A stretch of DNA of 62,905 nt, the filler included, from Rhabdomonas costata (lineage: Eukaryota), in the NCBI GenBank assembly GCA_019059605.1. It is 45 parts of 45 records of this genome, joined end to end, with 100 filler letters (N's around TTAATTAATTAA, not from the genome) between each part and the next. Parts side by side here need not be neighbours in the genome. Positions count along the whole stretch, not along the records: positions 58,806 to 60,105 come from JAHMHO010020135.1; positions 60,206 to 61,505 come from JAHMHO010020136.1; 43 more parts are not named here. One strand, 5' to 3'. A program made the translations under genes and the position numbers. The notes beneath the pieces were generated by a model, which ran no database searches, was not told the DNA's origin, and saw only the letters and a program-made list of their open reading frames with translations. Position 1 is the first letter of the stretch, and the number at the start of each line of letters is the position of its first letter. Positions 1 to 62,905 of the stretch are shown piece by piece.

Positions 1-1298
1 GTGGTGGGTGTGGTTGGGGGGGTGGGGTTTCAGAAGGAAGTCCGTGTGATGTGAACTATGTGCAGGATCCCCAAGTCGACCTTTATTTTGTCTTCTTTTG
101 CTTTTGTTCTGGGCCTCTCACAGAGCCTGCCCCTGCGGCGCAGGGATCGCCTTCGGTCGATGTGGATGATCCGTTTCCACTCTCCCGGAAGGTGCGGACT
201 GCTTGGTGCACGTGCAGAGTGGAGGGACCAGCGCTGACTCTCATTTGAGTCGGCTTACACCTCACGTTCTCTGCTTTGTGTCGAGTAGAATATAATCCAG
301 ATGAGCTTCACCTGCGAGAGCATGCGTTGTTGGCGTGTGTAATGTCTGTGTATCGTGTGGCCCAACAACATCTCCTCACTCTTCTCTTCTGAAATAGAGG
401 AGGGTACAGCTGATCCAAAGCTTGTTTTTTATGCCCCTCTGCCTCCGTCAAAAAACATGTTTTCCCAAATGCTCTTGCCCCTCGTGGCTCAGGTGGTTTC
501 AATTTGCCTTTGGCAGTGAGACGCCTCTATACACTGTAAACTACCCCTAGGGGAGTGATAACTGTCCCCACCCCCCTGGCACTGTAAACCTTGGTTACTG
601 CCCTGTTTCTGGCGCTTCCACCCGTAGGCCTTGGAGCTCGCTCTGAAGGCCTGCTCGCAGCCCTGCCCTGCGGAGCGCAGCCCGCGGTGTGTGATGTGCG
701 TGCGTGTTGGTTACTCGCACAAACTCCTCTGTTTCGTTTTGTTTTCTTGCCCCATCCCATGGGCTCTCTTCGCCAATCATACACTGCCTACTGTTGGCTG
801 AGGTGAACGTGATATGGGATGAGGGTTCGATGGGTGTGAAATTTTGAGGGTGGGGGGAGGGGTATTTAAACCGTTTTCCAACGTCAACCCATTTAACGAC
901 GTTGAACGGTGAGGTACATCGTCTCCGCCGCCCGTTCCGGCTGTGCCGCGGACTGGCCACCGCGACGCTAGCCTTTGCCACTAAAATACCTATGTTCCTT
1001 TGGTGTGCTATCTCTTGGGAAATAAAGTTACCCCAATACAAAAATTTCCAGTCTCATAACGCAGTGTTTAACACTCACCCCCTCCCCCCAACGCATCGGA
1101 CGGGGGGATGATTGACGCGTTTCCACTTTCCGAGACCCAACCCCTGCTTTGTTTTCGTGTGGAGAGAAGAGAATTGTCCTTGAAAGATGCGGTGCTTTCT
1201 ATGGGAAAAGCTGCACCAATCTTTGAAAAAAAGTTATAATGCTACGTGCAACCCTGTGGTCGATGTCAGTGAGGGAGAAACGGGTCTCACACACCCAC

Positions 1299-1398
1299 NN
1301 NNNNNNNNNNNNNNNNNNNNNNNNNNNNNNNNNNNNNNNNNNTTAATTAATTAANNNNNNNNNNNNNNNNNNNNNNNNNNNNNNNNNNNNNNNNNNNN
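1299..1398. other. Artificial contig linker (N44-TTAATTAATTAA-N44), repeated about every 1.4 kb through the window
   Basis: An identical 100-nt block with six-frame stops recurs at 1299, 2700, 4101, 5502 ... 61506. Intervening segments are all about 1300 nt. Confidence 0.99.
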
Positions 1399-1555
1399 GT
1401 GTTTGTGTGTTCGCTACGCGCATACTCTCCGCTTTAGCCAGCGACTCCTCTTAAAGTTCGGTTTTGGTGTGATTGCGATTTGCCACTGACGCGTTGAGTG
1501 GTTATGGGGCGTAAGCGCGATGGGTGCCATGGTCCGTTCAATTGCGCGTTGCTAG

Positions 1556-1987
1556 GAGGAGGAGAAGATGTTCATGAACGTGGGCGTGGGGTCCGATGTT
1601 ACTCTCAAGGTGTGTGAAAAACGTGTGGGCATTGTTCACATCCCCGTATGTCTGTTGGTGCACTTGAGTGTTCAGGAGGTCTGTTCAGGGTTCAGTGAAC
1701 TGTGCAAATAGGGCTGCCGGATGCAATTTCTTTGCTACTGCTTCTCGTTAGCCAGCGATATTTGCTGAACGGGTGCTTCCTAGGAACTCGCGGTGATGAT
1801 CAAGGACATCGTGGGGTTCAAGGGGGAGATTGTATGGAACACCGCCATGCCGGACGGCACCCCCCGAAAGCTCCTGGACGTGCACCGGCTGACTGAGCTG
1901 GGGTGGACCGCGAAGACGTCTCTTCCAGACGCTATCCGGCTGTCTTACCAATGGTTCCTGGACAACTGGAAGGACGCCAGGAAGTAA
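1556..1987 (+). CDS. GFUS: GDP-L-fucose synthase, last two exons (1556-1609, 1784-1987)
   Basis: A GT-AG intron (1610-1783) joins in frame EEEKMFMNVGVGSDVTLK|ELAVMIKDIVGFKGEIVWNTAMPDGTPRKLLDVHRLTELGW. NVGxGxD and PDGTPRKLLD are family motifs. Ends in TAA. Confidence 0.93.
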
Positions 1988-4230
1988 GAAGCCTTCTCCC
2001 CACACCCACCATGCCCTTCTACCCTCGCACCGCCCCGCGCTCCGAGAACGAGATACGTGCTACTGCTGCCAGGGGAGCTTCTTCTCTGCTGTTCGTTTGA
2101 CTTCCCCCGCCCCAGGGGGTTTCCCATTGGACTCTGTGTGCTGTTGTTATTCTTATTTGGCTTTGAGTGGGATGTCCCGGAGAAGACATCTGTTGATTTG
2201 ACAATATTGATCACCTGTCTGTGAATGGCTCGCTGCACGGGAACATTTCGCAAGGTGTCTTTTTCGCTTTTTGGATGTTCACTTTGTCGGTTGGAGGGAG
2301 ATTCACGATTTTCCTTGGTAGAGCTCACCCCCCCATTCGGGAATTTGCGTACTTCTGTTCTTATGCTCTTCTTGGTGATCTTGTAGGTCGATGTCACCAG
2401 TCGCTCAGTTGAGACAGGTTGGGACTCTGGATGCAGGTGCTCCGTTTCTCTGGAAAGGGCTGCTTCGAGAATTTTCTATGTGGCCCCCTAGACCGCACAC
2501 TAGTAACTGCACAAAGTGCTCCGGTGATCAGACTCTACCTTCCCCTCCAGTTGGTAGAGTGTTTCGCGGATGCAACCGGAAGGCTTCTGTGCTCCGCTTA
2601 TGTTACCCCACCACTATCACCACCACCCCTTACTTTCTTTTCAGGTTCGGACCCGGCCGCTGCTTTTCTTCGTTGCTGGTTATATTCACCCCACCCCCCN
2701 NNNNNNNNNNNNNNNNNNNNNNNNNNNNNNNNNNNNNNNNNNNTTAATTAATTAANNNNNNNNNNNNNNNNNNNNNNNNNNNNNNNNNNNNNNNNNNNNT
2801 GTTTTTGGTGGAAATTGTTCCCTTGGGGAAAATTTTTTCACATGCCTGCGTTGTGGGTGATTCCCAGTGACTGAGCGACGAGTGTCGAGGCATCCGGAGC
2901 TGAAGCACCCGAACGTGATGGTCCCCAGGTGATGTACCCCATTCCTCAGTGAAGAAGTGCAACGCTGTGCTTTCATTCTTGACATCGAATCCTGATGAAG
3001 CTGTCGTAGGTCGCTGACTTAGATGCTTCTGCGTTTCGGGTTGTTTCGCAGTTCCTGTCGTCCTCGCATCTGCTGCAACCTCCACCTTTGGTGTTGCCCT
3101 GAAGGCAAGCTTTTCGCTCCTGCCTTTCTCTCTCTCTCTCTCTCATGAAAAGCACCGTCTTGAAGTATTTGGTTGAGGTCAGGATTGGATCCAGAAGTCG
3201 GGGGGTGCGAATTGGAAAACTGTCAACAATTTAAGCGCAAAAGGCTCATCGTTCCAGAAATTATGAATGCGAACCGCAATGGGATTTCTTAGTTTTTTTA
3301 ATGCCACACGAAATCAGACCACTCAGCTGAAAGCTGAAATGCGAAGTAGGTTGGCGCGGATCTTGTTATCAAACGGAAATTGTATCTCGGTCTCGTTTGA
3401 GAACATCCATACATAGTCAGTCTTCCGCACCTTTCACTTTTAATTCATTTCATCTCACGCTACGTTCAGGTTTGTGGTAATCTCGTGCCGAATGTCGCCT
3501 CGGCCTTGTCCTTCATTTTGTAATAAGGCTGTTCTCTAACATGAGGTTGGCTTCGTCGCGTTGCAATCTTTTCCAGCCCCTTCTCCTTTTGTTCTATTGC
3601 GTTAGCGGTGGCCGCGTATCCTCTCTCTCCTCTTCACTACCAACAGCAGCCCCTGCGAGCTAAATGGGCCCACCCCCTGGAAAGCTTTTTATTGTGCGGT
3701 GCCCCGGGCGCCACGATTACGGAGAGATGATTACAGCGATGCTGTTGAGACCGCATTCCCACCGCCCATGGGCTCAGGCTTTGCGGATGCAACCTCGGGT
3801 CCTCCTGGGCGTCAACACCTCCTCCCCCTTCCCGTCTCTTCATTTCTCGTCTTATCTCGCTTTTATGATAAAAAGAAGAAATCACGGGGTGAAGTGGGGC
3901 GTCCGTGAAAATGAGAGAGTTTCTGAGAAGGAGACAATTGGTCTTCCTTCTCCATTCCCGCATTGCTGCCGGAGTGGGCGGCTGGGAAGGGAATGTATCC
4001 TGGGAGGGCGAGGGGGGGCTTCAACATGTCATGGTCCAAAAGGGAACTCTGGTTATCGTTATCAGTGGTAACAATTGCACACTCCCTTCCCCAACAAAAC
4101 NNNNNNNNNNNNNNNNNNNNNNNNNNNNNNNNNNNNNNNNNNNNTTAATTAATTAANNNNNNNNNNNNNNNNNNNNNNNNNNNNNNNNNNNNNNNNNNNN
4201 ATGGGGTGTGACTAAGTAAGAGGATGAAGA

Positions 4231-5406
4231 GTGGGCAGCAAGACCTGCTCCTCACGCAGCGTGGCGGCGATGCAGGCCGGGGCGCGGTCCCAGGCCAGGC
4301 TGGCCCTGCTGCGTGAGGAGCAGGTCTTGCTGCCCACTCTTCATCCTCTTACTTAGTCACACATGCACACAAACTACGTTCTTCTCAAGGGATTGTTCCG
4401 GTGGAGGTCTTTTATTCCTGCAGCGGGATTTCAAATGCTCTCCCGCTACCAGGCCGCTTCTCGGGGCCCGGATCACCCCTTTGCTGGCGGGCGGAGGTTC
4501 TTGGGAAATCTCAATGATGCATTAAACCGCGGTTCTAAGGAACTCGAATCCTCGCCACCACCACCACCATCGACAACCCCTGACACGGCCTTCAACGCAT
4601 TGTGCCTCCATCCCACCACACATGGCACCTGGATTCTGCAGGAGCTGCTGTTCTGCGTGCAAGTTACGGAGCTCGGGTTTGCGGAGGACCGGGAGCGTGC
4701 GGAGCTGGCTACGGAGTCTCGCGTGCAGCAGCAGAGGCCCGCGCTTTTTTTTTGGCTGTGCACGCCTTCTTTGATTTCGCTGTGCTGCATCTCTTTTGAC
4801 TGACTCAACTGAGCCACAATAAGAAAGCACAGCTCGCAGACCCTAGCGTCTCGGGCCTCCTATGTGGGCCACCTGCGGCTTCGGTGCTGGCAGTTGCCAT
4901 GGTCCAATTTTTAGATGGGTTCAGTAACAGTGGGAGTGTGGTTTGGGCAGCGTCGCCCCGCTTTGCTTCTGCCATGACCAGTGCCCAAGTGCAAGACGTC
5001 TTGCATATACATCGTGATGGATGAAGATTCACAAAGAAGGCTGACAGGAAATTCTTTGAAAAAGAAAGAGGTTAACGAAGGATGCGTTTGCCTCACTCCA
5101 CCGAAAGTTGTTGTACCCTGCAACTCTCACGCCGGTCCCTACCGTCCAGTCTTCATCCTTCTTTATCTTTGGAGCTGGTCTTCGCTGAACCCTACCGTGA
5201 ATTCGGACCTTCAGTAAAATCCTGTGGCACTGACCTGTGAGGTGGGGTGGGACTCCTGGCTGCGTTTGTCTGTTCCGCCGTCTTCCTTGGCGGGGTGGGA
5301 TGTGCCATTCAGGTGCCTGGGCTGGCTTGCCAGCTGTCGCGCTCTGGAGGCGCGGAGAGGAGAGCTGCTCGCCCTGGAGACCGAGCAGCGCAAGGCCCTG
5401 GAGATG
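4231..5406 (+). CDS. Exons of an uncharacterised E/R-rich coiled-coil protein (partial)
   Basis: AG/GT-bounded GC-rich blocks encode ELGFAEDRERAELATESR and ALEARRGELLALETEQRKALEM. Exon phases are not fully reconciled. Confidence 0.4.
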
Positions 5407-6213
5407 GTCTTTTTGTACACGCGTGTGTGTGTTAATAATTGTTCAATAACAAAAATCGTTACCACTGGTCACGGCTGCCACTGTTAACCGACACACCCCA
5501 CNNNNNNNNNNNNNNNNNNNNNNNNNNNNNNNNNNNNNNNNNNNNTTAATTAATTAANNNNNNNNNNNNNNNNNNNNNNNNNNNNNNNNNNNNNNNNNNN
5601 NCTCACGACCACAACAACTTCATGATTTCTAAGAACACGCTGCGGGTGCTTGTGTGTGTGGCTTTCGGTCCGTTCGGCGTTGTGCCATTCAGTGTTGGCG
5701 GCCCCGCGCTGGCAAGGATTTCATCTTTGAAAGGGCAATTAGGGCTTTTTGGTATGAAAAAGCTATATTACAGGTTGGTGCCAGGGGTCTACAACGATTT
5801 CTTCGTGCTCGTTTTTGAGGTTGCACCTTTTTGAGTCCATTTTACCTACTCACGCATTACCTCACCTCTCACTCCTCGACTTCATTGTCCTGGTTACACT
5901 TTTCCTCCCTCTACCTCCTCCACCCGCACCACTTATCCCCTTTGTCACTTCTGCATGCTTGCTAGCCTTTTGCCGTCCACACTGGTTTCCTTTGCGTTTG
6001 TTCTGTTTGGTGTCGACCCCATGGCTCCCATGGGGCTTCACTCATTCGACAGAAGTAGTTTTCATAGTCCGGCATTGCATTTTATAAATTTTTTGTACGT
6101 GTAGGTTGAGCGTCGCAACCACCTTTGACTGATGCCCCAAATTTCCCTTGCATTTCGTTGTGGCGATGGGTGCTACATATTTGGGTAGTCGATAACTCTT
6201 TTTTTGGATGCAG

Positions 6214-6453
6214 GTTGCCGCCGACATGGGGTGGGCCATGTACGGCCCCACGGGCAAGCTGGACTTCTGGGCCACGTTTGGGAACCACATCTTCCCTGAC
6301 CTCATGATGGCCTCGATGAACCCCGGCCGGCGGCTGTGGAGGGTGCTGGACCTCCTGGCTCCCTCTCTGAGGCTGGACCCCAGGCTAGGGGTGCTGCCGT
6401 ACCGCCCAAGCTACCCCTTCTCGGTGAAGCCGGATAAGCCCGTCTCGGTGCAG
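6214..6453 (+). CDS. Peptidase C69 (dipeptidase) internal exon
   Basis: A 240-nt AG/GT-bounded exon with the RRLWR and YPFSVKPDKPVSV motifs typical of C69. Confidence 0.75.
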
Positions 6454-7571
6454 GTGCCTGTGCCAAGAAGTGTGGTCATTGCTGTCTGTTGGGGCCAGAA
6501 ATAGCAATGTGCACCTGAAAGGACCTTCCGGAATAGCAAACTGTGACGCTTTTACTCGCGGTGCTCGGCTCATGCAGCGCCACCGTTGGAGGATGGAGAG
6601 CAGGAAACCGTCAACGGAAGTCTCCTTGAATTCGGGGTGTTCTATGGCATTGCAGCGTGGTGGGTCGCATCCTGCAATGACGGTGAATATCCACATGCCG
6701 TGCTCAGATTTTATTTCGCTACTGCTGCTTAATCGTGATCGTCACACTCGTCCTAATCCTATGTCCCCACTTTTACTACTCTCACGGTCTCATTGTGACA
6801 CACACACATACAGCCCACATTGGTCACCAACAGTCAACCAGGCAACAGCCAGCATGCAATGCGCCCAACACACAGACGCACACACCACATCACACGGATG
6901 CTNNNNNNNNNNNNNNNNNNNNNNNNNNNNNNNNNNNNNNNNNNNNTTAATTAATTAANNNNNNNNNNNNNNNNNNNNNNNNNNNNNNNNNNNNNNNNNN
7001 NNCAGAGACTCAGCCTAACTGTGAGGAGAAGAGAAAGAGAGAAAGACTGTGTGTAACGCAAGTCCGATGAGAAAGAGCTGGAGGTAAGCAGAGCCTTAAA
7101 GAAAAGGGACAAACACACAGAACAAGTGTACAGTGACCATAACTTCTGGAGCCTCTTATCACTAGGGAAGGAATCACAGGAGGAAAAAAGAAAAAGAAAA
7201 AAGAAGAAGAAAAAGTTGTGGGCTGTTTCCTATGGTAAGGGCATCGTCTGATGTCACGGTGAGTGTGAGTGATGTGTGGTTGGGCGTGCGTTTTCTGTTG
7301 TCTCCGCAAAAAGTCAGCATTGCTCGAGGTGGTGGGTGTAAATTTACTTTCATGGCGTGACTGCTCGACCAAGAGCTATGTCTGTGAAATGCAAGACTCC
7401 TCGCTCATCTCGGGCACCCATACACCGCGCGGTAAAAGAATCTTCCTGCAGCCTGACATGCATAGAGAGAGATCTCAGGCCTATTTCAACTCAGCCGTCA
7501 GGTTGGTAACAAAAAAGACAGAAACCCACAACCAGAAATCCCCCCGAACCATGTCAACGACAGTCTGATAC

Positions 7572-8220
7572 ATCCTCTCTGGGTTAGTCGTCACCACCAT
7601 GTCCGCCCCAGCGGCCACAGCGGCCACAGTCGCGTTCCACACGCTCATCCCCAAGCCCTAAAGACAGCGAAACAACTTAAGAATGGAGGGAGAGTTCGGC
7701 TGACAATGATGGGAATGAGTTGGCCATTCGATTCGTTTCGTTGCTTGGGTGTTGGGGCATGCTGTCTCATCCGCTTTGTGGCCGAACCTTAATAGTAACC
7801 ACCCCCAGGTTCGTGCATCCCTGTGCCTTCATCTTGACAGCGAACGTGAAGATCAACCCCTCAAACCCAACTTCCTGCCGCAGAACCAGTACCAGGAAGT
7901 ACTTCGACAGCGTGGCGGGAGTGCGGTCGCCCAGAACCCGCGGAAACGCGATGTGAGCGGTCATCACACCACCCTGCACGAACCATGAACCAGCAGAAGC
8001 AACTAATGAGGCCGTTGGCGGAAGTTAGCGGTCTAGCAATGGCCCTGAAGCAAGAGTTGGGTGAATTCACGCACCATGCCCGCCTGAAACGCAGCACGGT
8101 ACGGCAGCAACTCCACGGCGTCCAGGCGGGCGCGGTCAACATTCAGCACCGGGGCTCCGTGATGGGAGTCTGCTGAGGTATCCCCGTGGCCAGGAAAGTG
8201 CTTCCCCACAGCTATCACTC
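7572..8220 (-). CDS. GH3 beta-N-acetylhexosaminidase (NagZ-like), three exons, partial
   Basis: [14 protein letters not shown] signature, then [33 protein letters not shown] and AVAAGADM. One GT-AG intron and one GC-AG intron (7658-7826). Confidence 0.9.
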
Positions 8221-9152
8221 CTGAGCACACCACAAGAAACAGATCGAATCATCAGTTTTTTCAGTGGCACCTATTGCGACGACTACCAGAAGGTGGCCAC
8301 NNNNNNNNNNNNNNNNNNNNNNNNNNNNNNNNNNNNNNNNNNNNTTAATTAATTAANNNNNNNNNNNNNNNNNNNNNNNNNNNNNNNNNNNNNNNNNNNN
8401 CAGCCCTCGCAGAGCATCGCGGTGCCCTGGACGTACCGCAGCGGGTGGTTAGAGGAGCACCGTAGGAACTGGGCCACCACGGGAGCAGGAAGGGGATAGT
8501 CAGCCTCTGCAGGACGAAACGGAATCCATTACACTCAAAATGAATTCCGTTTCGGGATGCCACTGGTCGCACCAACCTCGAAATACGATGGCGAATACGA
8601 TGGCGAGGACAAAATCGGATGAGCAAACGCTAGTTCATTGCGCTCTCCTTTTGTTTTGTGTTCTTCTCCCAACCTTTTTTCGAAGCCGTGCAGACGTTCT
8701 GCTTCAGTGTTCGCTGAATGCTTCTGCTTTGATGCAAACATACTGGTGCAGTTGAATTTCAATGGCGTGTGGGTCTTTAAAAAAGCACAAGAAATCACAT
8801 CACAAAGGGGGTTTGTTGGCTACTGCTGGAGCGTTGGGACGGGGCTCTCCCGTCCGGGGATCATGCTAAGGAGTCCAAAAAAGCCCTGCCATATCCTGCC
8901 CGGCTTCCTCTGCCGCGTCGATACCTGCGTGAGCACTCTTCCCCAGTCTCCCTTCTGTTTATCGTCCGCAGTATGCTTCAGCCTTGTTCTTCAGCTGGTA
9001 AGCTGATAAAGCACCTGCTACCTGCGGCACCCCGCGGACCGAACATGGCAATTTAACAATTCGTAAACGGTGCTTTCAGAAAGGCTCGTTAGCGCCCCAA
9101 AATAAACTCCACTTCCCCGTTGTAGTGGGGACAATTGGAGGGGATGTTCACC

Positions 9153-9449
9153 TGGTACGGCCCGGGGCTCCGCCATCCCAAGACCCTCCTGTGCCCCCGT
9201 CGCGGGCTGTGGCAGCACCACCTCACACTCCGGGGCGCCCCAGAGGTAGTTGCACCACCGCTTGGACACTTCCCACTGCACCACCACCCACCTATCTGGT
9301 GTCACGAACATCACGCGGCCCTGCTCGGGGCTCTGCCCCGGCGTAGGCTGTCGCAGCACAACGACATCCCCTATCGCGGGTGGGGGCGGGCCTGTGGCGT
9401 CATTCACAGCTTCTTCAATGCCGGCGACCCCGTGAAGGCATCACCCGAA
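9153..9449 (-). CDS. Exon with a MIB/HERC2-like small beta domain
   Basis: IGDVVV...GRV...WVVVQWEVSKRWCNYLWGA resembles the MIB-HERC2 pattern VxVxWxxGxxNxYRWGA. AG/GT bounded. Confidence 0.45.
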
Positions 9450-11202
9450 CCTGAGTTTATCATGGAAAGCTACTCCTATCTATTACTAACGAGTCATCGA
9501 ACACAGGCTCCACTTGTTCGCTTCCACTTGCTCACCAAATTGAAGAGGGTCCCCATAGCAGTGAGGTTTAGGCGAGGGGAAGGCAGACAACGATTGGGGT
9601 GTCCATCCCAAAACATCATCTAACACGCCCCACCCATCCACAATGGCAAAGGCCAACTTGGAAAGCTTTCAATTCAAACGAATCGCAGGCCACCACAAAC
9701 CNNNNNNNNNNNNNNNNNNNNNNNNNNNNNNNNNNNNNNNNNNNNTTAATTAATTAANNNNNNNNNNNNNNNNNNNNNNNNNNNNNNNNNNNNNNNNNNN
9801 NTGACCTTTGGGGGGGGATTGATGGAGCTACGATACGACGAAGATATGGCCAATGTACCTTGGACCACTTCAATTACGGGGTCGCTTGAAAACGCAGGAG
9901 AGGCTTTATTTATGAGGCTCTGTTTGATATAAACCATATTTGTATTTCGCCTCGGCAATTGCATCCATCCCTAAGTTAATGTTGTTCAACTCATCCGCCA
10001 AAGCCCAGCAACAGCAGCCAGCAGTATTTTGGAAGAGTTCCGGCACTCCCCCCTCCACCACCACCCTGCGCCAAGTACATTGGGCCAAAAATACGTCATG
10101 ATGCAATGTTGCTCCCTTGTTTCCCCTCCCCTTCCTCGGGCGGGTGCTCAACACGCGTGTGCACACATACACTCTCATACATCCCCCCTGCCTCACCTGC
10201 CAAGATCTGCCACAATATTCGTGACCCGCATTGGACACCTCTTTGAACGGAATAGCAATGGTCATGTTGAGTCACATGCCTATCATGGCAAACAAGGCTT
10301 GCCTTTGAATGCTGAATGAACATGAGTAGCCAGCCTCATCAAATTGGGCAGATGATCGGTGGTTTGTTGCCCTGAGAAAGTTGCTCATTTAACGGGTGAT
10401 GTCGATCGACGCTCACAAGGTTTCTGATTCCGTGTGCTGGGTTTTACTTTTCTCGGATGTCCCCGGCGGCATAAACTAATGAGCCACAAATGTAGATACG
10501 CTCATGCTTATCTCTGTGTGCGTATGTGTGTGGGAACCGTGCGGGGCCGAAGCGCGGTGGTGTCAAATTCCCGAGATAATGTGTAGCTTCGCTGGTGCTG
10601 AGCAGTCAGCTCTCACAGCATTATGAACTGAGTTTTTTTTGTGTTGACCCTTCCCAGTAACCATCCAAAGTATCGCCACGGAACGAGACTACGGTCATAT
10701 TAGCGTGCCGAGGCATCTTTTGTCCCCAACCAGGCACTGGGGCCAGAGTTGCCTTCAGCCTTTCACCTGGTCGAGACAGCGTGGTTAGGCAGTGATATGG
10801 ATTCGAGCCGACTTCGGTGCCTGACAGTATTCGTTCCAGAGTTCACCTTCACACCCAACTTTCTCTCTCTGTATCTGCGCTCCAGGGGTTTCACTGAGCG
10901 AAGCTCTCTGGGGGGCCCTGCAACGGAGATTCACCACGCCCACACCGTGCTGCTGAATTCCGGCGGTGCCGGAGCACGGTGCCTGATGACCCCACCCCCC
11001 CGAGGCACCCACACCTGGCCTCCCACGGGTAGAGGGCCGCCCCCCAGGTTTTGCCGGCCCTCTCTTCCCCCTTCAACCTGTTGCATTGATGAACCACAAA
11101 ACNNNNNNNNNNNNNNNNNNNNNNNNNNNNNNNNNNNNNNNNNNNNTTAATTAATTAANNNNNNNNNNNNNNNNNNNNNNNNNNNNNNNNNNNNNNNNNN
11201 NN

Positions 11203-12395
11203 GTTTGTGGGTTTTCCCGTGTCTTGAGGACCACGACGCGCTGTCTTACTTTGAGCCTGGGATGCTGGTGACGACGTACGACTTCCGAGGGGCCAGTGGG
11301 GACGTCCGGACCCTCTGCGGGGATGTCTTGAGCGCAAGAGAAGGGGCCTGGGTGTGGGTGTTCTTGAGGGAGGGCGCTTTGGGCGCGGTCACGGAGCTGG
11401 TGTCTGAAGACCCTATGAGGGCTGCTATGGTGAAGGCTCTGGACTCTTGGGCAAGGGCTGGGCAGCAGGTGCATGCCTTGCATCTCCCTGGCACTGCATT
11501 TGATGCGGAGCGGGATCCCAGTGGAGGCTTCACCATCGTTAACCGCCACTACAGAGAGCAGAGGTGTGCGATGCACTCTACCTTCCCGTATCAGTGTGTT
11601 GATTTTGGTCAGCCCCACCACGTGTCTCCCTTCGCCATTGACACGCGTGGCATGATAAGAATAGGTTATCACAGAACACCAGAGACCCCCCCCCGGCACG
11701 GGTTGCTCTAGATTTCCCAAAAGCAAAGGGGAATAAACAAAGCTGGAATGTTACAAGCATTTTGTGAAGACACTGCAGGCCTGGCTTCTGTCCTTCCGTC
11801 CTTGTCTTGACTTGTGCAAAGATATGAGGCGCACAAAAAGTTAAACCACCGCCTCCATCCGACTGTTGTGGAGCTGTATGCTGGGATCTTGGTCATCCTT
11901 TCTTTCAACACAAGCAAGTGCTACTTAGAATTAGCGGCACACACATAAATCGTGAGTGAAGGTAGGGGTAACTTCCTGTGAGAGTATACCGTGTCCTCGG
12001 AGGATCCGTGAGGAGGGTGGCAGCGGCAGCCGGATGGACTTGTATGCTTCAGGGCCTCAGGGTGGATAATTGGTGTGTATTTTTTTTTCAAACTTGGGGC
12101 GCATGCGCTTCATCTTTTCAGGTTTCTGCTCTTGCGCGTGCCTTCCGGGACTATCTTTACCATCGAGAACTCCGCAGAGACTTTTCTGCACTGGCCCGCT
12201 GCCCTTCTTGGCGTCGAGGAGGTGTACTTCCCGCCGTTCTCCAGGTTCATGGTGAAGGCGGTCTGTCAGGGAGCTCTGGGCGAGCCCGACCGAGTCACCC
12301 TGGAGTTTCGCGGGTCCCACTCCTATGCCGCCTTGATGTGCGGGATGCCGCTGGACCATAAAGCCGTGGTTTGCCACTGCGTTTTTGTGTTTTGA
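11203..12395 (+). CDS. ADP-ribosyltransferase-like (R-S-E clade) domain protein, two exons (to 11563; from 12122), partial
   Basis: FEPGMLVTTYDFRGAS ... GTIFTIE ... EEVYFPPFSRFMV follow the ART order FxSTS / GTxFxI / ExEVLFPP. In-frame phase-2 GT-AG intron at 11564-12121. Confidence 0.6.
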
Positions 12396-12954
12396 TGGAG
12401 CCGGGACCCTTTGGGGCTTTGCGTATCTCGGCAGTACTTGAGGGCAATGGCAAGTGTTCTTGCCTCCCTGCGATCCTGTCCATCCGGCTGCCGCTGCCAC
12501 CCCNNNNNNNNNNNNNNNNNNNNNNNNNNNNNNNNNNNNNNNNNNNNTTAATTAATTAANNNNNNNNNNNNNNNNNNNNNNNNNNNNNNNNNNNNNNNNN
12601 NNNGGGTTTTGTTCACTACCAAATGCTGCAGCGCGCTTGCCCAGCTCCCGGACTTTCACAGCGCGCTGCAGCATTTGGTAGTGAATGAAGTCCTCAAAAC
12701 TCACCTGTGTGAGTGGGTGGGTGTGCTTTCCAGGCGAACGAGTGAACAGAAGGAGCTTGTAATTGCTCTAAACTACAAGAGCGATGCACCTTAAGCCCGT
12801 AAAGGACCGGAAAAAGCTCACGCTGGCAACTGGAAATGGAGGTAGCTTCTTTGCTCACGGCGGAGCTGTTCAGGCGGAAGAGACGGTACAGGGTGGCACA
12901 GGGAGCGAGGGAGAGGGAGAGTGGGGCGTGGAGACGAAGACAGGAGGGACAGAC

Positions 12955-13669
12955 CAGCCCATCTCCATCTCGGTCCATCTGGCGGAAAACATCGTTCAGC
13001 TGGTCTTCGCTGAGCTCTGTGGATGGGAAGGGCAAAATGACTGTCACAGTGGGCCACAAGAAAGGACAGCGAAGGTAAGAGTGAGTCCCATCGCCTTCGC
13101 CGAAGCTGAGACACACAGAGAAATAGAGAGAGAGAGAGAGAGAGAGCAATCTTGGTTCAACAAAGCGAAGTGTGTGTAGATGTCTCCGTCCCAACTCCAG
13201 CAATCGCAATTCACAGAGGCTGAGGACCCGAGAAATGAAGCAGACAAGTCGGAAAAAGATTAAAATGGCATGCCCGTGAGCGAGGGACGTCTTGGGAAAT
13301 CTTGCACACACTCCAAAGCAACTGTCGCTGGCCGCAAGAAGCGCTGCATCTGGAACCACAGCGGGATTCATTCGTTCATTCACATCATTGCGGGTCGGAA
13401 TCTCAACCCGCAGCACGCAGCCACGGCAACGAGTCGGACGCTGGACTGGATGGTGCACAAGGGGCAAGTAACGTGTGAAGGTGCGCTTTGTGCTGGAGCG
13501 TACCGACGAAGATGGTGCGGTATAGGCGGTCCACTTCCAGGATGGTCACAAAGCCGTCGCCGTCAATGTCAATGGCGCGGAACTTCTTGCGGAAGTTCTC
13601 CAGCTGCTCCTCCGTGAGATGCTCACGTTGGGACTCCGGGGTGTAGTCCCGGGAACTCGACGCGATGCC
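12955..13669 (-). CDS. EF-hand calcium-binding protein, exons 13669-13504 and 13016-12955
   Basis: FRAIDIDGDGFVTILE and FRQMDRDGDGL loops, joined in frame by a GT-AG intron. Confidence 0.85.
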
Positions 13670-14314
13670 CTGCACGCGATAGAGAAGTCCTCCGGCAACC
13701 CACACAGGGCCCATACTCATGGGACATAAACCTTGGAGCTATGTATCGCTCCAATCCACAGTGACTGAGAAAGGATATGCGATATTACGAGAGAATCGCG
13801 AAAAATAAGACTCATCCTATCTTGATGATCTGAACCCTATGGCGACGGGGGGGGGGTCACAAACATCGCACATGCGACAATCGAATATGCAAAGAACAAC
13901 CACCNNNNNNNNNNNNNNNNNNNNNNNNNNNNNNNNNNNNNNNNNNNNTTAATTAATTAANNNNNNNNNNNNNNNNNNNNNNNNNNNNNNNNNNNNNNNN
14001 NNNNGGTGCAGTCCCGTCGGTGGAAAATGTCACCGGAATTTGTGAGAAGCAGTGCAGTAGCCTTGACCGCGTCTGCCTTTTTCTTATGTGCAAATGGTTA
14101 GTGCCACATGCAGTCACGCCCATGCCGTTTTTTGCAGTCAGAAATTTGGGCCATTTTCGTTTGCTTGTCGAGGAAAGAAAAGGCACCAGCGCCGGCAGTG
14201 GTCACTACCGACGGTGGTCTGCTCGTCCTTTGTTGAACGTTTTGAGTCCATCATACTCCTTTTGCTCGGGTTGTTAAAGGTCCTGCCCAACTCTTGCGCT
14301 TATTATTTGCGTAG

Positions 14315-15143
14315 GCCCAGTTGGCGGCTCACGTTCTTGGAAAACTGGCGAGAATGGGGGGTGCTCTTGCCACCGACGTGGTTGAATCTGAGGCGAAGCG
14401 GGCCCTGGAGTGGCTGATTTCCGGAAAAGACGTGATGAATAGAAGGTCATTTTCCCCAGACTAACTAAGATTCTTCAGACAAACAAGCCAAGAACTGGAC
14501 TCTTTCCTCCTGCTTTTGCGTTGCTTTTTCATTTCTGTCCCTTAGCTTTGTGAAGCCCTTGGGGCTCGTCAACATTTGCGTCACTATCGTTTTCCTTTTT
14601 GGCTCGGGGACTTGTGTGATTGTCTGTTGTCGCGTGTGTACGTTTGTGCGATGAAAAGACGGATCGCTTTCATAATTTGCGATCGTTATAAAACTGATGA
14701 ATGCGAACGCCATCGTCTTTTCAGGTGTAAGGAGCAATTCCTAATCCAAAAATGCTCGAAATGAAATTCTCAGAACGAGCGAATTCATAGCATCCTCGAT
14801 TGGGAATTGCATGTTCAAAACGCCACGGCAAAACGTCAAAAACCAACAAAGGGGTTAATTTAGACCGGGGGGGGGGCGTTTTTATAGTGCCATCGCATCT
14901 CCATTTTGCTTTCTGCATTGCAGATACTGTGCGCTGCTCATCTTGCGGGAGCTCACCCAGAGCGTGCCTTCTCTGCTGTTTCAGCGGGTGGAGCAGTTTC
15001 TTGAGGCCGTCTGGACAGCTCTACGGGACCCCAGCCTGGCCATGCGAGAGGCTGCGGTGTTGGCCCTGCGAGCCTACCTTGTAGTGATCGCGGACCGCGA
15101 CAGCCCGCTACGCCCCAGCCTCTACGACCGAATCTATCACAAC
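14315..15143 (+). CDS. TOR: Target of rapamycin kinase, N-terminal HEAT region (exons 14315-14445, 14924-15143)
   Basis: The spliced product LGKLARMGGALATDVVESEAKRALEWL...RRYCALLILREL...VWTALRDPSLAMREAAVLALRAYL matches the TOR N-terminus (mTOR EVKRALEWL...AAVLVLREL...DPKQAIREGAVAALRA). Confidence 0.9.
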
Positions 15144-15637
15144 GTAAAAACGTTTCTCCATTCCCTTCATGATTAGTGCCTGTTTTCGCAGGGGATAGCC
15201 TGTTTTATGATGATTTTGATGATATGCGCCCTACAACACTTCATGGAAGGTTTGCCCAAAAATTTATGATGAAGTGTTGTAGGGCGCATATCACCAAACC
15301 AACNNNNNNNNNNNNNNNNNNNNNNNNNNNNNNNNNNNNNNNNNNNNTTAATTAATTAANNNNNNNNNNNNNNNNNNNNNNNNNNNNNNNNNNNNNNNNN
15401 NNNGTGGTGTGGTTTAACAATATATTATTGTGTCCTTTCTGCGACCAGAAACTGATCGACATCCATATTGGGAGCATTTCTTTTTCCGAAAGTGCGTTTG
15501 TCTTGCTGGCTGAAGCTCGCCCGTCATATCTGGAGGGTGCCGTTCCGAAACTCACCTTCCTTTGGAAGAAACGACCTTTTTCAGAGGAATCTTTTTCTGG
15601 AATAGTTCTCCTTATGTTCTGTTGTCATTCACTCTCC

Positions 15638-16539
15638 ACGGCAGAATAATCATTTGCAAACAAGATCGTCTTGCTGTTTTATTCTGTTTTGTGGTGACGG
15701 AGTTTAAGAAGCTTATTTCTGAGCTGGACCGTTTGGAGGGCTTTATGGCCCAACTGGAGGCGGGTACGTTGGAGCCCGACCAGCAGCTCCACGGACTGGG
15801 CTGCGCCCAGGCTGCCGCAGAGGAGCTGCGGACACGACTTCCTAAGTACCGAGCCAAGGCCGAGGAGACGGACCCTGAGAAACGCGTTTTTGGGGATGCC
15901 ATGGTGGCCAAAGTCCGCGATGCCGTGACCCGCTTAGAGGCCAAGGCGCACCGTGGGGTGGATATACAACAGGGCATTGACATTTCACGGAAGTGGAGAG
16001 ATTATCCTTTTGCGGGTTTTCTTCAGTATTAGTTGTTTATACTTGTTTTATTCTGCTGTTTCTTCAAAATTCTGTGACATTCTGTGAATAATACTATTAC
16101 TCACAATGCAAGTCCTGCTATGGTTTATCCTATTTTTATGCTACAGGTCCAGAAAACAAGATTCTTCCTGTTTACGGGTTTGCACAGTAGTCCTCTTGTA
16201 GGGTTTATCTTGCCGCGCTGTAAGTAGTTTCACGTGGTAGGCGCCTTATTCGGTTAGTTGTTTCCTGAGCTGTTCGTGTCCTAGCCAAGACTGCCGTCAG
16301 TCTGTATATCCTTCCCGGATCTGAGATTGCGGTGCACTTTTGTCCTGGTTTGATTTGAGCATGTGGAGAGTGAGCTTCCGCGGTGGGCAGAGCGGGTGCT
16401 GGCGGAGGCGGAGCCCGTGGTGCGCGCCCGGCAACAGGAGGAGGACCGTCGGAGGGCTGCGGAGACGGAGCAGAGGCAGGCTGAGGAGGAGGCGCGGCGG
16501 CTGGAGGCGCAGCGGAAGGCTGACGCGGAGGATTTGGAG
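15638..16539 (+). CDS. Uncharacterised helical/coiled-coil protein, 5' exons; the ATG is split by a non-conventional intron
   Basis: MVTEFKKLISELDRLEG...VTRLEAK / HVESELPRWAERV...EDLE followed by a GT donor. Coding-like GC3 bias. Confidence 0.7.
15639..15691 (+). other. Euglenid-type non-conventional intron (53 nt)
   Basis: No GT/AG ends. CAG at +4..+6 and CTG at -8..-6. cagaataa pairs with ttattctg, with an inner caaga/tcttg stem. Excision yields an in-frame ATG. Confidence 0.7.
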
Positions 16540-17259
16540 GTTTGTGTTAGTGGTGATCTGTTATGGGTCTTCTCAGTGTGTGGTAGTGAGGTGGCTTGCG
16601 CGCTGTTGATCGTACACTGTGGTTGCGGGTTACATGGGAAGGGTGGACAAGGGAGGGATGAATCATGCTGAGACGGGCATTTGGCACTGGCACGTTGCCG
16701 GAGGNNNNNNNNNNNNNNNNNNNNNNNNNNNNNNNNNNNNNNNNNNNNTTAATTAATTAANNNNNNNNNNNNNNNNNNNNNNNNNNNNNNNNNNNNNNNN
16801 NNNNGGGGTGTGGGGCGCTGGATGATACAACTGGTGCGAGTCGTCTTGGAGCTCTGACTATTCGATGACACGCATTCTGCACTGTGCACTGTGTGCCTAG
16901 TTCATGTGTGTCCATGTGTGTGTTGGGCGCATTGGTTGTTGCCTGGCGGGCCGTTGGCGACCGATGACGACTGACGGGGTCACGCACTGTTGGCCACATT
17001 TGATTTTTCCAGTGGCAACCCGTGCTGCTCATTGCTGCTCAGGTTTCTGAGGTTCCTCGTTCTTTGGGTGGCTGGGACCTTCTTGAAACGCACCAGAGGT
17101 ATTCGTGCTTGCCACCCTAATGTTCTGGTACGTGCGCGCGCGCGTGTGCATTTGTGTGATGTACACGTCACCCTTCTGGAACCCTTCAGTGACGTCCAAA
17201 ATCTCCGTCTATGAATCCATCTGAGCCACACGACTGTCGCCTATCCTACCACAAAAAAG

Positions 17260-17388
17260 CCAGCACACCGACTTCTTCTTCTTCAGCGACAGCTTCTTGG
17301 TGACCACGGGCGGGGGCACCGCCTCTACTGTGGTGGTGGTGGTCACGGTGGCAACCCCCGTGGCGCCGCGAACAGCCTCCGCTGACAT
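17260..17388 (-). CDS. Possible PP1 inhibitor-3 (Ypi1/PPP1R11-like) first exon
   Basis: MSAEAV...TVTTTTTVE...KLSLKKKKSV(xW): a Thr-rich leader followed by a basic RVxF-type motif. The downstream DNE motif is not seen. Confidence 0.45.
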
Positions 17389-18244
17389 CCTCGATGCGTG
17401 CAACCAAAAGTTGGAAATCTCTTTCTCTGTCTTCTTTCTCTTGAGCAAACTTGAAAGCCGGATAGATGCTGCTAGGTGGAGACACTCAACAGGGCACTCA
17501 ACACTACAGTGAACGGGTTCCCCATGGCACCTCCCCCTCCCTGTGACAGATGGCTTGGAGTGTTGAGCACCCGGTAACTATCAACGAGCCAGGCAGCAGC
17601 CCGCGCGTCAGCCTGCAATGCCCTCAACACATCCCGTCCGTCCGTACATAGACGCGCCACAGGCGTGTGCGACAACTACAGCCCTATTTTCTAGTTCTCA
17701 CTGCTGGGTTGACTCAATTGAAGCCGACTTGAGCTTGTAGGGATTTACAACAGAATACTTCGTCATGCGGTGTCTGAAGCGATCAGAGGAAATTGCGTTC
17801 CCATATGCCCGCGGAATTCATAATACCCTAACCAGTCACTTACTGCTTGCGGATGTGTGCCATCTTAGGCACCTGCTCGTTGCTCAGCGCCAGAAGACAT
17901 CCCCGGAAGATATCTCCCGCACATTCTTACAAACCGATTGATATGGTGGTACCAAACCTTAAGTTCACTTCTGTTCAGCGTGCGTCCCTTGGCGCGCCAC
18001 GCCAGTGTGCACCAAAGAAATCATCACAGCGATGCTCTATGCCCAAGCTGCCATTAAAAAAGAACTTCAGGCCCGCAGTGACGAGCGGGAGAGGTCCCAC
18101 AACTCNNNNNNNNNNNNNNNNNNNNNNNNNNNNNNNNNNNNNNNNNNNNTTAATTAATTAANNNNNNNNNNNNNNNNNNNNNNNNNNNNNNNNNNNNNNN
18201 NNNNNGGCATGCCTTGTAAAACAAGGCGCATCGAGGAAGAATAA

Positions 18245-19506
18245 TATGCCGCCGAAGAGGGGCCTTTTCGGATATCTCCACGTCACGCCAAGGGCAATGC
18301 TTCAAGAAACAAGCGTTCCCCCATTCCTTCGGAATACCATATTGTCTGTTTGGTCGTTGACCATTGTTGCTTTTTGGCTGAAGAAAACCTGTGCAAGTTA
18401 ATTGAGGATTGGCTTGTTCCAATGGCCCCTCATTACGTCAATATCAAGCTGATGTTCACCCACAAGTTTCGCGCGGGTGCGACTAAGTGCCGGCTGGAGC
18501 CATTTCTGAAGCTAAAAAACACGTTCCAGTACGAGGGGTTTTTTGAGCGTCTGTATCACGACTTGGATGAGACTAATTGGACAGAAGCGCTCGAGGTCAT
18601 CGATGAGGAGCTGGCCACAATCGGTTCGTCTTCTAGGGAGGCATACCTCGGAGATTTTAAGGTCAAACCTGTGTCCATTTCTTGCATTACGGATCTCTGC
18701 TTGCCTGTGCTTGGTGAAGGCATTGTGACCGCTATTGATCGGATGCCCCAGAGCGACGGCTTGTTCTCTCATTATGTTGTTTTTCGGGGGACCCCGCAAA
18801 TCTTTGTAATTGACGGCAAGTCTTACCGCGCATCTGTGGTTAAGTTCGATCACAACGGAGATGCCAGGGCTCTGGATGCTGCTGTCGATATTTGCCTGGA
18901 TCCATCAGCTAACTACGTTCCCAGTCGACGTCAAGAATTAAATCCTCAGATGGACAGTTTTTCACCCATTCTCGGCGAAACGCATTCAGAGCTTGTTCAG
19001 CAACAGACCCACAAGCTGCTTGAGGAGGCCCGCCGTGCGCGCCTCAGTTGCTGCGTTGCCATGACTTCATTACTTTCTCGCTTTCGCAACAACCTTGTGG
19101 TAAACAAGGACCGTCTGGTGCAGTACCAACCCATTTTGCAGCGCATCGCTTGCGGTATTCTTGAAATAGTCCATGCTGTCTCAACACCCTTTCCCATTGC
19201 ACGTCGGCTTAGTACCGCTGTGGCGAGCGTTTTGGGTGAGATGAACATGTTTGCGACGGTGCCGTTTTCTGGTTCATGGTTCGCGGCTTTTCAGCGCCTG
19301 CAACACGCTCGAGCCATTCACCGTCGTGTCTTAGCAGCAGCTCGCGATGTGCGTTTCGGTCAGAAGACTGAGGAGGCGGTTAGCAAAATGCTGTTGTCCA
19401 GTGATCTTCTTGGAATTGGTATCCGTGTTCTGCGCACGTCTGCCTCTCAGGTCGAGCCCTGGCTCACAGTTGTCGAATACGTTTCCCCTCCTTCAACAAA
19501 CCCCCC
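18245..19506 (+). CDS. Long intronless ORF of unknown function (about 420 codons, 3' end open)
   Basis: One frame is open from just after a TAA at 18242-18244 to the contig end. No recognisable motif. Confidence 0.65.
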
Positions 19507-22500
19507 NNNNNNNNNNNNNNNNNNNNNNNNNNNNNNNNNNNNNNNNNNNNTTAATTAATTAANNNNNNNNNNNNNNNNNNNNNNNNNNNNNNNNNNNNNN
19601 NNNNNNGTGTGTTTTTTATTCCTTCCCAGTGCAACTGTTGTGTGAGCCCTGTTTTGCTGTCTTCTTATTATTTGCATTTGTCATTACTACCACGCGCGTG
19701 CGCAAGCGCTCTTTGTACACTCAACCCTCACCGCTCTTTCACACCGGCACTCACCAAACCCGCCGGTGTCTTCCCAGGCGTACGTGGCTCCTTCAATCGC
19801 AGAGGCATGTCCCTGGAAAGCCCCACTGTGACCCGTGCCACTGACCCGTGCCTGCTGTCCACCCCGAGGCGCCTGGAGCTGCTAATCAAGGATGTCGTGG
19901 TGAGCCTGCTGGGCGCCACGGCCAAGCCTGCCATGGAGGACCTCGCAAGCTCCCCGCAGCTCTCTGTTGGGTGCGTGGCAGAGCATCCTCTCCTGTGCTC
20001 TGCCCAGCCCCCGCTGGCGAGGTGCGGCCGGCAGGTCCTGGTCAGCAGCGGGCTGAGCTACATCGGTGTCTGGGGCGTGCGTGAGCAGGCGCCGTAGAAT
20101 TCATGTCAAGTTCTCATTAGGCCTACAATGCCAACCAACACTGTTCTATAGCTTGGTCCACGACACAGGTACAGAGAAGCACGAAACAGCGCCACGAAAC
20201 CGGGAGTGGGAGAAACGGGTGTTTCCTTTACAAGGAGAGATGTGCGCAGGGAGGAAAACCAACGTGAGGGGGGGGCAAACACAAGACATCCCCCCGCCAA
20301 CCAACTGCTGCCCTCAACGAACGACCTGAAGTGCTGCCATATGGTGCAATGTACAGTTCTCATTATATTGGGACTTTCTATTCAGTGTCGACGATTTGGA
20401 TGGATGGAAGGATGGAAAAGGAGAGCCTGCGAATTGGGATTACTCCCCCGCTGGTTCATGGTGAATGCACAGTCAGGAGCGTTCGATGATACTCGTTGAG
20501 GAATAGGAAGTTTCACACGTGGTCGATGGTGATAGTGACAGTGATGGTGATTGGGCGATGATAGTGATAGTGATCATGACAGTAATAGTGGTAGTGACAG
20601 GTGGAGTGATGACTACCCCAGTGGTAAGTGGTTGGTTGTCTCAATGCACCATGACCAATGAAGAGCTCTGGTTAATCCTCTCTCTCTCCTGTATGAAATT
20701 GGAGTTTTCATTGGAGCCCCATGATTTGTGTTTCAGCGCTTTGGTCGCCACGTGTACATACACGTGTGGTTGTCCTTGTGAGTGTGAAGTGTACGGAATA
20801 GGTGGGGATTTATCCAGTGATTCAACCCCATCTAAACTGATAGAAACTGATAGACCATCATCATCATTATCAAAAGCCCATCGTGGGCGGAACGGAACCC
20901 ACCCACANNNNNNNNNNNNNNNNNNNNNNNNNNNNNNNNNNNNNNNNNNNNTTAATTAATTAANNNNNNNNNNNNNNNNNNNNNNNNNNNNNNNNNNNNN
21001 NNNNNNNAAAGGCAAAGGCAGCAAGGGGGCACCAAGTCACTGGAAGCAGCCTCTAGCTTCTCCTCATCACCACACAAAGTTTCCAAGTCAAATAAAGAAA
21101 ACATGGCTGCAGGATGAAGAAAACAACACCCCCTCTCCTAACTCCACATGATAAAAATACTTGAATTCCTTGGCCGGTCAAGTAGACCGCTGCCATATCT
21201 TTATACTATAACGATATTATAGCGTATAATACCATTATACGGCCCCTATAATACCATATAATACCACTGTAATGAAATTATAGTATAATGGTATAGCCAT
21301 TGCGTTCCCGTCCCCTTTCTGCTCTTTGCTTCGTATGCCGTTTCCAACAACGACCGTCATTCGGTTGACGACCGGTTGTCATTGTTCAATTGCCGTCTTT
21401 GCAGCCGCCTTTTCCTGCTCGGAAATTCCTTTTTTACGGTGCGCACACAGCTCCCCTCCCAGGAATTTTGCCGACAGCGAGCCTCGCCTCCCGGCTCAGT
21501 TGCAGTGAGGTGTGGTTGTTGATTTGTGGGTGGCTGGCTTTCTGCGGGTGTTATTGCGAAACGTTTCAAGTTCTGTTTCGTGGATTCCCACTGACTCCAA
21601 GTTTTACGGGTCTAAATGCGAGAAATGCGAAGCTGTGGAAAACATTACAATCTCAAAAGTTAAAAGGGGGAGGGGGGACGAAATGCGAAGCCGAGTTTTT
21701 AATCCGAATTTTTGCGAATTTTCGCGATTTTAAGGAGCCAAGTACAAAACAACAATTAAAGAGTGAGAGAGAGGCCAGAATTTTTTTCCTGACATTGGGG
21801 CTTCCACTGATGCTGAGGTGGTGGTTTGAGCGTCCCGCACAAACGCAGGTCGGGGTTTCGTCTCATCCTTTCTTCCAGTCCAGTGCTGCAGAACTGTTCA
21901 GCAACAGAGAAACAGAGAAAGAGCAACAGAGAAACAACATCATGGGAAAATGGTGAATGTGTTGTATGTTGCGTTGGGAGGGCTTTCCACGCTTTTCTTT
22001 GGTTTTAATGACATCAAGTTACGATTTCATTGAAATTTGATGAAAGACAGAGTCAAAATGACATCTAAGAACGCATGACTCTGTCTGACGCCTTTGTCTG
22101 CGTGGACACTTTGCTGTGTGCTTTTGTGCCCAGCCGAGCTTCGGGAAGCCCCTTGGAATTGAACCCCTCGCAGACGTCTCAGAGAACTCTGTCCTCCGCG
22201 GGGGCGGGCCCTCGCCCCACCACGACGGAAAGCTCCCGCAACCAAACTGACGCAGCTGTCTTGCAGGCATGAGAGTTGCTTTGGAGTTATGAATCCAACG
22301 TGAAAGTTNNNNNNNNNNNNNNNNNNNNNNNNNNNNNNNNNNNNNNNNNNNNTTAATTAATTAANNNNNNNNNNNNNNNNNNNNNNNNNNNNNNNNNNNN
22401 NNNNNNNNGGTTGGTTGGTCGACATTGAGAAAAGTTACAAACAGAAGCGATGCAGCGGAGGGGGTAGGGGGTGGTCACGATGATAGACGTGAATCAATGG

Positions 22501-25301
22501 AACATATGCACATACGGATTAAAGGACGTCAATGCCAGCTTTCTGTGAAACAAAGAACACACTTCTTAACTACTAAACAAGGGTTAAACTGTTGCTGTTT
22601 TGGTGTCTGTGTTTTTTTGTGCGTGATGCGTGCAACAGGGTTTCCCCCTGGGGTGTTCCAGAACATGCCCATTGCGGGCTCCCAGGTCGACAAGGTTTGC
22701 ATGTGTGCATGGCAAAGCGTATCTTACCCCCTGTGCTGAGGTGGAGCAAACTGTGCGGGGCGTGTGGCAAAGAAAGCGAGACCACGTGACAAAACTCATT
22801 TTAAAAAGATTTTCAAAAGGATCTTTTCCATGATGATCCTGAGGCACAGTCCTCCCCCTGAAATTCCTCTTGCACCATGACCTTTCCTTTTTCAAAGGTG
22901 AGGTCTCCCAGAAGACCCCAGAAATCGGCCATGAATTGCACAAAAATAGCCAAACTTATGCAAAATTAAGCAAAATTAGGCGAATTTGCGCTTACATAGC
23001 ATCTGTAATTCAATCCCCCCTCATCCCCGGAAAAGTCAAGTGTTGAGATAGGTCTACAGTATCTGCGCGTTGTTTGTTGAATCATAAGGGGAAGAGGGGA
23101 CAAAAGGTGCCCAATTTGTGCGGGTAATTGATGTGAACCTTTTGCGGTCGGAACCTTGGAAGTTTTGGAAATCCCGTCTCCACGCATGCAATCGATTTCT
23201 CGCACACGCTCCACCGTCTGCTGTGCGATGTTGAGATTCTTTCCCTGTCCTTCAGTCTGCGCGTTGTGTGAGAGTTTGGTTGTGCAACGCTCAGGTGCTG
23301 CACCACCCTCTGATCCGAGCCGTGTCGATCACGGGAAGCACGCCCGTAGGGCGGCACATCGGTGAGGTCGCGGGGAAGCTCCTGAAGAAGGTGGGCGGTG
23401 GGCGTTCTCTCTCAATGCGTCGCAGTGGTGTTGGTAGATTCTTGTGACACTTCCGTTCCTTTTTCAGGAAATCCGGCAATTGGTGTTGTGTTAGCAGTTT
23501 TTCTGGTTGGCAGGAGTGCGGAGACTTTTTAGGTTTCAAAGTGCTTTCACGCGGTGAGGAAACCATAAGAAGAGGAACGAAGAGCTTACTTTTAGGGGTC
23601 CTCAGCGGACTCCACTGCCGGCCCAGCAGAGACGCAGTATGCAGCGGCCTTCCCTCTACCTCCTGAAGTCATTGTTGAGTGAATAATCAATAGTTTTCGA
23701 ACAAACACANNNNNNNNNNNNNNNNNNNNNNNNNNNNNNNNNNNNNNNNNNNNTTAATTAATTAANNNNNNNNNNNNNNNNNNNNNNNNNNNNNNNNNNN
23801 NNNNNNNNNGGGGGTGGTGTATTGGTCCTGCATTCTGCATTCCTCTGTTTTGCTGCCATTTTGTGCGGGCGTGACCACGAAGGTTTTTTCTTGCCGAACA
23901 AACCGTCTTTTGTTTTACAATCTCAGACTGACGCAGAAGGCTGGTTCCGGCTCAGGAGTGTCAGACGTCGAAGAACTCACTTGGTTTTGGAGGCTAGCAG
24001 CCTCCGCGCAACTACACTCCTCCTCTCTGGTGTGGGTTTTCCCTCAATTTCTTGACTTGAACATCTTGTCGAAAGATTTCCTCGCTTGTGGAGCATTCAA
24101 CCCAAAGTTGCAGTATTTTGCAGCATTTTTCTGTTCGCTAGAACTTTTTAGGCGTGTTTTTTTGGACTCATGACGGTTTCCACTTGGCGCGCATGCGCAG
24201 ACTTTAGTGGCCACAGCAGACGAAGTTGTGCGCTGCTTGGAGACCACTGCGAAGGAGAAGCTGAGCTGCTCAGTCCGGTTTGCACACCTTTTGTTCAGGC
24301 TGGTTTGTTGTTCGATTGTTTTTGAGCGTGAATCCTACTTAATTTCAACATTACTCGTGCACATCAAACGAAAGACGAACGAAGTTCGCGCACTGCCCGG
24401 TGTGAAGGCTGCCAACTTGCGATTCAAGGGTCCACTCCTTCAGTACGTGCGACGCCTCCCGGTCTGCTGCGCTTCCTGGGACATGGTTGTGGTGGATAGT
24501 AATGACAGGAGTAATGACTTGCCCCTACCTATCCCTTCAGTGGGCGCGTCTTTGATCTGCTGCGGCGAGTGCTTGCGCTCTTGTGCCTTCGCTCTGGGGA
24601 TGCTCCTTCTCCGGAGGATAAGGTCGCGTTGGAGTCCTGTGCCCGGCGTGGGCTGCGGGCTTTGGTGAACGTCACCCTGACTTTTGGCTGCGAAGGATGG
24701 GGTGCTGCAGCTGGGGAGGCAGATCAACCGGACGACGAATCGGAGCTTGTCAATCTAGTGCTTTACCTGGGTACGCCTGCTTTCACTGGACGTTTGGTGC
24801 TTTCCCTCAAGTGTGGCAGCGCCATGAGGCAGAAATATTGGAAAAAATAACGAAGGTATGACTCTAGGTGGGTAGAAGTCTGACACGCGGAGCACCTTAT
24901 TAACGTCAAGCACAAAATCTGGTGTTCCCTGTGCCAAGGTTTAACACTCTTTCTTTTTGTCATACTGTTCTTTGTCCTTTTGTTTCATATTACATACATT
25001 TTTGTGCCATACATGCCCTTCGGCACCGTGCTTCGGGCCTCTTACGGAAAATATCCGGCAGATTTAGGTGATAAAATGTTGCAAAGGCATAAAGGAATTT
25101 CACAAACCCCNNNNNNNNNNNNNNNNNNNNNNNNNNNNNNNNNNNNNNNNNNNNTTAATTAATTAANNNNNNNNNNNNNNNNNNNNNNNNNNNNNNNNNN
25201 NNNNNNNNNNGTTTGTGTGTGAAAAGTTATGATCAGGCTTTGGTGCCACCTCCCGCGCGCTTGGGTCAACTGTTCTCCCATTTTTTAGGTACTTCTCTTC
25301 T

Positions 25302-25480
25302 CAAGCCCTATTCCGCCTGGCAAAGCCAACCAAGGTCATGCGGCATTGTACAGCCTGGGCAGCTTTTGCGAGACTTCGATGGGGTTGGCAAGTTCGATGG
25401 GGAGGGCGGTGGAGTTGTATTGGAAGGCGACCAAGCAGGGCCACGCAGGCTCGAGACGCAGTCCCCTCCTCGGGGAGCGT
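25302..25480 (+). pseudogene. Degenerate Sel1-like repeats
   Basis: LFRLA..ANQGH / ALYSLGSFCETSMGLASSMGRAVELYWKATKQGHAG resembles SEL1 repeats, with substitutions and a frame break. Confidence 0.55.
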
Positions 25481-28400
25481 TCGATGCGCGTGCATTTTCT
25501 TTCCTTCCGATGCGATAATGTTCATGCGCCCAATTATCTACATTGGATAGGGGAAATGGTCCTTGCTGCTTGCAAGCACCAGTGAATACATTTAAGCCTT
25601 TCTCTTCGCTTGTGATTCATCGTACTAACAATTTTTTGTTCACGGAATCTGGCAACGAATGAGGCTTGAGATCACACCTCTCTATCCCCCCACTCCTACA
25701 CACCCACCCAGCAGCACTACGACTATGTCTTTTGTTGCTTCCCCTTTTGCGCTACTCCTTCTGCAACCCGGCGCTCCGTTTTTTGATTACATTCGCAACC
25801 TCGCGCACCTCACCTCTCCTCACTGTACTGCGTTCGTTCCTCGTCTCCCTGTACCCGATCAGTCCGCTCCGGCCCTATCATTCAATTTACCCCGTCCCTA
25901 CCCTGCGCGCCTCAATTCGGTCACCTTTCCATTTTCTACACCTTTCTATTATTCCTTATCCTCTACTGTTTTCGCTTCAAGTACTTTACCTCGAGCGCGT
26001 CCTTTTTGATTTGGCTTCCTTTTTTCTGTGCTGCTTAACGTCCTGTAACACTTTTTTGATGTCTCATAAAAGAGAAAGAGCGTCGATTAATAGCGGAAAA
26101 TTATCAGAAGTTGTTTATTGGCACAGATTCAACCATTGCGTCATGCAAGCTCTGCCCCATGATGCGCAGCCCAGTTGAGCCGTGCCCTTTATTTAGGCGC
26201 GGGACTGAAGCACCGAGGAAGTGTGTTGACAATTCAGGATACCTCACTGATCGCTGTATCCGTGCTGATCTACTTGACTCTTCTGCTGGGGAAAAGAGAA
26301 TGCGCCACATGCAACCTCGTTTTTTTATCGATTTTAGTTTGTTCTTAGGACTTGCGCTAATCGCTGAAATTTCGCTGTGGGCACATTCTTTCACCCACCC
26401 TGAAGCGGAAAGGAAGCTTTGCCAAGATGAGCCAAGACATTTGCCAAGACATTCAAAGCGTTCAGCAATCAATTTGCCAAAGCGATGCAAAAGTTTGGCA
26501 CCAACCCCCCCNNNNNNNNNNNNNNNNNNNNNNNNNNNNNNNNNNNNNNNNNNNNTTAATTAATTAANNNNNNNNNNNNNNNNNNNNNNNNNNNNNNNNN
26601 NNNNNNNNNNNGGTGGGGGTTCAAGGGCGGCACAATAGTGTCGCCCTTGAACCCCCAAACCAATTTTATCTCAGACCTTTTTTTTAGCTAAAAACATACT
26701 CGAACCAGCTTTCAGTCTGACAGCAAGTTTCCCATTTTGGCCCGAAGTGATGCAAAATTAATTTTTATTGATGAGAATTTGAATTTTTAGTCCATTAGGG
26801 GGTTAGGGCCTGAAGCTAGATATTAAGTTTGCACCCCCCCCCACTCCCGATCTCCCGATGATGCGCTGCGGGATTCGGTTGTTTCGTTATTTGTTTGGTT
26901 TGTTTGGTTTGTTTTACCACTGAATGGGAATGCACTGGGGTTCGTGCTTACAGCAGTGATGAACGGGAGTAGTCCTTGTTTGATCCTCGTCCCTCCTGCC
27001 TGCTGCACGTGCAAAAAAAAACAGCGACAAGCTCTCGCGCCCGGCACCTTTGAAGTCAGTGCTCCTTCGCCTGCAAGATTCAAAGGCCTCCGTGTAATTC
27101 CCCTCGAGTCGCCTCACCCCCTTGCAGAGCTTTGTTTGGGTGGCTGCTCACCTTTACACGACACACGACACACGGGGCACGGTTTACGTCCATGTTTTTT
27201 AAATACTCTCTCGTTTTCGCCTTTTGCTCTCCTGAAAAGAAAAGCTCTCCTGGAGTGAGATCGTTGCAAAGGGAAGAGAAAAAGAGACCGTTCAGAACTC
27301 CAATTCCGTTGGTCCTCGGGTTCGGTTAGGTATCTAAAGATTTGGAGCCCACTTGCGTTTCCGTCTGCACAGCCGAAGGTGGTGGTGCACCTGATTTCTT
27401 TTCTCTTTGAACTCCTTCCCGCTTGCTGCTTTTTTGGGGAGGGGTTCTTTGTTTTCATGTTTTTTCATGTATTTTTGTTCATGTGCTTGTGTGTGCCCCT
27501 GCGAAGTGCACGAGTTGTGGTCAAATGCGGGAGAGCCAAGGGCATTCGTCCTGCCGACAGGTGTTGTACACACACACCGCGCTTGCCTCTCTCTCTCTCG
27601 TTTCAGTGTAACTACATCAAGCTGTGTTCTAAATCTTCCCTCTCCTTCCTCTTTCCTCACTCTCGCTCCCGCCGTCTTCGCTGGGTTGTTTCCAAAACAG
27701 AGGAGAGAAGAATGTGTGCTGAAACTCCATTGCGGGTCTGTTTCGTTTTCTCCCTTTACATTCCAAGGGTGCCAATGTTGAGCCTTCAAGGGTTACACAC
27801 GGACCCCCACTCCGATTCTTGACGGGCTTCATCTGGGCCGGTATATAGATATGGCCTACCCTCCTCATCTTTCTGGCCCCTCTCCCCCTTGAACCCCTCT
27901 CACACAACACANNNNNNNNNNNNNNNNNNNNNNNNNNNNNNNNNNNNNNNNNNNNTTAATTAATTAANNNNNNNNNNNNNNNNNNNNNNNNNNNNNNNNN
28001 NNNNNNNNNNNTAGTCATTTCAGCGAGCTCAAACCCTGCCGCAATGCCTTGTGCATGGTTGGGCATGGTATCCTTTTCTTTCCCTCCGCTCATTTGTCGT
28101 TCTGTGCGTGGTGTCCCGCGCCTCACCTTACTCTTCTTGCTCTGAAGCCATCCCCCACGTTTGGTTTACGATCTCACGCAGTGCGCATATGATGGGTCAT
28201 TGTGTTCGAGTTTTTTGTTTTTGGTTACTGAAGCGATGCATCTCCGCAGTGTGTCTGTAGTGCTCTTTTGTGTTGAGCCCTGCCTGTCAAACCTTCCATG
28301 AATTCCTCCAGGGTTCCAGAGTTCCATGCTGTCTTCTTTGTCCAGGATGTTGTCAGCATCCCTTCCACTTTTCTCTCCCCTTCTCACACTGAGCATGACT

Positions 28401-29539
28401 TTTCGCGTCTCCCGTTCCACGTAGCGCTCACTCGCCTCATCCTTTGCACTTCCGTTTTTGTGCTCCTGCGGTCCTGTCAGCAGCGCGCTCTCTCGCTGGG
28501 CGCTTTTTTTTGTGAGCGGGTTCGTAAGATGACTCTGCTGACAGACGCTTAGTGAAGGGCAGTGGTCCCTGACCCCCCCTCCCCGGAGCTTCTATTCTTG
28601 GAAGTGCGACATTCCTCTTCGGCTGGCCTGGATCGTGAGGGTTCTGGAAATTTTGAGAGCCATTCGTGTGGTTTCGTCAGGAAGAAGGCAAGACCTCAGG
28701 AGTATCTTTCAGTTAAAAAAACCTCAACACTGATGTGTCTGTTGGCAGCACCAATTTGCACAGTTGTGGCAGGGGCGTTGAGGCAGACTGCACTAAAGCT
28801 CGGATAAAGGGAAAAGGGGACTTACAAAATATATTGCTGAGAGACCGGAGAGAACGAGAGAGGAACGGGAAGAACCCAAAGTGTAGTTGGCGGGGCGTGG
28901 GGCATGATGAGTTGGGATGAAAGGGTTACTTACACGAATAGGAACAGAGGGGGACAAGTATGTAATGCAGAACCAATGTCAACCGATGCCCGATGCGCAT
29001 CCTCCTACGCACAGAGAAGCTGTGCATAGTAGAAGATGTACACCAAAACGCAGCGGAGAGGGAACTTGAAAAGAAAAGGCAAAGGGAGAGAGAAGGGCGT
29101 GAAAAAGCGGGATGAGAAAACGCCATCCCTTTCCCTGCATAAAGCCGAAACCGAAGCAGATCTGCAGGGATTCTGTGCATGTGGCAGAGTCTCCTCTGAT
29201 ATTGCTGACCTCAATCATTTCTGATAAACCCTGAATAACAAACAGGGGAAGCACAAGGGAACCGCGGTAAGAAACTAACCCCTTTAGGTCAAACTTGCTG
29301 AGCAACCAACACNNNNNNNNNNNNNNNNNNNNNNNNNNNNNNNNNNNNNNNNNNNNTTAATTAATTAANNNNNNNNNNNNNNNNNNNNNNNNNNNNNNNN
29401 NNNNNNNNNNNNCGCCACCACATTTTCGGGGGTTGGGGCGAGAAAGATATTGGGCTTGCCTTCACGAAAAGGAAAGGAAGGTCGACCGAAACAATGATTA
29501 CTCTCAGTATTAAATTTTTAATTCACCATTTGGGAACCA

Positions 29540-30421
29540 CACCCCTTCCCATAGTACTCGACCATACCCCCGCGAGCGACCGTGTCCGCCGCCAGCTGGG
29601 CCATCGCTTCATGACCTCGGTGCAAGGGGTTGAACGACCCCGGGTAGAGGATGGGCACCACCCCTTGCTCCCGCTCAGTTGGCTTCCGGTGGGGAGAGCA
29701 GTCACAAATTCAACATTGTCATCATTGTAATATAAGGAACCACCTGCCCGTGCAACCGGTACCTCGTTTCTGTGTTCCGTGAAAAGTGGGAGGGCGGCGA
29801 TACTTGTAGGGCTTCTTTAAATTGCCCGCACCCATACTAGCTCAGTGAGAGTTGGAAAAGGGTAACCAATCGTAGGAATGTAAAAAGAAAATCTCCTGTC
29901 ATAAACCACGTGTAAGTCAAAATTGCTTCTTGTGCGTACAGAGCTCCATGGTTCCGGTATTTTTTCCGGGATACGCACACATTCTATGTGCGCGTTGCAT
30001 TGGCCGTTGTTTCTAGCCTCACCCTGTTAACATGAAAACGGGCCATTTAGAGGTACGACATACAAGGGAAGGCTGCAGACAATTAACTTCTTTCGAAACG
30101 AGAGGGTGGGGTACACTGGTCAACTGGTCATTTTTTGCAAAGATTTTGAAAAGGAGAGCGACTCCATCATCCCTTTGCTTCACCAGACCGCCAATTTCGC
30201 AACTCTTACATTGCTGCCAACGAAACACGGATAACGGATCGTGACCTCAGGAAAGTGATGCGCGTGGTCACAAGAGGGGGGCACACCACTCCGTGAATTT
30301 CCAACCGCTGGCCGTCGGGGAGGAACCACGACTTTCTCACCCTCACGCTCTCCACGTGCAGCATCTCGGCGTCAGGCACCCCAGCAGCTGGAGCCTCTTC
30401 GGGAAAGAGCGCGAACGGAAG
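29540..30421 (-). CDS. HxGH-family nucleotidyltransferase (cytidylyltransferase-like/NMNAT-like), partial exons
   Basis: A frame absent from the ORF track reads VVPILYPGSFNPLHRGHEAMAQLAA (about 29661-29587). Upstream AG/GT-bounded exons lie at about 30342-30421. Confidence 0.8.
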
Positions 30422-30811
30422 CTGCGTGAGTCCAAAGGTTACGGCAAGCAAGTCCCAAACTAACCGCAAGTAACAGCCAATGCTGCTACCGCTGCTTTTT
30501 TGCATTGCGAGAACACCGACCCGAGAGCTACACAAAGTATTGTGAGCAAAAACCGGGCATATACGAAGGAAAATGCAGCCTGAAATGAAGCTCTGGTAAA
30601 TATGGGAACGAGATGTCCTCAATCTTCCAAACGCAACACGGAAAGCGCCCCCCTCCCCCCTAAACACGAAGAATAGAAGCAAACACGCCCTTCCCCTGGA
30701 ACACCACCACANNNNNNNNNNNNNNNNNNNNNNNNNNNNNNNNNNNNNNNNNNNNTTAATTAATTAANNNNNNNNNNNNNNNNNNNNNNNNNNNNNNNNN
30801 NNNNNNNNNNN

Positions 30812-32112
30812 CTCAGAACCATTCACCTATACTTCCAGGTACGTTCCGCGATTCGTTTTATTTCAATGTGGAAGAAAGCAAAACTGCAGTTTCTCCTAAA
30901 TTACCGTGTTTTCTCAACTGATAGTCTTTCTTTATTTCCTTCCCAACATTTTTGGCCCATCAATTATTTTATATCTCTCCCTGGTCTTCTCTGCTACCAT
31001 CATCTCCTCTTTTCTCACTCCTCCTATCACCCCTCCTATGTTTTGAGAGACATCACTTAACACCCTTCGCACACGATGAGATTGCCAGTTATCCCTGTAA
31101 ACCGTCACCAGAAAACCAACGGATTGAAGGGATCCACCTGCAGCCTACACCAAGGAAATTCTGTCGGATATCAGTGCAAGGTTTTCCAAGCACTGCACTT
31201 GGCATAGCAATGCCCCCTGATCTCATCTCCACGTCCCTGTCCACCAAGTGCGACCCTTACACTGGGGTTTGTTGGGCAACATGCGTCTTCTACATCCGGC
31301 AACTGTGGTGGGCAGATATTGCTGAAACCCTCAGCGTAATCACATCTCACGGTGCCCCACCTTCTCCCTTTATCCAACAGATATCCACACTTTCCAGTCT
31401 CACGACTCCACCCCCATCAACTACGCTCACCACCACCAGCCCTCACCATCCATCCCGTTCTTAATTCACTCTCGCACATCAACAAACTTGCTCTCCTCAC
31501 TTCCTTTATCACTCAATTTCCATATCTCCGCCAGGTAATCATCCGGTGCTTCCCATTCTAATTCATTTCGGTCAATTTTACCCGTATGCCTTCCCCATCA
31601 AAACCTCTAGAAGACACTCTCAAACATTTGCACACCTCTCCACTACCACCTATCACTCCGCTTCCTCACCGGGCGACCTATATGCACCAAATGGGTTATT
31701 TTGCGGTTTGGTTTTGGTCGCAACCATCCATCTCCAGCATTTCATACAGCACAATCCCCTTCATCACCGGCTTCAGAAGCTACCTTGTCTTATTAGCTTC
31801 TCACTCCATTCCTTAATACGCAGCTTTTGTGTTTAGGCGTGAGCACAGTCCTGCCATCCCACATTTTCTTGGTTGCAATATATATCTCAAGCTTCCTCCA
31901 CAACCATCCATTGTTCAACTCCTCCAGCAACCTTGCATACGCGCGCAGCCTTGCCAAACGCAGCACCCTCAGATGGCACGTTTTTGAGGGCAGGCGCTGC
32001 AACTCTTTTTACAACTTGTGGCCCAGCTTCCATCAAGCCACAAATCTCTCCAAAGTTTTGTGGAACCATCAGCCCCCCTCCAGCCCCTTCCTGCGTTCCA
32101 TATGGCTCCCCT
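30812..32112 (-). mobile_element. Possible heavily decayed retroelement fragment
   Basis: Strong strand skew (purine-rich minus strand), no introns and broken W/R/K-rich frames. No diagnostic motif recovered. Confidence 0.25.
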
Positions 32113-32837
32113 NNNNNNNNNNNNNNNNNNNNNNNNNNNNNNNNNNNNNNNNNNNNTTAATTAATTAANNNNNNNNNNNNNNNNNNNNNNNNNNNNNNNN
32201 NNNNNNNNNNNNTGTTGGGTGTGTTGGGGTGTGGTGTATTTGGGCACTTCCTGTCTTCGGTGTTTTGCGGGCCCCCCGGCGGCAAAACCCGCAAATACAA
32301 CGAATACATGGGGTCCCCAGTAATGCCACCACGGATATTGTTATTTTGCTTTGACCCACCCCGCGGACCACAAAATCCTGCCTTTTTCAATTGCCCTATA
32401 GGAATTTGTGTTTTTGTTGTTCCCTTTGTTTGCCTTCTTCCCCTTTGCTGCCATGGTTTGTTGTTTGCCCAACGTTGGTTTTGCCGTTTTCCTAATGTGA
32501 AAATGATCCATCGGCGGGCCAATCTTCGTGGACCCGTTGCGCCGATTGCCCAGGCGAGGTGTGGCGCCGTTTTCAATGTGGGGAAAATAAACCGAGGAAT
32601 AACACGGCAAAACGGGCGGTTCAAGGACCGTTTGGACCTTCTTTACATTCAGCCCGGCAAAACCCGTTTGTGTGCGGCCGCCCCATGAACGTTGTGGCAA
32701 GGCTGGGGTTCATGAACTCCATACAAGGCAGAGGGCTCCGACTTACAGAAAAAAATATTTAACGATGCTTTTGGAATTGCGTCTTTATTTCTGTTTCTGT
32801 TTTTTTAAATCCTATCCAAAAGGAGCACTGACAAGGT

Positions 32838-32879
32838 TTAGGGTTAGGGTTAAGATTAGGGTTGGGGTAAAGGGTAGGA
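32838..32879 (+). repeat. Degenerate interstitial TTAGGG repeats
   Basis: ttaggg ttaggg ttaaga ttaggg ttgggg taaagg gtagga. Confidence 0.75.
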
Positions 32880-33612
32880 AGAGGGAATGGCCAGAAAGGT
32901 GATTTGGCAGAGAAATTCGTCGGGGAGAAATGGGGGGAAATGTTGTGTGTTGGTGTCGTGCGTTTTTGGGCTTGGAGTGGCCCTTGCCGGGGGTATGGTT
33001 CATAACAGGCCGGTGCGGCTAAGTGACAAAATGGTCCGAGGGGGAAAAGCTGTGCCAAAGGAAACCAAAACCGTGAAGAAAAGCACGAAACGGAAAGTGG
33101 CGTTGTGCAGGGAAAAGAAAGTAGCAATGGGTAAGGGGATTTGTGAAGGCCCAACCTTATGCCTGGCCACACTGCGGGCCTTGAACGCACCGTGGGCTGT
33201 GAACCGGGGACAATGGCCGCCGAAAGAATGACTGCGTTTCCTTCTTGCTTTTCCGGGTCTTTAGGTCCATTTCCCCTCATTTTTGTTCCCTCTTTGCCGC
33301 TGCTTTTGCCGAACGGCCCCGATAACGATGGAAATGAAAGGCAATCTGACAAGCAAAAAGAGCACCCGAGGGTTTACCAATCCCGCGAAACCGAAAAAAA
33401 AAGCCCAATGGACAACTAAGGTGTGCCAAAGAGCCCGAAAACTTCTTCGGTCCACGGTGGCTTGGTCGAAGAGACGTGAAAGCACTTAAAATCAGGGGGG
33501 GGGGCATTGCGGNNNNNNNNNNNNNNNNNNNNNNNNNNNNNNNNNNNNNNNNNNNNTTAATTAATTAANNNNNNNNNNNNNNNNNNNNNNNNNNNNNNNN
33601 NNNNNNNNNNNN

Positions 33613-34012
33613 GTGTGGTGTGTTTGGTGGTGGTGGTGACAGACGCAGCTGCGGTTGGAACGCTTTGAGGCGCCGTCATAATGAGATCCGCAGGCTTCTC
33701 ATGCTGTGCAGCAGGCGGTGGTGGAGAACTTATTGGAAGGGGAGAGGATGGCGGCGATCGTTCCTGCACTGGCTGCTGCTGCTGCTGAGGCGGCGGCTGG
33801 GTAGGATGGGGGCTGCCTTGGCAGAGTGCGTCAAACTCGGAGGGTCCAGGATCCCCACCAAAGAAGAGGTCCTCAGAGCTGTGCGCAGGGGAGTCGAAGA
33901 AGGTGGCGGGCTTCCGCTGAGGGACCGATGCTGCTGTGACGGTGTCAGCGGTGGTGGTGGTGGCCCCTTCAGAAATCGAGGTCACTGGGGAAGTGGGCGC
34001 GGGGTGATCCAT
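33613..34012 (-). CDS. N-terminus of a P/S/T-rich disordered protein
   Basis: ATG-initiated low-complexity ORF with FFD and LFFGGD patches, open at the contig end. Confidence 0.5.
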
Positions 34013-35543
34013 TTGTGGCGTGGGTATATATGCTCTCTATACTGCTGCTGTACGGGGTGCGCAGTGGTTCCACAATGTGGACACAAGGAATACACAAGAA
34101 AAATGATTTTAGCCTGGAAAAAAAGGGCGAGGTCCATACCCAGCGAAAAGAAGACACAAACTTACAACACCTACAACCCCAAATTCGTACCGAACGCATG
34201 TGTCCCCCTGCAGAAGTCAGCTCTACTCAAAAAATGGAAATTGTTTGTTTTTCAGAACAAAATGGTGGATGCAAGATTTCTTTTTGGCGGGGCGGGGTGT
34301 GGTGTAGAAACGGACAAGCAACACTACTCAACGCAAAGCGTCTTGTCTTCTTTCTGACAATGTCAGCACGCATGTCACAACATTACTTTCAACAGTAAGA
34401 AAAATATTGCGCATGAAGCCCCCCTCCCGAAGTGCGGTGGCTGATGGGCTTTTTGTGTCGATTCTTGCCCCCGCAGCGGAGAGGGTTTGTCAACGGTTCT
34501 CACGACGGTTGCACATCTGCGCTGAGTCTTTCGAGGATGCTGGTACATTTAACTTGACAGAACTAAACAGCGCCAAAATGATCGATTGCACAACAGCGGG
34601 CTGCAGGCCCAGCACGTCTATTGTTCACCAGGTAACGGTAAATGGAAAGAGAAAGAACAACAAATGCTCTTCAGAATGGCTAACATCGAGAAGCAACATA
34701 AACCCACAACAGCACTAAACACAACAAAAGGACCAGTCGGTCACTATGAAAGCACCGGACCCGCCACTCGCTCAAATAATTGAGTACAAAAGTGCAAAGA
34801 TATAAGGAAACAGATAATGACACAAAAAGCAAAGCACACGCTAGCCACAATGCGTAGTTTTGTTCAGAAGTCAAAAAAAAATGAAAGAAAAGATCTCGAG
34901 GAACTTCCCCCCNNNNNNNNNNNNNNNNNNNNNNNNNNNNNNNNNNNNNNNNNNNNTTAATTAATTAANNNNNNNNNNNNNNNNNNNNNNNNNNNNNNNN
35001 NNNNNNNNNNNNATAGGAAACGGTATCGTCCTTTTGCCGGGGGTGTGTTCTTTTCAAATGTGATTGCAAACGCTATCGTGATTTTGACGTCGCTATCACC
35101 AGGGACGGACCAGAGCCGGCTTGAGGTCTTGGCATATTGTGTGCATTGAGCCCGGGCGTTTTTGTTCCTGCGGTTCGCGGTCCTGATGTCAGGGAAGAGA
35201 AAGTCAGGAGAAAGAATTAAATCCTTTCTCGCGCATTGCTTTTTTTTTTACGGTTACGACTTTTGGCTACCCGTGCTTTCCTCCCCTCAGCGGTGGCCCC
35301 ATACCGTATACCAGCGCTTCCTGAACTGGAGAACTTCAAGAGGACACAAGGCGCTTGAAGGGACTTCGTTTGAACAGGAGCTTCTGAACCCGACCCCAGG
35401 TCTTGACTTTCATTTCACTTCCTGGGGAAAGACCCCAAGCCTTTGGCCAGGGCAGAGTGGTGGTGGATGGGGCGACAAGTGCAACTGCACTGTTTTACAC
35501 TTTTTTTTCGGTCCTACGGAGCTTTTTGTTGGTGCGCGTTCAG

Positions 35544-35768
35544 GTGGATGGAAGGAATTTCAGTTGGAGGACGCCACTTCGGGGCACGTCCAGATGTGGA
35601 AGCGTAGCCCCAACCCCATTCCCTCCGCGGTGTACATGAAATTCCGGTCATTCTTCCCTCACACATCCCCGAAGCAGCTGCTGACTCTCCTCTCGGACCC
35701 AGAGAAGAGGACTTGGGACCCCAATTTTGAGGTCTACCGGGAGGTGGAGCGGCTGACTCCCAACACTT
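35544..35768 (+). CDS. START lipid-transfer domain exon
   Basis: GGWK...VQMWKR...YMKFRSFFPHTSPKQLLTLLSDPEKRTWD. AG/GT bounded. Confidence 0.75.
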
Positions 35769-37586
35769 GTATGGCTCTCTTGACTCCCTTGAGCCACAGC
35801 GGAGCATAGCGGTTGCCTCTTCGCCTTTCTTTGTCTCGCGATTCGAGAAGTTGGAAACGGCAACAAAATGCAAGCAAAACGAAATCCTTCATAACAGTGG
35901 GTTGCTACAGCTCCAATGTTTTGTCATTGCGCAGAATAAAGGTTTCCCTGGCAACACCTGGGAATACTCCTTTTTTTTTAGAGGTTGGGACGTTCGCGAT
36001 AGATGCGCCAGATGCGTTAGAGATGAAGCGGGACGGAGCTAACACCACTAACGCGGCAAAAAAAAACGCCCCAAGCCTTAGCGTCAAATTTCTGCTTAAC
36101 CAAATGCAATTTTCAGTCTCTCTTTCGTGTCTTCGCCTCCTGCTTGTGGGTGTGTGACCTTGTAGGGGTCATTTATGCTAAGTCTGCGATCCCGCACTGG
36201 CTGGGCTACCTCGCGTGAAGCAACGGTGCCCCCCCTTCCACTTTCCTCTGCCTTTGCCTCAGTTCCCCGCTTGGCATTTCGTGCTCCGCTCCCCTGTCAG
36301 ACCAACCCACANNNNNNNNNNNNNNNNNNNNNNNNNNNNNNNNNNNNNNNNNNNNTTAATTAATTAANNNNNNNNNNNNNNNNNNNNNNNNNNNNNNNNN
36401 NNNNNNNNNNNGGTTGTTGTGAGTGGAAGTTGACCATTTTCGAAACTCTTCATGAGATCCCATCATATCAGGGGGGAAACGGGAACGGGAACGGTGAGGT
36501 TGTGTATGCGAGAACTCGAATTATTTCCATTTTTTCCACAGTGGTAGTCCCTTTTAAAATCGAGTTTTTTCGAATCAATGGGCCCAATAATGACCATGTT
36601 TTGTTTTTTATATTGATACTCATGTAACGCGTAAACTAAAATCTCGTCTCACGAAAAACGGCAGGTGTGAGGCAAATTAGACGAGTAGTTCACGTTATCG
36701 CTTAGCTGGCGCAGCGTGTACCGATGCTCCCGTGCCATTGCTGCCAGCCACGGGGCACCGGCTTACCTTGTTCGCGTTTGTGTATGTTTGTGCGATGACG
36801 AGACGGAAAGGAAACACACACACACACATGAAGGAGAGCGATGAAGGAAAGAACAGCTGCCGCTCGAAACGCCTCCCCACCCCCGCTCAACATGAAAAAC
36901 TCGTTTCGAGTGTCAGCAGACTGTGTCACAGAGAACAATCTCCAAAAAGTCAACAGCAACGCTGAACAGTTCGGGATTCCAACGTGACACACCATTTCGG
37001 CGTGGGTGGTTCGTTGTAAAGTACGTTGTGGGTGCTGTCGTAAACCCTCCGCTGCGTGGGGCAAGAAGCGGCGCAAAAGGGTTACGAAAGAGGCGCCAAG
37101 GGGCACCACCACCGGCCGAGGGTGAAAGGTCGGGACTTTCCTGACCCCAAGGACCGGCCACGCAGCGTTTCGGGAGGCCTGCTGTATATACAAAAGACCC
37201 CAGGCCTGCTTCGGCTTAGCCCTCTTTTCTCATTGACCGTGTTATAATAAACACCATTTCCAACCTTATTTTTATAGAAAAACGCTTCGAGGACTGAACA
37301 TTAAACTGTTTTCTTCTCCACTCGGAGTAGGCCATTATAAAATTATCAAAGAGTCTCAAATACGCTAGCTTGAAAATCAAGCAGAGGGTCAAACGATGTG
37401 AACCACCCTGTATTGTTATGATTGTGACTTGTTTGTCAAAAGAAATGAGTAAGTATAGATATGGGCCTCACGAGCAGAGCCATGGACAGAGGGACAAAGT
37501 GTTAGTAGCTGCCGTTCTTCTTTGAGCCATGCACTTCCCATCAGACCACTCACATCCAACCAGGAAACAGGAGAACAGGGGTGTTG

Positions 37587-37621
<35 letters not shown>
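37587..37621. repeat. (CA)n microsatellite; others at about 44632-44670 and 52490-52530
   Basis: Perfect dinucleotide runs. Confidence 0.95.
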
Positions 37622-37623
<2 letters not shown>

Positions 37624-38302
37624 GCGCCTTGGCGCGGTGTGCTGTGGCGTGTCCTTGTGCTGCTTGTTCTGCACACCTGTTGGTTTTTTGGCGCGTTCAC
37701 GGTGCTGCTGTTCGNNNNNNNNNNNNNNNNNNNNNNNNNNNNNNNNNNNNNNNNNNNNTTAATTAATTAANNNNNNNNNNNNNNNNNNNNNNNNNNNNNN
37801 NNNNNNNNNNNNNNGGTGGTGGGTAAGCATCGAAACCTAAGCAGAAGAGTTGTCCAGAAGTCACCGGGGGGATGTATAACTAGGGATGCGATGGCGTATG
37901 GCAGCGCTTGCAGGTTATTCTGTCAGAGAGGCGTCGTGGTGAGAAGGTGGTGAGAAGACGCAAGGCAAGGGGAATGCTCATACCAAGAACGAAGGAAGCT
38001 GGAGGTTCGCCCAGACCGTCACCCATGCGAAGGAAGCACGGGGTGGTCGACGAGGAACGTGAAGGGGGGAAGGAATAGCGTTGCAGAATAGATTACGATC
38101 AAGAGAAAGGGGTGTGTGAAGGGAGAGCCATTTAAAGAATAAGAGCAGATTATGGTCGGATGATAACACGCTCCTTCAAACGATTGTTTCAATTCTTTCA
38201 CTGCGGGTTCATTTCCACGACCGGCCGTGCCGTGCGCCGTGGGGAGGGGGGCTACCACGCCGACCAATATGAACAGGGGGTGGGGGAAAGAGATGCTGCT
38301 AC

Positions 38303-38457
38303 CAGGCTGGCCACCACCTCGTCTTTCGGCGGGGCCTGGGTGCAAGGGTTGCGGCACAGCTTCATGCTGACCTCCGGGATTTCCACCAGGAACAGCGCCC
38401 TGCCCCCGCACCGCGCGACAAGGTGCATCATAAAGAAGAAGTACCCTAGCAGCCCAC
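38303..38457 (-). CDS. Exon of a possible alpha/beta-hydrolase-fold protein
   Basis: GGLLGYFFFMMHL...RALFLVEIPEVSMKL...PPKDEVVASL. AG/GT bounded. Confidence 0.4.
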
Positions 38458-40254
38458 CTGAAAGCAACGGCCAACCCAACTGCAAACAGGCATCGTGATC
38501 ATTGTCATCCAAACTGCAAAAACACACAAAAAAACAAATGGCACAGGTCACTGCAGTCCCTTGCAAACAACAAGCTGGCAAGACACTTCCGACGGTGTTT
38601 TCACGTGTACGGTTTCTACTACTGACCGTGCAAACGTTTTGTGATTGAATCTGCTGATAAGAAATCGATTCAACATCTATAATATCATTGGCGGCCTGCC
38701 GGTTGTCCGCCCATGTCAGGTGTCTCTTCTCTGTACGCCAACCTTAAATGTAAGTCTGTCTGAGGTGGGGTTGGTCATGGTGGTGGATCGGAGAAATCGG
38801 CAGCGGGGAAGGGGGAGGGGCAACAGATACCTGGGCTGATGCCGTGGAAAAACACAACGGGCTGCTTACCCAGCCCAGGCCCATATCCTGGCCGGTGCCA
38901 GTACGTCAGGCATCCCGCCTTTCTCCGCCTACAGGTCCAAGAAAGATGGGGAATGAGAGTCAGGGGTAAGAATAGCTCGGTAGTGGGACTGTGGTTCTCC
39001 GTCGAGCACGAGATGGCGGTCGAAGCCTGGAAGGTATTTCATCCGGGCTGGTTGAGCCGTTCGGCTCGGCAGCCAGTGGCTGGAGAATCAGTCGCCACAA
39101 AGACACACAAACACNNNNNNNNNNNNNNNNNNNNNNNNNNNNNNNNNNNNNNNNNNNNTTAATTAATTAANNNNNNNNNNNNNNNNNNNNNNNNNNNNNN
39201 NNNNNNNNNNNNNNGCAGTTGCTCCCCGCTGATTCATTTTGGTGGGGGGAGGCACAAAAAAGGCAGACCAGAGAAAAACAAAACTACTTGAAAAAGGCAA
39301 TGGTAGCAATAACGTTCTCACTTAGGATTTGGACGACAGCAACCCGCGCGCGGGGACGGAACAGCCAATACCCAGAGAATGACCCGGCAACTGAACCAAA
39401 AGGGTTTTGCTGGGTTACCCCGTGGCTGCCAAGGAGTGTGGCATGGAAACGAGGCGAGGTCTAAAGAAGAACACACCGAGCACTGAAAATTGCCTACGCG
39501 CAAAGCTGCAGCATCTGCTACACACCGAATCGGCATCACGCATCAGTTTTCACGCCGTTTTCACACAAGAAACAGTATTTCAGAAGCAAGTTTCGGCGTC
39601 CGAAAGTGAAAGGTGGACCATACAGCGAAGTTGAATAAACTATTAATTGTTTTTCATTGAGAACCAACTCTCAACTTATATTCCAAAGTCCAAGCGAGAA
39701 GCAAAACAATCGTCGATGAAAGCACCTCTCTCATTTTGCCTTTGTACTGACCACTCCCAGCTTCTGTAACAAGTTATTGCATTAAACACGGAGAAACGGC
39801 AAGCGTAAGTTTTACTCTTCCGAAACCAGGAACCAGGACGAGAATATCCCGAAAGCCACAGGAATCACCGGCTCTGTGCAGTTGCCAGCAGTGCTTTTTT
39901 GGCTTCCATGGAATTCGCAGAAAAAGGAAAAAAGATCACCAGAAAAAAATTAGGGTTACCGGGGCAGGGGTGGGGGGAAGGCTCTCGGGAATTTTCCGAG
40001 TTCCACACAGACAGCACGTTAGCACTACTGGATAACACGGCGGCTCAAAAACGGGCGGGGGGAGATGGAGCGCTGTGCAAAGAGCGACGGCATCTTTGGC
40101 TTTCAGACACTTGCTTCCTCGCTGTCCCCATCCCAAAGACAAGGAAAGGAAAAAAGAAAAGAAACAACAGCAACAACACCGCTAGCATATCCTCTTTTCC
40201 ACGAGCTCATGGTGGGCTAGATACGCTCTGCTACCACAGAGGCGGCTGTGCAGC

Positions 40255-40512
40255 TTACTCCACCTGAATGACCTCCTCCTCCAAGACACTGGGCTTGGAC
40301 TCCTGCTCAGGTGCCGGGTCTTCCTCGAGAAGCTTCTGCAGGAGCTGGAACATCGCGGTGGTGTCCAGGGGCTTGCCCAGCACGGCGGCCATCCCAGCCT
40401 CCAGGCACGCTCGAGTGCCCTCGGCGTCACAGTTGGCGGTGATCCCCACCACAGGAACGGCAGCGTACCGGGGGTCGGCCTTGAGCCGCCTCGTGGCCTC
40501 ACACCCGCCCAA
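40255..40512 (-). CDS. Response-regulator receiver domain, C-terminal half (probably a hybrid histidine kinase)
   Basis: GCEATRRLK...VPVVGITAN...CLEAGMAAVLGKP matches the eukaryotic hybrid-kinase receiver consensus. Confidence 0.88.
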   Translation of the reverse strand: MGGCEATRRLKADPRYAAVPVVGITANCDAEGTRACLEAGMAAVLGKPLDTTAMFQLLQKLLEEDPAPEQESKPSVLEEEVIQVE

Positions 40513-40614
40513 ACNNNNNNNNNNNNNNNNNNNNNNNNNNNNNNNNNNNNNNNNNNNNTTAATTAATTAANNNNNNNNNNNNNNNNNNNNNNNNNNNNNN
40601 NNNNNNNNNNNNNN

Positions 40615-41900
40615 TTGTTGGCTAACCCGCTGGCCAACCTCCGAAGGGGGCCGCGGGTTAGCCAACAGCACGCGCACCACTTGAACTCCGAGGAAGGTCT
40701 TCCCCGTTCCCGGGGGACCTGACAGCAAAGCCGGATGATGCGATGGGAACAACAGAGCGCAAAAGTTGTGTGTTCCCAGTGCGCACAATTGGCGATATGA
40801 GCGTCCTCGTTCTTTCTTCCCCATCAATCCCAGCAGCACCAAAGTCATCACTGCACTATCCAAGGTCGCCCCTCCCCCGCTGTTTCCAATCCTACCACAT
40901 CACCAACTCAAACGCCCACGCTCGGTGTCCCCTGAATACACCGATGAAAAGTACAGCCAGCAAAGGGTGGTTGCTGCTCACCTTGCACCACGGCCACCTC
41001 CTTGGTCAGGCACAGCTTCAAGGCCTCCAGCTGGGTGTCGTCTAGGGCAGTAACATTCTTCTCCGGCCAGGGCCCCAGCACCCTCCACTGCTTCGGTGGT
41101 GCTAAGTCGCCCTCCTTCTCCCTTCCCTCGTCGGAGTCCTCACTCTCAGAATCGTCGGAATTGTCGTCGGCACCCCGTTTTCCGGGATCCTCCCGCACCA
41201 CAGCACTGAAGTCAAATAGGTCACCAGGACCTTGTGGAAGGTCTGGGAGAAGGTACGACGGAGGGGCTACCTCGGTGGTCACCCCGGTGAGGTATTCCAA
41301 AAACGGATAGGACTCCAGGTCCAGCTGTTGCATCGCATGCAGCACGTGCTGGTAGGCCTCGAAGAACACTGTGGTTTCCGCCATATCGTAGGACTCGCCA
41401 ATTTGAAACCCACCTTCCAGAGCGGTTGGAAACCTGCCCACCGTTAAAGGAAGACGAACATCCCAAGCATACGAGTCGTGAGTCGTACCAAGATAAGAAC
41501 CCTACTGGATGATCAAGCTTAAGCCAAATGATAGCGGGGACCCGCCAAGTGATCAACACTTTGTCGTTGGTTCCTATGACCCGTGTTCCAGTCTGCCAAG
41601 TACCATCCAACAAGAATTCTATCCAAATTCCTCGTGAAGCCCACTTCCAGGGAAAATATTGATCGTATCTTCAGCTTTTCCGCTAGCTGGAGATTTTCGG
41701 CATCATCTCTTAAGGCACACCTCAGGCAGATCATATGCTTGGCCAGGTCCTCAACGTTGCGACGGGCCACAGTGGCCCACATCAGCTCCTCTTGGAACCC
41801 CGCGCTGCTGGGGCAAAGGCACACCAAGCTGCCCAGAAGCAGCCTCTTGGACTTTTCCCAACGCACCCTGGCCTGGCAGTTGAACCGAACCCTGCGCACG
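40615..41900 (-). CDS. ZNFX1: ZNFX1-like SF1 (Upf1-like) helicase, three exons, partial
   Basis: VRWEKSKRLLLGSLVCL, MAETTVFFEAYQHVL, and LDDTQLEALKLCLTKEVAVVQG|PPGTGKTFLG. The Walker A motif is split by a GT-AG intron at about 40719-40981. Confidence 0.88.
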
Positions 41901-44628
41901 AGAAAACACAAAAANNNNNNNNNNNNNNNNNNNNNNNNNNNNNNNNNNNNNNNNNNNNTTAATTAATTAANNNNNNNNNNNNNNNNNNNNNNNNNNNNNN
42001 NNNNNNNNNNNNNNGGGGTGTGGTGCCCTCCTCCCCTCCGGTTTTACGGAAGCCATTCATCCCCAGTCTCTCACTCACGCACTCTCTCTCCTCCTTTCAC
42101 TCTCCCCCGGTTGGCGTGCGCCCGATCACAAAGAAGAGATCAGCACAAGAGTGAGTAGGCAGCACGCAGCAGGCGGAGCGGTAGACTGAGGATGAATGGC
42201 TTCCGTAAAACCGGAGGGGAGGAGGGCACTTCACACACACAGCTTTCAATGCGACGCATGTGAAAAAGCTGTCACACGAACACATGCATGCACACAGTGG
42301 CCACGTAAATACAGAAAACCGTTACACCACACTGACGCAATACAAGCCAAATACAAGCCAGCTACGACAATTTTTCTCTGCAAAGGAAACCCCCTCGGAG
42401 ACACGCAACGCCAGTTCGCCCCATGAACACTTAGAACAAAGTGAAAGGTTGAGGGGGATGGGGTCCTTTGAGGTCCGCCAGAGGGAGTCATTCGGCAATG
42501 CAGAACAATGCAGCAGCACGTATCCTTATGGCACAGGTGCCCTGAAAAGAGCAAAAGAAGGCGAAAAAAGACAGAAAAAAGTGAAGCTTAGTTAACTTTA
42601 GCATTCTACTGTTGCGCCGGAGACACCATTGCATGGCCAGGTGGTGCTAAAATCAATAAAATCACCCGTTCTTTCATCACGCGCACTACTTGCGCTCAGA
42701 AAAGTGCAAGGTATGGCAAATGCACACAAAAGCGCTAAAGGGAAAACTGACGCACTCCTGTGGCGTGTGTGTGTGTGTGTGAATATGATGCGTGTACTGT
42801 CACAGAGCTAAACTTGGATGCATTCTGGCTTAGAAGCAACTCATTTTCTCGACTTCACTGTTTTGGATTCCTCAGACCACCCGAGAGCAGGCTGAATACC
42901 GAGCCTTGTCCGGAACGCGCACCACACCTACCAACACACTCTCAGGCATACCGGTTGGGAGAAGGGCGTGCCGCAAGGGCCCGCGGTCGGCCCCTTGAGG
43001 GACTCAGGGCCAGCGAGGTCGAGGCCTTGGGACTCCGGGCCCACGCCTCCTCAGGCAGCGCAGGGGGGCCAGCGCTGCGAGAGCTGAGGGATCGACAACA
43101 GAGTCACGTAGTCATGTAGTCGTTATATACCAGTTGTGCTATTTGGAAATGCAATCATGCAGCGCCAGTTTCACCCCTTTCACAGAATGATGATGGTTAA
43201 CCCAACAAAATTTTGTCGAAAAATCTTCTGTCAAGGTGACTCGCGTTCTTCGCAGTTCAACAGAACAGTCGACGGTCAGTCACACGACCCTGGGCAACGT
43301 CCCCCCCCCCACACNNNNNNNNNNNNNNNNNNNNNNNNNNNNNNNNNNNNNNNNNNNNTTAATTAATTAANNNNNNNNNNNNNNNNNNNNNNNNNNNNNN
43401 NNNNNNNNNNNNNNGGGGTTGGGGTGATGGTGGTGGGCTGCTTTGAGAACATCTCTTGGTGTTGGTGTTGGTGTTGGCTTGTAACCTTGAAATGAGTACT
43501 GAGTGTGATCATTTTTTCGGTTGTCGACCTGTTGAAGTTGTCCTTTGTTTTTGTTTTCATTTTCGTGAGTTGGCAATCCTTCTTGCCTTTTCGCTGCAAC
43601 CCCGAAAATATGCTCTCTGGCTGGAGATCTGCCCAAAGTTTTCTCAACGGTTTGAGGCTGACATTTAAAAACATGAACACAACGTGATGACCAGTGGTAA
43701 CTGCCTCGCTGCAACAAAGACGTTCAGTATCGGTGACATGGAAGCTGTTGGAGAACAAGGGTGTTAAATTCTTGCTCGTGGCATTTTCCTTTTTCCGTCG
43801 TAAGTGGCTTTTTCAGTGCCCTTGCACAAGTTTGAAAAGACCGTTTTGACCGGCATAGGAGAAGAAGAACTGCGTCCACCCCCCAGAATGCTGAAGGAGC
43901 GTTAGCCACATCTTGTCTTTTTCATTTTCAGTCTGTTTGGTTTTCATTTCAATTTCTTCATTTTTGTGTTGCAAAGGAAAGGGGGACATCTAGAAACCAT
44001 GTTTGGCGAGAGTCGGTTGTACCCTGGTTGATTGCTCTCACCCTCATTGGCGTTTCTCTGCATTTAATCAGACTCTGCTTCTCCAGCTGCTTCGAAACGA
44101 GATGTCTCGGCTGTCTACCATCAAGACCATCTCTGTGATCAAGGAAGTCTCGATCGACCCGCCAATCCTGGCGCAGTACCTGGTACGGTTGACCTGTCTC
44201 CGTTGCATGCCTTCTGCATCTCCAGTGTTCTGTGGAAGAAATAGTGCCCGGAAGGCGGACGGTGCAGCGATCCGGCATTCTTGTGAGATTCTGTTGCGCG
44301 TGTTCAACTGCATTTTTATGCAGAGTTCTCTTGACACAGCTCGCACGAAAACGTTTCAGTGAAGTTCCCGGAAAAACTGCGGCTCTGGATGTTCGCGTGC
44401 ACACGCGAAAACAACAGCCAATACACAGACGCAAATTAAGCGAGAGAGACTCGAGCAGCCAAGAAGGATGAGTGGAGGTGGTTGCGCGATTAAAAACACG
44501 GGGGCAAATGGGAAGTCTCCCCATGTGGATCGTACCACACGAATTATCTCCTGCAACACCCGTGGCCAACAGCGCGTTCACCCTTCAGTCGAAAACGGCC
44601 AATGGCCAGTCAGGCAACAGTTGCGCCC

Positions 44629-44676
<48 letters not shown>

Positions 44677-46220
44677 TTGCCCGCATCAGCCACCACCCCC
44701 ACCCAACACACCCAACANNNNNNNNNNNNNNNNNNNNNNNNNNNNNNNNNNNNNNNNNNNNTTAATTAATTAANNNNNNNNNNNNNNNNNNNNNNNNNNN
44801 NNNNNNNNNNNNNNNNNCGAAAAAGTTGTTGGGCGGTTCTTGCACTTCTTCCCTGCATTCTGTGGTGTGTCAATTGTTGTTTAAATGTTTAAATCTTCCA
44901 AATATCCAGCTCAAATTTCATTGTAAACGGGTTCGCACATCCCGCGACGCCCCCTGGTGTTCCTTGTTGGTCTCCGCTTTCATTAAATTCTTTACTGCGA
45001 AAATGCAAAATAAAAATATTATATTGGAGCACAAAATCATTGATTAATACTTCATTGCAAAAAAATTTGACATGGAAGCTAGTATTGAATGTTGAATGGG
45101 CCCAACAAATCACGAACTATGGTCAAAACACAGAGTAGGGCTGGAAAAAAGACAGGATGGTGTGTAATTTTGTATTGTGATATCCACGTTCACTGCAGTG
45201 CAATCTGGATATTTTCCTTTGTTTCTAAAGTTCTAATGAGAAATTGGGAATTTTGGGGATTGAACACACACAACAACGTACTGTCTCATGGTACATGTTC
45301 AGCGTGAAAAGCAATTTAGACAGATGCTGATGAAGAAAAATAATTGAGAAATTTCCCATAGAGCAAAGACCCAGAGAGCCCCAGGAAAGGGGAGGGTGCA
45401 TTCCTGGGCCCATTGACCGTGACCGAAGGGGGGACCGACCTGAGGGTGCCACCTACGCAGCGTCTTGGAGGACCACTGTAGATACAATACACTCTGGGAC
45501 TGCTTTGGCTTCGCCCTTCCAAGCTATATAATGGATGAAGCACGCGGTCCGGCACAGGAGACGAAAGCCCGAAGGAGACTTTGTATAAGTGCTGATACAT
45601 CACCGGATGACATGGAGTTGGTCAACTTTGTGATCGACAATGGCTCGTGTTGACCCGGGCTGCTACTGTCCCACCGCAGGCTTTCCGCTCCTCGCTGCCA
45701 CTCGCCACTTCTTGGGGGCTCCTTTTCTCGCCTGATCCAGCCTGCCCTCACACGGGGATCTGCGGTTCTCTCTATCTCACGCTCCGCCGTCCATTCTAAC
45801 CATTCCTCTGCATCCGCTCCGTTGTGCATGTCCACACCGTCCCTTCCCTGAGCCCGCTCGACCTCCAGCTCTTCTGTCCATTCAGCCCAACTCTGAACAT
45901 GCGTCCCAGCCCGGGTGCTTGCCCCGATATCACCTTTGCGGGTCAGGCCGTCATTGCATGGGTGATTCTGGGGGCGTCGGTCTACTCGCTGTGGCTGTCT
46001 CACTCTGGCCCTACCCCCTTGACGGGACGCCGAGGGGGTAATCTCCGTTTTGTCATGAGTAACGATTATTCCGGTTCTGGTGGCTCCGGAGGATGCGGGC
46101 TTGTCAGGCCCTGCACCCNNNNNNNNNNNNNNNNNNNNNNNNNNNNNNNNNNNNNNNNNNNNTTAATTAATTAANNNNNNNNNNNNNNNNNNNNNNNNNN
46201 NNNNNNNNNNNNNNNNNNCC

Positions 46221-47518
46221 ATGGACTTCGTGACGATGCCGAAAACAGTGTGGCAGTTTGGAGGGAGTGAAGAGCCGATCAACGAGATCTTGACGGTCAC
46301 GGATCGAGCTACGAAGATGGTTGTATTGATCCCGTGTCGGAACACCGACACAGCAGCGGACATTGCAAGTTTGTTTTGGTGGGAGGTGGTTCGTTATCAC
46401 GGGTTGCCGAGAAGCATTGTAAGCGACAGAGACGCGATCTTTATGTCGATCTTTTGGAAGGAGCTGATGAGTTTCTTGGATGTGAACTTGAGAAGATCGT
46501 CGCCGTACCACCCCCAGACAAACGGTCAAGCGGAGCGGACGAATCAGACGATGAAGCAAGTGTTCAGGACTTTGATGGTTGCACACCCAGGGAAGGGGTG
46601 GCAAGAGCTTGTGGTGTTGGCAGAAATCGCAATTAACAGTGCGCCGATCGCTAACACGGAGTACAGTCCGTTCTACTTGAATTACGGGTATCACCCAGTG
46701 TTTTGGTGGGATCTTCCGGAGACCCCGGAGCCGTCAGAAGGTGCCAGGAGAGAGCCGGTGAGACTCCAAGTGAAGAAGATGAAGTACGAGTGGCAGCAGG
46801 TGCGCGCCGCGTTTGAGAAGGAGAAGGAAAGAGCGGCAGCGTATGCGAACAGAAGGAGAGCAGATTACAAGTTTGTTGTAGGGCAGGACGTGCTGATCAA
46901 CACAAAGAAGCATTACAAAGGCAGGTTTGGTGAGCCAGCAGGGTTGTTGATGCCAAAGGCAGTAGGGCCGTTCACGATTGTGAAGAAGATTACAGACACC
47001 ACGTTCGTGTTGGACATCCCGAAAGAGCTCAGTGGAAGAGCTCACCCGGTCTTTCATTCGAGCGATCTTATTCCGTACGAGACCAGAGTGTTGGATCCCG
47101 TGGGAATGCTACCGGAAGACGAGGAAGATGACGGTGAAGGTGATGGAAGTGACGGCCAAGGTCAAGGTGGAGATGGAACGGAGGACAGAAGTGGAGCTGG
47201 TCGAGAAGCGGACAGACCAGTTTTGGTTGGAGAGAAGAAGAACAGTTTCGCGGTGGTAGTTCAGTGGAGAGCCCAGTTTCGGAGGAGCTGGATGCATCAG
47301 ATGAAGAAGAAGGTGGAGATCCAGAAGCTGTAGAGAGTTTGCCGATTCCAGCAAGACCGTTGGAGTACGACATGAGTGTGGAGGATGAAGAGATTGCAGA
47401 TGAGGAATACCCTGATGAGGAGATCGAAGCGGATGATCCGGGACAGTATCACGAACATCCCGAGCCAAGTGTGGAGCAGATCAAGGGAGTGTCGCCAGAA
47501 TTGCAGAAGTGGCTAGAT
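46221..47518 (+). mobile_element. Ty3/Gypsy LTR retrotransposon integrase (rve core + GPY/F) with an acidic tail
   Basis: MDFVT, TVTDRATKMV, HGLPRSIVSDRD, YHPQTNGQAERTN (intact D-D-E), SPFYLNYG, GPFTI and HPVFHSS. Confidence 0.95.
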
Positions 47519-47780
47519 NNNNNNNNNNNNNNNNNNNNNNNNNNNNNNNNNNNNNNNNNNNNTTAATTAATTAANNNNNNNNNNNNNNNNNNNNNNNNNN
47601 NNNNNNNNNNNNNNNNNNGTTGGGTTGTTGAAAGTTGATCCTGCAGAAGGCGAAGGGGATTCCGCTGACAAGGCCTCCGAAATTGAGTGGTACGTGAACC
47701 TGAAGGAGGTGGTTCACAGTCGTGGCCTGGAGACCTTTGTGCAGCAAATGAAAGACAAAGCGGTGTGCTGGGCAACGGCT

Positions 47781-47850
47781 ATTCCTGTTAGTAGTTCCTG
47801 TAGTTAGTAGTTCCTGTTAGTTAGTTAGTAAGTTAGTTCGTTAATTAGGG
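47781..47850. repeat. Intronic short tandem repeat (ttcctgttagtag / gtta units)
   Basis: Three imperfect copies of ttcctg(t)tag followed by (gtta)n. Confidence 0.8.
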
Positions 47851-50440
47851 TTGCACTGAACAGATCGCTTTGCCACTTGCGGGTTCTCTCTCCTTTATAA
47901 GCTGGTCATCCTTCCTCTGCGCTCTACATCGGGGGACGCGCTTTCACTGAAGTCTTCCAAAAATGGGACAGCTGAGGGAAACTCATCAAAAACATTGCGC
48001 TCGCTTGTGGTACGCGTCCGCCGTTTGTGATACACTCAGTTTTAGCGGAGTGTATAGAGACCCCTCCCTTCTCAAAAGCAGACATGTGGTAGGCTCGCGT
48101 TCTAAGAGCTACTTCCCCACCCTCTGCACCCGCTTTTCTTGCTGTAATGTAATGGGCGTGCTCGGCAAGGGTTCTGTCGCCCTTCAGCTCAGCACTGGCG
48201 ACAACAAAAAATGTTACTAGTGACCAGGAGGGAGACGCACCAAAAATGACGGGTTCCGCATTTTGTGAAATGCCGTGGCCGTTTCTTCCATTTTGTGAAA
48301 TGTAAAAATGAAAGTAAAAATCAAAAAACTCGGAGGTAAAGCACCGCGCGCGGTTTTTTGTACGTGCTTTTGCAGGAAGGGCAGAGTCGCAAGAAGATTA
48401 TCATGAGTGTGTGTCCGTCCAGCTTGCAGGGCACGCAGTGCGATCTCGGCACAGAGTGTCCAAAAATCCACCTTCGTCCTGGGGGCTGGGACACCCGCCG
48501 TGAGAACAACCGCGCGGCCCGTGACACTGCGGACCCGGAAGTGGGCGAGCAGGTCTTGTCTGCTTTTTTGGTCTTCACTGTGAAACGCAGCCTCACCGTT
48601 CTGCCCCAATGATCCAACGAATAGTGTCGGAGCATTGTTGGTAGAATATGGAGGCAGAAATACGGTGAAAACCCTAACCTACCATGGGCCCTTACGGTTT
48701 TGCGAAAAACAGGAACGGTGAAACCACGGCAAGGTCCTGAGTGCGCACTCAGAACAGCACAAAGGGGAAAGTGAAAAGGCTCTTTCACCCTTTCGCGTTA
48801 ATCCAGGCGCAGTTCTCGACTTCAGCCGCTGTAAGTATTTGCTTTGGATTATGTTGGGTCCACACACAGCTCTGCATCTTGGTCTTGAAGTAGGCCGCCT
48901 TGTTCTGGGAACGTGATGNNNNNNNNNNNNNNNNNNNNNNNNNNNNNNNNNNNNNNNNNNNNTTAATTAATTAANNNNNNNNNNNNNNNNNNNNNNNNNN
49001 NNNNNNNNNNNNNNNNNNTGTGGGGTGGCGTCACAGGTGGTCCCGATCCTCCCCGCGGACATTCCCATGAGCAACTCCGGCGCAGCCTCCCCAACGGCGT
49101 CTCCGAGGATGAGCTTCCCTGACGCGGAGTCGGTGTGTGGGTGTGTGGAACTTGAGAATCCATTCCTCACCTCCCAAGGCCACATTCGTCACGTTTTGCT
49201 CTCGGGGGTAGCAGGGGAGTTCACTCCACTTTGGTACAGTACATTTCACTTACTTGGGGCGTAGTATACCTCATTTCTCGGGCCTGTGGTGTCGCTTTTT
49301 CCGCTCATGTCTTCACGTAATGGGAAGTTCGCCCTTGGAAGGGAATGGAGCGCAAGATGAGGGTGGTGCCTTCGTATCTATGGGGCTTTCTCATTTTGCT
49401 CCCACGCACCCCCACAGGCCTTTGATGTCCACAAGGCCCTGTTCTCCAGGAAGCCCTCAGACATACTCCGAAAGGTTGCGCTTCACTCTCACCACTCCCA
49501 CTCTGTACCCACACCGCTCTTCGTGGCTCACCCACTTTTGCTCCAGGGGAGTCATCTGTCCCTCGTACGTTGTGTTTCTGGAACTCGTACGTTTGTTCTG
49601 ATCTGACTTCATCAACACGATGCTTTGTGCAACTTCTGGAGCTGGGGGTTCCCATTCCGAGAAAAGGTGGAGGTGATTCGGTGGTTCTGGCCTTCGCTGT
49701 GTTCCTTGACCGAGTCCTGCGTAGTCCCGTTGACAGTCAGGGCATCTAGATGCAGGCAACTAGTGACAGGGGCTCCGTCGCGCTGGGCGTTGTATCTGTG
49801 TGCCTAACATTTCCTCCAGGGGTCGGCCTCACCGCCAAACTTCCTCACGGGTAGCCGGAGCGCCTCCCCAATCCCGGACGTTCCCCGGCGCCGCTCTGAA
49901 ATGGTGTTTACACTTGCACGCAATCACACCTCACGAAAGTAAAAGAAAAGTAAAAGTAAAGCAAAAGAAACAGAGAGCAAAGATGATGACGCTGCTGCGC
50001 AAAGCTATGCTCCCGCTGGAAATAACCCGTGAATAATGAAGAATAAGGAAGATCGTGGGAAGAGATGAAGTCATGTGAGAGAGGGAAAGTTTCGGCGTCA
50101 AAGTGACCCTCTGGACTTTCCCTTCTTTGGGGGTCGAGTCCCTCGGTTCCTGCCGAGATTGGCTGGGTGGTGACCCTCGGTGAACTTGATAATTTGATCA
50201 TTCAGATCCTCCCTCTGGAATTTTACGGGTGAACACATGTGATCCCTGGGTATCAAACCTCAGGCTTACTCTTGGGAGTTGTCAACTCCCTTTCTGCCCA
50301 ACAACNNNNNNNNNNNNNNNNNNNNNNNNNNNNNNNNNNNNNNNNNNNNTTAATTAATTAANNNNNNNNNNNNNNNNNNNNNNNNNNNNNNNNNNNNNNN
50401 NNNNNGTGGGTTTGTATGTCCGCTTGACATCCACTCACAG

Positions 50441-51705
50441 GAGGTGAGGTGGCAGTTGCCTGCGCCGGACAAAGGGGAGTTCCTACGAAGGGTGAGGGTG
50501 GACCTTCCCACGCTGCACCTCGAGGACCTCCCCGACATCCCCTACACCCCGCCCGAGGTGCTGTTGGACTTTAATCGCGTCAGCACAGGTATGCTTTTGC
50601 GTGTGAGTGGAGTGGGTGGGTGGGCTGTACATGTCTGTAACTGATTTCTGTTCTGATGCCTCTGCCACTGACGGACTTCTCTGTGGCATACTTCATCTCC
50701 GTCAGCTGTCATTTATCCGTTTATCCCAGCTGTCAATCAGAAGGGGTTGTTCAGGAGAATGCGGGTCGCGGGGTAGTATGAGGATGGGCTGCTTTTCTCT
50801 CTCCCTGTGCGCCTCTGCAGCTGTGCAGCCTCAGCCGTGGCTGGGGTTTGTCCCTGTGGCCGAGGCCCGCACTAACCCGGCGACGGCACTGCCGATCCCC
50901 ACAGTTGTGGTGGCTCACCAGCTCGCCCCAGGTCCCTGGCGGGGCGGAGTGTGTGAGTGTATGAGTGAGTTTGGGGGGTGGGCGTGAAACGGTCGTCTCT
51001 TTGTTGTCTTTGCTGTCTAAATGGTATCACCCCCCAATACCCTTCACATATTGGAATCCCAGCGAACATAATTGCGCTTTCTAGTCGAGCCTTTTATCAC
51101 CTCCGACTTTTGCCCTTTTATCTCCATGACTCAATTTATTTCTTTTCAATCTTTGTACTGTCCTGCAGGAGCTCCAGATCCCCAGAGCTCTGTCCCTTGG
51201 GAACCGTACCTGTTGCCTTCCTTGTGCATTTTGCGCAGCCTAATGTGGTTACAATCCTCAGGGCAAAAGCCATCTCCGCTCTGAGCCTACATCTCTGCCG
51301 TCGTGCTCCCAACTAACGCCCTCCCAAACCCGCATCGAGAGAACCCCAGAGCTGACTCCCGCGACTTCCTTCTGAGCTTCATCATACGGAACCCTCACTC
51401 AAACGCGCCCAGTCTTATGCTTAAGCTGTGGAGGTGAAGCGTTACATACGCACGGAGGGCATGGCCAATTTATAGCCAGCCAGGCTCTCATCTAGACGCC
51501 CCCGTTGTTTTTTCAGGGGGCCCTGCCGAGGCAGCGGGAATGGCTGAGGGCGACGAGATTATCGCCCTTAATGGGATCCGCATCGAGACCTTGCCCGCTT
51601 TTGTCGCCGCAGTGGCGCGCCACGGGCGGGTGGTGGGGCGCAAGGTTACCTTCACTTGCAAAAGGCCCACGGGGATCCCAACCAACCCCAACCTCACCAA
51701 CACCC
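50441..51705 (+). CDS. PDZ-domain protein, three exons, partial
   Basis: PWLGF...VVVAHQLAP|GGPAEAAGMAEGDEIIALNG...KVTFTCKR, with in-frame phase-1 GT-AG introns. Confidence 0.85.
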
Positions 51706-52488
51706 NNNNNNNNNNNNNNNNNNNNNNNNNNNNNNNNNNNNNNNNNNNNTTAATTAATTAANNNNNNNNNNNNNNNNNNNNNNNNNNNNNNNNNNNNNNN
51801 NNNNNGGGGGGGTGTGTGTGTGTTTGGGTTGGTTGGTGGGGATGAAGATTTAAGTGCGCATACAGACCTCAATTAGGGCTTGGACAAGGTCAGTGTCCAG
51901 AAGGTCGCACTGCGTTGGCAGAAGAAAAACAAATGAACAAAAAGAAAATACAGATAAACACAAAAATCAGGTCTTGCTAACTGACATGAATGCCATCCAT
52001 TTACGCTCGCTAGCGAGACAGCGGGACATGCCCGAATAGCTCTCAAAGGGCTTCAGTGACAGCTAAATAAACGGAAAAAGAACCGGAGCCTGTCGGCCCA
52101 CTCCGGTCCCAAGCATGAAGCATGTGGTTCCAACCCCAACCTCTACCCCCATTCATCAAGGAGAATGACAGTTGGGGCAAAGGTCCGACGCAGCACACGA
52201 AGATCAAACTTGAGTGCGGATGGAAGACCCCTGCAGAGCCACATTCGCATGCACACTGAGCTGGGCGTGGTAAACACTGGCGCGGATATGGTCCGGCATC
52301 GAAATCGACTCGAATCCATATTTACGGTATACAACGTTGGTCTCGCTTAGGCGTAAGGGTGAAGGCAGCTCTGGCCCCACCCCAATCAGGTCTGCCCCTA
52401 TAGAACATGGGGGCCAGCAGGTGTCTGATTAAGGACATGCCTTAAGTCTCAAGCACTCGCGAAAACTTGTGATGATAGCATACAAAGT

Positions 52489-52530
<42 letters not shown>

Positions 52531-52531
<1 letters not shown>

Positions 52532-52784
52532 GCATCGCTTTCCACGATCTTCTCCAGCACTGCAGCCCTCTTCTTGGTGGACAGAGCCGCCGGGCCCTCG
52601 GGGTGGTCCGGGGAGGACGACGCGGCGGCGAAGGAGGAGGTGGACGGGCCGTCGTGCGGCCCGGGGTCCAGCGTGGTGTGAGTGTCCATGGCCTCCAAAG
52701 GGTACAGGTAGCACGTCACCGGGCCGTACTGCCACTGCAGCTCCCGCTCCAGCTCCGTAATGCACAGGAACATCCGCGCGTTCC
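52531..52784 (-). CDS. TRPV-like channel exon (end of the ankyrin region and the linker)
   Basis: GNARMF...QWQYGPVTCYLYPLEAMDT...VLEKIV corresponds to the TRPV WxYGPxxxxLYDLxxID...LExIV motif. Confidence 0.75.
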
Positions 52785-53484
52785 CTTAACCCCACCACCA
52801 CCATGACCCCCAGCAGCAGCATTCAACAGAAGGGAGAAAAAGGCATACATTCCACTGCACTGTGACTTGCAGCCAGTTCACGCGCGAGCGGACAGCTGCT
52901 GCCAGGCTAATAAGTCACGGGTAGCAACAGCTTACACACTGAATGGCCTGATATTATAATGGTGATACAATGCCGGAAGGCCGCAGTACTAAGGAATGCG
53001 AAAGGCGTACGGAAGTCAATCCGATAATAGCAATGGCCTCAAGACATGCACGCACGCACGCACGCACGCACGCACATTCGCATACACCTTTCGCAACACA
53101 AACACANNNNNNNNNNNNNNNNNNNNNNNNNNNNNNNNNNNNNNNNNNNNTTAATTAATTAANNNNNNNNNNNNNNNNNNNNNNNNNNNNNNNNNNNNNN
53201 NNNNNNGTTTTTTGGGGAAAAGGCAATAATCCACAGAAAAAGTAGCAACTGAAGAAGTGCATGTGCATGCATACGCGAGAGCAAAGGACTCTGTGCAGAA
53301 GAAGCTGGGGAGAGGGGGGGCTCTGACCCATTCAATAAAGAATTGCACAGCTTTTCTTGATCAGAGAATAGAGAAGGGCGCGAGGAAGGAAGGAAACTAA
53401 AGGACAAGCCAACAAACAAGGATGGAGGGGAAGAAAGCGAAAGAGAGAAGAAGGCGTGGAAAGAGAAGAAAACGCACAGCAAAC

Positions 53485-54488
53485 CCAGGTCAGGTTTAGG
53501 CCCAGGACGTTCTCCATGGCAGTGCGCCACTGAGTCACCGTGACCAGGCCACTGTTGGCGGCATCCAGACTGCGGAAATACCAGTACAGACTCTGGCGAT
53601 TCTGAGCTACCAGGGCAAGGGCCATCCGGACGACGTCCTGCTCTGCGTTCTTCGCGGCGGACTCCCGCACCTCAGCCGCGGAGACAGCCTTCTGCTTCGA
53701 CTCCCACTGCGAACGGGAATGTGCGAGGAAATGAAGGCATAGCATTCCAACTCGTGGCACCATGCGGCAAACGGCAGCTGCATTTCAGCCCGCGATCGAA
53801 AAGGAGGCGAGGAAAAAAGAAGAACAACATATGTGCCTCTTTTGGTGTTTGCGCAGCAACATCGTCATGTCACTCAGTGAAGGTAAGTGGTTTGACCATG
53901 TGCGCAAAAGCGGATTGAGCGTCGTGGAGTATGAAAAAACGGAACCTCAACGTGCAGTGTGGTAGAACGCTTTTAGGCAACCTTGAGGAAGTCATCCAGG
54001 GATGGGGCGTAATACTCGGTGAAGGAGTAGAACCCTGGAGAGGTAAAGGTCATCACCGCTCCCTGATTGCCACACACGTTGCAATAGTTCGACGCGCTGA
54101 ACACCGTAATCAGCCGCCCGTTGTGAAGAATCTCAAACCTGCGACACAGCAAAATATTTCTAATTGCCCGCGGATTTATAGAGATTGGAATCGGGTCAGC
54201 CAAGCAAAAGGACAACCAACAGGTTCTCGAACCAGATTCAATGCAAGTCCGGTTTTTCAGCACGCGACCCGACAAAAGGATCATAAAGCAGAAGAAAAGA
54301 CTGTGCGCAAGGCATTGCTTTGGTGGATTTTTGGTCTCCAGCGGGCTTTCGAATCTTCTCTCACAGCCTGGTTCTAAACACACGGAATGCGCGCACACAC
54401 CCTTGGTTCGTTGAGGGCACCTCATGGCTGCGTACCACCATGCTGAGGTGGTTGTGCTGCAGGAAGGACTCCGTGATGTCGGGCCCAA
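53485..54488 (-). CDS. PPEF: Ser/Thr phosphatase with EF-hands (PPEF/RdgC family), three exons
   Basis: GPDITESFL..N...VVRSHE..G|FEILHNGRLITVFSASNY..GNQGA, then FRSLDAANSGLVTVTQWRTAMENVLGLNLTW. Confidence 0.9.
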
Positions 54489-57400
54489 AAATCCACCAAA
54501 ACAAAANNNNNNNNNNNNNNNNNNNNNNNNNNNNNNNNNNNNNNNNNNNNTTAATTAATTAANNNNNNNNNNNNNNNNNNNNNNNNNNNNNNNNNNNNNN
54601 NNNNNNCACCACCCACCACAGTCACCACCTAAAACTACCGCCCCAGCACCACAACCCATGCATACACCAACGTACACATTTGTCCGTGAACAGTAGCGTT
54701 ACTAAGTCAACGATGCTGCTGTATGATTCTACGAACGAATCGCTTGACAACTTCGGATGAAGCATGTGGAACGAATTATGGTGCCTTTCAAAGTGTAAGT
54801 GCTATTTGTCCTTCAAATCGACAATTTTTGCATTCTGTTTGCCTAGTAATATACCGATAAACCTTGGTTATAAATTACTTCAGTATTTTTAAATTTAAGC
54901 CATTTGATCAATCAGATTGATGAACATGCATCGCAATGGCAAGCTTAAACCACTTTAACTGTGTGGGGGCAGCCAGCTGTAAATTGACCCGGCGGCTGAA
55001 AGCACCAGCCCCCAGCGTGACTTTTCTGTTGAGGCTGGACCACCCGTGGGAACAAACGACCTCACTTCATGGCAACAGAAAGAAGTTGGCAGTTGTGGCC
55101 ATACTTTTCTAGTATCCAAAGAATTTAAAGAAGTCTAGCCTATTACGGAAGACATGCCAAGATGGATCGTAAACCTTAGATACGTCATGGTCCAAATGGT
55201 CCCAATAAATCAACAACCACGAAGGTTGACAACACTACATTGTGTCTCGGTTGTGTAAATCAATCTTGATCTAGGCGTTCAAAAATGTGAGTGGGGTGAT
55301 ACCGTCCAGGGACAGCTTGATTTGAGCACGGTTATTGACTACAAAGCGCTGCCTTGCAAAAAATACAAATATCAGTTTTTGATGAGTTTCTCTTTCAAAA
55401 CAAAAAGTGTGCGTTACAATCAACTTGACCGTGGAGGTGTGGGGGAGTAAAATGAAGAAAAAAAACCCGAATTTTGGAATTTTGCAAGTTGCCCGACCAA
55501 CCTTGACAGCGGTGGCTAAATCCTCAAATGCAGCCCCTTCCCTGGGCGAATGCACACTGATGGAGGGCCGGGCTTTCTGAAGCGCCAGGAACAGCTCCTG
55601 AGTGAGGTTCTGATCCCCCGAGGCCTGCATACGGACCTACAATGAACCCAGCAAAAACCTGCAGCAGGAGCATAGAGGGTTTACAGTATTTGCGCGTCCA
55701 GGGCAGCCTTTGGTAGCCTTGTCCACATCAGCCAAGCATTTGGGCACGGAAGCTCACGAGAGGACACAAAACTGCTTGGTCTGCTGGAGTGGAAAGGAAT
55801 TTTTGCCTTTTTTACCCTTTGCTGCCCATGCTGAACAATATGAGCATGGGAGGCGCACGTGTTCGAATTATATATCATATATCTTTTGATATACACCACA
55901 CCCCCNNNNNNNNNNNNNNNNNNNNNNNNNNNNNNNNNNNNNNNNNNNNTTAATTAATTAANNNNNNNNNNNNNNNNNNNNNNNNNNNNNNNNNNNNNNN
56001 NNNNNGTTGTGGGGGGGTCAGGTTAAAAGGCATATCTATCTCTTTGAAAAGGGGTTGGGCAACAAAATTGCGACAAATCGGGGCTGGCGAAGGTGCAAAT
56101 GCCATGGTGACATGGAAGCCCAAAGCCCTGCTTATGTATAGCGGGGAATTTTTGTCCACTGTCGAGTTAGTTCATCAACGGGGTCCGTGGGAGTTCTCTC
56201 TTTTTCTATATTAATCTATGTATCTCTTGCTGTCCTTTTCTTTTCCTGCATTCATGTTTGCACAGCCCGTGGGCGTGGAACAGCTGCGGGCTCACAGCGC
56301 GGCCGGGGATGAGGAGCAGCTGGCCATGCTAAGGCCTCTGACTGGGGGACCGTCACTTTGCACCCCAGAGGATGCCGGAATCGCTGTGGTGCACACCTGC
56401 CAGTGCGTCTATGAGAGGCTGCAAGAAGGGTAGCTTCTCACAACCCAACCCACCCTCTTCAGCTGCAATGATGTTTCTTCACTCCGTGATCTTTGTTCTT
56501 TTGTCGGTTACTGATCAACCTTATTCTTTAGTACCAATTCAGGCATTATTTGGCATTGTGTTCTGGATTCTCGCTCTTTGCCACGCTGAATTGAACTTTT
56601 TAGTTATCCGCATCGGCGGTGGTTCGCCTTGCAGGGCCCCGTTTCGAAGCTATTACTCCGCTCAGCGGCGGAAGCAAATTGCCTTCCACCTTCGCTCCAT
56701 CTCTGCCGACACCACGAAAGACGCGTCCGACTCTGGTCTTCTTTCTCAATGGCTTGCGTGGATCTGCGGTATATGAAGTCCTTCCGCACTCACACCATTT
56801 ACACAAGGCACGAGTTCCTTCACGCGCACGCTGATGGCCATCATAGCTGGCCCGAGTCAGTGGTCAGCAGTTGAATGCATGACCATTGTCTCAGACCTTC
56901 ACTTCTGATTTCGTAATTTTAACTTGAAATTCCTGGCTAATGCTGTTATGAAGTAGCACAGACTGCATCATAATTCTGTATGAAAGCACGTCAGAGTGTA
57001 AAATTTGGGGGACAGAGAGGGCTGAAAGAAGAAAGCAGATAGTGAGGACCCGAAAGGTGGATGAAAAGTAAAGTGCTCCATAGCGTACAACGCGCGCTGT
57101 CTCGCATGGGGATGCCCATAATCCTGTTGTGAGCTGTAGGGTACCGCACAACAGGAAAGGAATCCCCGCCTGCCCTGCGGGTCCCAGGCATGCAAAAAAA
57201 AAAACGCCCGAAAACGCGCGGCCACCGGCCAGTGCAGCTGCTGCCGAAAAACCCGGCCGCAACCCACGAAAGGAGACCACGAGCAGCGCCTTCATCCAAC
57301 CCAACNNNNNNNNNNNNNNNNNNNNNNNNNNNNNNNNNNNNNNNNNNNNTTAATTAATTAANNNNNNNNNNNNNNNNNNNNNNNNNNNNNNNNNNNNNNN

Positions 57401-57670
57401 NNNNNACCTCGGGATTGCAGGAAGCGTTGTGAGCTATAACTCCCAGGCTAACACGATGATGTCACTGCTTGTTTTCCCCGCGCTTCCTGTCTGTGCGATG
57501 ATCTTTTTTCCGCCCTCTTACTTGAGCACTGGCCCGCAAGACGTCACTCCAGTGGCTACATGCGTAGCTGCAGGGGTTTTTTCGCGTATAGGGGAGGACT
57601 GAGAAGGGGGGGTCAGGGTGAATCCGTTTTTGTTTTAGCGAAGTCTGTCAAGTGGGGTTCCCTGGTTCAG

Positions 57671-58705
57671 GTGCACTGTGTGAGCCGGTGGAAGAGCACT
57701 CCTCCGTTCTACCCCGTGCACTGCGTGTTCTACTCTCGGCTCGCCATGAACGGGCTGAAGGCGGACGTGTGGGTGGTGCGGGCGAGCTCCAAGAACGCCG
57801 CTCGGGTGGAGCCCTTCTGGGAGGAGATGCACCAGGTAGTTATCTCTCTCCGTCCTTTCGTCCCCATGTCTCACCCTCACATTGGATGGCCAACACTGTT
57901 GGCCATGTATGACCAATTTACCGCTATTGCTGTGATCGATGTGAAGGTTGCCTCCTTTTGTTGCGAATGGTGAAGGTAGCCTTACTCCCATCAGGTGCAG
58001 TGCAGGTGTTTACACAGTAATGTCCTAAGAGAAGACCTCTCCCCAAGTGATGTCCGCTCGGGATGCGAGCACCCTGTGGCTTCCAGTGAGCCCGTCCCCA
58101 CCACCAACCCACGTTCCTGTCATATAGAGAGAAAAGGCGCATGTCATACGAGAGGGCACCAACCGATCGTTTTACAGTGGCGGTCACTTTCAGGTTTCAT
58201 CTCAAACGCGCGAGAGTAAGTAAAAAATTAGAGAGCAATAGGGGACGTCGTCGTCGTCATTGAAACAAACCGTCACATGACAACAACAGTAATTTCTGTC
58301 CTCCGTTCAGGAAAAAGAACCATCCGAACCACAAGTCACCTTTTCCCGTCCATCCTCCTTGATCCCACTCACGTCACCGCCTCAAGGCAGGAGGTCACCG
58401 CAGCCCCATGGCTGGGCTCCAGCAGTGCCGGCATTTTGGGCAAGCATCCCTCCATTGCCGCGCCAAATCCCAACAGGATTGCATCGCCCAGCTGCAAGGC
58501 ACCAGCGGAGAGGCGCAGGCAGAGAGCCTGCTGCAGCGCTTCGCGGGGTGCTCACTAGCCCTGCAGGGGTCTGGCGCGGCGGGAGAGGTGCTGCCTCTGG
58601 GAGCTCGGGTGGTGGCTTGCGCCGCGGCACGGGCGCTGTCCGAGGCCGCACCTGAGGACCGACCTGCATGTGAGAGCTTCGTGAAGGCAACTCCCACCAC
58701 CCCCC
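57671..58705 (+). CDS. Two exons of an uncharacterised protein
   Basis: AG/GT-bounded GC-rich exon VHCVSRW...FWEEMHQ, and an Ala-rich exon from about 58390. Confidence 0.5.
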
Positions 58706-58842
58706 NNNNNNNNNNNNNNNNNNNNNNNNNNNNNNNNNNNNNNNNNNNNTTAATTAATTAANNNNNNNNNNNNNNNNNNNNNNNNNNNNNNNNNNNNNNN
58801 NNNNNTGTTGGTTGTCGAATAACTTGTTCAATTTATGGTATG

Positions 58843-59791
58843 AACAATAGTACATACCATAAATTGAACAAGTTATTCGAGAACCAACATCATTACACCA
58901 TATTCCATTATTTATATATACATTATTAGAATTACCACCAGTTATCATAATATTTTCAGAATATACTTGACCTTTAGAATGAACATATAAACCAGTAATT
59001 GTAGTAATAGATGCATATACATTTAACATATTAATAACTAAAGCATCCGGACTATTACAAACTTCAACACCAACACAACAATTTATAATCGCACATTGTT
59101 CAATAAAACTTAATTTTTGACTAACCATAGAAGAAGTAGCAGTTGCAGCACCATCAAAAAATATACCTCGTGCACCATTTAAATAAGCACCAACAATTGT
59201 TAATTTATCCAAAGTACACCATTTACCAATAACAAAAATATCTAAATTTGGATTTTCTGCGACGATAATAGTATTGCCGATAGAGCCTTCAGAACGGATA
59301 GTACATCCGTTCGGAATAATTAATGGATTTTTTTCAACATATGTACCTGGATAAATTGTAAAAATAATATCTTCTTTACCATTGTTAGCAGCTAATGCTT
59401 CTGTTAATGTTTTATAATCATATTGACTTTCAGCCATATTAGAAATATAAATTTCACAAATTTGTCTAGATTTTACTCGAATAAATGCAGTTGAACTATT
59501 AATTGCATCTGTATTATCAGGTGTATACATAATTGTTTTTGTTGTCGGATCTAATAATAAATTAGGTGTCTGTAATGTAGGAGTTGGGACGAAATTAGCA
59601 ATTATAATTTTTACGGTTGCACTATCATCGTCAGACAATGTATCTGTAAAATTAATATAAATATTATCATCGACTGTTTCAATATATAATACAGGATTAT
59701 TAGGTAAGGCTTCAATTAATGCAGTCTGTAATTGTCCAATGTCCAAACCATTAGGAAAATTAGTTGATATAGATTCACATAATGTAAACAT
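58843..59791 (-). CDS. Pectin-lyase-fold (beta-helix) protein of giant-virus type, 3' truncated
   Basis: Intronless, very AT-rich and I/N/T-rich. DYKTLTEAL...IYPGTYVE is a beta-helix cap, and the N-terminal module reads FPNGLDIGQLQ. Confidence 0.8.
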
Positions 59792-59931
59792 TTATATTTA
59801 TAAATCTATATTATTTTATGAGAACTTAGGATACATTGGATAAATAGACTACATTTATACTGTAAATTTATATTTTACAGTGAATAATAACATGAAAAAC
59901 GAAATATAAATTATTAAAAATAATAACAAAA

Positions 59932-59960
59932 TTATATATTTTTGATCTAAAAATATATAA
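59932..59960 (-). terminator. AT-rich palindrome directly after a stop codon (Mimiviridae-type 3'-end hairpin)
   Basis: ttatatattttt-gatct-aaaaatatataa: a perfect 12-bp stem beginning 3 nt after the TGA at 59965-59963. Confidence 0.65.
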
Positions 59961-59962
59961 AT

Positions 59963-60103
59963 TCATATATTATTTAGTCGTACACATTCTGTACAAGCGA
60001 CTTGAAAACCATTTTTATAACCAATGAGATATCCACATGTATATCCTTTAGCATAACTACTAATTTTTTTTTGTGTCATTTCTTTACCTAGATCTTCAAA
60101 AAA
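59963..60103 (-). CDS. C-terminal 46 aa of an upstream AT-rich gene
   Basis: FFEDLGKEMTQKKISSYAKGYTCGYLIGYKNGFQVACTECVRLNNI*, open to the contig edge. Confidence 0.6.
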   Translation of the reverse strand, partial: FFEDLGKEMTQKKISSYAKGYTCGYLIGYKNGFQVACTECVRLNNI

Positions 60104-61605
60104 ATNNNNNNNNNNNNNNNNNNNNNNNNNNNNNNNNNNNNNNNNNNNNTTAATTAATTAANNNNNNNNNNNNNNNNNNNNNNNNNNNNNNNNNNNNNNN
60201 NNNNNTGTTGGGGGGGTTTTGTGGGTTTTTATGGCCACAGCGAAAAATTCTCTAACCGATGGGGGACATTCACTGCATAAATGTCGTTCCGTTCTTTTTT
60301 GCGAATGATTTTGCTTTTTGTTATCTCGGCGACTGCGATCATTTTTGATGGTTCTACTCTTCTCTTCCCTTTTTTCTTTCCTGTCTGCGTTTGATGAGAA
60401 GTCCACGGTCCGTGAACTGCATCAAGTCCCCGCCCCTCCCCTGCCACCAAAAGGCAAAATTAAGTTGTGCACTATCGCAAAGGGCAGTGCTACGGACACT
60501 TACAGCCACAGTCCGCTAAAATGTTCAATGAATACACACAATTTTGAGAAAAAAGAACCAAAAAGAACATAACTTGCGCTTGTTGTTGTGTGGATACCTT
60601 TTTGCAGGCACAAAAAAGTCCTTGGTTTGTGTACGCACATGTGTATTCCAGTTGAAATAGCAGCTCCCTGGGACCACTGAAACCGCATATGCAACCACTT
60701 CTTTCGAATTCCACTATCCCGTTTCCTTCTTTCCTTGAAAAAGGGACTTGACTCAACGTTGCAAAACCAAACCATATAAACATTCCTAAACTATATATAT
60801 GCATCATTTCCAGTACTGGTATTCGCTAAAACAGCCATCCAGCAAGTGCCCCGTACACTTCACAGAGAAATTTCTGGACCCTTGCAAACAGCCTACGCCG
60901 CGTTAAGGGAGTTTCGCGTATTTCGGCCACACAGTCAGCTAATCCTAAAGTGCATGCTGAGGCCCAAGCGTCGCAGTTCGCCTCAATGGCAATGCGAACG
61001 ATCTTCATTTAGCGCGGGACACCTTGAAAATAAGCTCAAGTGCAAGAAGCTCAGAAGGGGGGGGGGCAAAGGAACACGGCATCGTCCCAAATAACCAAGT
61101 TTCGCACAGTGCACTCGAAAAATAAAAAGGTTCGAGAACGGAAAACACGTCGTACGCAAATGCAAAGGCTCCTCTTCTCCCGATTCAAGAGAGAGCCACA
61201 CTATCCCGCACACGATCGCTCAGGCCGCAAGCCCACCCTGAGATCCCCTCAAACGTACTCACGCACGTTTTTCGCTCGCGCACGCCTACGAGTCGAAGAT
61301 CACAAAAGAAAAAGAGAAAAGGAAGAGGAAGAGGCGGAACCCCCATCTGGTCACCGATGCAGCTGTATGAAAATGCACGGACTATGAAAGAAAAGAGAAA
61401 AGAGAAAAGCACGTTGTGAGTTTTGGAGAGTGAGTGGCTTCAAGGGTGTTCCCAGGGTTGCCAGGAAGAGGAAGAACTATATAGTAACTGAAGTGCAGTC
61501 GAGCANNNNNNNNNNNNNNNNNNNNNNNNNNNNNNNNNNNNNNNNNNNNTTAATTAATTAANNNNNNNNNNNNNNNNNNNNNNNNNNNNNNNNNNNNNNN
61601 NNNNN

Positions 61606-62105
61606 ATGGTCATGTCCACGGCCAGATCACGTCCGTGGTGCCACTGGCGAAGCAGGAGGTCGGCTGGCCTCCGTTCCGGGTGCTGAGGAAGCCGCTGCTC
61701 CTTCTCAACGGCCAGACCTGCGAAGGTACACACCTCGAAAACGACGTCTCTGAGGAAGGTGTGTCCTCTGCCAATCGCTCCAGAACCGAGGCACACAACC
61801 GCATGCTGACCCGCGGCATCCCCCAGAGCATGGCACGTGGGGCATCTATAGTCGCCTCCTCGAAGTGGAATGCCAAGGATCCAGCGCAGGCCCGCTCGAA
61901 AGGCGGCGGGGGTCAACTCAGCCCAAGGGCTCGGACCATACGTCCATGCAAGGGCGTGAGGAGTCTGCAAGCTGGAGAGCCTCACTTGACCTACCTCATT
62001 CAGTGAGGAAAACAACCTTTCTGCAGTCTGCGTATGGAGCACAGCTGTGAGTTGTTGCTGCAGGTCTTTCGTGTCTGGTGAGAAGGAAGGGAGAAGATTG
62101 TAAAC
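61606..62105 (-). mobile_element. CRE/SLACS-like non-LTR retrotransposon fragment (zinc knuckle + restriction-like endonuclease), 5'-truncated
   Basis: AFRAGLRWILG, C-x2-C-x9-H-x3-C, RGHTFLRD, VEKE, RPADL and AVDMT. No RT domain upstream; AT-rich DNA lies there instead. Confidence 0.88.
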
Positions 62106-62131
62106 TTTCATTTAAAATAATAACAAAAATA

Positions 62132-62139
62132 AAAATTGA
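62132..62139 (+). promoter_or_regulatory. AAAATTGA Mimiviridae early-promoter motif
   Basis: Exact octamer in an AT-rich tract, about 100 nt upstream of the ATG at 62243. Confidence 0.6.
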
Positions 62140-62242
62140 AATTTTTTATTATTGTAATCCTCTTATATATCGTATTAGATCATAGGATTCGTGTAGTAAT
62201 CAACGAATTTCAAGACTTTGACAAAAACAGCAAATACGAACA

Positions 62243-62794
62243 ATGGCTCAGTCTCAGCGACAATTGTCTGCACGAAAGACAACTACTGACAGACCGACGT
62301 CTTCTTGGCCATTCCCACACATTGTGCAAACTACAGCTGTTACATCGAGTCCAGCAAAGCCACGAACGGCTCCAGGACTACGAACGGCTCCGAAAGCACA
62401 CAAGACATCGGAATCACTGATGAAAGAAATGTGCGATACACATAAAAAATACGAAGACATTGTTGCGTAAATCCGTGTCGACTTTCCAACGTTTAAGATG
62501 AGTGATCATCTGTTTGGTGACACTACACCAAGTGACGTCATCCGCAACAAGAGAGGATCGCAAGGATCGCGCGGTCTACAAGATGCGACGGACGAATACC
62601 GACATACACATGGCTTGGAGGATTCATCCAACAAGGATGTACTAAAGACTGTCACTGTCGAAGTGCGATCTGAGATTTCAAACCGTGCAGTTCAGTTCAA
62701 CAACTTCTATCGTCTTCTTCACGATGCTGCTGTAGCATGGGAAGATTTTGAGGAGGCACACCGTCAACTGTGCAATGCTAGCATGTGCCGTTAG
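62243..62794 (+). pseudogene. Intronless 184-codon putative viral early gene interrupted by an in-frame TAA (62468-62470)
   Basis: ORFs 62243-62470 and 62498-62794 share a frame, and the spacer is open (IRVDFPTFK). Confidence 0.6.
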
Positions 62795-62905
62795 CTTTTC
62801 TTTTTTGCAAACAGCAGAAGCTGTAACTTTTATATGTCAACATAATTTTAATATATAAAATTATGTTGACATATAAAAGTTACAGCTTCTGCTGTTTGCA
62901 AAAAA

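What the first reader, a model, noticed from the sequence alone, without database searches (positions are those of the whole stretch)
15638..15693. Non-conventional stem-loop intron whose removal creates the start codon
Seen: the coding-like frame starting at about 15691 has no nearby AG acceptor, and its first in-frame ATG (15745) lies well inside it. The 53 nt at 15639-15691 fold back on themselves (cagaataa/ttattctg plus caaga/tcttg), with CAG at +4..+6 and CTG at -8..-6. Joining A15638 to TG15692-15693 gives in-frame ATG GTG ACG GAG. Known: this geometry is the hallmark of euglenid non-conventional introns, whose excision mechanism is unresolved. Inference: the host is a euglenid, and translation of this gene depends on precise non-canonical splicing, making it a minimal natural reporter. 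Caveat: the downstream exon starts with T, whereas a purine is usual.
Basis: partly seen in the sequence, partly recalled or inferred. Interest (0 to 1): 0.8.

Follow-up and report, generated by a model that had tools for sequence, protein, structure and literature searches.

The report
Hairpin mini-intron at a start codon
A 53-base hairpin sits exactly where a euglenid gene should have its start codon, and cutting it out by the euglenid-specific "nonconventional" splicing rule would rebuild an ATG there; this is a neat example of a known intron type, still unproven without RNA data.

Summary
Bases 15639-15691 carry CAG at +4..+6 and CTG at -8..-6 inside a perfect 8-bp stem. Joining A15638 to TG15692-93 gives an in-frame ATG.

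The exon encodes the N-terminus of a family whose full-length euglenid members carry a PUB domain. 9 of 10 homologs begin right here with MTEFKK-like sequence, and the window has GTG (15694-96) where they have Met. A hairpin this good that also makes a junction ATG arose in 2 of 20,000 shuffles. One conserved exon elsewhere in the window is 90% identical to a Rhabdomonas costata protein, so the host is a euglenid.

No RNA test was possible.

Three points weaken the claim:
- An in-frame ATG at 15614 would also join the reading frame after excision, so the junction ATG need not be the initiator.
- The downstream exon starts with T. The rule-perfect 54-nt cut makes no ATG.
- The same CAG follows a pyrimidine tract and could be a spliced-leader acceptor.

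The cis code and synthetic 50-bp introns were published in 2025, so the reporter idea is superseded.

Verdict: probable nonconventional intron (about 0.6), a new member of a known kind, of modest interest.

The parts
15404..16704 (.). The single 1301-bp contig that carries the finding. The window is a chain of 45 such contigs joined by artificial linkers.
   Evidence: N44-TTAATTAATTAA-N44 linkers about every 1.4 kb; 45 contigs of 1287-1303 bp.
15583..15605 (+). Three AG dinucleotides (15583-84, 15585-86, 15604-05). These are the only candidate spliced-leader acceptors that would leave the putative intron intact. All lie upstream of ATG 15614.
   Evidence: AG positions. Their use is inferred, not shown.
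15614..15616 (+). Upstream ATG. In unspliced RNA it opens an 11-codon uORF that ends at a TAA inside the hairpin. After removal of the 53 nt it is in frame with the gene, 8 codons ahead of the junction ATG.
15639..15691 (+). Putative 53-nt nonconventional intron: CGG-CAG ... CTG-TTTTG, with no GT/AG borders.
   Evidence: The rule comes from PMC12501133.
15642..15649 (+). 5' arm CAGAATAA, with CAG at +4..+6. The same CAG follows a pyrimidine-rich tract (15604-15641) and is the rival spliced-leader acceptor.
   Evidence: I1. Outron consensus of pyrimidine tract plus CAG from PMC11170887, section 9.
15679..15686 (+). 3' arm TTATTCTG, with CTG at -8..-6 of the 53-nt version.
   Evidence: I1.
15661..15673 (+).
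   Evidence: Read directly. RNAfold's MFE structure uses a slightly different inner pairing.
15692..15696 (+). TG (15692-93), which completes the ATG with A15638, followed by GTG (15694-96). That GTG aligns with the initiator Met of the homologs.
15694..15957 (+). Coding exon 1, starting VTEFKKLISELDRLEGF... Its 3' end is uncertain (15957, 15966 or 15990). It is the N-terminal coiled-coil part of a protein family whose full-length euglenid members end in a PUB domain.
   Evidence: GC by codon position 0.72/0.40/0.69.
15745..15747 (+). First in-frame ATG of the unspliced frame (residue 18). It falls at a non-conserved column, inside the region that is conserved with homologs.
15958..16359 (+). 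Second intron, borders ambiguous. Candidates are GT15958...AG16359, GT15991...AG16371, or a nonconventional-like 15967-16353 (CAG/CTG, 7-bp stem with one G-U).
16372..16539 (+). Coding exon 2 (minimal extent), followed by a GT donor at 16540.
   Evidence: aligns to residues 81-128 of the Entosiphon homolog, E 1e-5.

Best explanation
Bases 15639-15691 are a 53-nt euglenid nonconventional intron at the very 5' end of the coding region. The gene encodes the N-terminal coiled-coil part of a euglenozoan protein whose full-length relatives carry a PUB domain.

In the pre-mRNA the CAG at +4..+6 and the CTG at -8..-6 pair within an 8-bp helix. The helix is extended by CCAC/GUGG pairing of the flanks, so the two cut sites (A15638|C15639 and G15691|U15692) lie opposite each other. 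Excision at the 3-nt / 5-nt spacings joins A15638 to UG15692-93. This makes an AUG one codon upstream of the GUG that occupies the homologs' initiator position. The spliced mRNA then encodes either M-VTEFKK... or, if AUG 15614 is used, an 8-residue longer form.

Shown: the sequence geometry, the position of the family N-terminus, the lack of any other usable ATG, the rarity by chance, and the euglenid host.

Inferred: that excision happens, that it uses the N5 rather than the N6 acceptor spacing, and which AUG initiates.
For: 1. The geometry fits the genetically defined rule: N3-CAG, CTG-N5, and pairing beyond the motif (rule read in PMC12501133). It also fits the older CA/TG consensus at +4,+5 / -7,-6 (PMC3935182, passages).

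2. 9 of 10 homologs start within residues 1-4 of the alignment. Their sequences begin MTEFKK (4), MTEFKR, MSEFKR, MEFKQ, MTEYKK and MATALRQ; one has an 18-residue extension. The best hit aligns without gaps from its Met1 to the window's V at 15694. The homologs include Entosiphon, Euglena longa (annotated as a complete ORF) and Diplonema.

3. The codons 15694-15744 look coding. By my own count from the sequence, 11 of 17 third positions are G/C. The upstream frame shows no codon periodicity (0.45/0.39/0.47, against 0.72/0.40/0.69 in the exon). So translation must begin at about 15694. Yet the only ATGs on this side are at 15614 and 15745.

4. Chance: 2 of 20,000 shuffles give a registered hairpin of 8 bp or more that makes a junction ATG next to the N-terminus.

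5. No GT...AG pair can create an ATG here.

6. Size is no obstacle: synthetic 50-bp nonconventional introns splice.

7. The context fold pairs the two junctions directly.

8. The host is a euglenid: a conserved exon is 90% identical to an R. costata protein and 74% to an E. gracilis transcript product.
Against: - There is no RNA evidence of any kind.
- The downstream exon starts with T, while the rule prefers a purine. In knock-ins a T was tolerated in one intron context and not in another.
- The rule-perfect alternative (N6, exon starting with G15693, 54 nt) yields no ATG.
- The nearest named relative of the host, R. costata, has mostly GT-AG introns and only seven putative nonconventional ones (PMC8219788, section 7). 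The one other gene I could check in the window has GT-AG introns. The prior is therefore lower than in Euglena.
- CAG 15642-44 follows a pyrimidine tract, like the outron consensus in E. gracilis. Trans-splicing can precede nonconventional splicing (PMC6221363, section 7), and that would destroy the intron.
- The hairpin's own stability is unremarkable (z -2.3, and -1.5 in context).
- The homologs have M directly before T, so the spliced product would carry one extra residue.
Confidence: 0.6

Rival explanations
1. There is no cis-intron. CAG 15642-44 with its upstream pyrimidine tract is the spliced-leader (or another conventional) acceptor, and the hairpin is a coincidence in the 5' leader. 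The gene then starts at a near-cognate GUG (15691 or 15694) or at AUG 15745. Alternatively it is a start-less pseudogene copy, or carries an A-to-G assembly error at 15694.
For: The tract 15604-15641 is pyrimidine-rich and ends in CAG, like the outron 3' consensus reported for E. gracilis (PMC11170887, section 9). GTG sits exactly where the homologs have ATG, one transition away. Conventional introns dominate in the nearest named relative and in the one other gene checked here. No protein of this gene exists in the searched collections, which fits low or no expression.
Against: The rule-conforming hairpin that makes an in-frame ATG next to the N-terminus would have to be chance: 2 of 20,000 shuffles. 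Starting at AUG 15745 would drop 17 conserved residues. The exon shows no other defect over 99 codons. I know of no report of GUG initiation in euglenids (own knowledge, not searched).
Confidence: 0.2
2. The hairpin is a nonconventional intron, but it is cut at the rule-perfect N6 spacing (15639-15692, 54 nt, downstream exon starting with G15693). That leaves the leader in the frame that has no ATG. Translation would then start at AUG 15745 or a GUG, or this would be a non-productive isoform alongside the 53-nt form.
For: The published rule allows N5-6 and prefers a purine as the first exon base. G15693 satisfies that; T15692 does not.
Against: It produces no ATG for the conserved N-terminus. 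N6 was less efficient than N5 in knock-ins, with a 30-40% drop in transcript. The exact ATG formation by the N5 cut would then be an unexplained coincidence.
Confidence: 0.07
3. A conventional mini-intron (GT at 15621 or 15624 to AG 15663-64, 41-44 nt) links ATG 15614 to the exon's own frame. This would give a hydrophobic 12-13-residue N-terminal extension ahead of VTEFKK.
For: Both GT...AG pairs are in frame by my own reading of the positions. Short introns tend to be GT-AG in E. gracilis (abstract of PMC11170887).
Against: The acceptor is preceded by an A-rich stretch with no pyrimidine tract. About one in three random GT/AG pairs is in frame. The codons that would be retained (15665-15693) are AT-rich at third positions, unlike exons here (for the hairpin: 0.28/0.44/0.35). 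Of the 10 homologs, 9 have no N-terminal extension; the one that has (P0008, 18 residues) does not resemble this one.
Confidence: 0.05
4. The true first coding exon lies off the contig (upstream of 15404) and joins near 15691 by some other intron. The protein would then have a lineage-specific N-terminal extension.
For: One of 10 homologs (P0008) has an 18-residue extension. The contig offers only 290 nt upstream.
Against: No AG lies in 15665-15700. The local 5' partner arm would be coincidental. 9 of 10 homologs start here.
Confidence: 0.05

Closest known systems
Nonconventional introns of euglenids (Euglena gracilis / E. agilis; rule 5'-N3CDG-/-CH'GN5-6|R, PMC12501133)
   Same: No GT/AG borders. 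CAG at +4..+6 pairs with CTG at -8..-6, with a 3-nt and a 5-nt spacer and further base pairs inside the motif. The hairpin brings both junctions together. The size is close to the 50-bp synthetic introns that splice. The junction is non-slidable, because there is no direct repeat at the borders.
   Different: The first base of the downstream exon is T instead of a purine. The E. gracilis flanking preferences (CCAGG / CCTG) are matched only in the CAG/CTG core. The host is nearer to Rhabdomonas, where such introns are few. The intron sits inside the (would-be) start codon. Excision has not been observed.
Putative nonconventional introns of Rhabdomonas costata (PMC8219788)
   Same: The host lineage is the closest named one (90% identity on one exon). 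That paper reports seven transcript-supported stem-loop introns with non-GT/AG borders.
   Different: Their sequences and logo are in a figure and supplements that I could not see, so no direct comparison was made. None is described as touching a start codon in the text I read.
Start codons interrupted by spliceosomal introns in other eukaryotes (own knowledge; only incidental organellar examples surfaced)
   Same: The ATG exists only in the mature mRNA, so translation of the full protein depends on accurate splicing.
   Different: Here the intron would be removed by the non-spliceosomal, structure-guided euglenid pathway, and an in-frame upstream ATG may take over initiation.
Spliced-leader trans-splice acceptor (outron 3' end) of euglenids
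   Same: A pyrimidine-rich tract followed by CAG at 15642-44 matches the described outron consensus.
   Different: Use of this site would leave the conserved N-terminus without any AUG. It does not explain the complementary 3' arm or the ATG-forming register.

Membership tests
Euglenid nonconventional intron | Borders are not GT/GC...AG | tested here: met
   The intron starts CG and ends TG.
Euglenid nonconventional intron | C-D-G at +4..+6 and a complementary C-H'-G before the 3' spacer (CAG/CTG) | tested here: met
   CAG 15642-44 and CTG 15684-86. Rule from PMC12501133.
Euglenid nonconventional intron | Exactly 3 nt before the 5' motif and 5-6 nt after the 3' motif | tested here: met
   CGG (3 nt) and TTTTG (5 nt) for the ATG-forming junction. 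This register is what defines the proposed junction, so the test is not independent of it.
Euglenid nonconventional intron | Purine as the first base of the downstream exon | tested here: not met
   T15692 for the 53-nt version. It is met (G15693) only by the 54-nt version, which makes no ATG. The rule is a preference: 61.2% of E. agilis nonconventional introns fit the full signature, and a T was tolerated in one of two tested introns.
Euglenid nonconventional intron | Base pairing beyond the motif that brings the two splice sites together | tested here: met
   Perfect 8-bp stem. The context fold also pairs CCAC 15636-39 with GUGG 15691-94. Stability is only moderately above shuffles.
Euglenid nonconventional intron | Actually absent from mature mRNA (and excised, reportedly as a circle) | not testable with these tools
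No transcript-derived protein or contig was found.
Euglenid nonconventional intron | Host is a euglenid (or diplonemid) | tested here: met
   The exon at 1784-1984 is 90% identical to EukProt RCo033816 and 74% to EG_transcript_15012. The RCo prefix denotes R. costata proteins. This rests on one conserved exon and one gene family.
Start codon created by splicing | No genomic ATG at the conserved N-terminus; the junction yields an in-frame ATG | tested here: met
Start codon created by splicing | The junction ATG is the initiator actually used | tested here: inconclusive
   ATG 15614 becomes in-frame 8 codons upstream, and no AG acceptor lies between it and the junction. Which AUG is used needs 5'-end mapping and N-terminal proteomics.
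PUB-domain protein family (PF09409) with MTEFKK N-terminus | PUB domain in the C-terminal part | not testable with these tools
   The contig ends at 16704, before that region. The domain is present in the Entosiphon and E. longa homologs. The window's two exons have no Pfam match.

The most novel reading that the evidence does not exclude
Translation of this gene is gated by nonconventional splicing. The unspliced but already trans-spliced mRNA offers ribosomes only an 11-codon uORF (AUG 15614 to the UAA inside the hairpin) and no start for the conserved N-terminus. Nonconventional excision occurs later than spliceosomal splicing. It converts that uORF AUG, or the newly formed junction AUG, into the start of the main ORF. 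That would be a structure-guided, non-spliceosomal splicing step acting as an on-switch for protein synthesis, in a heterotrophic euglenid lineage where such introns are scarce.
Probability: 0.12. Interest if true: 0.55.

Novelty: new member of a known kind. Interest (0 to 1): 0.3.

Why it matters
If the excision is confirmed, this would be a clean, non-slidable example of a nonconventional intron whose exact cut site can be read from protein output, because one base of error abolishes the start codon or the frame. Three things make it useful:
- It lies in a lineage near Rhabdomonas, where only a handful of such introns are documented.
- It starts the downstream exon with a pyrimidine, so it probes the edge of the published rule.
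- It pits a spliceosomal-looking acceptor (CAG after a pyrimidine tract) against the nonconventional 5' motif on the same three bases, a natural test of how the two systems compete.

It does not open the mechanism question in a new way. Knock-in reporters and synthetic 50-bp introns already exist (PMC12501133).

Tried and rejected
- **RNA evidence.** No whole genome is held.
- **This gene's own protein or transcript.** The search for homologous proteins with the exon-1 peptide found nothing at 'longer' (175-2000 aa; 412 candidates, none scored) or at 'near' (54-174 aa; 8 candidates, none scored). The search for related loci in metagenome contigs matched 555 pattern stretches, none confirmed. 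An exact 27-nt exon stretch gave 0 hits in metagenome contigs.
- **Paralogs or other copies of the hairpin in the window.** None: blastn of the contig against the window's 45 contigs matched only itself.
- **Pfam on the two exons.** 0 families.
- **Rfam on the whole window.** 0 matches at gathering scores.
- **Earlier scan notes.** Nothing by place, words or sequence.
- **A window-wide count of CAG/CTG-registered stems as a test for nonconventional introns.** Uninformative. There were 134 rows with stems of 7 bp or more over both strands (67 per strand), against roughly 36 per strand by my rough hand estimate. 16 plus-strand pairs have 8 bp or more, and several of these are long palindromes at contig ends.
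- **The exon at 15000-15143 as an upstream exon of this gene.** Rejected: it is on a different contig.
- **A 56-nt excision that would give exactly the homologs' M-T-E-F start.** Rejected as unlikely. It needs an 8-nt 3' spacer, and +3 nt abolished splicing in knock-ins.
- **The alternative CGG register of the 5' motif.** Rejected: the flanks do not pair (read).
- **Literature.** 'nonconventional intron' plus 'start codon' gave 2 papers, both irrelevant. 'start codon' plus 'split by an intron' gave 4 papers, none on euglenids. Supplements of the intron papers (intron tables, logos) were closed and may hold comparable cases.

Full report
**What the window is.** The 62,905-base window is not one locus. 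It is 45 contigs of 1287-1303 bp chained by N44-TTAATTAATTAA-N44 linkers. The finding lies on contig 15404-16704. The coding-looking stretch just to its left (to 15143) belongs to another contig and is irrelevant.

**Check of the observation.** All sequence statements hold.
- Bases 15639-15691 (53 nt) read CGG-CAG...CTG-TTTTG.
- CAGAATAA (15642-49) and TTATTCTG (15679-86) are perfectly complementary.
- The inner pair CAAGA/TCTTG is there.
- The only ATGs in 15404-15760 are at 15614 and 15745. AGs lie at 15567, 15583, 15585, 15604, 15643, 15663 and 15701, so none lies in 15665-15700.
- Joining A15638 to TG15692-93 gives an ATG in frame with GTG ACG GAG.
- The hairpin folds at -12.5 kcal/mol, z -2.3, and 6 of 200 shuffles fold as well. 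In a 127-nt context the same helix forms and is extended by CCAC (15636-39) pairing with GUGG (15691-94). That puts the two proposed cut sites opposite each other, but the z-score is only -1.5 (18 of 200).

**What the gene is.** The exon from 15694 translates to VTEFKKLISELDRLEGF... and has no Pfam match.

An exhaustive HMMER search of 1.84 billion representatives gave 10 hits at E of 0.001 or better, the best at 2.4e-11 and 45% identity.
- In 9 of the 10, the match starts at residue 1-4 of the hit. The tenth (P0008) has an 18-residue extension.
- Their N-termini read MTEFKK (4 proteins), MTEFKR, MSEFKR, MEFKQ, MTEYKK and MATALRQ.
- Source names identify Entosiphon sulcatum, Euglena longa (ORF annotated as complete, 331 aa) and Diplonema ambulator. 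The others are unnamed or hypothetical.
- The Entosiphon and E. longa proteins carry a C-terminal PUB domain.
- The best hit aligns without gaps from its Met1 to the window's V encoded by GTG 15694-96.

So the family's N-terminus lies exactly at the 3' edge of the hairpin, and the window has GTG where relatives have ATG.

The 17 codons before ATG 15745 are conserved with the homologs. By my count from the sequence, 11 of 17 have G/C at the third position. GC by codon position is 0.72/0.40/0.69 in exon 1 and 0.89/0.46/0.86 in exon 2. The 231 nt upstream show no periodicity (0.45/0.39/0.47), and the hairpin is AT-rich. Translation therefore has to begin at or just before 15694. ATG 15745 is not a credible start for the conserved protein.

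**Host.** A conserved exon on another contig (1784-1984, the C-terminus of GDP-L-fucose synthase) is 90% identical over all 67 residues to EukProt entry RCo033816, and 74% to EG_transcript_15012. 'RCo' numbers are Rhabdomonas costata proteins (passages of PMC8219788).

The host is thus a euglenid, nearer to Rhabdomonas than to Euglena on this exon, and not identical to the published R. costata protein. That gene's introns in the window are ordinary GT...AG.

In R. costata all 29 complete introns of six marker genes were conventional, and only seven putative nonconventional introns were confirmed (PMC8219788, section 7). The prior for a nonconventional intron is therefore lower here than in E. 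agilis, where 71.8% of introns are of that type (PMC12501133, abstract).

**Fit to the known rule.** Knock-in genetics defined the signature 5'-N3CDG-/-CH'GN5-6|R. It requires pairing beyond the motif, a strict 3-nt 5' spacer, a 5-nt (less well 6-nt) 3' spacer, and a preference for a purine at the first exon base. Synthetic 50-bp introns built on it splice (PMC12501133, Results and Discussion read).
- The 53-nt element meets every item except the purine. The exon would start with T15692. A T was tolerated in one tested intron and not in another.
- The rule-perfect alternative (6-nt spacer, exon starting with G15693, 54 nt) leaves the leader in a frame without any ATG.
- A 56-nt cut would give exactly the homologs' M-T-E-F start. 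It needs an 8-nt spacer, which the knock-ins argue against.
- The junction is non-slidable, because the bases at the borders are not repeated.

**Chance.** I shuffled the 290 nt upstream 20,000 times, preserving dinucleotides and keeping the exon fixed. A registered CAG/CTG hairpin with a stem of 8 bp or more, whose downstream exon starts within -15..+3 nt of codon 15694, appeared in 27 shuffles. It also made a junction-spanning in-frame ATG within five codons in 2. For stems of 6 bp or more the counts were 310 and 21.

The real window holds 16 plus-strand registered stems of 8 bp or more in about 58 kb, several of them long palindromes at contig ends. That gives a similar order of magnitude.

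Even with a low prior for such introns in this lineage, the coincidence of three things favours a real intron. These are the missing ATG at a homolog-defined N-terminus, a rule-conforming hairpin abutting it, and an ATG produced in frame.

**What weakens 'creates the start codon'.**
- After the 53-nt excision, ATG 15614 is in frame 8 codons upstream.
- The only AGs that could accept a spliced leader without destroying the intron (15583, 15585, 15604) lie upstream of that ATG. A trans-spliced mRNA would therefore carry it, and scanning might start there.
- In unspliced RNA the same AUG opens an 11-codon uORF that ends at a TAA inside the hairpin.
- So precise excision is needed for the frame either way, but the junction ATG may be an internal Met.

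**Main rival.** The CAG at 15642-44 is preceded by a pyrimidine-rich tract, the consensus described for E. gracilis outrons and conventional introns (PMC11170887, section 9 part 1). Trans-splicing can precede nonconventional cis-splicing (PMC6221363, abstract and section 7).

If the leader is added at 15645 the intron is destroyed. The mRNA then has no AUG before 15745. That implies GUG initiation, a truncated protein, a dead gene copy, or an A-to-G error at 15694.

Nothing in my data excludes this. It leaves the hairpin/ATG coincidence unexplained.

**Minor rivals.** These are the 54-nt cut, a 41-44-nt GT...AG mini-intron linking ATG 15614 to the exon frame through a poor acceptor, and an upstream exon off the contig.

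**Second intron.** Exon 2 (at least 16372-16539, followed by a GT at 16540) aligns to residues 81-128 of the Entosiphon protein (E 1e-5). The intron between the exons can be drawn in three ways:
- GT15958...AG16359, with a T-rich tract;
- GT15991...AG16371;
- a nonconventional-like 15967-16353, with CAG/CTG, a 7-bp stem including one G-U, a 6-nt spacer and a T-starting exon.

I could not decide between them.

**Comparison and novelty.** This works like, and most likely is, a euglenid nonconventional intron. One preference of the rule (purine) is not met, and excision is untested. Start codons completed by splicing are known elsewhere (own knowledge).

In the searched library no paper couples a nonconventional intron with a start codon: 2 irrelevant hits. 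The large intron tables in closed supplements may well contain such cases.

The 'minimal natural reporter' value is limited now that knock-in reporters and synthetic introns exist.

I rate it a new member of a known kind, with interest about 0.3. My confidence is about 0.6 that the 53 nt are excised as proposed. Given excision, it is roughly even whether the junction ATG or ATG 15614 initiates.

Noticed in passing
whole window; linkers e.g. 15304-15403: The window is 45 contigs of 1287-1303 bp in roughly descending length, joined by N44-TTAATTAATTAA-N44 spacers. Neighbouring 'exons' across a spacer are unrelated.
   Followed up: yes
15675-15686 and 16044-16055: An exact 12-nt direct repeat, TGTTTTATTCTG. 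The second copy lies in the next intron and could also pair with the 5' arm CAGAATAA, giving a 422-nt alternative hairpin (15639-16060) that would skip exon 1.
   Followed up: partly
15958-16371: The second intron of the same gene has ambiguous borders: two possible GT...AG pairs and one nonconventional-like CAG/CTG pair with a 7-bp stem. GTGGAGAG occurs at both 15991 and 16364.
   Followed up: partly
4233-4337; 12018-12501; 12626-12673; 57415-57494; 62809-62899: Inverted repeats lie within about 30 nt of contig ends. The arms are 25, 19, 9, 9 and 39 bp, so three of the five are long. They may be amplification chimeras or assembly artefacts rather than biology.
   Followed up: no
1556-1609 and 1784-1984 (+): Two exons of a GDP-L-fucose synthase gene, 89-90% identical to a Rhabdomonas costata protein, separated by a conventional GT...AG intron (1610-1783).
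   Followed up: yes
14934-15143 (+): A HEAT-repeat-like exon followed by GTAAAA. It reminded me of TOR kinase (recalled resemblance, not tested with any tool).
   Followed up: no
46221-47330 (+): A 370-codon open frame with retroelement integrase core and Tf2-type SH3 domains. The integrase-core matches are below Pfam's cut-off; the SH3_Tf2-1 match is above it.
   Followed up: partly
58806-60105, ORF 58808-59791 (-): An AT-rich contig (GC about 0.37, against about 0.48 elsewhere) with a 328-codon ORF of no convincing family. It may come from another organism in the sample.
   Followed up: no
18245-19504 (+): A 420-codon open frame that fills almost a whole contig, with no Pfam match.
   Followed up: partly
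8036-8248 (-), 13406-13738 (-), 40258-40512 (-), 51438-51704 (+): Further GC3-rich exon-like frames. By eye they look like a glycoside hydrolase family 3 motif, an EF-hand, a response-regulator receiver and a PDZ domain (recognised from memory, not searched).
   Followed up: no

Follow-up and report, generated by a model that had tools for sequence, protein, structure and literature searches.

Probable giant-virus origin of an AT-rich contig encoding a member of an unannotated beta-helix protein family

A single very AT-rich contig among contigs of ordinary composition raises the question of whose DNA it is and what its genes might do. The window analyzed here is a stretch of 62,905 nucleotides; it contains 44 occurrences of the spacer TTAATTAATTAA and therefore consists of 45 joined contigs of about 1300 bp each. 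One of them, 1300 bp long and spanning positions 58806 to 60105, has a GC content of 26.6%, compared with 46-57% in the other 44, and a GC3 of 10.8%. The sole taxonomic sign on the host-like contigs is a Ty3-like integrase of eukaryote type; a 420-aa host ORF matched VWA-like clusters of a protein atlas at no more than 0.89, which is uninformative. The AT-rich contig itself holds two partial genes and none of the giant-virus hallmark genes, and its assignment to a virus rests on the relatives of one of these genes, ORF A.

Both genes are co-oriented on the minus strand, and each is truncated by an end of the contig. ORF A begins with an ATG at 59791-59789 and remains open to 58806, giving 328 codons; open frames in 1000 shuffled sequences reached at most 138. 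It is a real gene with about 315 authentic codons (58848-59791, minus strand), which correspond to the N-terminal third of a beta-helix family of about 780 residues. Its final 13 or so codons are false, because the contig ends in a fold-back in which positions 58806-58847, at the terminus, repeat 58848-58889 in inverted orientation with arms of 42 nt, no loop, and 3 mismatches, and the relatives run about 470 residues further. This fold-back is an artefact of the assembly or the library, and it cuts ORF A short. A viral hairpin telomere was also considered for these positions and was rejected: the structure lies inside a coding region, the relatives continue past it, and fold-back ends of this kind occur in three of the 45 contigs in the window.

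ORF B (59963-60105, minus strand) comprises the last 47 codons and the TGA stop (59963-59965) of the upstream gene. No relative was detected by tblastn against 145 loci or in a collection of 5.8 billion proteins, so that as a gene it is confirmed no further than its open frame. The minus-strand intergenic spacer between the two genes (59792-59962) is 171 nt long with 14% GC, and in it the sequence ATATAA abuts the ATG of ORF A; the upstream sequence reads ...tttataaatataaATG, with no purine-rich Shine-Dalgarno motif. An AT-only hairpin with 15-nt arms and a 5-nt loop (59929-59963, minus strand) begins at the ORF B stop codon. Its predicted stability is -12.6 kcal/mol (z -3.47), equaled in 1 of 200 shuffles, making it a candidate 3'-end or termination hairpin. 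An earlier sequence-only reading had described a compositional outlier with two co-oriented genes, a 171-nt spacer, and no Shine-Dalgarno sequence before the ATG, and this description holds.

A word-indexed search at 172-550 residues returned no relatives of ORF A; these emerged among longer proteins only. The family thus recovered is known from metagenomes only, has about 780 residues, and has no Pfam family. ORF A matches 95 representative proteins at E values of 1e-3 or below, 58 at 1e-10 or below, and 13 at 1e-30 or below, nearly all of them 720-800 residues long. Its best match is the metagenome protein P0006 (E 2.7e-51, 36% identity over residues 6-311), and identities to P0006, P0007, and P0008 run from 36% down to 32%. 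In a family tree, given without support values and limited to rows that have at least 200 residues in the window-covered columns, the window protein falls inside the family, next to P0006, in a clade with the loci L070/L078 and L071. Among 36 aligned sequences, residues F12, A132, G149, Y151, E153, N155, and P156 are either fully conserved or kept in at least 90%, and the window protein has all of them, along with both the N-terminal FxxG..QL motif and the PGxYxExNP motif of the beta-helix cap. Family members are also found on contigs of 44-52% GC (L142, L079), and the family is therefore not confined to one lineage.

Existing annotation says little about these proteins. A Pfam search of both ORFs returned one sub-threshold match, to LbH_EIF2B (16.6 bits; cut-off 54), and a sequence search of both against the PDB gave nothing useful (E 0.81). 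In the protein atlas the viral protein fell in generic beta-helix or DUF1565 clusters only (0.88-0.90), and one of the ten clusters that we looked up carried a name, "hypothetical protein." IMG/VR yielded no close relative of the window protein, and no description of the family was found among the titles listed by a literature search on beta-helix, collagen-like, and fibril proteins of Mimiviridae.

The best named relative was found through structure. Among predicted viral structures (BFVD), the top match of the window protein is A0A481Z030 of Mimivirus LCMiAC01 (30% identity over 311 aligned columns, Foldseek E 2.7e-23); the next match, at 8.4e-8, is 15 orders of magnitude weaker. At 784 aa, with the same N-terminal module followed by the beta-helix, A0A481Z030 resembles the full-length relatives of the window protein, and on sequence comparison ORF A belongs to the same family. 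It is an uncharacterized protein of a metagenomic bin and is less close to the window protein than are P0006, P0007, and P0008. The bin, from Loki's Castle, is placed in the Klosneuvirus branch of Mimiviridae in the relevant part of PMC6401483. The Klosneuvirinae connection that the sequence-only reading had offered fits this relative.

The structure model of the window fragment (pLDDT 91.8) predicts two parts. Residues 1 to about 70 (59582-59791, minus strand) form a small alpha/beta module with a pLDDT of about 95 and the conserved motif FPNGL..QL. The sequence NFPNGLDIGQLQ at residues 11-22 of ORF A lies within it, bearing out the N-terminal FPNGLDIGQLQ module named earlier, and at least 90% of the 36 aligned members have F12. 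The same module also heads five other small ORFs in loci L063, L072, and L083. From about residue 110 the chain is modeled as a three-sheet, right-handed parallel beta-helix of the pectin-lyase-like fold, of which the contig encodes about the first 205 residues (58848-59464, minus strand); against the PDB, Foldseek matched the window model to pectin methylesterases at E 5.5e-5. The contig ends at about residue 315 of the family, before a C-terminal all-beta region of about 370 residues that is present in full-length relatives (residues ~420-759 of P0006). A homotrimer prediction for the 314-residue fragment in three copies, run without an alignment, spoke neither for nor against trimerization (score 0.00, mark 0.32).

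With its beta-helix of about 300 residues, the family resembles bacterial polysaccharide lyases and epimerases (8ja4, 2pyg) and phage tailspikes and depolymerases (5w6p, 6w4q) alike. Residues 105-408 of a full-length relative align with 8ja4_A at Z 26.2 (rmsd 2.9, 272 residues aligned) and its helix with the tailspike CBA120 TSP2 (5w6p_A) at Z 26.1; across these two alignments the rmsd is 2.6-2.9 over 271-272 residues, with 9-16% identity, and lyases, epimerases, and tailspikes as a whole lie at Z 20-26. The matches in a whole-model fold search of the full-length relative were taken up by the beta-helix. Tailspikes also share the layout of the family, namely a small re-used N-terminal module, a beta-helix, and a distal domain, but they differ in that the N-terminal module and C-terminal region of the family matched no phage domain and that the family's genomic context is that of giant viruses.

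These likenesses could be taken to mean that the contig belongs to a prokaryotic virus, such as a large tailed phage, whose host bacterium lives alongside the eukaryote, and that ORF A encodes a tailspike or tail-fibre depolymerase. Besides CBA120 TSP2, many phage depolymerases align at Z 20-24, weak PHROG matches were obtained at 7.4e-5 (baseplate wedge subunit) and 1.6e-4 (tail fibre), and the BFVD matches after the first are mostly phage proteins, at 9-21% identity. We nevertheless regard a phage source as very unlikely. The phage matches are to the generic beta-helix only, most IMG/VR matches spanning no more than residues 146-236; tblastn with full-length P0003 found no match in 50,697 phage records; and the ORF A start codon lacks the Shine-Dalgarno sequence. 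Family members occur on NCLDV-type contigs, and none was found in a tailed-phage context in the records searched.

A search of 185,579 prokaryote species genomes likewise found no full-length member and just five partial matches (residues 125-242, 28-35% identity). This bears on the phage reading and equally on a cellular one, in which an AT-rich organelle, an endosymbiont, or a contaminating AT-rich eukaryote would carry a gene of the family. The AT-rich, intron-free, and densely packed layout of the contig would fit organelle or endosymbiont DNA as well, but the five partial matches are to the beta-helix, no Rfam family and no tRNA turned up in the window, and all 31 family loci that we examined are gene-dense, virus-like contigs from metagenomes or IMG/VR. 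A cellular source is accordingly the least credible of the readings considered, and we give it hardly any weight.

What surrounds the relatives points instead to giant viruses. An 89-kb IMG/VR contig (L142) encodes a full-length family member (E 7e-98 with a C-terminal query), with Pox_VLTF3 (59.4 bits; cut-off 25) and Pox_A32 (33 bits; cut-off 22.8) within 10 kb of it. Locus L063 encodes a collagen-repeat protein, a class II aaRS (7.9e-62), eRF1_2 (1.4e-9), and DPRP; L072 has both the large and small subunits of RNR, thymidylate synthase, DNMK, and ankyrin. A joint scan of L083 and L084 detected EsV_1_7_cys (9.3e-162), a class I aaRS, MutS I/III/V, RNase III, and TnpB, along with a weak match to TerL_ATPase (2.9e-4). 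The MutS domains probably belong to an 875-aa ORF (L084:14422-17046), the only match to the P-loop pattern among the ORFs of L082-L084. In 4 of the 31 family loci (L058, L079, L081, and L143) the ORF immediately upstream of the family member, on the same strand, has collagen repeats. The neighbors VLTF3, A32, eRF1, and ankyrin, and the Mimiviridae promoter described below, stand against the phage reading.

The nearest relatives with context, L070/L078, are less telling. They encode a fusion of T5orf172 with a helicase, a fusion of type I restriction-modification methylase and specificity subunits, RNase T, UvrD/Cas4, and a weak RING finger, with no NCLDV-specific Pfam family; restriction-modification and T5orf172 genes are common in phages too. 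Capsid_NCLDV (PF04451) gave no hit in four and in two IMG/VR records with distant beta-helix matches only, a comparison in which the controls were also silent and which carries no weight either way.

Section 3.2 of a review of these viruses (PMC6163669) gives the AAAATTGA early promoter, 3' hairpins, and MutS7 as marks of Mimiviridae. In L143, 8 of 15 genes have AAAATTGA within the 100 nt upstream; in L083 the count is 8 of 19 and in L063 it is 5 of 18, with the motif mostly 30-60 nt from the ATG. Shuffled sequences averaged 0.19-0.31, and counts as high as those observed never arose in 2000 shuffles. L070 showed no such enrichment (1 of 12 genes, with 332 of 2000 shuffles as high). The motif is absent from the 171-nt spacer of the window contig (59792-59962), which is the single spacer that the contig has and precedes a probable late gene. 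A 3' hairpin is present at the ORF B stop, as a single instance of a statistical feature, and the contig carries no MutS7 gene.

Since the contig is AT-rich and the relatives of its gene lie only in giant-virus genomes, it is most likely giant-virus DNA, and a giant-virus origin is well supported by these sequence comparisons. We think there is a good chance that the contig comes from the genome of a giant virus (Nucleocytoviricota), probably one of the Mimiviridae/Imitervirales, whose DNA was sequenced along with that of a eukaryote with a GC content near 50%. The earlier proposal of a giant-virus origin is thus upheld: relatives lie near VLTF3 and A32 and among aaRS, eRF1, MutS, RNase III, EsV-1-7, and collagen-repeat genes, AAAATTGA is enriched in three member contigs, and full-length members are missing from the prokaryote genomes and phage records searched. 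Its further assignment to Imitervirales stands in part, favored by the enrichment in L143, L083, and L063 but not by L070, which belongs to the window's own clade; we consider that placement probable.

A viral sequence may still reside in a cellular chromosome, and the contig could be part of a GEVE integrated in the genome of the sequenced eukaryote, as opposed to free or replicating virus. The remaining contigs in the window are eukaryote-like, and there is a precedent in a euglenid: eight GEVEs are reported for Euglena gracilis in the relevant section of PMC12455990, a likeness to the contig in that both are giant-virus sequence in a euglenid (here putatively euglenid) assembly. Those elements, as that section describes them, are large, eroded, integrated, and of the Asfuvirales; the contig is 1.3 kb long and intact, with no host junction, and its relatives carry marks of Mimiviridae. 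Neither contig end has a host-like flank, the frame is intact over 315 codons, and there is no amelioration, GC3 being 10.8% compared with a GC of 46-57% in the host contigs. We judge integration unlikely on balance, yet worth keeping in view, as a recent insertion may be compatible with the absence of flank, amelioration, and frame decay. A composition unlike that of the host contigs, together with an intact frame, implies that the DNA came either from virus in the sample, as particles or replicating, or from a very recent insertion.

Taking the contig as giant-virus DNA, we propose the following account of it. It would carry the 3' end of one gene with an AT-only hairpin at its stop, a spacer of 171 nt that would bear a promoter, and then the first ~315 codons of a protein of ~780 residues. 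That protein would comprise three parts: a small N-terminal alpha/beta module (FPNGL..QL), which appears to head several different proteins in related genomes; a predicted right-handed parallel beta-helix, as in polysaccharide lyases, hydrolases, epimerases, and phage tailspikes; and, judging from full-length relatives, a C-terminal all-beta region. We infer from the domain layout that the ORF A protein may be a late-expressed protein of the virion surface or associated with fibres. Through the shared N-terminal module it could be anchored to a common structure of the virion, possibly along with the collagen-repeat proteins that some relatives encode beside family members, and the beta-helix may bind or cut a glycan of the host surface or of the virus.

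A bolder version holds that the contig comes from an Imitervirales virus replicating in the sequenced protist, in which FPNGL docking modules mount interchangeable distal domains on the virion. We regard this as a long shot, and improbable as it stands. If true, it would describe a new kind of giant-virus surface appendage, akin to the alternative tailspikes mounted by tailed phages, whose distal domains would include small domains as well as beta-helices that bind or cut glycans.

Giant-virus fragments are common in protist assemblies, and the contig is by itself unsurprising. Its interest lies partly in the host. A passage of PMC12455990 on the Discoba names Bodo saltans virus (BsV; Imitervirales, Klosneuvirinae) as their only isolated giant virus, the record being otherwise one of Asfuvirales-type endogenous elements in Euglena gracilis. 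If the host is euglenozoan and the virus klosneuvirus-like, BsV and its host would be the nearest known virus-host pair; this link is circumstantial, and no BsV protein is among the 50 BFVD matches listed. If the assembly is that of a euglenid or other discobid, the presence of a Mimiviridae-like virus in its sample would point the way to a new virus-host pair, and should an Imitervirales virus replicate in a euglenid, it would be the first pair of that kind and the second giant virus-host link in Discoba. The family is sizeable and unannotated, with 58 representative clusters at E values of 1e-10 or below, no Pfam family, and no informative name. Its confident model joins a re-used N-terminal module to a tailspike-like beta-helix, and its members are concrete candidates for surface and attachment proteins, of which little is known in environmental Mimiviridae.

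The spacer string TTAATTAATTAA, with N runs on both sides, occurs 44 times in the window at a spacing of about 1400 bp, and the window therefore consists of 45 separate contigs (1-62905) of 1287-1303 bp each, of which 58806-60105 is exactly one. The GC content of this contig is 26.6%, against 46%-57% across the other 44. The abrupt AT-rich outlier described in the sequence-only reading is thus real, yet it is placed at a contig boundary and not at a junction within a molecule; because the spacers join contigs, any abrupt change at one of them marks a contig edge.

Most of the contig is taken up by ORF A, which runs on the minus strand from an ATG at 59791 to the contig end (328 open codons, with a third-position GC of 10.8%); when the contig was shuffled 1000 times, open frames reached at most 138 codons. 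Upstream of it lie a spacer of 171 nt (59792-59962, 14% GC) and then the last 47 codons and TGA stop of ORF B, also on the minus strand. The pair had been described as two co-oriented genes with a 171-nt AT-rich spacer and no Shine-Dalgarno sequence; shared orientation and spacer stand, and no purine-rich ribosome-binding site was found before the ORF A ATG, but the strand is minus and both genes are truncated. An AT hairpin with 15-nt arms starts exactly at the ORF B stop (z -3.47; 1 of 200 shuffles as stable). In eight of 16 family genes, counted by eye in AT-rich DNA (the window gene, at 59792-59810, and those of loci L057, L058, L064, L066, L071, L072, and L079), an ATATAA box is present no more than about 20 nt from the ATG; it may be a candidate late-type promoter or initiator.

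At the low-coordinate end of the contig, 58806-58847 is an inverted copy of 58848-58889 (42-nt arms, three mismatches). Relatives of ORF A continue for approximately 470 residues past the fold-back point, and three of the 45 contigs have such inverted-repeat ends: 26612-27911 (at its 5' end), 58806-58889, and 62800-62905, with arms of 20, 42, and 52 nt. These ends look like a class of library or assembly artefact (chimeric inverted reads) rather than biology, so that about 13 codons at the end of ORF A are spurious.

The ORF A protein matched nothing in Pfam above threshold (one sub-threshold hit) and nothing in a PDB sequence search, and PHROGs gave weak tail-fibre and baseplate matches. HMMER, run exhaustively against 1.84 billion representative proteins, identified 95 relatives at E<=1e-3 (58 of them at <=1e-10, 13 at <=1e-30), the best being the metagenome protein P0006 (E 2.7e-51, 36% identity, residues 6-311). 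Since the relatives are nearly all 720-800 residues long, the window covers the first 40% of a protein some 780 residues in length. None of the ten relative clusters looked up carries an informative name, and the family is sizeable and uncharacterised. The FPNGL-type motif pointed out from the sequence is conserved across it, as NFPNGLDIGQLQ at residues 11-22. Confident AlphaFold models (pLDDT 91.8 for the window fragment, 88.6 for full-length P0006) begin with a small alpha/beta module (residues 1-~65), followed by a linker of low confidence, a right-handed parallel beta-helix (residues ~105-408), and an all-beta C-terminal region. In structural comparison the beta-helix scored Z 26.2 against the alginate epimerase/lyase 8ja4 (272 aligned, rmsd 2.9) and Z 26.1 against 5w6p, the tailspike of phage CBA120, with many further matches at Z 20-25 among lyases, hydrolases, and phage depolymerases; pectin methylesterases head the Foldseek list for the window fragment.

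A search of every ORF in the relatives' loci with the family profile showed the N-terminal module at the head of five further, smaller ORFs as well (L063 3768-4331 and 7802-8356; L072 3675-4256 and 8979-9716; L083 14390-14968); it is thus a re-used head piece. Two of these ORFs, one in L063 and one in L072, immediately precede a family ORF without the module, as in a split or frameshifted gene.

As a hallmark gene would not fit on so short a contig, the argument for its origin rests on relatives. Several searches speak against a prokaryotic or phage source. Among 185,579 bacterial and archaeal genomes (one per species) there were only five partial matches (residues 125-242, 28-35% identity), and tblastn of a full-length family member against 50,697 phage records gave no match. 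In a first IMG/VR scan, 55 of 56 matches cover just part of the beta-helix, the sole exception, L001, being a true family member. The 89-kb IMG/VR contig L142 encodes a full-length member and, within 10 kb of it, a VLTF3-like factor (59.4 bits; cut-off 25) and an A32-like ATPase (33 bits; cut-off 22.8). Other loci carry a collagen-repeat protein, a class II aminoacyl-tRNA synthetase, an eRF1 domain, and a photolyase-related protein (L063, 29% GC); an EsV-1-7 repeat protein, a class I synthetase, MutS domains I, III, and V, RNase III, and TnpB (joint scan of L083, 30% GC, on a 94-kb contig, and L084, 23% GC, on a 273-kb contig); and both ribonucleotide reductase subunits, thymidylate synthase, and ankyrin repeats (L072, on a 136-kb contig).

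According to a review (PMC6163669, section 3.2), the Mimiviridae are marked by the early-promoter motif AAAATTGA, by hairpins at the 3' ends of genes, and by MutS7. This octamer occurs within 100 nt upstream of 8/15 genes in L143, 8/19 in L083, and 5/18 in L063, mostly at a distance of 30-60 nt from the ATG; shuffled sequences averaged 0.2-0.3, and the observed counts were never reached in 2000 shuffles. In L072 it precedes 3/20 genes (3 of 2000 shuffles as high). The enrichment marks the first three loci, and marginally L072, as Mimiviridae-type. The window contig's single spacer lacks the octamer; the hairpin at the ORF B stop fits the 3'-end pattern. Predicted viral structures yielded one clear relative, a 784-residue uncharacterised protein encoded by 'Mimivirus LCMiAC01' (30% identity, E 2.7e-23; next match E 8.4e-8), a bin that its authors assign to the Klosneuvirus branch (PMC6401483). 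Through these relatives the giant-virus reading is well backed, and we regard such an origin as highly probable; an origin within the Imitervirales, as first proposed, is somewhat favoured.

In a tree of the region covered by the window, the window protein groups with P0006, followed by the metagenome proteins P0007 (locus L070/L078) and P0008 (L071). Gene context for this clade comes from L070/L078 (34% GC), which encodes RNase T, a UvrD/Cas4-type helicase, a weak RING finger, a T5orf172-helicase fusion, and a fused type I methylase/specificity protein; these last two are encoded at 1341-3407 and 3458-5767 of L078, as a T5orf172/MUG113 domain fused to an SNF2/DEAD-type helicase and as one polypeptide with N6 DNA methylase and type I specificity domains. 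Neither an NCLDV-specific family nor AAAATTGA enrichment (1/12 genes) was found in L070/L078. The family is also present on contigs of 44% (L142) and 52% GC (L079), and is therefore not limited to a single viral lineage. A Mimiviridae/Klosneuvirinae affiliation for the window protein's clade is plausible.

The other window contigs look eukaryotic. In a Pfam search of seven long ORFs from contigs of about 50% GC, the only recognisable gene was a Ty3/gypsy-type retrotransposon integrase (46221-47330, plus strand; SH3_Tf2-1 3.4e-12, rve 3e-5), besides a weak sub-threshold EF-hand hit. In the last contig (61606-62905, 47% GC overall), a divergent intergenic region at ~62112-62242 is very AT-rich and includes AAAATTGA at 62132-62139; a small ORF starts 103 nt downstream of this octamer (ATG 62243). 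None of the contig's three ORFs (168, 75, and 98 aa) matched Pfam, and the contig may be a further piece of viral or mobile DNA. Contig 58806-60105 has no host-like flank, a codon composition wholly unlike that of the host contigs, and an intact frame. It is therefore consistent either with an insertion that is very recent or with viral DNA in the sample, whether from infection, from carried particles, or from a virus of some co-cultured organism. These features do not match an old, eroded endogenous element such as those reported from Euglena gracilis, which belong to the Asfuvirales (PMC12455990). Giant-virus sequence in a protist assembly is an already known kind of find.

The family gene is often the last in a co-oriented block of very large ORFs (L062:314-7129, L067:3964-7161, L079:1181-9820, and L143:1470-8807; 1066-2880 aa). 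Some of these are collagen-repeat proteins; a collagen-repeat ORF lies directly upstream of the family gene in four of 31 loci (L058, L079, L081, and L143) and farther upstream in L063. The large ORF of L062 matches PHROG 692, 'virion structural protein' (8.6e-48), with no Pfam match at E<=1e-5. This gene position, together with a layout of re-used N-terminal module, tailspike-like beta-helix, and distal beta region, suggests a putative virion surface or fibre-associated protein, in which the head module would dock the protein to a common structure and the beta-helix may bind or cut glycan.
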